Positions 1 to 64,000 of a stretch of 64,000 nt of DNA are shown here, in pieces. Each line of letters opens with the position of its first letter. The first letter of the stretch is position 1. Position numbers and translations under genes: made by a program. Origin of the DNA: Yuukianura sp. NJ FZ-2021 (Eukaryota); the NCBI GenBank assembly GCA_046563655.1, contig CM102286.1, forward strand, positions 682,001 to 746,000. The letters are read 5' to 3'. A model generated the notes under the pieces. The model made no database searches and was not told the origin of the DNA. It saw nothing but the letters and a program-made list of their open reading frames with translations.

Positions 1-10325: not shown

Positions 10326-13300
10326 TTAGTCCTCCCCTCCAGCAGTAGTTTTGTTTCCAGTCTCTCCATTTGTACAATTCTTTGTCCCACTCTCTTGCGT
10401 AGCTAAAATTCCTTCGGATGGATCCAGACTGAATCCATTGGAAGGCTTGGTTGATTCTGAATCTCTGCTCGTTGGTTGTGTCACATTGACATAAATTTCT
10501 TCAGTGTCAGGTACTAAAGTTAAGGTAGAAGCTTGCATTAAATACTCTTCAGACTCTGATTCAGAATGTTCTTGGGTTGAGGGGTCGTTTGGTTCTGCTG
10601 AGTCCATTTTCTCACTCTCCGTCCACGAATCTGACCCATTTAGAGCGTCAGCATATTCCTACAAACCCAAAAAAAAAATTGAACCACAATTTTAAAAAGC
10701 AAAAGCACAGTAGTTAGAAAAAAAAAGTATCTCCAAAGATTCAAAAACTAAAAAGTTTTAACTAAAAGTTTTTATTTTGAAAACTCAAAATTTCAGGTGT
10801 TGGTCCCATTTTTTGAAAATGTTAGTCTAAGTTTGAAGTTGAATTAAAACTCACTTCTGTTGCCAACTCGCATGCGAGGTCAGATAAATGACTTTGAGTT
10901 GAAGATTGAGCACACTCAGCAGAAGAGTCTACAAGATGCGGAACAGCTGAATTACAATTGTAAGTAGCTGAAGATTGCAGCTTCGAGGGAAGTTTCGTCA
11001 AGTCCAGGTCTTTGAAATTTAAAAAACACAAACAGCAAAAAGTTAATTCACATGCACTTTAACACCCAAAAATTCAACTAAACTACACAAAAACATCAGC
11101 AGGAATTCCCAAGCATTGCAAAACTACTAAAATCTAAACTATACTAATTTGCCCCTCTGCTAGAAAGGTTTGTACAGCAGAAGACGAGAAACAGAAACTT
11201 ACACTGCGTAAAAAAAAGTCCAAAAGGGAGCAAAAAGGTTTTAGAAAAAGTAGAAAATTTTCAATCCAAAATTCCACCAAAAATTTCGAAACCAACAAGC
11301 AAAAGTGAACAAATGCACAAAACAACAAAATTTACCTTCGTCTTCACGGTGATCTGACGCTGGAGAGGAACGGGAAACTAAGCAAGTGGGACGCGTGTGC
11401 TGTGAATTCAGAATTGGACTACTGCTGCCCAGCATCGACGGATCACTTCCGGTTGACGACTTTTTAGTTCTGTTGGACACTTTTTGGAGTCGCTCTTGGT
11501 AACCATGGTTTTGCTCTCTGAGTCTGTGCAACTCCTGTCTCCGTCCTTCAAGCTCCTCGTCTTTTCTAGTAATTTCACCCTGCCAAAACCAAAAATCAAA
11601 ATTTCATCAAGGTGATAAAATTCTCCCTAAAAAAATTTCGACGGTAAAATTCAAAAAAATTACGAGTATCTGATGCAAAAGGGTGGCGAGGGAAGTTGCA
11701 ATCGTGGCTTGCTCCTGCGCAGTAACAAGATTCTCTGCTCGTCTGCTCTGTTCGCATATCGTTTTCCTTAGTTTATCCACTAAAACAACACAAAAAAGTT
11801 AATTCGTTACGTCAAAGTTTTTTCTTGTGCTTTACCTTCATTCATGCAGGCCACAACGAGTTCCTTTGAATCTTTGGCTCCGATCCCACCACTCCCAATC
11901 TCCTCACCGCTGCTGTTGCTGCCAGAGCCCGAGTTTAGCGGAATGTGAAGCATCTGGGAAGCCAAATTCATTTTGTCTCCAAGGGCTTTGCTTATGGACA
12001 GATCCAGTCTCTTCAGCTCTTCTAAAAACAAAAAGGAATTTAGCAGAGCCAACATTAGAAAAAGAGAAGTTAGGTTAGGAGAAAGGAGAGAAAAAGAGAA
12101 TGAATTAAGAGGAGCCCCAGTAATTGCCATCGCTTAGAATTAATTTGTACCATGTGCAGAAATAACAGGCTGTGCAAATTGGACGTCTCTTGACGTTATC
12201 ACCACCTCCGATGGCTCAATAAGCGGAGAAGTCTCTGTCACACGCAAAAATTCACCAACTCTCCGATTCGGATTTGGAGAAGAGGCCGTAGAACCATGGC
12301 GACTCAAAGGCTCTTTGTCGTTCCCTGCGGCAATTCATACAACCACAAAACCACCCCATTAAAATTACATCCCGCATTTAACAAATTTCCATCACAAAAG
12401 CACATTTTCAAAATTTTAAAAATCACAAAAAAGCAACGCGCATGTTAAGCAAAGTGAAAATGCCATTAAGCCACAACTCCCGAAAAGCACAACGATTTGC
12501 TCACTCACAAAAAAAAATTTCGTGCAAAACTGGCAAACTTAAAACACAACTTGCGAACTTCTAAAAAAAAATAGTAATTTTTGAAAATCGTGCAAAATCA
12601 AAACGAAATGTAAAGCTGAAGGTAAAAAATAAAAAGCATCAAAAAGCATAAGAAGAAACGGAAAAATGTCAACAGTGAGTAAAAGAAGAAACAGAAAAAA
12701 GTGAACAGTGAAACATAGATCAAACGTTGATTTAAATTTTCGTTCTAACCGGCTAGTGAAGTGTCAGGAGACGCTGAATTGCCCGGTATGTCATTCCTCA
12801 TGTCCATTGGACCTGGACTGGGTTCTTTTTTTGGCGAAGTGCCCAGGAGTAGACAGTCTTGTCCACCACTCGACTCTGGCTCACTTCCGCCTTCTCCACT
12901 TTCACTAACATCGTTTGTTCTACAAATGCAAAAACAAAATCAGCATTAGAAACCAAATCCGAAAAACCACAAAAATTGTTGTTGACTCATACTCTTTTCG
13001 CTCTTCTGGTTCTGGAACTGGCACTGGAATGCTTGGAGATGGATGGAAATCGGATCTGCGAGACTCTTGTCTACTCTTGTAGTCTTCAGCCGCTTTGGTA
13101 ATGTGGTGTAGCCATCTACAAAAAAAAAATGAAAATTAATTCTCAAAATTTTGAAACTTTCATCTCAAGTCTAAATGCCAAGTAAACAGTTAAAGTTGAC
13201 CTTGTAGCCTGGCTTTGAACTCCAGTGAACACATTTTTCAAAGGATTATTTGACATTCTCCAGTGCCAATTTTTTCAACAGCAGATTCATTCGGCTTGCA

Positions 13301-16300
13301 AACTTTTTTTTTAATGAATTTCTCAAAACAGGTTCAAAATCTTCCGCAATTTCACTCATCCGGTTTCAACTTAACTTATTTTCAATTAAATTACACTAAA
13401 AGGAGGATCAAAGTGTCAGAAGCCGAATCTTAAAAAGTCTTGTTCTTGTCCACCTCCTCGTGATAACGCCTACCTACCGAATCCAGCAAAACTAATTTCT
13501 CGACTGTAGTTTCTTATTCTTGACTACCCGAATTTTCGTGTTCTTTTACAAATCGAACTCCTCTGCCAACTGAATTTCCATTTCATTTCATTATCCTCCA
13601 AACACTTTCCTTCCCACTTTCCTAAACCCCGAGAAATTTGTATTCTTTTCTCTATTTTTAGTCTCTCTCACATTCACAAATCTCTCAAATCCTCCAGCCC
13701 AAGTTGCACAAAAGATGAACAGAGCACATGGTAAAGCAAGTAAAACTAACTTTACAGCCCATTTTCAAAAAAAAATGTTCAAAAAATTTGAACGCATTCA
13801 ATGGACCATCCCACAACTATTTTCAATAAACATTTTCAACTTTCAACATGGAAAATACGACGATTTAAATTTTACGCCCTCCTCAACCCGCCGTAGGCAA
13901 TTTCTGATCTCCATAAAAACAAATATTTACTCGCCCACTTTTATACCAAAAATGAACAAAAATTTTGTTGTGTTTTTGCTTTGTGAAAATTCGAGTTTCT
14001 GTATCTCAACAGTGGTGAGCGATACGGCCTTGTTTGTACCAAAAACTGTTAAAAATCTATCAGTTCTAAACAAAAGCCAACTGTTAGCTGATAAAGTACT
14101 GCGGGAAATCCCATGACTCACTTAAATTTCCCCGCTTCCTGCACATTACAAAAAAAAGTAACGGTAAAGCCCAATCAAGTGCAAATCCTAACGTTAATAT
14201 TTAGGTGAAGGACAAGGCCGAGGTGGAGCTTCCAACTAAAGCCGACGAAAGATACCCGGAAGAAAAAACTCAAAAAAGTAAGTTTGAACGAAGCGTACCC
14301 TTGAACGTGCATGAGTCTAGGGAACCTTGGAAATTAAATTTTGTATCTCTTGGCACACGCTCTACAGCCCAACTTGGAAAATTTCCTTGCCCATTATTCA
14401 TCCCACGAGGAATATATTGACAAATTATCATTCCTTCCTGCCAATTATCTCCTCGTTTAAAAAAAAACTGAATTTTCATTTTGAGTGAAACTTGAACCTA
14501 AAACTAATTTTCGAAAACTTGTTAAAGTTTAAGACTTACTGCTTCCTTTCCTCCGTGCTCGAACACACCAAGTCGTACATGTTGGAGGAAGTCATGTTGA
14601 TCAGCATGAACGCCTTCTTATCTAAAGTCCAAAAAACATGTTAAACTTTATAATTTTAGTTAAATAATGTAACTAGATCAAAATTTTGAAAGAAAGAATT
14701 TCAACTTACCCGCCGCGTTTGCACGAATAATCAAATTGTTTAGTTTAATCACTGGCCGCAGAGTGACTCTTTCTGATTTTCCGGTAAAACTAGGGCTCGA
14801 ATGAATTTTGAGAATGAAGCGATCATCTTGTTTCTGTGAAAAACAAAACAAAACAAAAATTAGTAGACAAAAAAGTTTTAAAAAAATATGAAGAAGTTTT
14901 CAAAAAATGAAAATGTTTTCAAAAATTGTTTTGTGCTATTGATTTTTGTTTCTTACCAAAAGAATGACAACCATATCGTGTAGAAGCACCAACTGAACAT
15001 CTTGCAAAACTTCAGATTTCTGTTTGTTTGACTTGAATTTCCAATGAAGCGGACCTTCGTGTATCAATTTATGGGCAGTAAGGTCCAGGTTCTGTTTTCA
15101 AAAAAAAAATATTTAAAAACCTGATGTTTTTAGAAAATGTTTTCAAAATTCGGAATTTTTCGGAAATATTACTCTCAACTCGTTGATAAAATTCGTATCT
15201 GGTTTGTCCACTCCCTTCTCCAGGGACAGAATCCCTTTCTCCAGCGCACTTTTGTCCAGTCTGCTTTGAATTTCCAGAAGACGCTGGTTGTCTTCTGCTT
15301 CCTTCTTGGAGTGATTGACGCTGTTCAGAATCTCTTTGCTCATCTCGAGGGCCCTTTGAATGGCTTTGTGTGCCTCTGATTCAGGGTCGGAGGACGAGTA
15401 GTGACATAGTTTTGAGAAGATGAGGGGGTACTTGGTGAGTCGTTGCATGACCATGGGAATCATGTCCTGAATTTGCAGTCTGCGACACACGGGATCCTGC
15501 TCTGCCTCTTGAAGGAATGCATTCAACTTGGGACTTTTCTCTCTCCGCTCCTTCAGCGCCTTGAGACCAATTTGTTGACGAGCACAACAAGCAGCGGCAG
15601 CTTTTTTGAAGTTCTCCGCAGCATCGCCATCAAACTGGAAAAAAATATTCAAAAAATGAAACTTTCGGTTTCTTTTTGACCAAAATTTGCAAGATTTGAG
15701 CCAAAAAGTAGTATTTTTACAGTTTCAAGGAGGAGTGGGCCGATATCACCAATGAGTGGATTCTCAAGTCGTTTCCGTTTGAGTGCCGTGTTGAACTTCC
15801 CATGCACATCCAGCATGTCTTCCCAACTGGCAAACAGCATCTGAATCAACTCTGGTGGCAGGAGTTGGTGAGTTCGTATCGGGCGATGGAACAGTCTGTC
15901 CACCACTTTCAAATGTCGAACATGAGACCGCTCCGTATGGAATAGTTCTACATTTTTCAAAAATCACAAAATTATAACTCAAAATAAAAATAAAAACTGC
16001 GGTTTTGGAAGTTTACCGTTGAGAACTTCTTGTCTTTTCTTCTCGTGGGACTCCAACTGACTCAGAATGTCTTCTGGCACTTCCTTGGTCCAGTCGGGTG
16101 GGTCCTGCTCCACTTCAATATCACTGTCACCTTCCCATGACTGTTGAGTGGGTCTGTAGTCACCGTGACCAGTCTCTGGCGTCTCTGAATGTCGCCCGGG
16201 CAACGAAGACGATGAATGATGAGGGGCCACAAGCTCCAAAGAAGTACTCGGACTGTCCGAACTTCTAAAAATTCAATCACAAACTCCGTTTCATCACTTC

Positions 16301-19300
16301 ATTTCAGAAAATTTCAAATTTTGAAATCCAAAAGTACTCATATTTTGAAATCTTACCTGGCTGAGAGGCTAGAATTGGAAGCACTTGAGTTATTCGCATC
16401 CGACAGAATCCGGTGGGAGTCGAGATCAACATCACTGAAAAACCGAACGAAAAAAAATTAGTTTCCGGCATTTCAATTTTTACGATTCACATATTCCACA
16501 ACTTGTCAAAATCCGTCCGTCAGCGTTACATTTTTATTAAAAACCATAAAAAATTTCAATTTCAGTCAACTTATCAACGTAAATCCAAACGTGATCTTAC
16601 TACTAAAAAAATTCCAAACGTTCAGTCTCTCTACATCACCCACCGTTTTCTTTAATGTTCCAAAATGTGCAATGTCTTCCGAAATTTTATTCTCTCTCTC
16701 TCAAAAGTACAAAAAAAGCTCCTCTATTTTCTCTTTTCTCCCAAAAACTTGTGTAATTTACGTGCACTTTTTATGTGTTTGGTCGTCAGAGTGCACTTTT
16801 CGTAAAAGTGCTCCTCAGAAACAATAACACTGAACATAAAATGACTTTCTCCTCATCAATAATTCCTAATTCCAGATTTCTTAGAAAGTTATTTCCACTT
16901 GACTGGATCTCTTCCAGAACACCTCTCCAGAACTATAGGGGGGACTTTAGCACAGGGGACTTAAGTCCATAAAAGTCAAGACCAAGAGCCCTTGAGAATC
17001 CTGCTGAATTAAGCGCCGCTTTCTCCTCGAGCGCTTTCTCCCAAAGGTCATAAAAGCAGAGTGAAGAAGTGCTTTTTCTCCTCTTCTCAAAAGAAAACCG
17101 CTTGAGAGTCCACTTTCTCCTTAAAATGTTTTCAAATTTTAGTCAATAGACCAAAAAACTACTTTTACGAACATTCAACTTTTTCAGAACAAAGAGTAAC
17201 TTCAAAATGCCAATTTCCGCCTAAAACTTTTCAAGTTTAGATTCCCATTTAAACTTTTCTGATTGACAAAGGTCTAACAAAATCAGTTTCAAAAAGTTCT
17301 AAATAATTCGGTTAAATAGTTTGGCTTTCGCGCGTGTGTTGCAGAATGTTTCATTTCCATTATAAACAGAACTGCAGATGTGTACATTATCCATCCTAAA
17401 TAGTTTTGCTTTCTGTTTAATATTTCACACACTAAATACTAACACGCATGCTGCGGTCGTAACTCATTTTTTGATCATCAAAAGCCTAAACAAAGCAAAA
17501 CAAAAGAAAAAGACAAAACTGCCCCACTTCATTTGTAAACTAGAAAAAAAAAATTCCGCAGTTTTTAGCAAATTACAAAAAGAAAACTCGTTCAAACGCA
17601 AACATTTGAGGCAAAAACCTAACAAAGTGAACGAAAATAAAAATCTGATTAAAACTCAACAAACAAAAACAATTCCACCAAGTAAAAAGTTTCAAAAAAT
17701 TTGATTAAAACTCAAACAAATTCTGAAACAAAAGGTTTCTGACGTAAAGAAAACAGTTTCTCTCAACTTTAATTTTTCTCTGCTCCACGAGCAAAAAACT
17801 TTTTAGCACAAACATTTCTTTTTGTTTCAGCAAAGAAAATATACAAAGTGGCCGTTCTTTTATGTTCAGTTATGTGTTAAATCCACATGGAAATGTGGGT
17901 AGCATGTGTGCTTGCATGTAATCCATCACAGAATCTGACCAAGTTCTCATCCATCTAACCTTCCACATGTCACTTTCTACAAACAAACATTCACACTTGA
18001 TTGACTCCCAACAGACAACATGGAAATCAACCAACTTCGCACTACATCAATCTCCAAATCCGGATTTAGCATATGATTTTCTCAAAGAAAAGTAAATCCG
18101 AATTTAGCATGTGATTTTTTTTAAATGTAATTCGAAATCCGAAAATCAAAATACCTTTCAGAAAAACTCCTACGATCAGGAGGTGGCTGTGGCGCAGACG
18201 CCGTCGTCACGTCCAGCGGACCAACATGGCTCCCATTTGTTGTCATCCTTCGCTCTTGGCCCATCCGTAAATTACTCAAAATTTTTCATCCAGTCGGTCA
18301 AAAAACTCAAAACTTCAAAATTTAGCACAAAAAAGTTCAACTTCCACAATTTCTGTTGAAATCCTCACCAGGATTTACAAAATCCTCACAAGGAAAATTT
18401 CCAAACTTCCAAATTCTCCAATTTTCGAAAGTAAGTTTAAAAAACGAATCTAAAAAGTTCAAAAGTGGAACAGATCACCACACAACTTTCTCTTCTTTGT
18501 CCACTCCTTTTTGTTGAATGAAAGAAAAACAATTGACCAGGAAAAGAAAGTCACAAAAAAAGAGAGATTTACGAGCTCCTTGTTAGTTACTCCCTCCGTC
18601 CAAATAATAAATCCTCCAACCACTAAAATTCAATCCTCCATTCCGAACTTCCTTATAAAAAATCACAGCAAAACACAGCACAAGCGCCAATTTTTTTGAG
18701 ACGTTGAAAAGTGAACTTGTAGTCTATTTCTGTTCTAGTTACAAAGAAGATGAAGTTTCCACGAGAGTAATGAGGCACGACTCCACTTTTTCCAAGTTCC
18801 AATTCGATGAAACCGAACAAATTAATTCGTCGTCCTACAACATGACGCAAGTTATCATGTCAAAGTGTCCTCCACTCTTCATTTCCCGGCGCCAACACAT
18901 AAAAACTTCTTCCTCAAACTGACTTCATCTTAGAAACTACTGGCAGCATCATATTTATCAAAGTCTACAACAAAAACTTACTGGAAAAAAAAAGTGCAAC
19001 ACTCCACAAAAAAGAAAACTTTTTTTCCATCCAATTTCACTTTTCTCTTCCCAACAAAGAGAGAAAAAGTTCTCAGACAAAAACTTTTTAGACAAAAATT
19101 TCACCACTTTTTCATTTTGAACTAAAAAGTGAAGCCACTTTTCTCGTTTTTGTCCCAGTTTATGTCACTTCCGTGGCGACGACTGTCTCTTCCTCAAGAA
19201 AAAAAAGTAGGCGGTGACTTTCAATTCAAAAATGGAACTCCAAATTCAATTAATTTTCACTTTTTCAAAAACTCCGAAAAAAAACTAGATCCGGTCTTCT

Positions 19301-22300
19301 CGACAGTTGAATCCGCACAGACTGGAGCCGTAGAAAGATGATGCCTTTAAAGTTCCATTTCTCAAAGTAAAAAGTCAACTGTGATGTTCACACAGTTTGT
19401 GTTTGTACACTATGTGCCAAAATGGAACACGAATCAGTGTCTTGGTCACAAAGTGCTTTTCTCCGAATTTCTAGCCAGAACAAATAGAAATCCGAGTTTT
19501 CGGCGTTTTCTTTCTAGGACGCAGCGGGAAACAACCGTTTTCATCCCACCACACAAAAACGACGACTGAAATCAAAATGAAGAGCGAACCAAACTTTCCT
19601 TGAACCAGAATCCAGAGAAAACCAAGTCGCTTTCTCCTCGTACTTTCTCTCCACTGCTCTCCCAAGTGCAAAATTTCACAAAAATTTCAATTTTCCTTTC
19701 AATTTCGAAAAAATGTCTCCAGAAATCCTTCACATTTCAAAAAATTTTAAATTGTCCCAGGTGCTTTCTGATTAAATCTTTCATGAGTCACAGATTCTAA
19801 ATAAAAATTGCCAAAAATTGGCCATTGCCAAAAATTCTTAACATGAAATACCACTTTATATTTCAGTTTCGCCAAGGTGAAAAAAACATAAGAAATAAAA
19901 TGGTAAGTTATTTTTTAGAGGAACAACGGCTCATAAACCAAATGAAAAAAGCAAAACAAGGAACAAACGACAACATTTGAGTTCTAAACTTAGAATTTGA
20001 GTATTACGGAACGGAAATGTCCCAGAAACTTCCCTTTTCCAACATAATAGACATGGTTTTAGTTGTTGGTTGACTAAAATTTAAATGAGATGAGACAAGG
20101 ATTATGAGAATGATCTTGTCATTCTTTAGAACAACCAAAGACAAGAATAATTTTGTCTTCAACTTAAACTTCCACCTTTGCCAAATCGAGCTCGTGAGCA
20201 GAGTGACTCTAATCCAATTTAATTCCAAATCCAATTTAAACACAAACTTCAAAATTTCCGCTTTCTCAAGACATAGTTCAACACTATTCTAAGCTTCTTC
20301 AGTAAAATGTACAGCTTGTTTCAATATTAGTAGCCAAACACAAAATTTAAAGCTACCTTAAGTTTTAGCACACTTTACAGTAAAACCTCTCATTCGGAAA
20401 CTCACGTTGATTGGCTGGTTGGTCGCGTTCAGTTATGTTTGAAGCTGAGAATTGACTTTTACAGGGCAAAACGCTCACGTGAAAAAAAGTTTCTAAATGA
20501 GAGGGTTTACTGTATTCTGATTCACCGTGTACATTCTGACTTCAATTTTTATCCAGCATTGTACAATTTTCAGCATTATGCAAAGTCTATAAACAGCAAA
20601 AACCAAGAAACACGGACCTATGTCGCAAAAACTTCAAAGGAAAAATGGCACGAGCCACATGAGACCATACCATACGGTGGATGAAATTCGCAAAAAAAAA
20701 ATTTCCTCTCCTATCTGGCACTTTTTTGCTTTTTACAAGGAAGCAATTTTGCACTGTGCAAAACACTGGAAAAAATTATCTGTTCCCATCCATTAGCCTC
20801 CCTTACACAACCTCCTCTCCCATGTTCCACTTCTGCCCTTCTAACTTAATTTTCCATTTGGGAATTTCCAAAATTTCAAAAAAATGAGAGAAAGCGACTT
20901 TCTCCTATTTTCCAAATGCCAGGAAGAGAGAAAAAGACATTTTCGCGACTCCGCACAAGAGGCGCGTGTCCTTCAAATTATAATGGCACAGGAGGACACT
21001 ACACAAATTTTTTCTTTCCACAAAACCCAATGACCAGGGATGTCAAAAATATTTAGTCTCCATGCACGTAATGTTAAAAAAAATATTTACGTTGAAAAAA
21101 AAAATTTCTTTTGTTATTGTAAGTATAATTTGCCCTGCCATTACTAATGTGAAACTAATAAATATTGTTTTCTTAAAAAATATTTTTTTGTGCATATTTC
21201 GGGGGGTTTAGAACATATTTTTGACAGCCCTGCTGATGACATTTGATTGCGCTTTTGCAAAGGAGAGGGACAAAGAATAGGTTATAGGTTTCCGTTGTGA
21301 CCCAATTCATTTTCCAATTCCCTCAGCCAATCAGCAGGCAGTTCCAGCAGCTCAGAGCCAATCAACAGTCAGTTCCAGTTGCTCAAACAATCAAAAAGCC
21401 CGCGCGTCACCTTGGATCTTTCCTGGCGCCAGGCTGATTCCAATTTTCTTTCACTACGCCTCAAACTTTTCTGTTTTTCCCATTTTTTTTTTGCGATACG
21501 GAAGTTACCTCAGTCGACTAATGGCCCAGGAAAATTACAGTTTTTTTGAAATAGACTAAATTCACTTTCAGTTGCTGCGAAAGAAAGTCTAAAAATCCAA
21601 TAATATGATAGGAACATTTATCCTAATGGATGTGAGATGATGATGTTGGAAAACATTTATCTTACTTTTAGCACCACTTACAGGCCGTTAGCTTTACAAA
21701 AAGTTCACTATTCCTAAGATTCGCAGATTACATAATCAACATCACTCCTATCCTGCTCTCTCCATTACCCAATTCCATTCAGGTTTCCAACTTTTTCAAA
21801 AAAAAAACTAAAAAAAAGTAGGACACACTATCAAATCAGAACTCTTCTCACGCATCTGCCTCCAAGAAAAAAAAACAAACAAACAAAAAACAACATTCGA
21901 AAAACGTCAAGCACGTTTTAAATTAATTACAAGGTTCTTTACTTTCTCTTTTCTAAATTTCACTTTTCCTGCTAGTAAAACGTACAAAAGAAAAAAAAAT
22001 TCCCAACCGAATGTAAATCACAAAATTTAAAGTTTTCCAATATAAAGTTTGTCAATTATTGACAAACTTTTTGCAATCTGATTTTGTTGTGCTCTGAGTG
22101 CAAGTACAAATTAATTTCTGAAACTTTTCGAATTCTTCAAAAAAACGCAAAACTGACGGGCATTTTGAAAATTTTGAAACTTTCGCCGGTACTTTGAGCG
22201 CAGCCTAACTTGAATTAGAGAAAGGAGGTTCTTACCTTGACTTAGAAGTTAGATTGGGATCACTGTGCTTTCTCCGCTCTCGTTCTCTCGGCTGCTTCTG

Positions 22301-25300
22301 CAAATTCAAACCAAAAAAGTTACAACTAAATCCACCAGGCGGCGCTCCACGTCGGATTAAACCCGCCAACACCAGCATTCCTTTGTCAATTCAAAAAAAT
22401 TCAAAATTTTAAAACTTTTCTTACCCTCTGAGGCCTCTCTTTGCAACTCTCCGACCGACCAACAATATTAGATGACCTCCTTGGTTCTTGACTTGGACTA
22501 AAAACCAAAAATTCAATTTCAACGTTCAAAATTTCAAAATTCAAGTTCAACTTTCAAAATTTCAAAAATTCCTTAATTTTAGTTCTACCTCAATGACCCA
22601 CAAGCAAGTCCGTACTGTATACACTTGGCATGATGCTTACAAGAAAATGTTTCTACTCTAATTAATTCCCCTCCCGCCCCCACGTATGACCTCCACATCC
22701 TCCCTCCTCACTCCTCCTTACTCCTCCTCCCTCCAGACTTCACTCCAGGAGAAAGTCAACTTTGTCCGTAATACTCGCCATTTATATTCACCCCGAAAAC
22801 ACTCTGCCTAAAACCCGCCGTATCTTATCACTCCTCTCTCCGTTTACAAACACCTACTGCCTGCTTTCTATTTTTTTTTCCAAAAAACGCTCAAAAAACA
22901 AGTTGTCAAAACCACTGAAAAAGAACTCACAAACGTGTAAGTTTTTTAGTGGAATTGGTTTACCAACTCCTTCCTGTCAAAAATTCGCACCTTTTGCATG
23001 ATTTACTAGCCCTAAAGCCTATCATAACTTTTAGTACACCGTGTATCAAATGGAAATCACCCATTTTGCTCCGCCCCTTTTCCGCGAAATCCAAAATTGC
23101 CCCATTTTTTACACTTCAATTCCCCTGTTTTATAAAACTGAGAGTTTTCAGAATAATCCAGTTTGCCAATCCATTTCACACAGACCAAATTTTACCAAAA
23201 AACAAAAACTCAAAAGTTGTGGTTTTTTGAAAATTCCAGGAACGGGGAAAACTGAACTTAAAAGTTATGTTGATGTTACAAAAGGAAAAGTTTATTCCAA
23301 GCATTTTGGTAAAATATTATAAATGCCCGGGGAAATGAAAACCGCAACATTCAGGAACAAATAAAAGTACAAAAGTAATAAAACTTGCTCAAACAAGAGG
23401 AATGGCAACTAAATTTCAACTTTTCAAAGTAGATTTTCAAAATTATGAAAATTCCTACAATTGTTAATTAGTTTTTTGAAATCTTACCGATGATCGTTTG
23501 CTTCATCCTCGTAAGTGGATCCATCTTGTGTCAGTCGCTCTTCACTCAAAGTGTCCGGCCGCTTGTCGCTGCTTTTCAAATTGTTCGAACTGCTTCCACT
23601 GCTCGACAGCGGTTTATCCCCTGAAAAAAAGAAGTTCCAAATTTTAAAATTAAATTTCCAAACTCAACATTCTTTCTGTTCTTAATTTTTGTTGAAAACG
23701 ACAACTTTACTTTGCCAAGCTCACTGAACCGTCACAAAATTCAAACTTTAGTTTTCAAAAACTGGGAACGCGGAAACTGCTTTTTCTGTTCCTTAAAAAG
23801 TTCATGGACGACCGGCTTTAATTCTTTGAAAAAAAAATTTTTTTTTCAATAAACTTTTGCCAAAGACTTTAGATTTGATTTATTCTCCAGCAGAACTTAG
23901 ACTCCATTGAGCCAAAATGTACCAGACGAGTCAAAAGTCATAAAGTTCCAAAGTCAAAACCAATTCTAAATTCCAAGTCATAAAACAAAAGGAAACCGCC
24001 GCCATTGTAGAACGAACAATATACTCAACTTCAGACTCAAAAAAACTGAAAGATCATGATTTTGAGAACAAACCAAGTCGTAAATAACTCATCTCCACAC
24101 AAATCTCCGTTCATCTTCAACTTCATCTGTCAACTCCATTCCAAACAAAACCTTAAAATAGAATCTTTCCTTTAAATTTTAAACAAAAACAATCTAAAAT
24201 TACCGCCTTAACAGTTAGCCTTGAAAGCCAATCATCTTTTCCCACGCCAAATAACAAACATCCTCTTTCAAAAATTTCTCTCAAATTCCGAAATTTTTAA
24301 ACCTCAAACTAAATTCCATCACTTTCAAAATCTTCCGCCTCCAATTTTTTTTGTCTTACAATGAACTTGTGTTGTCATAATTTTTCCAAAACCGAGCATT
24401 CCGTTTCCTCTTGCTCCAAGCAGAATCGATGCCGTCGGCGTAGGCTTTGAACTTCGCGGTGACGAAGGGCGTGGTGCCGCGGTACTCGATTTGGTATCGC
24501 TTCCGGGTGACACAGGTTTCGGTACTGCGGAACCCTTTTCTGGTGACAAAGGTACCGTTGGAACAGCATGTGAAACCGGAAGCGGTAACCGGCTCTGACT
24601 TGCCGAACTTTTACCGGACGACCGTGACGATACCGACGCTGACGACGACTTTTTCTTGACCTTGGCCACTTTGACTTCCTTCCCGCCCTCTCTTTGTATC
24701 GGATGAACCGGTCGATCGTACGTCATCGTTCCAATACCGGAATCACTCCTAGCACAGTTCGTCTTCTTAGTCGGTTGAAGCGGTACCGGAATCAGCGGTG
24801 GTCGGCAGTCAGAAGTCGAATTCGGTGAGTCCAATATCGTCAAAGACGATCTTCTAGGCGGTTCCGGTGGAACTTGGCACGGTGGTGACGGCGGCGGTAA
24901 GTAAAACAGGGAGCCACCAGATCGTCGCTTGACCTCGGCCCCACTTTCTGGCCCCACCGAATCCACTCTCTCTGGCTGCTTAGGTGGGACGATGTGGGGC
25001 TGGGGTTGGTGGGGATGGAAGAGGTCAAAAGGGGAGTGCAGAGAGTGTCGGAATTTGGGGTCATTGCCCATGCGTTGTTCCGTCGGAGTCTCTTTTCTCC
25101 TAAGTACGGTGGGTTCCTGTGCCTGGGCAGTTGGTGGGGCATGCGCAGTTGCCGAAGTGGGCGGAGTGAGTACAGTACTCGTCGGAAATTCATAGTAGTC
25201 TTCATGATTGGACTGCGTGGCGCGAATTAAGGAAACATTTCCGCATTCCGACTCCGTTGAAGCCGTTCGTTTCGGTCCGTACACAAAGGGATTGAAGTTG

Positions 25301-28300
25301 ACAAATTCCCAATCGGCTCCAACTGATTTGACAGCAGCGGAAGAGGTCGGAATGTCATGGCGACTCGTCGTCTGCTTCCGCCGCTTGATTCGACTCTTCA
25401 AATTATGCATTCTTCTCACTGAATTTTAAATTCACACCACGTCTTAGTCCCTACCCACTCAAACCCAACGCTTCCCAGTTCATCTCATCCACAATTCACG
25501 AACAAAATCCAAATTTTTCCTCTACTCTCAAAATTCTCAAATTTATTATGACGTCACAAAAAAAAAATCCAACTTCAAAAAAGTAATCACCAACAGAACT
25601 TATTTGCCGATTTTCTCAAAAATTCCTCTTCAAAAACTCTCCGAAGGTCAATTTCTCTTGAAACCACTCGAAATAAAAAATGAAATTTTCAAAATTTTAA
25701 TTTCCTGTTCCAGGAAACTTCCAATTCCGCTAATCTCGTTCACAGGTCACCACTCCACTAACGCACTTGTGTTTCCAACAGTCCACTTAAAACAAAACTG
25801 AAGCATCGAAAGTTGAAGGAGATGTCAAACAAAAAAGTACAAAAGCTTAGAGCGGATTTATCAGGAACAAACGACAATTGGAAGAAGGAACACAAAAAAA
25901 AAACTAAACTCGTCAAAATCCCCCACCATACTAAATCCCACTCCAGAAAAAATGGACACCCGACTTAACTTCCATTGTTTTTCCTCCCACATGTAAAAAC
26001 ACAAAGAAAAATTTCATAGAACATAACTTAAGTTAACAATTTTGTTAGGGTAAAAAGTGAAGTTGAAGTGGTGTTAGTTGTTTAACCAGAAAAACGGTAC
26101 ACTCATCACACACAAATTCCGAATTCGCAAATTTAGGCTTGCCCCTTCCTCTTCCGTAATTCAACACACCGCGTCACACTTTCACATAGAAAAAAAATTC
26201 TTCCGTCACTCCATTTTGAGTTTTTGCAAAAATGTGACTAATCCAATGACAATGTTGAATTCAATGAAAAACTTAAAAGTCGATGAATTCCGATGCATAG
26301 TCTGTGTCATCTTGAAGATTAGGTGCACCACAGGTAAAAAAAATTCCAACTAGTAACTCAGTCACCTTCACCCGCACCCAAAATTTTGAACTTTTAACCC
26401 CGAAAAAATTAAAAAAATTTAATAACAAACACACCAGGAATCTTTCGTCAAATAAAAATTCTCAGTCAAAAAAATCGGCTCCCGTCACAATCCCTCAAAA
26501 ATTTTGCAGTCATCACTTCCACTCCCTCACTTTTTTCTTTCAATTCATCCGAATCATTGACCTTCGACAATTTCAAAATTTCCAACTCCAGTAAGTCATT
26601 GACCTTCAAAATTGGAACTTTGAGATTTCAAAATTTCCAACTTCATTTAAAAAAAACACTGAATTTTTCGAAGACAGAAACAATTACATGAATTTTTCTT
26701 TAAAAAATTCCTCTAAAACTTGCAATTTTCACTTTCTCAATTTCATCACAAAAACTTAAATTTTTACTCATTTTCTCTCGACTTTTTAAACGGTAGAAAA
26801 CTTGTTTCTTCCAACTTCATTTCATTTTCCTTTAAACTTAAAAATTCACAATTTTCACTTTAAATGTTCACTTTTTAAAACCAAAAGCACAAAACAGCAC
26901 TTAAATTCAGTTCCTTTGAACTTCTCAAAATGAAACCTTGAACTCTGTATTTTCCAGCAGTGGAGAGGACTTTATCCGCTTGAGTTAGAGTCAAAATTTG
27001 AACAAATATGAAACAGAATACTAAAATTCCCAGAACTTAAAACACTTCAAGGCAGCTGTTACTCCGCTCCAACAACCAAAAGTTCAAATTCAAAAGTACC
27101 CTCCAAAACTTCAAAAAGAGTGGAATTTAAAACCAACTGCCCGGAAACTATGCTGGTACGTCCAAAAAACCCGCTTCCATAACAGTTATACACTCAAAAA
27201 TAAAACTTCGACGCCCTCACTTTTCCTCTCTTAAACTTTTTTCCCTGTTCAAAAAAATACAACACTCTCCAACTGACACTTGCCCAAGGAAATAACTTTC
27301 TCAGAATAACATTGAACAGCAGCCGGAATCCCCAGCAACCTTGAGTTGAGGAAAAAAAAGTTTCAAGGGCCCTCGCCACAGTCCAAGGGTCCCCGGGCCC
27401 TTAACAAAGCAGCAACCTGTCTCAAGGTCTTTTTCTTGTTAGGTACCGTAATTTTCCAAACAGTACCCCGGAGTAACCTCTGGGGAGATGCACTACGCAA
27501 TATGGAGGAAACCGTACATAGTACCGCGGTACTATTTGGAACTTTACGGTAACTCTATCCCATACATCGAGCACAAGAGATCAAAGCTAAAAATATCACA
27601 TTTCCAAACGTCATTTCCTAACATATTGTACGAAATAGTCTTTTCAAAATATTATTCTTGACTTTAAACCCACTCTATTATTCTTTAAGATGTTCGGCTC
27701 ATTAGACTCATGCACCGCTCAGCATCTTTATGCTGGATGTGAGATCATCTCCACAAATCCCTCATGACATCATCATCCTAACTGTTTACACTTAAAACTA
27801 ACGAGCCAAACTGTCTAACCAATCACAAGTTAACGTTAACCTTTGACCCTCCCAGCCCTCGAACCCACGACCACAACCATTGTCACTCAGGACCACTAAC
27901 CATAAAAACTAAAGAGATTTCCAGGCTGTCCAGAAACAGCAGCGTCAACAACTTCCTCCATCCTGTCAATTTCAGCCTAAATGAGGCAGGGTGCTCCCCA
28001 TGTCACTTCCAAGCCACTCCAACCCAACTTCTCCGAATTCCGTCAGCCTATCCAAGCCCCCCCCCCCCCAATCAACCTAACCCCCCCCCCTTTCGCAAGA
28101 CTTGTCCAAGAACAATAGGAAGTGACAGTCGAAGTTGAACTCTGGATATTAACCAATACACGGCAAAAACAGAAACCACACGACCCAGAAGAGAACTAGT
28201 CAGCTGTCTGGCAGGGCTCCATACCATTTCGTCGAACGGATTACTACGAAGCTAATTACTACAAAACAAATTACTTCGAAAGTAGAATTAATTTGAAAAG

Positions 28301-31300
28301 TAGTTGTTAAGCTAACAAAATCCAACCTGAATGATTTCGAGCTTAATCAACCCTAACCTAATGATATTTAGTCTAACAAAACATAACTGTATAATTTCTG
28401 ACATACCCCAATTTAATTTTACTTTACTTTAATTTAAAATAAACTTTCGCAGTAATTTACCTTTCGAAGTAATTCATTTCGCAGTAATTCATTCGACGAA
28501 AAGGCATGGAACCCTAGTCAGCTGTCTTCCAAAGGGAAATGTGATAGGGCCTTTCCTGGAAAAGTGACAATGGGTCCAAGTAAACAATCGTGTTCTGTTC
28601 TTCCTGTCAGATACTGGAGCAGCGCGTATAGATGCTTGCAAGTACATACTTCAATTCTCAAAACACTCAAGAGTCACATGAGACAAACCAAAAGTCAAAA
28701 CAAAGAGCCCATTTTAGCTCCAAATGTCACCAAATGAAGAACAGCACAGTTGATGCTCACCGTTACTTTTGCGACGCAAAAAAATCGCAAATGCCAAAAA
28801 CCAAGTGCCAAGGAAAATATAATTGAAATTTTCTCAACTTAACCGTACGACACGAGCTACAAAACAAACTTTTCAACACCGCCAAACTCAAAGCCTATTA
28901 TTAGCTTTTTAACTTTAGCCAAAATGTTAATTGCTGTGCAGTAGTCTAACATAACATAAAACTTAATGACACAGTTACCCATAATGTCTACCACATTTCA
29001 AAATTTTCAAATTTTGCCAAAAGAAAAATTCTTTCCATCTCACAAAATCTAACAAATTTCTCCGATTCCTAAAATTTCCTGTTTCCGTATTTTCTCAGAA
29101 ACTTTCGTCATTTTCAACCACAATCAAATTTGTTTTTTCAACAACACTTGACTAAAATTTCTCATATTTTTAACCACACTTGAGTGAAAATATTTTTAAC
29201 CACACTTAAAGTTAAAATTAACCATCGATTACGTCTAGAATGACGATAAGTAGCACATCTATCTCCGTCACTCCTTCTGAATCACCAAAAATAATCAAAA
29301 TATCATCGATTTAGTTCCCACTTTCTACTTTGTTTCCAAATAAATACACCGCCATTATCCCAAAATCCGTAACATTTTGTTTGTTCTTGTTTAAAAATTC
29401 ACAAAATCGGCACAAGGACACCAACTACTTTCTACCCCCAAGGTTTCGACCTTCCCCCAAAATTTGAAAAACTCCAGAAAATTTATGTTTGAGCACATTT
29501 TGTTCCGTACCTGACGAGGTTGAGTTTCCCCATATGGGCAGTTTGAGTAACTTCTTGAAACTGCTGCTCCTCTTGAGTGATCCACCACTGGTGTTATTAG
29601 TACTTTTTGCATCTCCTCCATTATGTTCCATCAAGGCACCATCCACCCACTTCATTAGTCAAATACTAAATGTCAACTTGTAGTTTATGCACTACAAGTT
29701 CAGACTTATCACACCTTCTGTCCAACTTTGTCAATTTCACCACCAGTTTTAAGGTGAACCTTAATCAGAAAGTCAATTCCTCATTGTTCACTTCTCATTG
29801 TCCTCCGAGTCATAAAAATCCAACACTTTTTCATATAAACAATTCCACTTTATTTGACTGTGCTCAAATCCAAATCCAAATTCACCAAATCACTCCTGTC
29901 AACAAAAATTTCCAGGGTCAAAGGTCAATCACCTCAAGTGAGGTCAACCTAGGTCAATCTTCACTTCACTTTTTAGTAAGTTTCAAAAGTTTAATTTAAG
30001 AAGAAGTGTCAAGTGCCACTTTCACTTGACTCAAAATCTGCTCAAATTCCTACTTGGAGGTGCACAACTCTAGCCACAAAACGCCCGCCTAAAACTGTCT
30101 CTTGCGGCTTTCCTTTTATGAGGCCGCACAGAATTAGTGGAAGATGAAAGTTAAAGATTTTTTTTTTCAAAAAAACCGAAAAAAAATTCTCAAGTTTCCC
30201 CGTAAATGACTTTCCTTCTGGTTCAGTTTCTCCCGCTTTCACTTTTGCCCAAAACCGCCTTTTTCTCACTTCAAAAAAGAAGAATGATGCCACTTTTCCT
30301 CCTGATTAAAAAATTCCGTCGAAAAGTCTGTTTTTTTTTCTCTGATAAAATTCTGCCAACTGCACAAATTGCTTTAATTTTCCACCCTTTTTCACCTTCA
30401 GCTCAAAAATTTACACAAAAATTCGTCCTTCACTGACTTTCGTTTGTTTGAAAAACAGACTTTTTGCACAAAAGGAAATAATCGAAAGAACACAACACGG
30501 AATCACTTAATTTAGTATTCAAAAAATTAAAAATTCAAATGAAATCAATATCTTTGCTAGTACGCGCACGGACGAGAGAGTGGCTCACTATAAACCTCTG
30601 CCAATCTGACACTTTCTGTACAAAAATTAATTCAACTCCCACAACCTACTTAAACTTTCTTCTGTAATACAATCACGTGTGTCTCATTACGTAACACACT
30701 TCTTTAAATCCTTGCTAAAAATTAGCAAAAAGGTTGATCTTTGCCCTTTTACTTACTAACGATGTTTAGTTTTTCAATTTTCACTTTTTCCAATTTCTTC
30801 ACTTTTCACTCTCCAATTTTTTTTCAATTAGCACTCTAATTAAATTTCACTGTAATTTTCACTCGCAGCATCACAGAAACTAACTTCACGAAAAACCAAT
30901 TTCCACTTAACTTTTTTTATATGTCAAAGTTGACAATTCACAGTTGAGAAAAGTCAGAAACTTGAACTAAAAAGCAGAAAATAAGCAAACCAAGTTGCGC
31001 CTTCTGCTTTTAGTCTGACGTTGTTTTTCGCACAAACCTCCTGCCTCACCACCACCACAGTCCAAACTGAACCACTTACTCAGTCAATTGTAAATTATGC
31101 TGCACATTACCTTCCATCTCCTGTCGTCCTTCAATTTAGCATACAATGTTAATGTAAAAATAGCTAAAACCTAACTTTTAGCCTAACTCAAACTCTGATC
31201 ATTTTGATCCTTGTTCAAAAAGTAACTAAAACTCCAGCGAAAAACATGAAAAGGAATCGACCGTTTTTGAAACATAAGCTAAGCTAGTTGAAAAATAACA

Positions 31301-34300
31301 CAAGTACATTGTACATGTGTAGACCATAACCCTCCTATGCAGTCACCCAGTTTTTGAACGTCTTTGCCAATCTTTTTTGCCAAAGATGACACTTCTCAAG
31401 CCAACTTTTGTGACTTTAACATTAGGCACTCAACCTAACTTAACATTTTGTGAAACTTGAACCAGAAGGGAAGTCATAAGAGCATGAGATGAGATAATAA
31501 ATCTGGAGTGTACAAAAGTAGCGAAAGATTTTCTACGTTGCCGGGGATAAAACTGATTGACCTTGACCTTTGACCCGGAAATTGACATACCGAGATAATA
31601 TTCAATAGTGGACACACCCAGGTCACCCGGTATTCACTGGTGAAAAGAGATGCCGGAAATGTTGAAATGATTGCCAGTCAGTCAGACAGACGGACAGACA
31701 GACATGATTGATGCATAAAGTAGCTTTCGATATTTGTTAAGCCAAAACTCACCAAAGCTAACCATAAGCTTTAAAGTCAATGTCAACAACACTACGAAAA
31801 TCAAAAATCACCAAAAACCGGCTTTGTCGAAAAATTCAAATCCTCTTACACAACTTTTCGCAATTTGCACACCAGAAAAACACATTACACTTTTAAAAAT
31901 TTTCTTTTAACGAGCAAAGCAACCTCAACCTTCGTTTTTACGACTTACTACAGCTACTCACTGCACTTGCACTTTTTTGGCACCACTCAAAACTACTAGT
32001 GGCACCAAAATTTAAAAAAATCTTCATTAAGCACAGGATGTTTCAAAATAATTCAACTTTTTCAAAACACTTTACACTTTTTTCTCACTTTCCAAAACAC
32101 CTAATGTTCTCCAGCTCTCCAGCTTTTTACTCCAAAACCTTCCAGTGGAAATGAACCAACTTCCGAAAATTTCATCCCCTTCTTCAAAAAAACTTTCCTC
32201 GTAAAAGCGGAAGGTTTTGAGAGCACAAGCGCCGCTTCCTCTCTTCGATCCAAAGTCCCGGGAACCCAAAAACCGGCATTTTGAAGGGGAAGCTTCTTCT
32301 TTTTAAGAAACCCGGGTAACGCCAGGCTTTGCACAGAAAAGGGCAAACGGAAGTTGCACAAGTTACAAGGAGACGGATGATTCTCCAGAATCTAAGCTAA
32401 GAAATACGTAGGAGAGACACCACAAGATTCTCAACAGATGAAACTACACCTAACTTACTCCAGAAACAAAAAAAAAACCTTGGAAACAAGAAAAACTCAT
32501 TTCCAAAAAATCTAATCAAGATTCTAAAAAATCCATAACACTGAAATGGCCTCCTCCCCAACTTTTCATTTTCAGTGCTAACCAAAACACCCGACAAAAA
32601 AAACGAAGAATATCAAAAAGTTGATTGGGGCCGAAGTCACAATTTCTACAAAACCGAAAATTAGATTAGCCGAAACTTACCCCATTGACAAACTAAACTC
32701 GAACTAAGAAAAGCAAACGTAAAAGTACAAAACTAAAACTTAAAGTAAAAAAACTAAAAGTAAAGGTGAAAAAGTCAAAGTAAAAAACTAAAAGTTAAAG
32801 TAAAAAAAACTATAGGTAAGTAAAAGTAAAAGTAAGTTTCGTAAACTTGACCCCCGGTCTAGCCCAACTTTCTCCGCATCCCCCATAGCACTTTTCCTTT
32901 TCTCCACACGGTTTCTCTAAATGACTTTTCCTAAGGAGCCCATTTAGGCCTTAGCCTAACGCAACCTAACCTTAGCCTAACGCATCCTAACCTAACGGAA
33001 AAAGACATTAAGCACAGCCATCCTCCCTCAGTCGTGCACCTTGTCCTGCTCCTAAATGTGCCATTCTTCTTTTAATCCCAAAACCTATTAGGTTTAGAAC
33101 CTATTACGTTAGGCTGGAGTTAGGTTAGGCTTATCCTCGTTACATTCACAAGTCCAAATTTAACTTTCTCTTTAGTACACGCGTTTCCATGGATCCGCGT
33201 GCGTCTTCTGGGAAAACTGAAAGGGCAAGGACGTAACCCAGGACAACTCCAGTTGTGTCCACAACGTCACTTTATCCGCATCTCAAACTCAATCTTAATG
33301 ACATCATATCTTCCAGCATCTTCATTCACATCATCTTCAAAAAAAGTCGTCAAAGAAACACATTCACAAAACGAATCACTAACCGGAAAAATCTAAGCTT
33401 AAACCCACAAAAAAACATTCATACCACCACAAAACACGCCAAAATAAAAAACACCCAACAAAAAAAAAGTTTCCAAAAATTAACAGGATACAACTTCTTT
33501 AAAAAAATTGTTAAGTTTTAATTTAAAAAAGAATCCAAAAGAATTTTTTTTTGGCACCGAATTCAAAATAGAAAACTAAGCCCATAGTTCGACTAAAACC
33601 TAAAACTTTTCACGTTTTAAAGATCAAAAGTTCATCTTGTAAAAATATTTCGTAAAAAAACATTAAAATTCCTTTTTATTTATAAAGTTTAAACTTGTAA
33701 TTTTATAATTTGAGTACGGTTTTGTAAACTCAAGTAATTTGGAAATTCTCTTAACAAATCATATCCCCAAATTTTAGTAGCTAATCAAGTCAAAGATCAA
33801 AACCACCCAATAAATGGAAATTGTGGCTGACTATCGCATTACCATTTACAACTCTTGCAAAAGCACGACCCAACTTTTCCCAAATTCCAAATCCCATGCA
33901 CGCTTAACTTTTACTAGTTGTAGGCAGATCTCTTTCCAGGAACAAAAGCAGTTACAACAAAAGTTTAAATGTTGGCTTAACTAAATCTAACCTTGAAAAC
34001 CATCCTAAGAAACCTACACAAAGCAAGTCCATTTCCTCTGATGTGAAGCAAGTACTAGCCATTTTCATTACGTCCAAAGATTAAGTCCTCCTGAGCCCTT
34101 AAGTCCCGCCACCTCATCTCATAACTCAAGATCCTAATCCCTCCTACATTACAACCACAATTTTCTTCCAAAAACTACAAAGACAAAGTGCAATACACCT
34201 CGCAAGAAACTTTTTTTTCAAAAAGTTTTTAAACTAAATTCTCCGGTATACTTTTTACGCCGTTTTAAATTTCCAAGCACAAAAAATTTTGTTTCCTCAT

Positions 34301-37300
34301 TTCATGGTGGTGGTAAAAATTCAAAGTTTGTTCGCTTTGATTTTCTTTAACTGGTTGGGCAATACCTAATGTTATTTCGATTTGGAACTTTTTATTTCAG
34401 TGCATCGTAGTCATAACTATTATAAAGCCATTTTTTTAAATTTTCATACCAGTTCATTGGTACCAGTTTTTCAGATTGGTACCAACATTGAGACCAATTG
34501 TTGTCATTTTCATTTTAAAACAAGCGAGCTAGTACTCAACCTGTTAAAGAAAATTAACTTTTCGTTGTCAAGGAACCTTGAAGAAATTAACCCGGTCTCT
34601 CTCAATGGCGCCAAAACCAAATACAAGCCAAGGCTTTTACAAGAACTTTTACGGTACTCTCAAAAAGTCAAGGTAAAAACTTGGCCTAACCTAACACTTT
34701 TAGCTCAACTTTTGAATTCAGCCGCCCCTGAACCTCACTCCGTTTGACGTCAAAGAAAAAACGGAGCTGAGCCAAAAAGGAAATGTTCCAAAAATTACTC
34801 ACAGAGTAAATAGAAAAGATTTCCGTTTTCACGACACTCTAGCGTTAACAAAAAATTAAAAAGACTAGAAAAAAGTAGTTTCTCACAGAAAGTTCATCTT
34901 GTTCTTTTGTAACTCAAGTATGTGCTAGTCACTACAAAATGTAACATCTCCATCATCATTACTTTGACATTCAGTCTGTTCTCACACTTTGACATTCTCG
35001 CCTACTCCTAAATCTCATCACTCTTCTTTTAACTTATCTCGCCTCCTTTGACATCTTCAACTCTGGATTCCATTTCATGATCTTCATTCATTCCAACAAA
35101 CTCAACTTATGATCTAATTCCGCTAAAAACGCCACAAGAATCTCTGATCATCGTGACCTCATGACCGAAAAAACCAAAGTTCGAACTTCGGTTCATGAAA
35201 TTGGCAAATCCGAAAAAAAAACTTTCCAATTCGAAAGTTCAAAGTTTTGAGAAATGTGAACCACGTTCTCTCTTACCTGATTCAAAGTCAGGAAACGACG
35301 CGGAATGATTTGGGAAGAAAAAGTTATCGTCCAAGTTCCGTCGCACTGCAGTACAACACAAAAGAAAAAAAAAGTTAAAAGTTGAGTGGATTCGAACTCA
35401 TGACTTTTCTGATTCAGCCTTTGGCCAAAACATCAAAACATGACCGGAAATTGAAACCAAAACTTTTTTTTTGAAGAAAACTTTTTTTTTCAAAAAACTT
35501 TTTTGTGAACTCTTACGTGGGTTGACGGCACTCCGTCGTTTGGGGGCATCTGACTTTGATCGGATCTTGTCTTTGATTTGTCTCAATCGATCCTTCTTTT
35601 TCAAACCTTCCGCTTCAGCTCCAACACAAGCATCTTGGATTTGAACTACGCAGTTACGATGAACATAAATGTTGCAATCTACACAAAAACCAAAACAAAA
35701 AAAATCATAATTTCAAAATATCAGGGTTCGAAGGCTGTAACTTACGTCCTGTAACTTACGTAACTTACGTACGTAAGTTACGTAATTTTCAGAGGGGTTG
35801 TAATTTTCGAAATTTTCATTCTTTTGAATTTTACGCGGGAGGGAGACAGCGTAGGAGTCAGGGGAGCGGGAGAAGTCCAAAATAACAAAAGAGCAGTGAT
35901 TTAGAGGATTATTTTTTCGTTTTTTTCTCGAGCAGACTGCTCGAGAAATACCAGGATATTCTTCGAGCAGTCTGCTCGAGAAATACCAGGATAATTCTCG
36001 AGCAGTCTGCTCGAGAAATACCAGGATATTTTTCGAGCAGTCTGCTCGAAAAATACCAGGATAATTCTCGAGCAGTCTGCTCGAGAAATACCAGGATATT
36101 CTTCGAGCAGTCTGCTCGAAAAATACCAGGATAATTCTCGAGCAGTCTGCTCGGGAAATGCCAGGATATTCTTCGAGCAGTCTGCTCGAGAAATACCAGG
36201 ATAATTCTCGAGCAGTCTGCTTGAGAAATACCAGGATATTCTTCGAGCAGTCTGCTCGAGAAATACCAGGATATTCTTCGAGCAGTCTTCTCGAGAAATA
36301 CCACGATAATTCTCGAGCAGTCTGCTCGAGAAATACCAAGATATTCTTCGAGCAGTCTGCTCGAGAAATACCAAGATATTCTTCGAGCAGTCTGCTCGAG
36401 AAATACCAGGATATTCTTCGAGCAGTCTGCTCGAGAAATACCAGGATAATTCTCGAGCAGTCTGCTCGAGAAATACCAGGATATTCTTCGAGCAGTCTGC
36501 TCGAGAAATACCAGGATATTCTTCGAGCAGTCTGCTCGAGAAATACCAGGATATTCTTCGAGCAGTCTGCTCGAGAAATACCAGGATATTCTTCGAGCAG
36601 TCTGCTCGAGAGATACCAGGATAATTCTCGAGCAGTCTGCTCGAGAATGGCAACGTAGTTTTCGGCAAAAATACCGTAATTTTCGAACCCTGCAAAATAT
36701 TTTAAAAATTTTAAAAATTCATTTCCTACCTGAACACTGGAGGCCTTGTGGTGCAACTCCCCAAAGAATTTTTCCGCAAATATTGCATACTGTGTAGGAA
36801 TAAATCAACTGCGGACTGAAATGATGTCCATTGTGCGTAATCTGAGAAAAAAACATACCAACACTTTTCAAAAACCTTGTTCCAAATTCCTTCCTAAAAC
36901 TTCAAAATTTCAAAATTTTGAATCTTCCCTCACTTTTTTGTGCCTGCTCATAAACCTAGCTTTGACAGACTTCTCTTTGGACACAAAGGAACCACATCGT
37001 TCCAGGACGGCATTAGATGAACTGTTTGGGCGGACCAAAAACTGCTTTTGCAGAATCGTTGACACGGCATTGATAATGGCCAGGGTTCGATCGTCTCCAG
37101 TCTTCTCGTACTCCTCACTAAAACCACAAACAAAAATCAAAATTTCATTTTCTTTCAAAATTTTGTTTTTCTTCAAAAATGCCAGTCTAAACCTCAGAAC
37201 CGACTGCCTAAATCTCTGAATATACTGACTAAACCTCAGAATTGACTGACCAGAAACTGTCGAGACGTGGGATGAGGTAAGTTTCGATGACTTTGGTCTC

Positions 37301-40300
37301 CTTGGCTTTGTCCACTAGACATTCCTCCAACATAGAGTCTGGTGGACCAAACATTGTCCCCAGACCAGCAGTTTTCTTTGTACAAAACTCCTCCAGTTGC
37401 TTGTTGATTTCCTCTTTGGCTTTAATTCTCGCCTTTCCAAATACCTGTCAATTACAAGGTCAATCAATTACTAATTAGCTCCACTTTTGTACAGTCAAGG
37501 CTCGAAATCATATTCTAAAAACTTACTCTCCTCATCATCTCCTGCTTGTCAGATTCTCGAATCAAATTCAAGTTGTCATCAATCTCAAGTGCAATATTTT
37601 CTGCTACGTGTGGCACATGAAGAGGCTGCAAAATCAAAAAACGAAACCAATCTTACATCATGCACTTTCAAAAAAAAATTTACAAAAAATATATTTTCTT
37701 TTAAAAAAAAAACTTACAGAACCGGGAGCTGTAAAAGTGGAATGGATTTCATATCCCCATCGTTTCATTTCTTTTAGCGTTCCTTCCTCCATTTGTCGTC
37801 CAGTAATTAAGTAGAACAACTTTTTTAAAAAAAATGCAATTTTATGAAAACTTCATTCAATTTTTCCATTTTTACGACATTTCATCATTCAAAAACTAAC
37901 CAAGCTGCTTGGATCGCAATTGTTCCCCACGACATAGTTCATAAAAACGGCCAAGTGGGCGTTGTGGTCCAGCAGTTTGGCAAGGCTACTCCACGGACCA
38001 TTTTTTCCCATTCCCTGCAACAAACAAAAAAAGTTTCAAAAACCATCAAAAATAGTCTAGTTACATAAACTTTTTCAAATTTTAGCAAAGTATAATGCAA
38101 CATGTCATACGGCAGTATTTGGTGAATCGTGAAAAATGAGACAGTCGTCTTCCTCCATGGACATGATGTCTCCTGGCGAATAGGCAGCACCCAATCCTGG
38201 CGTTGTACTTTGACTATGTCCTGACACCAGCAAAGCTGCCAAATCACCCCCAGCTCCACTATTCCCCTGATTTAGCAGAAAAAAAAATCAAATTTAAAAT
38301 ATCGATCTCACAACCTTGAAACGATTACTCTTCACTTATGCTAATTAACACCTCCACTCCAACTCAAAAAAACTATGAGATGACACACTAATCACAAAAT
38401 AGACTAGTGCACAACACATCAAAAAAATAGACTAGTGCACATAAATCAAAAATGGAGTAGTGCACCGTAAATCAAAAATAGATTAGTGCACCGTCCATCA
38501 AAAATAGAGTAGTGCACCACACCTAAATAACGTCGATTGTTCCAAATTAGTCAACAATTGTACTTGTGCGTCAACATTTACTAAAAACAGAACACACTAC
38601 AAGTCAAACCTTGCGGCTCTGACTGAAACTGTGACGTTTCTTCTTTAGTTTGGGCATTGCGTCGTCAGTTGTAAAGCAAGACAATAGAACACTTCTCACT
38701 TAACCATAAAAACAACGTTAACACTAATTAAAAAACAACGTCAAGTTAATTACTCACGGGAGTATTAAACTGAAATGGTTGTTCAGCTGACATGTCCAGG
38801 TCTTCAGTCACTGTGCTCCTGCGCTGTACTCCATAAGGTGGCGGTGGACTTCCAGAAGGCACAGAAGATCCTGATCTTGCATCCAGCGCATCCAAATTGC
38901 TTCGTACAGAACTTCCTTTACTCAGATCATTTACAGAATCTGATCGCAGTTTACTCGTTCCTGGGAACACAAAAATCAAAATCAACTTAACATGCTAATT
39001 AAAACACAACTTTAATTCTCAATAGCAAAAGGAAAAACTTTTCAAAGGCTAAATTTAAGATGACGCACGTTTCATAAAAATCGTATTAAGTCTTATGTTC
39101 ACACACGAACTTAAAAGTAAACACCCCAAATTAAACCATAACACCTTCCGTCTTCTCACTTTACAAAAAAAAAAGTTCCTCATAAAAAAGAAGCAAAAAA
39201 ACCACATTTAAGGTTAAATTTCGCAACTCCTCGGAATTAGTTTCGCAAATTCCCGCTTCCTCCTAAACCAAATTCTGAAATGGAAGTCCGTGAACTTTGA
39301 AATTCCAAAATTTGCAACTTTCCAATTTCAAAATTTGAATTGTTCCCGCGTTCTCACCTTCTTCCGAGTAGCTCAACGCCTTTTGCATTGACACGGGGTC
39401 AGGACTTGATTTTGCACGGTGGTGACTTTGATTGTGACTTGGGTTAATATTTGTGCTCGACGTCGACGGAACTCTGCTATTCATCATCTGCAAAACAAAT
39501 CAAAATTAAAAAATTCCAACTTAACAAGGAAGTTACGCACAAAAACAAAAATTAACCTCTCTAAAAGCAGGTCAAGTTTTGATGAATTGGCTTGTTAAAA
39601 AACACAAATTGAGGCAAAACGGAAGTACTTCATTAAAAGAGCATGGTAAAAGGACAGTATTAGAAGAATGTGTTTGTTTGTTATTAGAACTTACGTTAAG
39701 ATTGTTACTTTGAAAGTAGGCCTGACTGTTAGTTCCAGATTGACCCAGTGGGTCAAAAGGTGAGTAGTCCGGTGGACCAAAATCTCTGAGGTCATGAGGT
39801 TGTGTAAAAGGCGTAGTTTGTGAGGCTGATCTTGGTGGGAGTGGTGGTGGCATGTCCGGTTGATGGTGGTCCCACCTAAATGGTGGCACTGATATTTGTG
39901 CACTCAGGGCGTTACGATTCCTGTTTGGTGGGGCCGGTGGGGCTGGTGGGTGTCGATGGTGGAACCCTTGGTGGGGGTGGTAGTCCAGTTGCTGATGTGC
40001 AAACGGATTGAACTGAATGGATTGGTGACTTTGTGGATAAGGATTGAAAGGCGTTGGACTATGAAGCTAAAAAGAGTCAAAAACAAAACAAAAGAGCCAA
40101 ACACCACTCATTAGTTAAAAATCCTTGTTAGTTGTATACCGTAAAACTTCCAACATACTCCGGGTCTCTAACATTCACTGGGTCACATGGGCTGAGAGAC
40201 AAAGAATTACAATAAAAAAATAAAGAACCGAGTGGACTCGAACCCGCAGCACTTAAATCCGGCAAGAGCTCTAACCATTGAGCTATCATGTTCCAACCTA

Positions 40301-43300
40301 GAAATGATGGAAGCGGAATGCGTTTGTCGGGTGCCGGTCAAAATTTTGTTTTTAGAGAAGCCGGCCTCTATTAAATGTCGGGTTTGGCTCTGAAGGTGCG
40401 AAAAATAGAAGCCCGGACTTGTATTAGAAGTTTTACGGTATTCAAAAAGTGACTATAGAAGATAAATGTTAAGTTTTGAGCATGTATGTGACCACATATG
40501 ACTTTTTGGACACTCAACTCATCTTCCACCCCTCATAATGTTAAAATCCGTTTAATTAATTAAACGCATCCTCTGAAACTTGAGCTTCGCGTAATCAATT
40601 TGTCATTTCCAGCCTTATGCTTGTGCTCAAATCGCTGTTCCCTCCCAAAGCACAGCATGACACTTTTCAATTCAACATTTTACACAAGCTCAGTTGGATT
40701 CCAATTTCAATCCGGAAAACAACTGTGTCCATAAATTCATTAAACTCACGCAAAAATCACAAAAACCGGAAAAACAATCCACACGAAAAAAAAATCAACT
40801 TTTCTGCTCCATCAACTTTGAATTTCAAACTCACTTGTAAGTTTGGTGAACTTTGACGAAATTTTTTCATCTGAGCTTCGATACTTCGTAAACTTTTTTC
40901 TGCCTTTTCCACTTCACTTTTATCCCGTTGACTCTGAGTCGATTCATACTTTTTCCATGCTGCCTCAAATTCTGCTGCTGCCTGATCCCGGTACACTTGC
41001 AGCGTCCGAAATTTATTATCTTGCATCTGAAGTTGAACACCGCGCTGCAATTTTCAAAAAAAAATGAAATCCTCATTTCAATTCAAAATTTAAAATTTTA
41101 GCTTTTTTTTACGTCAACTGGCAGTGGAGCCGTGACAGTTCGTTCATGCGGCATGGCTCCATGATGTGTCTGTCGTCCACTACTATTTCCCACGATTCCG
41201 ACAGGCATTCCGGTCATCTCCGGCCCGGGCGTTCGAACTGTCAGTGTCACATAGGGTCCAGCCGCTGCAAATCAGAAAAAAGTTTGGTTTCATTTCATTT
41301 TCACTGAAAATGAAAACTTTCACTGAAAATTTTCGAAAATGCCCAGTATTTCCCATATCTCCGGTATTTCCCAGTATTTTCCACTAACCTGGGAAATAGT
41401 AAAATTGATTGATTTTCCTGATTTTCAGTTTTTTTTTAAAAAAAAAACAGCTTCATTTTTTAGAATAAGTTATGCCCAAATTGCTTTTAAGAGTCAAAAC
41501 ACGCTACGCACAACCATGTCTCGTCGTATTTACTATGTTCTTATGACCTTCAAAATTTCCTAGGTTACATTTTTTTTAAAGTCAAGTTTTCAAAAAGCTT
41601 CTAAAAACTGTACTTAAAAGCTTCTTCCCCACTCCAAGTGGTAAAAGTTTTGTTGATTTCGTTCCAAAAAACAAAACGAGGTGATTTCCCCTTACAAATC
41701 ACCGTACTTTCCGTTTCCGTGCGCTTAGAACACACAAGATGAACAGCGACAGCAACAGACTTTACATTTTTCTAATTTTAGTTACATTCACAAAAACTTT
41801 TCCAAACGCAGAATCAGTAAGACTTTCAAAATTTCAAAACTCGTTTTAAACTGTCTCTTCCTAAAGACTAAAAACGTATAACTACAAAAAAACAGACAAT
41901 TTTAGAAAAACCCAAGCAACAAAAAAAGCTCAACTGACGTCATTCCCGTGATGACTGATCGCTTTTCCCAAATCATTTAAAAACTAAAAGCGGCAGATTA
42001 CAAATCCCAAGAATTACTCAGGTGAGCCTGCAGCAGGTAAAATGGTTAAATCAATTTGATCAAAAAGCCAAACGGTCAAAAAGTAAAAATGTCACCCGTT
42101 ACAAATAATAGGTTAGGTTTTCGTATGTTTGATCCTCTCACTTTTTGACCCAATTGATTTTGACCATATTACATGGAACCGCTCTAACTAAACCACGCCC
42201 ACTAGTAATTACTTCACAATCAATGTTATTATTATTATTAATGTTACGTTTTACTATCACCACCCCCGCCCCCACAGATTTCCAATCCTTTGAAACTTTA
42301 ATTGTGAATTGTGAGGGAGTCATGGCAAATGGATAAAGTAGGCCAAGATCACTCTTTGTGTCATCTCACTGACTATCCAACACACTTACACAGATATCCA
42401 TTGTACTCTTGTTGACTCTAACATTTGGTTAATCACCTATTGTTACTCTCTTTACTAAATCTGTGTCTCACATTACCCCTGCTCTGTCTATACAATCTCT
42501 GGTCACTCGGGAACTATTCTCCACAAAACACAATTTATTCAATCGTCGTCTGGGTTATAAACAAAACTTTCGCTTTTTAACAGGGATGGGTAGAAATGTT
42601 GTAAAAATCGTGACAGGATTTCAAGGTGTTGGTGACACTCCTGTCTTCTGTGTCACTGACACAACAGCAAAACTTCACTCACCAAAAACATATAATGAAC
42701 TACGTACATCAACTTCAACACTGCGTTTAACTTTTTAAAAACGAAATGACTTGTGGCAGTTTTCATTTTACAATTGACCAACTTGAAATCAATTTAAACT
42801 TTCTTAAGTTCAAACAATACGGGTTGTATCATATTCTATATTCTATCAATCTCATGTCTCATCAACGCAGCATTTCAACTTCATCAAATAAACGTCTGTC
42901 TAACCTAGACTTCAAAGAAATAAAAGAAAGTTTCAATTTCACCGGCACTAACAATTGAAACTTATAATTTTCTCTCAGCCGCCAAAACAAAACATGACTT
43001 GAATTGAATCAAGAAACTAAAAAAATTGAATTAAAATCACAATTTTTCTTGTAAATTCATAAAAATTAGTTTTTACATTCAAAAAAACATACGCGGAAGG
43101 TGTTGCATCCAACTTAAATCTTTCCGACGTTTCTTTTTACATTAACTGATTCCAATTAAACTGTGACTTTCACAACCTTGAATTCCACTTTTCCACTTCA
43201 AAAAACTTTAAACTTCTCACACTTCAGCACGACTGACCTTCACTAAACATTTTTCTTCCTCCAAAGGTCAATTGCAAATCCAAATAATTGTGATTCCTCA

Positions 43301-46054
43301 CTAAATGTCAATGTAACCAACTTCGTGCACATAACAAAACAACTTTTAAACTTTCAACTTCACCAGTGGAGTGAGCGAGACCAAAGTCAAAACTGTTTAA
43401 TCTTTTGACTAAACTTTTTCCATTGAATCCCATGAACATCTCTCTCAGTTTTACACAGAAGGAGATCTCATCTAAACTTTTCGTTGTGTCCTCATCTTCT
43501 GTGGACTAAAAAGTACTAAAACATTGGATATACCCAATGTTATGTAAAGTTAGTCAAAAAACCATGTTCACTATAGGCTGAATACACTTTGAGCACCAAG
43601 ATCCTGGTTCTTATATTCCACGATGATCAGTCTAAAATATTCCCAACACTATCCCTCTGGCACTATAGCCACCTTAATTGTTCTGGATTCTGGCACCCCT
43701 TCAACAATATTCTCAACAAAACAAAAACTTCCCAAGCATCCAGAAAAGTTAAAAGAACGAGAAAAAACTTTTCCTCTTTCTCAACCAAAAACGCCTACAC
43801 ACTAGACACTCAAAAAAAGGAACCAGTTATAAAAAAAAACAAGGAAAGGAATTTTTGAACATTCAAAAATGAATGGGATCCACAGATCAAACCAAAATTT
43901 CAACAGATCTTCACATTTTTCTCTGATCACAGAGATATTACGTAACCTCAAAAACGAAAACGGAACTTTGTCTTCTGACACTCCAAGAATTCTGTCTAAC
44001 AAAGCCTAAATCTAGAACAATGCTAACGCCATTCGCGTGCAAGCGCTCCCCGACTGCCGCCAACTCGCCTAACAAACAACTTTTCTCAGAATTTTCCAAA
44101 GAAATGTAATAATGTAAACATTATACTAAAAAGTATCAAATTATACCCGCCTTGCTTACAGGGCAGAAAATCCGCGTAAATAAAACTTTAGCCACGCCCC
44201 TTGTAAGTGTTTACTTTTAGTTTTGCTCAAACAAGTTGTGAAGAATATCAGTTTGCTTACTGCACCTAATGTTAAGATGGTGGAAGGTGGAAGTTGTTTG
44301 ATGCTCCGCTTAAAAAATACTAAAAAGTTTAGCACACTTTTAGTCGGTACTAAAAGTTCTAAAACTCCGAATTATCAATAACCAACACGTTCACTGACCT
44401 ACACAAATTTCACAAAAACTAAACAAATGAGAAAAATTAAACAAATTCTGTCAGCATCTGCTGCCGTATGTCTCAACTTTACAGAACTAAAACTGAAACT
44501 CGTGTTATGTCTCCCCTACTGCATCCAAGTCCCTGCAATACAGTCCCTCACACACAAAGTAAAATTTGGAGCCCTTGAAGGGCCCCCTTTGCCACAACGA
44601 AGAATAGAATCTGTAGAGATGAATTAAATCCTAAAGGGCAGCCAGGACCAGCCGGATCCTTATTGCTTATTTCTAGGCAGGATCCATTTCCATTCCAAAA
44701 GGCTAAGGGCCCTGGCTATACCACACGTCAAGGGTACCACCTAAAGCAAAGGGAGCCCTTAAAATGGACCCGGGAGATTCAAGACGCAAGAACGATTATT
44801 ACCGGCTCACGTTTCCACACCGTATTTCCTCCAGGCGCAGAAGAGGAGCACTTAAGGGCTCTTCCTGGCGAAGCACACACCAGAACCAACCGCTCTTGTT
44901 TATGAATGAAGAAGGAAATGAAGCAGATGCTGCCAGGGAGCCCTTTGTATTCCATTAAGCCTTGAGCGCATAAGCCTCAGTATACTGCCAGTATACTAAT
45001 ATTCTGCCAGTATACCAATACTGCCAGTATAACAATGTACTGCCAGTATAATACTGGTCCACACTGTTGGATCCACCTACCCATGCATACTGATTGGAAA
45101 TATGGTTTGAGAGTAAGTAAGAGTGGGGGCAGCCGTGTCAATAAGTGGAAGACAATCAAGGGGGGGGGGACTTGACAATGACAAAGTGCACACTTTTTAA
45201 TATATTTGACAAACAAGGAGGAAGTGACTGTCTGCTGAGTGCATTAATTGCATTTTAGTACCAAAAAGTGTGTCGTATCTCTTGGTCTATCGGATCAAAA
45301 CAAACAGGGAGTGGGGCACTTTGATTAATTCAAAAATGATTTCCTCCTGCACTAAACTTAATATTCATTCCCCCTCTGTTGCGTAACCACCGATCCACTT
45401 TTGAAACACGGTGTAAAAGATACTCTGGGGATTGGACATGGTAGGGTGACATTGGAGTAAGAGGCAGATGTAATTTTGTATTAATCTAATTAGAACTTAC
45501 ATTTGATCAAGTCCACAACTTCGGAGTGATTCATGTGCTCCACTAGACTTCCATTCACTTTCACAATTATGTCGTTCACACAAATTTTCCCTCTGTCTGC
45601 AGCACCGCCTGAAAAATAACCAAAAAAGAATCACGTCAGAAGCAATACAAAAACTAAACTTAAAGGTTAAGTAATGTTTACGTTTGCAGAATTGGAACAA
45701 TGGAAGTGTCAATTAAATGTTAGTTTTAAATTAACTGAGATTCTTAAAACCTCCAACTGCTAATAAGGCATGCTAAACCCGAACAAGGGGACAAGAGGGG
45801 GATTGAATATGCAGGAAGTGCGAGGCGCATGAGAATGGGAGCAACAGGTGACTTGGCCGCATGTTCCGAAATCCAAATGGAATACAAACAAAAGTGCTTA
45901 ATGTCACTTCTTAGTCCACTTTTTCTTAATTTTTCAAAATCTAACCAGGTTTGATTGTCTGGACCAACACGGGATTGTCTCCGCACACTGTCAAGCCGTA
46001 TCCGTTATTCTCGTCGCGGTAAATTATCACTGCCCGGGGATTCCTCGGATCCAT
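10326..46054 (-). CDS. RhoGEF2: RH-RhoGEF (RhoGEF2 / ARHGEF11-12-like): PDZ-RGS-C1-DH-PH, >30 exons
   Basis: ATG at 46054. PDZ exons 46054-45946 (IYRDENNGYGLTVCGDNPVLVQ), 45608-45501 (GAADRG..IVKVNG..HSEVVDLIK), 41264-41113; linker exons 41044-40835, 40066-39695, 39487-39358, 38960-38758, 38266-38111; RGS-like exons 38014-37901 (HLAVFMNYV), 37819-37718, 37625-37527, 37444-37251, 37117-36934; C1 exons 36841-36730 (GHHF..CNICGKILWG..QGLQC) and 35678-35517 (CNIYVHRNC); 35345-35277, 23620-23488, 22497-22425, 22297-22236, 16434-16357; DH exons 16264-16017, 15947-15721 (ELFHTERSHVRHLKV), 15634-15173 (CRRLQIQD..MQRLTKYPL); PH exons 15091-14957, 14833-14710, 14621-14540, 13115-12993; tail exons 12919-12750, 12324-12151, 12021-11836, 11779-11664, 11579-11336, 11009-10855, 10658-10326 (stop). 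Confidence 0.92.
18155..18264 (-). CDS. Candidate alternative first coding exon of RhoGEF2 (MGQERRMTTNG...RRSFSE)
   Basis: ATG at 18264, open to donor AG|GTATT at 18155 in phase 2, matching the phase-2 acceptor at 16434. Confidence 0.45.
20378..20512. mobile_element. Tc1/mariner-pogo-type MITE
   Basis: ~25-bp imperfect TIRs CAGTAAAACCTCTCATTCGGAAACT / AGTTTCTAAATGAGAGGGTTTACTG, with TA on both sides. Confidence 0.7.
21035..21232. mobile_element. hAT-type MITE
   Basis: 18-bp TIRs CAGGGATGTCAAAAATAT / ATATTTTTGACAGCCCTG (1 mismatch); 8-bp flanks CCAATGAC / CTGATGAC (degenerate TSD). Confidence 0.65.
24360..25410 (-). CDS. Large Pro/Ser-rich candidate alternative first coding exon of RhoGEF2 (350 codons)
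   Basis: GC-richer 364-codon ORF inside an intron, same strand as RhoGEF2. ATG at 25410; donor CAT T|GTAAGA at 24360 is phase 1, matching the phase-1 acceptor at 23620. Confidence 0.65.
28212..28516. mobile_element. MITE with ~35-bp TIRs
   Basis: CAGGGCTCCATACCATTTCGTCGAACGGATTACT ... AGTAATTCATTCGACGAAAAGGCATGGAACCCTA. Direct repeat CTAGTCAGCTGTCT at both junctions (28196-28209, 28514-28527). Confidence 0.65.
29511..29655 (-). CDS. Candidate alternative first coding exon of RhoGEF2 (MKWVDGALMEHNGG...LKRSSSFKKLLKLPIWGNSTSS)
   Basis: ATG at 29655, donor CAG|GTACGG at 29511 in phase 1, compatible with acceptor 23620. Confidence 0.5.
34341..34580 (+). mobile_element. Helentron/HINE-like short element (second copy)
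   Basis: TTTTCTTTAACTGGTTG ... CAACCTGTTAAAGAAAA inverted repeat followed by hairpin CAAGG-AA-CCTTG (34569-34580); ends similar to 5232-5418. Confidence 0.55.
35722..36692. mobile_element. Non-autonomous hAT-type DNA transposon carrying a minisatellite, in the intron that splits the RhoGEF2 C1 domain
   Basis: Perfect 11-bp TIR CAGGGTTCGAA / TTCGAACCCTG and perfect 8-bp TSD CAAAATAT (35714-35721, 36693-36700). Subterminal GTAACTTAC/GTAAGTTAC repeats. No transposase. Confidence 0.88.
35925..36647. repeat. 35-bp tandem repeat, ~20.5 copies, each with a palindromic core
   Basis: Unit CGAGCAGTCTGCTCGAGAAATACCAGGATA(TTCTT/ATTCT); the core TCGAGCAG-T-CTGCTCGA recurs every 35 bp between ~35928 and ~36644. 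Confidence 0.95.
38391..38518. repeat. Degenerate ~26-29-bp tandem repeat, ~5 copies
   Basis: Recurrent AAAATAGA(C/T/G)TAGTGCAC motif. Confidence 0.7.
40139..40438. mobile_element. TA-flanked TIR MITE with a nested tRNA-derived SINE-like insert
   Basis: TA|CCGTAAAACTTC ... GAAGTTTTACGG|TA. Internal 40195-40294 reads on the minus strand as TAGCTCAATGGTTAGAGC (A box) ... GGTTCGAGTCC (B box). Confidence 0.65.
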
Positions 46055-47465
46055 CTAAAACGTAAACAGAATCTTAGTCATGTTTATCATTTTAACAAAA
46101 GACATCAACATAATAGCTTCCCAATTACCTTGTAAGTTTAAGTTGACGTTTCAAATGAGCTGCTACGGTGTTCCAAGATTGGTAAGCTGCAAAGGTAAAG
46201 TAGAGTCTAGTTTGTATCGAAGATGACCGAAGAACTGGAACGAAAACTCCAGGCACGAGCTAAGGCACTCCTCCCTTATTCGAGGCACGTCGTATTTAGA
46301 TTAAATGGACGAAAACAATCACAAGTTGCCACTACGAGTATAGTCCCACTTCGTCTATCCCATATCACTGCATACTGCATCCATTAACTAATTTCAATAC
46401 ACAAGAAACAATCAATCACAACTTAAGTTATGAGTCATGGTTAATTTTATCTTCTTTGTTGATGCACCTTACCTTGAAATCCAATGGCCACTCAATTCAA
46501 TCCGGATCCAAGAAGACTCCAAAAGTTCATTGGATTCAACTCCACTTGGACATTGGACTTCCACTTCCCAAGTAATTGTCAATTACTGATTACTTACATC
46601 GTAGTACTTAACGTGGAGTAACTACGACTTAAGTAGGAGGCTGATTAAACGAAAATTGCACCAAAGTTAACTTTAGTAAATGAACAACATGAAATCAACG
46701 CAGAAATAAAAAAAAAATGAAAGGTAAACAAAACTTTTTCTTCGTTTGAAGCACTTCACATTTTGTGGTTTTTCTAGCAGCTACTCCTTCTTTACCTCAA
46801 ATGCGCTTGCAGCATAAATGGGCAAAATTATTAACATATTAATAACATGACTAGTTAAATAAGAACCTAGAAGTTAAAAAATAGCAAAAATTATAAGAAA
46901 TTAAAATATATTATTAACTAATTTAATATAATTTAATTTACATTTATAGTGCACAAAGTGTGCTGTGTGTATAATTATTTAATATCAGGATGCCCATATG
47001 TGAGCAACCCTAAGTCGGTATATGGATACATTTTAGAGTTACCAATTGCTAAAAAACGTAGAGGCATTTTTTAGTTGCAGAAATTATGGCAAACACCACC
47101 CACTCAATCCTTTCTTCTTCTCTAAATCTGCGTGCCGACGACGCCTCTCCGACCAATGTCATCATGGCTTTTTGCATGTGCAAAACATGCAGATTTTGAA
47201 CTTGCAAAAAATTTGCTCTTTACGGTAATAACAAAAGTTTCACGGAAGCAAAAATGCAGAGACACGCATGAACCGCAACCATCAGCATGAAGCCAAACAC
47301 ACAAAGTCACAAAAATTACATTTTTGTAAATTTTGACCAAAAAAGGTACGTTAACAATTTGCAATTTAAGTTTAAATTTAATTAGCGTAGCAGAAATGAA
47401 GTTAAACTTTTGGTTATGTTTTTGTTTGCTAATCAAAAACCATACATGGAAAAGATAATAGAAAA

Positions 47466-49978
47466 AGGTCGTTGACCTTTGCAATTGTTAACTTTTCCAA
47501 ATAAATTCAGACATAATATCATCAATTTGAGTAAGTAAAGGTCAAACAGTTCGAGGATACACAAAGGTCAATGACCTTAGATAGTTGACATAAATGTCAT
47601 TGACCTTTTTGAAAGTCGTTGACATCAAGGTCATTGACCTTTTTGAAAATGCTTAAGCGTCTGTTTTTGGTTTCCGGAATGACCCGAGTCTTCTTCCCCA
47701 ACTCCCACTGCTGTCTTCCCCCTCTTCGTCAATGACCTCGAGATTCTGTGCTTCGATTCTACTGAAAGCCTGGATGAGGTCTTTCACTGACCTCCTCACA
47801 GGCAAGTCAGCTGACAGGTCAAGGTCAATTTTAGCCAAGGTCACTGCCGTAGTAGCTCCGTTAGTCTCGTCACTCCCATCGGATGACGAAGTCATTTGTT
47901 CCGTAGGCGGATCTTCCAAGATCATAACGTCAAACGGATCATGCGCAGGTTCAGGCTGCTCTGGCGGGAGATCATGTGCAGAAGTAACTCCTGTGTTTGT
48001 TTCTCCATTTTGAATTACGTTTGGCACCAAAATTATGTCAGCCTTTGTGACGATTTCTGGAAGAGAAATGTCGCCAATGGTCGCCGTGACTCCTCCTCCT
48101 GCGTCATTCAAACTTGGAAACTCTGAGACACTCGCCCACCGAGCAATTTCGTCACTGCTTTTGCTCAACTGCATCTAACAAATGTTTTGAACCAAGAAGA
48201 ATCAAAATTTTCTTTTCAAAATTTGAATTTTTTTTTTCAAAATTTTGAATTTACTTTGCTACGCCACAACTGTTCACGGGATTTGCTCATGGTTTTGCGT
48301 AATCCTGCTCCGACGACTCTCTGCATCAATTTTTCTCTTGATTTTGTTCTTCCCGCGCTCAAGTCAAAACTACTTTTGCTTTTGTTTTTTATCCGAGTTC
48401 GATTTGAATTCAACCAATCATTCGACAGAGCAAAATTTGCTGTTGGACGTGACCTATAACAAAATTTTTCAAACAAGTTCAAAAAAAAAAGTAAGTTTTT
48501 AAAATTTTAATTAAGGAAATTTGTTTTCTACCTTGGATTTTTTTCTAACAAGGCTCGAATAAAGTCAATTCCAGCCAAACTGATATCATCAAACAACTCG
48601 TTTGGAAAATCAATTTCTGCAGTCAAAATGCTGTTGAACGTTTCTGCATCCGAATCTCCGCCGAACGGACTAAATCCAGTCAGTAACACGTAAGTTACAA
48701 TACCAGAAGACCAAATGTCTGCTTTCGTTGTCAGTTCACTGTAACTGAGGACTTCTGGCGCTAAAATTCAAATTTTTAAAAATTCAAAATATGGTGGCCC
48801 AGTGAGACCAACAAAATTCTAAACAACAAAAAACTTTTAAACAACGTTGTTAGGAAGCATCGCACGTACACGTGCGATTTTGAATTTTTTCTTACCGATG
48901 TAGTCCGGTGTTCCCACGACTTCTTTTTCACCAATCCCGACGACGCGGCTCAATTCAAAATCACAAATTTTGATTTGGCAATTTGGAAAATCTCCCATGA
49001 GAAGTAAATTTTGTGGTTTAATGTCCAGATGAGCGATGGATTTAGCATGGAGGTAGTCTAATCCTTGGAGCAACTGTGTTACGAATTTAGATGCTTGCAT
49101 TTCCGGAAGAACAATATCAGCATCAATCACCGATTGAAGGTCACCGCCTGGGGCACTGAGAAAACAAAGGTCAAGAGGTCATTGACCTCAAGTACTAAAT
49201 TTTTAAGAGTAAACTTACAATTCCATGATTGTAACTAAGTTTTTGTCAGTGACAAAAGCATCTTTGAACGTGATGATGAAATTGTTTTTGAGTCGCGACA
49301 ACAAGCGAATTTCGTTGTAATTTTCTTTCCGTTTTGGACTGAATTTGGCTGCGTAGAGTTGACCCGTTTTGCGTGACCTTGCACGTCGAACGGACGCATA
49401 AAATCCACTACAACGGAAAAAGCGAACGATAAAAAGTCAATTCAATTCAAATGAAAACATGACTATGAAAAAAATTATTCAAATTTTTCTTAATATTTTT
49501 AAATCTTACGTTGCAAAAGCACTGCGTTCAACTTCGTAAAATAATTTAAAGTCGCTTATCCGCGGTTCCTCCATAGTTTTAGAACTTAAATGTTTGGAGC
49601 TTAAAGTTTGACAAAGTTCAATTGAAATCAAAACTAGATTTTTCTGTACACTTTGAAAAACTTTTATTCCAAAACTCAAGCAACTGACGGTGCAATTCAA
49701 CTGTTGGTTTCTACCAATTCAAAATTCAACAAGGTCAAACATACCAAACCATAAATGGCAAGGTCCTTACAAGGGAATTCTGCAACAACTAAATTCATTT
49801 CGACAAAAAAAAAGTTTTGTCGTCGGCATTTTCCTCATTTTTGTTGAAAACATTTGAAGCTCTATTTTTCTACATAAAATTCTACAATATTTCTAAACAT
49901 GACTAATTTGTGCCTCATAAGTGACCTCTCTCAATGTCATTGACCTCAGTGACCGCGAACTGTAAAGGTCATTGACCT
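47466..49978. promoter_or_regulatory. Cluster of IR1 nuclear-receptor palindromes (EcRE-like AGGTCAnTGACCT)
   Basis: Perfect sites at 47565-47577, 47628-47640, 49176-49188, 49966-49978; one-mismatch sites at 47466-47478, 47594-47606, 49934-49946. Confidence 0.5.
47653..49574 (-). CDS. Drak: DRAK/STK17-like (death-associated protein kinase-related) Ser/Thr kinase; exons 49574-49510, 49407-49219, 49155-48896, 48760-48532, 48453-48255, 48174-47653
   Basis: YAAKF, HLDIKPQNLLLMGDFPNCQIKICDFELSR, GTPDYIAPEVLSY, DIWS.G..TYVLLTGFSPFGG motifs typical of arthropod DRAK; acidic low-complexity C-terminal exon. May be a paralog rather than the Drak ortholog. Confidence 0.85.
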
Positions 49979-51370
49979 CAGTCGACCTGAATGAGCACGA
50001 GCAGCTGCATTGTGTTGCCAATGGCGTATTCCATGTAGAGTGTTATCGTGTCATTAGTAATTCGCATGTAGCTTCCCATTTTGCCCGAAATTGGTTGGCA
50101 AGACGTCGTTGCACATCTTCTGACTAGTGCGCCGCTCCGATTCTTGCCCTCTTCCTTGCGTGCTGTGATCCGCCAATGTGACAGAAGCGCCTGACTTTGT
50201 TGAAACATTTGCCCACCCATGCGCATGATTGCAAATTCCATAATCCATAGCCAAATTTTGACAATAGGGAAAATCAAAAAGGCGGCAAGAGGGAGATGGT
50301 GGTATAATTTAATTGCCAAAACACCAAAAATCACATGGCAGGTGAACATAAGGAATGGAAACAGCGTCAGAAGCAGCGGGGAAAAACTAATGTTGAATTT
50401 CCGATTGAGGACTTGAAGTGAGCGGTAAATGAAAAATTGGTCGTCAAATGTCAGAAATTTTAGTTTTGAGTTAGTTTCTTCTTTGACAGTTCCGGCTCTA
50501 CGACACAAAAATGTTTAGTAAATTTTCAAACTAGAAAAAACATAATCTTTTAAAAAAAGTTTGGGTTTTATGCCTCATTGCGACGAAAATTCTTGAATTG
50601 ACTCGAAAGTAAACCATCAAAATTTCTGTCACAAAGAAAAGTTGTTGCCAAATGCACAGACACATACAATAATCCAGTATTCCAAAAAATGACAAAACGG
50701 GCCACGTTTCTCGAAGAGTCGGGTCAAGCAGAGAGCTGATGAATTGCGGCGACGCAGCACAAGAGTACACGATGAAAAAATTCACCCAAGTTGATATCCA
50801 CGGGGAAAGTGGAAAAAGTTGTAACAAGAATTCAGCGATGTCTGGACGTTCCGGTACGGTTACTTTCACTTTTTTATTTACATTCTTTTCCACCTTTCCA
50901 AGTCTTTCTGAAAAATTAGTTTTTGATTTTAGGTGCGCGGCCTTTATAAAAAAAAAATAAGTTTAACAATTTAAAAGTTAAAATTTGTTAAATTTACCCT
51001 CCATCTTCTGCATGAAGAAAAAGAGACTGTTGATAAAGTCTAAAATTTCTTGTCTTCTGTGGTAAAAGCAAAAGTGACCAGCGACAACAAGCGCCAATCC
51101 GATGACCCATGCCATGTGAATGGCGAAATGAACTTTGTTGATGTCATTCATATCTCGACTGACCAAAATTTGGCAAAAACGAAAGTGGATGAATCCACAA
51201 TACAGGACTTCGCCTAGAAAATTACAATTGTACAGAAATTTGTCTTTGGCGCTTGAAAAGTGGCGCATTAATCCGGTGGTTTTATCGAATTCGTACGGAA
51301 TTGCTTTCACTAGAGAACTCAATCTGATTTGAAGTTTGACGCTTTCCAGTGATTTTTTGTGTAAAAGCAT
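49978..51370 (-). CDS. Divergent 7TM chemoreceptor-like protein, pair 2 copy A; exons 51370-50998, 50907-50574, 50497-49978
   Basis: Multi-TM protein; YRSLQVLNRKFN and C-terminal SCQPISGKMGSYMRITNDTI resemble GR/OR-like receptors. The intron 2 donor is GC where the paralog has GT. Confidence 0.65.
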
Positions 51371-52023
51371 ATCTTTCTCCTCCTTCTCTAAAAAGTGTAA
51401 AACCAAAACCTGGAAACTCAAATGTCAAATGTGCTAGGGAATTTGAAAATTTTCTGACCCATTTATATCTACAATTGTGAGATACGATCAATTTAGTGAA
51501 CCATGTGGAAATTTGGTTTCATTTTTTAAATGCACCGAAAAGTTTGTCACACCCTCTTTACTGCCAAATCTAATAATAGCTTCGCTATTATAATAACAGG
51601 CATTAAGTTGACTAACAATTAAATTTAAACTGTTTACCCGAAACTTTGGAAATTAAACTGAAATGGACGCTTACTTTTCGCGTAATTTTCTCAATTTTTG
51701 GTAAAAAGCCAATTTCGAATCTGCCAGGAACTAGTTTCGAAATTGTATTTGCGGAAAAGTGGTTCAAGACAAATATCAGATTTCGGTTCTTATTTCCTAT
51801 CTCAGATTCGGTTGTAAGATTTCCATCTAATATGGGATACCAATCGACAAGGTTCCACGTGGCACCTTAAGTAAATAACTTTGTAACTTTGTATAACGTA
51901 CGTTATACAAAGCTATTTTTTAAAACTTTTAAATTTTTAAACTTTCTTTGTCTTATTTTCTAACAGCAACTAACTAAGATATTCCTTTCCGATGTCCTTT
52001 CAGGGCAAAGGTCATCATTGACT

Positions 52024-53606
52024 TTAGTCCACCTTCATGATCATAAGCAGTTGCATCGTGCTGTCAATGGCATACGACATGTGGAGTGTTATTGTTTCAT
52101 GCGTAATGCGCATGTAGCTGCCCAGGTTTGCTGCAATTGGTTGGTAAGAAGTTATTGCCGATTTTGTACGCAGTGCGACTGCGTCTGCTCCAGATTTCCC
52201 GTCGTCCTTGCGTACAGTAGACCGCCAGTGTGCTAAAAGTGCATGGCTTTCTTGAAACATTTGTCCCCCCATGCGCATGATTGAAAATTCCATAATCCAC
52301 ACCCAGATTTTGACGATTGGAAAATGCAAAAAGACGAAAAGAGGGAGATGTGAGTACAACTTAATGGCAGCCACCCCGTAAACGACGTCGATGCTAAAAA
52401 GAGCGAGGGGATACAGTGTTAAAAGCATAGGGGAAAAACTGATGTTGAATTTCCGGTTGAGTACTTGAAGAGAGCGGTAAATCAAAAATTTGTCTTCAAA
52501 TTTTAGCGGCTTTATGATTTCTCCCTCCACTTTTCCGGTTCTAAAAAAAGATTTGTTGATAAGTTCCCTTCATTTTCACCACTGATTTTTAGTTTTGATT
52601 TTGAACGTTTATGTCAAGGTTCCTAAAAAAAAGATACCCTTTTCTACACCATGTTGACCAATAACTCGAAGTTTTAAAATTTGTTTGAAAGTAGCAAATC
52701 TGCCTTTCTATGGTAAATGGGATTGGTGCTAAATTGGTGCTAAAAGTTGTTTGAAGCAAGATTTTTGAAATTCCTGAGTTATTAGACAACCTGTTGTAGG
52801 AAATATAATTCGGTTGCCAAGGAACCTTGTTTTATGTATTACCGCATTGCAATAAAAATTCTTGAGTTGACACGAAAGTACACCATCAAAATGCCTGTAA
52901 CGAAGAAAACTTGTTTCCAAATGCAGATGACTAAAAAGTAATCCACCATTCCAAAAAATGACAAAACTGGAAAAGTTTCACGAATTTCGGGTTCAAGTAG
53001 AGAGGTCACGAATTGTGGCGACGCAGCGTAAAAGTAAACGACGAAAAAATTGACCCAAACTGTAATCCACGGTGAAATTGGAAAAATTTGTAACAACAAT
53101 TCGGCAATGTCTGGACGTTTCATTGCTGCTGCTTTTTCATTTTTTTCATCTTTTTCACCAATTGCCAGTTTTTCTGAAAAGAAATTCTAGGTTTTAGGTC
53201 CCGCATTTTGAAAAATTGCTGAAATTTTACCTTCCATTTTTTCCATCAGGAAAAAGAGACTGTTGACAAAATCAGCAACTTCCTGTTTTCTGTGGCAAAA
53301 GCAAAAGTGGCCAACGACAATAAGCGACATTCCGGAGACCCAAGCGACGTGAATGGCCAGATGAACTTTGTTGAGTTCTTCGAACTCTCGCGTGGCCAAA
53401 ATTTGGTAGAATCGGACATAGACGAATCCAGCATACAAAAGTATGCTTATAAAGTTACAAGCGTAGAGAAATTTGTCTTTGGCGCTTGTAAATGGTGTCA
53501 TATGTCCTGACCTTTTGTCTACTTTGTACGGAATTGCTTTTACAAAAGAACCCATTCTGAGCTGAAGTTTCACTCTTTCCAGTGATTTTTTATGTAGCAA
53601 AAGCAT
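52024..53606 (-). CDS. Divergent 7TM chemoreceptor-like protein, pair 2 copy B; exons 53606-53231, 53173-52843, 52540-52024
   Basis: In-frame GT-AG splicing; clear paralog of 49978-51370 with the same intron phases (1, 2). Confidence 0.7.
52641..52829 (+). mobile_element. Helentron/HINE-like short element (third copy) in intron 2 of receptor pair 2 copy B
   Basis: TTTCTACACCATGTTGACCAATAACTC ... GAGTTATTAGACAACCTGTTGTAGGAAA imperfect inverted repeat, then hairpin CAAGGAACCTTG (52818-52829) and a T run. Confidence 0.5.
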
Positions 53607-54000
53607 TTGTGACAACTTTTTTCTTTTTTTTTTAATCAAATTTTGCAAATTCAAATGTGCTTCTCAGAGTTTGACAAGTTTTCAGGTCAATTTATACTCC
53701 AATTGTTTGTACAATTTAATTTTGTTAAACATGGCACAGTCCAAGGTAAATAGAATACTAGTCTTGTTAAATTTTGTTTAACAAATTAAACTGTACGACT
53801 TAACTGTATCGATTACCGGTGGGAGTCCAAATACAAATTGGACAAATTGAAACTCTTGTAAAGTAAGAAATTGGCTTGAATTTTTCATACAAAGTTTTTA
53901 AGGGCATGAGGTTCCTAATCACTAAATTTAATTGAAAAGATCAATAATTGGTTTTATGTTTCTTGACTAACATTAACAAACAAATTTTTTAGTGATTAGA

Positions 54001-54902
54001 AATAGATAAAATGTTACGTTATTGCAAAACTGTTAAGTAAAATTGTTTCATTGTAAGTTTTGGAATCCATGCCCAGCTACATGTTTTGAGCGATGGTACT
54101 GTAAGAGGCAACTTTTTGTCCAACCAACGTCATTTACACTTATGGGTTGGAGTAAGGCGTAACGAGAGTTCAGACTGAAACAGATGACAGATTAGTAATC
54201 TGTAATCGTATTCTGTGTAATCGTGTAATCGAAACCCTTGTAATCGAAAATGGCCTGATTTCTTCTGTACCCTAAGGTTAGGTTAGCCTTGCTACTTAAT
54301 TAGTTAACGATTTTGTGGAACTCTACCTTCCCATGTGTAGATCGTCTCCAATTTGACTTGCCCGCTTGACCTTTGACATGCTGAAGTGCTAAAACATAAC
54401 TTAATTGCTCAACGTTTTTGGCAAAAAGTAAATCACAAACAAAAACAAAACCGAAACTCTTGTTTTGTTTACAAAAACAGACGAAAAGAGTGATTTTCAA
54501 ATTGCACTTCTTACAGATACAAAACATACTTCTAAAGGGATTCACACTTTGAACCGAGTGTGATTTGGAATTGAAGATACGTTTACGTCTCCCGTATGTC
54601 TCACGTATCTTTTTGATTTTTACGTTAACGTAAGTAGATACGTTTACGTATCTCAAGCTCTTCACGTATCTTTTTGGAAAAGATACGTGATACGTTTACG
54701 TTTTCAAGATACGTGGGCTGCAGATAACTGCCTAATAGATAAAATGTTACGTTATTGCAAAACTGTTAAGTAAAATTGTTTCATTGTAAATTTTGGAATC
54801 CATGCCCAGCTACATGTTTTGAGCGATGGTACTGTAAGAGGCAACTTTTTGTCCAACCAACGTCATTTACACTTTTGGGTTGGAGTGAGGCGTAACGAGA
54901 GT
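54001..54902. repeat. 169-bp near-identical direct repeat (54001-54169, 54734-54902) flanking a 564-bp repeat-rich spacer
   Basis: Both copies run AATAGATAAAATGTTACG...GGCGTAACGAGAGT with only a few substitutions. Confidence 0.85.
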
Positions 54903-55415
54903 ACTAAGTTTAACTGTGGCTACAATGTGTGGTTACACTAAGGCAACTTGTTACCACTTAATGATTTTGGTTAGGCTATGAAAGTGGCTACTCAAGTTGC
55001 CACTCAGATGTAGCGTAGCCACCTCTATGCCAGATGTAGTCACTAAAGATGATGGAATGACTACACCTTGAAATTTTCAGGGTTGTTTGTTATTCGTTAC
55101 TTCCTACAATTTTTGGGTCACTTTGTGTTTTGTGTAGTAAAAGTAAAGTGTAATTCGATTACTCATCCATATCATCAAATTACTTTCACATTTCACTTGA
55201 AATTCCACATCTTCTTGAATTACTTTTGTAAAGTTAACAGTTAAATCTTCATTACGTAGAGAAAGGGGCGTGATTCATTTTAAGGTTAGACTTTATTCAA
55301 GTCTTCGCTACACCAAGCCAAATTGACAGGTCAGTCGAACTGCTGATTTTGTAAACATGACCTAATTTTACATAAATTCTAATTTCTTCGTGTGTGTTTG
55401 CAGATTTCTAGTCAA

Positions 55416-56375
55416 ATGGCAGGCTCCGGATCGTCTAGTTTCAATTATCAGAAAGGGAGTTCATTCTTTGCTTTGGAAGATGACGTACACGTAGATGATG
55501 CTGAATTTCTGAAACCAGCAAGAAATCTATCCAACTCACCAATTGCGCAACGTCGTCAAGAACTTATACAAGAAAGGACAAAGATTGAAGAGCGAACTGT
55601 ACAGTCTTCCATGCGGTCAATCTCCCTACTTAACGAGTCTGAAGAAATTGGAATAAGCACAGCTGAGGTAAAGTAACTAAACTAATTTCTAATTAACTAG
55701 TAATTGAAGAGTCTGATTAAGTACTCGTAGTCCTAGAACGACACTTTGAGAGTAATAATTTAAACTTTTCTTGCAGGAATTAGCTCGACAACGAGAGCAA
55801 CTACAAAACACTGAACAGAAACTTGATGAGATCAACTCCGTATTACGGATTAGTCAACGTCACATCCAAGGTATAAAGGTGAGTCTCTAAAATTACGTTT
55901 AAAATGCAAATTCTACAATTTCTGTAATTTTGAATTTGATGAACTGTTGCAGAGTGTATTTGGTGGAATCAAAAACTATTTTTCTGCCCCTCCGAAACCG
56001 CTTGTGCCAGTTAAAGAAGAAAAACAAAGTGGTGGTACAGAGGCTAAGCTAAACGGAAGTGCTGCTGATCAATTGCTGAAGTTTAGTTCCAGTCCCAATG
56101 TTGTCTCGCCCGTTAGCAGTCCAACTTACAAACCGGACGGGCCAAGTACTGCTAGATCTTCTATGCCTCGAGATCGAAGTGTGGATGACATCTTGGATGA
56201 CAATCTGAGTATCATGGGAGATTCACTCAAGCGGCTCAAGGGACTTGGACTTTCACTTCAAACGGAAATTGAAGATCAGAATGACATGGTGGAGAGAATC
56301 ATTGGGAAGACTGAGAAGGTGGATATACGAATCCAAGGACAAAATCAACAGATGAACAAAATTCTCAAAAAGTAA
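55416..56375 (+). CDS. SNAP29: Synaptosomal-associated protein 29 (Qbc-SNARE); exons 55416-55667, 55777-55878, 55953-56375 (258 aa)
   Basis: Two SNARE coiled coils (ESEEIGISTAEELARQREQL...SQRHIQGIKSVFGG; LDDNL...LKGLG..LQTEIEDQN); no palmitoylation Cys cluster; N-terminal DVDDAEFL. Confidence 0.9.
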
Positions 56376-57847
56376 ACTGCGGGTCAACAGAGATAACCGA
56401 GAAGCATGGTGTTGCAACACTCCAAATCCTCAATTAGAAATAGTCACTCGCTGATAATCGTTCGACATAAACAGCTTGCGTTCGCCTCATTCCTACACCT
56501 TTTGGACTTCTTCTAATTTCACTTAGTTACACTTTGTATTTTGCTTAGCTCGTCTATAATTTCCAAGGAACTGATCACTGATCACTTATTAGTGGTGATC
56601 AGAAGAGGTGCGATTTACGCTCAATTCCAAATGCAATCAGTTTCCAAATTACCATTGTGTTTATTTCTAAGAACTCGCAAAACTGATTATGTATTGAATC
56701 CATAGAGGTAGATAATAAAATCAATCGGATGTTCTAATCTGAGTTTTCAGAGTTTTAGTCAATATTCCTCATTTCCTCTGGCCAACATAGACAGGTGCAT
56801 AACTGGATATTTCTATTCCTATCATCACATGTCAAGTTCTTTCCTCAGAAGTTACGTGAGTAGTAATTAAGTTTCAATTAACGAAGGCATGACTTAGCGC
56901 AGAAATGGATTTCGTTGTTTAGCTCTTGCATCTAAAGAAGGGGATGGGATGGAAGGCGTTGGCGTGAGAAAGTTTCCTACTGGCTGGAACAGGGGGAGGG
57001 GCAGATGGTTTTTCGAAGTTCAAGTGAAAAGGTGGGACAGATAGTGGAGAAGTCCATGTGCTAAAAAGTTAACGTTACTTTTACATGTATCAATTTGAAT
57101 TGTTAAATAGTTCTGGATTTGCATGTGATTCAACTAAATAACAACGCTATTAACGCTGATTAGTTGGAAGGAAGAAAGTCATTTGATTTGCCCAGCGCCC
57201 TACTACAACAGTAGCAAAAGTACAGTACAGCGACAACAAGTGACAATTGTTACGGTACGTTCAGTACGTTGCGTTGAACAGATGTCACACAGTGTGACCT
57301 GATGCTAATCCAGCGATGTGACTCACACACAATCACAACTATGGATTAGCATAATCCCATTGATAAAGTATTGACAAGACCAAGTGACTAAATTTAAATT
57401 TTGGCAAGGGTCATGGGTCACCACATCATTCGATCCTTCTGGTCATAGTTCATTTACTTAATTAAAATTAATTACACGTTCAGTAATTTAATTTGGATTT
57501 AAAACACTTCAAAAAGATTAAACTCTTGTCTAGCGGTGTGTGGCCTTCTTCTTCGAATCGCATCAAGTGCGAGTCAAGTGTCGTTTTGCAATCAGTACTG
57601 TTGTAACTTCTTCTAACTACAATAGGCGGGTCATGTTAACTTTTGTAATTAATTGTATTTCTGTTTGTTGAGTCGCAGATCGTAATATCAAAATCAATCG
57701 GCTGATTATCGGACAAATATAACTGGAAAGTTACTCATCTGTCAACAGTTGAATTTGCTGAGCATCAAAATCCAGTGCCGGAGTTTAATACTGCCAAACC
57801 TTCTGCGAATTGAATTGGATCCCCAGGAAAATTAAAATTGATCAATC

Positions 57848-61092
<3,245 letters not shown>

Positions 61093-61550
61093 TTCAGTCT
61101 TCAGACCAGCAAATCAACCTCCCATGGCACCATTTAGCAAAAACTACTTCACTAATTTATCAACAGACTTAAGCTTCTTGAGGGAACTCAGAATTACATT
61201 GTAGTTTTAAGGCGAAAGAATGCCGGAAACCAGAAATTATTTTTATATTATCCAGGCAAAGTCAAACACACTGCCACCAAGTCATTCATAAAGTGAAACC
61301 AAATCACAAAGAGAGGCCAATTGCAAGGCAGAATCATGAAAAGAATGTTTGAAATTAATGTTTTGTTGCTGAAAAGCTTTAATTAGTCAGCAGTTACCGC
61401 ATCGTATTGAGTGATCCAGCAAAATGTTTGTGATACAGTAGTCACTATTAGATTAACTTTTGAATCTAACGTAGTAAAAGGTAATTGAATTGAAAACAGA
61501 ATCGGCATGAGCATCTGGAATTTCAACTTTTAAAATTTTGTAAATTAACT

Positions 61551-62960
61551 TTATTCACTATCCTGTGGATACACCACTCCTAGTTGCTTTCGTACAGATT
61601 CCATAATTTCAGCGAAGAGTAAAGTGTCATGGTGGGAAACAATTGGACTCTGGGTAAGACCTACACAAAAATTTTAAGATTTTCAAAAACTGAAAAAAAA
61701 ATTGACACTTTTTTTTATACATGAGTGCTTGAGCTTACCATTTTGAATACATCGTCGTACTTCGTTGCACTGGAAGGCCAATCCAACGCTGTTTCCAAAG
61801 TTAAATTCACGTCCAACTTCCGGCAATGGAAAGTCAGTTACTCCCGCCGGCGTTTCGACTCTGGTAGAACTCCAAAACGGACTGTGAAGCTATAAAAGGA
61901 AGATTACGGTAAAAACGATTTTGAAAAAATTATTCAAGACATATTTCTACGCATAATACCTTAATCGTTCCTTTTGTTCCAACAGCGAATGCTTCGTTCG
62001 GTAGAGTACCGTGGCTATGGGTGATGAACGTTCCAGTTTTGCCACCTTCGTAAAGTAAAGTGACACTCGTACTTTCATCAACACCGTCAGTATTTGTGTG
62101 TCCACCGGCAAGTATCTTGACCGGTTTTTCACCATTGAACACATACGAGATGAACTGGATACAGTAAATACCAATGTCCAGAGTTGTACCACCGCCAAGA
62201 TCCTTCAACCTTAAAAATGGTAGGCAACGTTTAAACAATTTCTGAAAACGTTTTTCAAAAATTCAAAATCTACTCAAAACGTTTTTATTTGAATAGATTT
62301 GATGCTTACCTCAGGCGATCGACGTCCTTGATCGGTACTCCGAAAGTTACAAAAGCTTGAACCACATCACCAATAGCTTTTGATTCCAGTTCTTCTCGTA
62401 GTCGCTGATAAGACGGGAAGAATCGACTCCATACTGCCTGATAGATACAGTTTAAATTGTTAAAAGGTTAAGTTCTTAAAAGTGAAACATTGTTGAAACG
62501 TTAAAGTTTACCTCCATGAGGAACAATTTCTTTTTCTGCGCATAGTCCAGTACTTCCTTCGTTTGTTTGACGTTCATACACAGCGGTTTTTCGCATAGAA
62601 CGTGTTTGCCATGATCCAGAGCAAGGAAACATAGTTGACGATGGGTGGGATTAATTGCACCGATGTAAACTACATCTGTAATTGCAATTACAATTAGCAT
62701 TAATTACTTAATTACTTTAGTTATATTATGCGTTAATGATGTTATGCTTTGACTTTACCTACTGATGGATCCTTGACCAATTCTTCATAAGATCCATAGG
62801 CTTGTGGAATGGAGTGATCCTGTGCAAATTTTTGAGCAGATTCTAAATTTCTGGCAGCAACTGCAACGATTTGATGCTCGTTTGGATCCAGCGATAGAAA
62901 CGACGTTACAAAGTCATTTGCAATTTTTCCCGTACTGATGATTCCCCATTTTGTTGCCAT
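61551..62960 (-). CDS. DHDH: Trans-1,2-dihydrobenzene-1,2-diol dehydrogenase-like (Gfo/Idh/MocA); exons 62960-62759, 62675-62512, 62437-62310, 62209-61960, 61889-61739, 61660-61551
   Basis: MATKWGIISTGKIANDF, AYGSYEEL..DP.VDVVYIG, KHVLCEKPL, FLMEAVWSRFFP, LGGGTTLDIGIY, LGVVYPQD. Confidence 0.92.
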
Positions 62961-63424
62961 TTTTAAGTAGTTGGAAATTGAAATTTTCAAAATTTGTAAA
63001 TTTTATTTGTGGAGGTGATGATCGTTTCGTATGAAACCAGTTTTTATAGAGCGTCTGATACTTAAATGTAGTAAACTGAACCTCTTGAATTGTACTTGAT
63101 GATCTCACGTCGCGTGATTATGGCAGAACAAACAAGGGTTTACAAGTGTGAAGTCATTTTGTGCTAAATTGAATTAAACATAGTTTAACTTAATCTTAGT
63201 AAAAGTGGGTATACTGTCGCTGTCACAATTTGTCAGATAAAAGTGGTTACCGTATGATCCACAATTCGAGAAAATTCATTTTTTATAGGCGCCTTTAAAA
63301 AAATTATCTCATGGAAGGCAGATAAATTCTTCTTGCGTGTTCGACGACTGTTTGAGTTAACCAATTAAATTCAAATTCCTACTATAATAATTATAATTAA
63401 CTTTATTTATTAGGTTGTGTTAAA

Positions 63425-63500
63425 TTCTTGAAGCAGAAATACATCACTGTGAAAGGGTCACTTTGTGCTTTGCCTTTGACAGGTCATGCGCTTCACAGAA
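63425..63500 (-). promoter_or_regulatory. Eukaryotic SECIS element (type II) in the 3' UTR
   Basis: Minus strand: uucugUGAAGCgc AUGAC CUGUCAAAGG c AAA gCACaaaGUGac CCUUUCACAG UGAU guauuucu GCUUCAagaa. This gives helix I, the UGAC/UGAU non-Watson-Crick quartet, a 10-bp helix II with one mismatch, apical AAA and a mini-stem. It lies 57 nt after the stop and before AATAAA (63407-63402). Confidence 0.82.
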
Positions 63501-63557
63501 GTTGACAACTTTTTCCCCCCATAATTTTATAATTTTATGAATTTGTAATTTTATACT

Positions 63558-64000
63558 TTAAGAATTTGCTTTGAGACAGTCCAGCACTTGTGTCATTGTG
63601 GGTCGATCGAATGGATCTTTGGAATTGTACTGGAAAACGACAGTTCCATTTTTATCCAGAATCACATCTCCCGCCAATTGGAATGGATCGTCTCCAGGAT
63701 CTGGACAGCGACAAGTGAGACCAAACTTCTTAATTGCAGTTTTAACTGTGTCCGAACATCGGCTCTATTCAATACAATTTTCAAATTAACTAAAAACTTA
63801 ATATTTTTCCTGTAAAATTTGTTTTGTTTACCTGGAACATGGATTTGAACATTCCGAAATGCGTAAAAGCGTGACGGCCCTGCGACTGATCCAGATAAAA
63901 ATCAAAAATAAATCCCGTGTCTTCTCTCCATTGCAGTGCATCGGATTCTATTCCATACGACACTATGACGACCCTGCATCCAATGGCATCCAACTCGCTC
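63558..64000 (-). CDS. SELENOL: Selenoprotein L-like / AhpC-TSA thioredoxin-fold protein, 3' portion; exons >64000-63832 and 63764-63558
   Basis: SELDAIGCRVVIVSYG...WREDTGFIFDFYLD...FGM | ...DDPFQLAGDVILDKNGTVVFQYNSKDPFDRPT matches the recalled C-terminal half of SelL/PRXL2-type proteins. A SECIS follows; the redox motif is outside the window. Confidence 0.68.

Follow-up and report, generated by a model that had tools for sequence, protein, structure and literature searches.

Introduction

Selenoprotein L (SelL, SELENOL) was reportedly described by Shchedrina et al. in 2007 as a selenoprotein of fishes and aquatic invertebrates. It is the standard example of a diselenide protein. It has been treated as restricted to aquatic organisms, with diselenide-reducing systems proposed as an aquatic trait (PMC2397514). 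Its two selenocysteine (Sec) residues are linked by a diselenide (PMC13134290, PMC2397514), and one SECIS element serves both of its UGA codons (PMC3316567). SelL is present in non-tetrapod vertebrates (PMC13134290), in Ciona (PMC2874816) and in five of the six invertebrates listed in Table 1 of PMC3473315. For a centipede, Table S26 of PMC4244043 gives 20 selenoproteins, SelL not being among the entries of that table, and the consulted part of a springtail genome paper gives counts of SECIS elements and tRNA-Sec only (PMC5644144). No hexapod SelL was found in the literature that we searched; reviews of insect and metazoan selenoproteomes lay outside that search. In a preprint, the SelL orthogroup is almost exclusively aquatic and is one of 130 habitat-informative families drawn from ordinary proteomes (bioRxiv 2025.10.02.680026); the word "almost" leaves room for land-living members. 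SELENOL is also badly annotated, with under 1% correct in Ensembl (PMC12822975).

The DNA examined here, called the window, is 64 kb long (G000:C4:682001-746000). The stretch at its right edge matched one place in the genome in a DNA search and, judged from sequence comparison, very likely belongs to a springtail gene for a SelL (SELENOL)-type selenoprotein that is functional and present as a single copy.

Gene structure and transcript form

The predicted SelL gene lies on the minus strand, comprises three exons and two GT-AG introns with 311 codons in all, and runs past the right edge of the window (Table 1). In exon 1 the ATG is followed by a helical N-terminal domain of ~140 residues, after which the thioredoxin-like domain begins and UxxU is encoded. 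In-frame TGA codons had been expected beyond the right edge, with upstream exons encoding Cys only as the contrary case; exon 1 has two of them, 95-106 bases past the edge, in the SelL-type context L-R-Y-F-K-U-P-P-U-R-I-H-L. The second UGA and the AUGA of the SECIS are 478 nt apart. Hydropathy of the predicted protein is flat, with neither a hydrophobic N-terminus nor a membrane helix.

Table 1. Features of the predicted SelL gene; plain numbers are window positions, others as prefixed.
Feature	Position	Strand	Basis or remark
Exon 1	G000:C4:746062-746622; L002:3062-3622 (561 nt)	-	Past window edge; ATG, UxxU motif
First TGA (codon 173)	G000:C4:746104-746106	-	In-frame, exon 1
Second TGA (codon 176)	G000:C4:746095-746097	-	In-frame, exon 1
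Intron 1	G000:C4:746000-746061 (62 nt); window base 64000 is its last base	-	GT-AG; joint in X4 contig
Exon 2	63832..63999 (56 codons)	-	Middle of AhpC/TSA-like domain; PF13911 E 4e-4, below cut-off
Intron 2	63765..63831 (67 nt)	-	GT-AG; 67 skipped in run X4 contig
Exon 3, coding part	63558..63764 (68 codons + TAA at 63560-63558)	-	CxC (C261, C263), C-terminal strands
Complete type II SECIS hairpin, helix I included (closing 63500/63425)	63425..63500	-	Fold and covariation
SECIS core: AUGA, 10-pair helix II, AAA, 3-pair mini-helix, UGAU	63443..63487	-	Anatomy and covariation
Two overlapping AATAAA (63411, 63407)	63402..63411	-	Candidate polyadenylation signal

Runs X1, X3, X4 and X5 were compared with this structure. 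A 1044-base contig of run X4 aligns in three pieces that end exactly at the predicted splice sites and keeps both TGAs; it covers L002 3633-3062, ends inside the SECIS (window 63461) and has one differing letter, away from the TGAs. Since this contig lacks the introns it is best read as transcript-derived, though the kind of run X4 is DNA by guess, its sample is common to X1 and X3, both of which are unspliced at the SelL gene, and no RNA run containing the SelL stretch was listed among the runs. Run X1 covers the whole stretch as one piece and may be the source of the genome. Run X5, labelled as a different organism, has low-depth coverage of the hairpin region; its differences there were listed incompletely, and it was excluded from the covariation analysis. 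A contig of this run (organism B; L002:3247-3800) spans the 5′ part of exon 1, with a repeated part and at a depth far above the rest of the gene, and it is possible that this is a partial duplicate.

On the 3′ side, a minus-strand Gfo/Idh/MocA oxidoreductase gene (dihydrodiol dehydrogenase-like; window 61700-62963) starts ~440 bases beyond the SelL poly(A) signal. On the other side, past the window edge, a small minus-strand gene (L002:3780-4286) ends ~160 bases before the SelL start; it encodes a secreted-looking Cys-containing protein for which no Pfam family was found at E<0.5.

An orthologue on a metagenome contig

A search of exon 1 against 1.84 billion representative proteins listed two. 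One, P0004 (44% identity, E 6e-35), stops precisely where the first TGA lies, as would be expected if the gene caller reads TGA as a stop. The other, P0005, is a repeat protein with a match over 22 residues and was dropped as chance. The frame of the window gene ending at the first TGA gave nothing in an exact look-up in the protein collection. The original prediction had also held that automated annotation probably truncates this gene; truncation is indeed seen for P0004, and it is this orthologue that supplies the evidence.

Of 183 pattern matches, one was confirmed as a locus, the metagenome contig from which P0004 derives (L032). The two TGAs and the U-P-P-U recur there, as do both GT-AG introns, placed at the same codons, and the contig has its own hairpin with the same core, with one AATAAA 3′ of that hairpin. 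No synteny was found between the window and this contig beyond the SelL gene. The shared introns suggest that its source is a related arthropod.

Identity between the two genes rises from 0.42 across the 169 codons that precede the first TGA to 0.77 across the 138 that follow it, and pN falls from 0.41 to 0.14 across the same point with pS near saturation on both sides (0.77 and 0.74, respectively). With conservation higher behind the TGAs and synonymous sites saturated, the region behind the TGAs is coding, and its 135 codons are under strong purifying selection. Of the 60 residues between the second TGA and the Met that follows, 42 are identical, so a restart of translation at that Met offers no explanation. 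Six cysteines are common to both proteins, including C246 and C261-x-C263.

The SECIS hairpin

A textbook type II SECIS had been placed between the stop codon and AATAAA, and all of its named elements were found there on the minus strand. AUGA (63487-63484) lies 70 nt 3′ of the stop, the apical AAA (63471-63469) follows 12 nt past AUGA, and UGAU occupies 63446-63443. Helix II pairs 63482-63473 with 63456-63447 through nine Watson-Crick pairs of ten and one C-C mismatch, and the mini-helix is CAC/GUG, as in type II. The hairpin therefore has the RUGA/AA/GA core, canonical spacing, helix II and mini-helix of a type II SECIS.

A SECIS descriptor written for this analysis (RUGA, AA after 11-13 nt, 3′ GA, at least 9/10 helix-II pairs) matched two places when both strands of the window were scanned, with nine Watson-Crick pairs at the SelL hairpin only. 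It matched once in the 158 nt behind the window stop and once in the corresponding 123 nt of L032. It also matched 1 of 5000 dinucleotide-shuffled versions of the 158-nt stretch, a figure that is optimistic because the descriptor was written after the element had been seen. The minimum-energy fold gives helices I and II with an unremarkable energy (z -1.34; 17/200 shuffles as good), and for the L032 helix folded by itself z is -4.5. Between the window and L032, five of the ten helix II pairs are compensatory, four are unchanged and one is the window mismatch, and 25 of 26 cells pair. This level of compensation was reached in 17 of 500 shuffles, and slid controls gave 0-1 such pairs, in a comparison of two sequences with few events that was restricted to the part from AUGA to the 3′ GA, a choice that biases the alignment towards structure.

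An Rfam scan (E<=10) found no SECIS families in the window hairpin or in that of L032, and the SelL hairpin does not reach the gathering score of RF00031 (SECIS_1). As a control, RF00031 was run genome-wide and gave two matches, both below cut-off, 3′ of SelT-like and TrxR genes; it omits three hairpins that the descriptor accepts, those 3′ of SPS2, the SelU-like gene and the Sec-containing glutathione peroxidase (Sec-GPx). The covariance-model check proposed with the original prediction thus had a divided outcome: SECIS_1 fails here, while it accepts no element above cut-off anywhere in the genome, and the compensatory pairs in L032 speak for the hairpin. Because RF00031 gives no match, we file the SelL hairpin as a SECIS by anatomy and covariation and not as a member of that family.

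Selenocysteine machinery and host lineage

The genome contains a tRNA-Sec gene (71 bits against a cut-off of 47; anticodon TCA), SepSecS exons, eEFSec domain III, an SPS gene of SPS2 type whose active site has a TGA in frame, and a PSTK-like frame, the PSTK and SelD models scoring below their whole-protein cut-offs. SBP2 was not found: in a PF01248 search, 7 of 13 fetched loci were translated and all resemble other L7Ae proteins, and a motif pattern had one match, equal to the control and not SBP2-like, in exon-by-exon searches that can miss SBP2. Of the machinery that had been named for checking, tRNA-Sec and eEFSec were therefore recovered and SBP2 was not. Many dispersed RPL30-like copies (L050-L056, L058), several with stops, lie on five contigs.

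Several other selenoprotein genes were observed. SPS is encoded at a single locus (L041, L038; G000:C7:363153-367621, minus strand) with an in-frame TGA and a SECIS-like hairpin, and none of the four SPS matches is a separate SPS1 locus. A TrxR gene (L007; G000:C3, near 12765618, minus strand) ends in Asn-Cys-TGA-Ala-stop followed by a SECIS-like hairpin; its flanking residues are unusual, the usual TrxR tail being Gly-Cys-Sec-Gly. Among three glutathione peroxidase loci (L044, L045, L046), L045 combines an active-site TGA with a SECIS-like hairpin, and the other two have Cys. A gene end with a SECIS that RF00031 matches at 28 bits (L006; G000:C7, near 1484635) is SelT-like, a family name that we take from the sequence. 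A SelU/PRXL2-like UxxC gene (L034:1079-1698; G000:C6, near 1033673) has a SECIS-like hairpin at 1792, and we presume it to be SelU from its motif. The contrast originally drawn with the small selenoproteome of Drosophila was overstated, given the 20 selenoproteins of the centipede and the several others of this genome; the part that remains notable is SelL in a hexapod.

A glycerol kinase exon 3.5 kb from SelL matches Folsomia candida at 79% and Orchesella dallaii at 77%, followed by a barnacle (70%) and a mayfly (67%) as the next named matches, among the best 120 of 8000 scored. The host is therefore most likely a springtail, as judged from one exon of one neighbouring gene, which narrows the arthropod of the original prediction. 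Some springtails are semi-aquatic.

Elsewhere in the window, a 303-codon open frame without introns (1026-1937, minus strand) resembles what we take to be an arginase-family formimidoylglutamase, and it is possible that this gene was horizontally acquired. Positions 35700-36800 hold a tandem repeat array that is open in several frames on both strands. Two clusters of paralogous multi-pass membrane genes (2600-6300 and 49900-53700) presumably resemble gustatory receptors.

Family assignment

In an NCBIfam scan, exons 1-3 matched NF040769 (SelL-related redox protein) in order and no other NCBIfam family, with single-exon scores of 14.7, 16.0 and 38.2 bits against a whole-protein cut-off of 120 in a model built for prokaryotic proteins. 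Exon 3 corresponds to NF040769 positions 132-173 (E 1e-9), and exon 2 has weak matches to PF13911/PF00578, below cut-off. The collinear matches on all exons and the UxxU motif agree with the earlier description of a SelL-like thioredoxin-fold gene. NF040769 also matches the SelU-like paralogue of this genome (29.5 and 28.2 bits) and therefore cannot decide between SelL and SelU. Two in-frame UGAs arranged as UxxU, by which SelL is recognized, occur in the window gene, the X4 contig and L032.

A pattern derived from the motif gave 24 loci in prokaryotic genomes, 20 of them full-length UxxU proteins that are 25-31% identical over the domain; their agreement in the motif is by construction, because the pattern was made from that of the predicted SelL. 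Nineteen of the 20 come from Chloroflexota/SAR202/Dehalococcoidia records and one is unlabelled. The remaining four matches were dropped, L012 as truncated by a stop few codons past the motif and L020, L026 and L027 as short frames. UxxU SelL-like genes (L008-L031) are common in SAR202/Dehalococcoidia genomes. Four of the 20 proteins were scanned with NF040769, and all four exceed its cut-off.

A profile of the 20 bacterial proteins scores the window SelL at 69 bits, L032 at 72 and the SelU-like paralogue at 35; mean BLAST scores against the same proteins are 63 bits for the window SelL and 35 for the paralogue. Near-invariant bacterial columns (74 in total) are shared at 29 positions by the window SelL, 30 by L032 and 24 by the paralogue. 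A five-member bacterial profile matches AhpE/BCP peroxiredoxins and ResA in the PDB. Direct comparison of the window SelL with the SelU-like paralogue gives 29% identity over 99 residues (42 bits). In a protein-cluster atlas, exon 3 falls near unnamed bacterial clusters and one PRXL2A fragment cluster. Word-index protein searches with exon 1 and exon 3 yielded no match (18 and 27 candidates, which is weak evidence), and exon 1 against the 1.84 billion representatives returned no animal SelL. The assignment as an orthologue of SelL rests on the motif and the bacterial relatives.

The N-terminal domain was examined separately. The predicted model of residues 1-120 is a helical bundle with moderate confidence (mean pLDDT 60, pTM 0.59), and fold searches with it returned generic helical bundles only (best Foldseek E 0.35; best Z 8.5). 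No named relative was recognised in the protein-cluster atlas or in sequence searches. We speculate that this fast-evolving helical domain probably serves partner binding.

Proposed mechanism and alternative explanations

We consider it close to certain, from the gene structure and its conservation, that this would be a Sec-recoded UxxU gene, and orthology with SelL is highly probable. By the established eukaryotic pathway, SBP2 would bind the GA quartet of the SECIS and eEFSec would bring Sec-tRNA, with one SECIS serving both UGAs as in fish SelL. The predicted product would be a soluble protein of 311 residues without a signal peptide, in which the helical N-terminal domain is joined to a peroxiredoxin-like thioredoxin fold that carries its CxxC site as UxxU. 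By analogy with fish SelL, the two Sec could be linked to each other and switch between the diselenide and diselenol states, which would make the protein most likely a low-potential cytosolic thiol-disulfide or peroxide reductase. Speculatively, the diselenide may be reopened by a built-in relay made up of C246 and the CxC at 261/263. The gene would most likely have been inherited vertically from aquatic pancrustacean ancestors.

An unlikely alternative is that this is a true UxxU selenoprotein that is not the orthologue of fish SelL, being either a SelU/PRXL2-type protein that acquired another Sec or a SelL-like gene of bacterial origin that arrived by horizontal transfer and was then equipped with a eukaryotic SECIS, introns and an N-terminal domain. 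Transferred genes are abundant in springtails, NF040769 fails to separate the window SelL from the SelU-like paralogue, and the search of the representative proteins had P0004 as its only real match (one of two listed) and no animal SelL. UxxU has also arisen separately in SelW (PMC7539508). Against this explanation, the window SelL scores twice as high with the bacterial UxxU proteins as the UxxC SelU-like gene does and aligns with that gene at only 42 bits, and its identity to the bacterial proteins is low (27%). A prawn transcript has been labelled SelL by similarity (PMC4411767), which makes a pancrustacean source plausible.

That the SECIS is a relic, or the locus a pseudogene, with translation stopping at codon 173 to give the helical N-terminal protein alone or nothing, seems very improbable. 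P0004 does end at the first TGA, Rfam has no SECIS match and SBP2 was not found in the genome searches; however, such an end is expected of any gene caller that takes TGA as a stop, conservation is far higher downstream of the TGAs than upstream, and L032 has kept the TGAs, splice sites and helix II pairing despite saturated synonymous sites. The UGAs might instead be read as another residue (Cys or Trp) through leaky termination or a changed code, and stop read-through has been reported to be widespread in insects (PMC13278127), but they fall exactly at both Cys positions of the CxxC site in a gene with a conserved-core SECIS and in a genome with a tRNA-Sec gene, and we regard this explanation as extremely improbable. 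A recoded SelL gene remains the reading that we prefer.

Significance and comparison with known systems

The springtail gene is a known family in an unexpected lineage, a hexapod. With somewhat less than even confidence, we suggest that it is the first SelL of a hexapod and of a land animal, kept by springtails under strong purifying selection long after they left the water, that SelL passes for an aquatic marker partly because gene callers end proteins at UGA, and that a soil animal must be able to reduce a protein diselenide, maybe with C246 and the CxC as relay. A conserved springtail SelL would place the loss of SelL in hexapods no earlier than the origin of insects, and would give a small, culturable animal in which to find the function of SelL. 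Since the mechanism is already known, the finding widens a distribution and adds no new kind of system, and if the host is semi-aquatic the surprise shrinks further.

Compared with type II eukaryotic SECIS elements (RF00031), the window hairpin is alike in AUGA, the AA 12 nt on, the 3′ GA, the 10-pair helix II, the mini-helix and helix I; it differs in scoring beneath detection by the Rfam model, and the L032 copy has GGAU instead of UGAU. With SelU/PRXL2 (FAM213) proteins of the AhpC-TSA_2 family (PF13911; L034) the predicted protein shares the fold family, the position of the redox motif and a SECIS-like hairpin 3′ of the gene, but both the window SelL and L032 have UxxU where SelU-type proteins, L034 included, have UxxC. 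The bacterial NF040769 proteins share L-R-x-F-x-U-x-P-U-R-x-H-L, the collinear domain and the C-terminal Q-L-x-G-D and D-R-P; they are ~185 residues long and without the helical N-terminal domain and introns, and the rows inspected lack C246 and the CxC. The nearest described system is SelL of fishes and aquatic invertebrates, likened here by description, which has in common with the springtail gene a pair of Sec separated by two residues, a single SECIS serving the pair and a peroxiredoxin-like thioredoxin domain, and from which the present gene differs in its hexapod host and in an N-terminal domain without a named relative.
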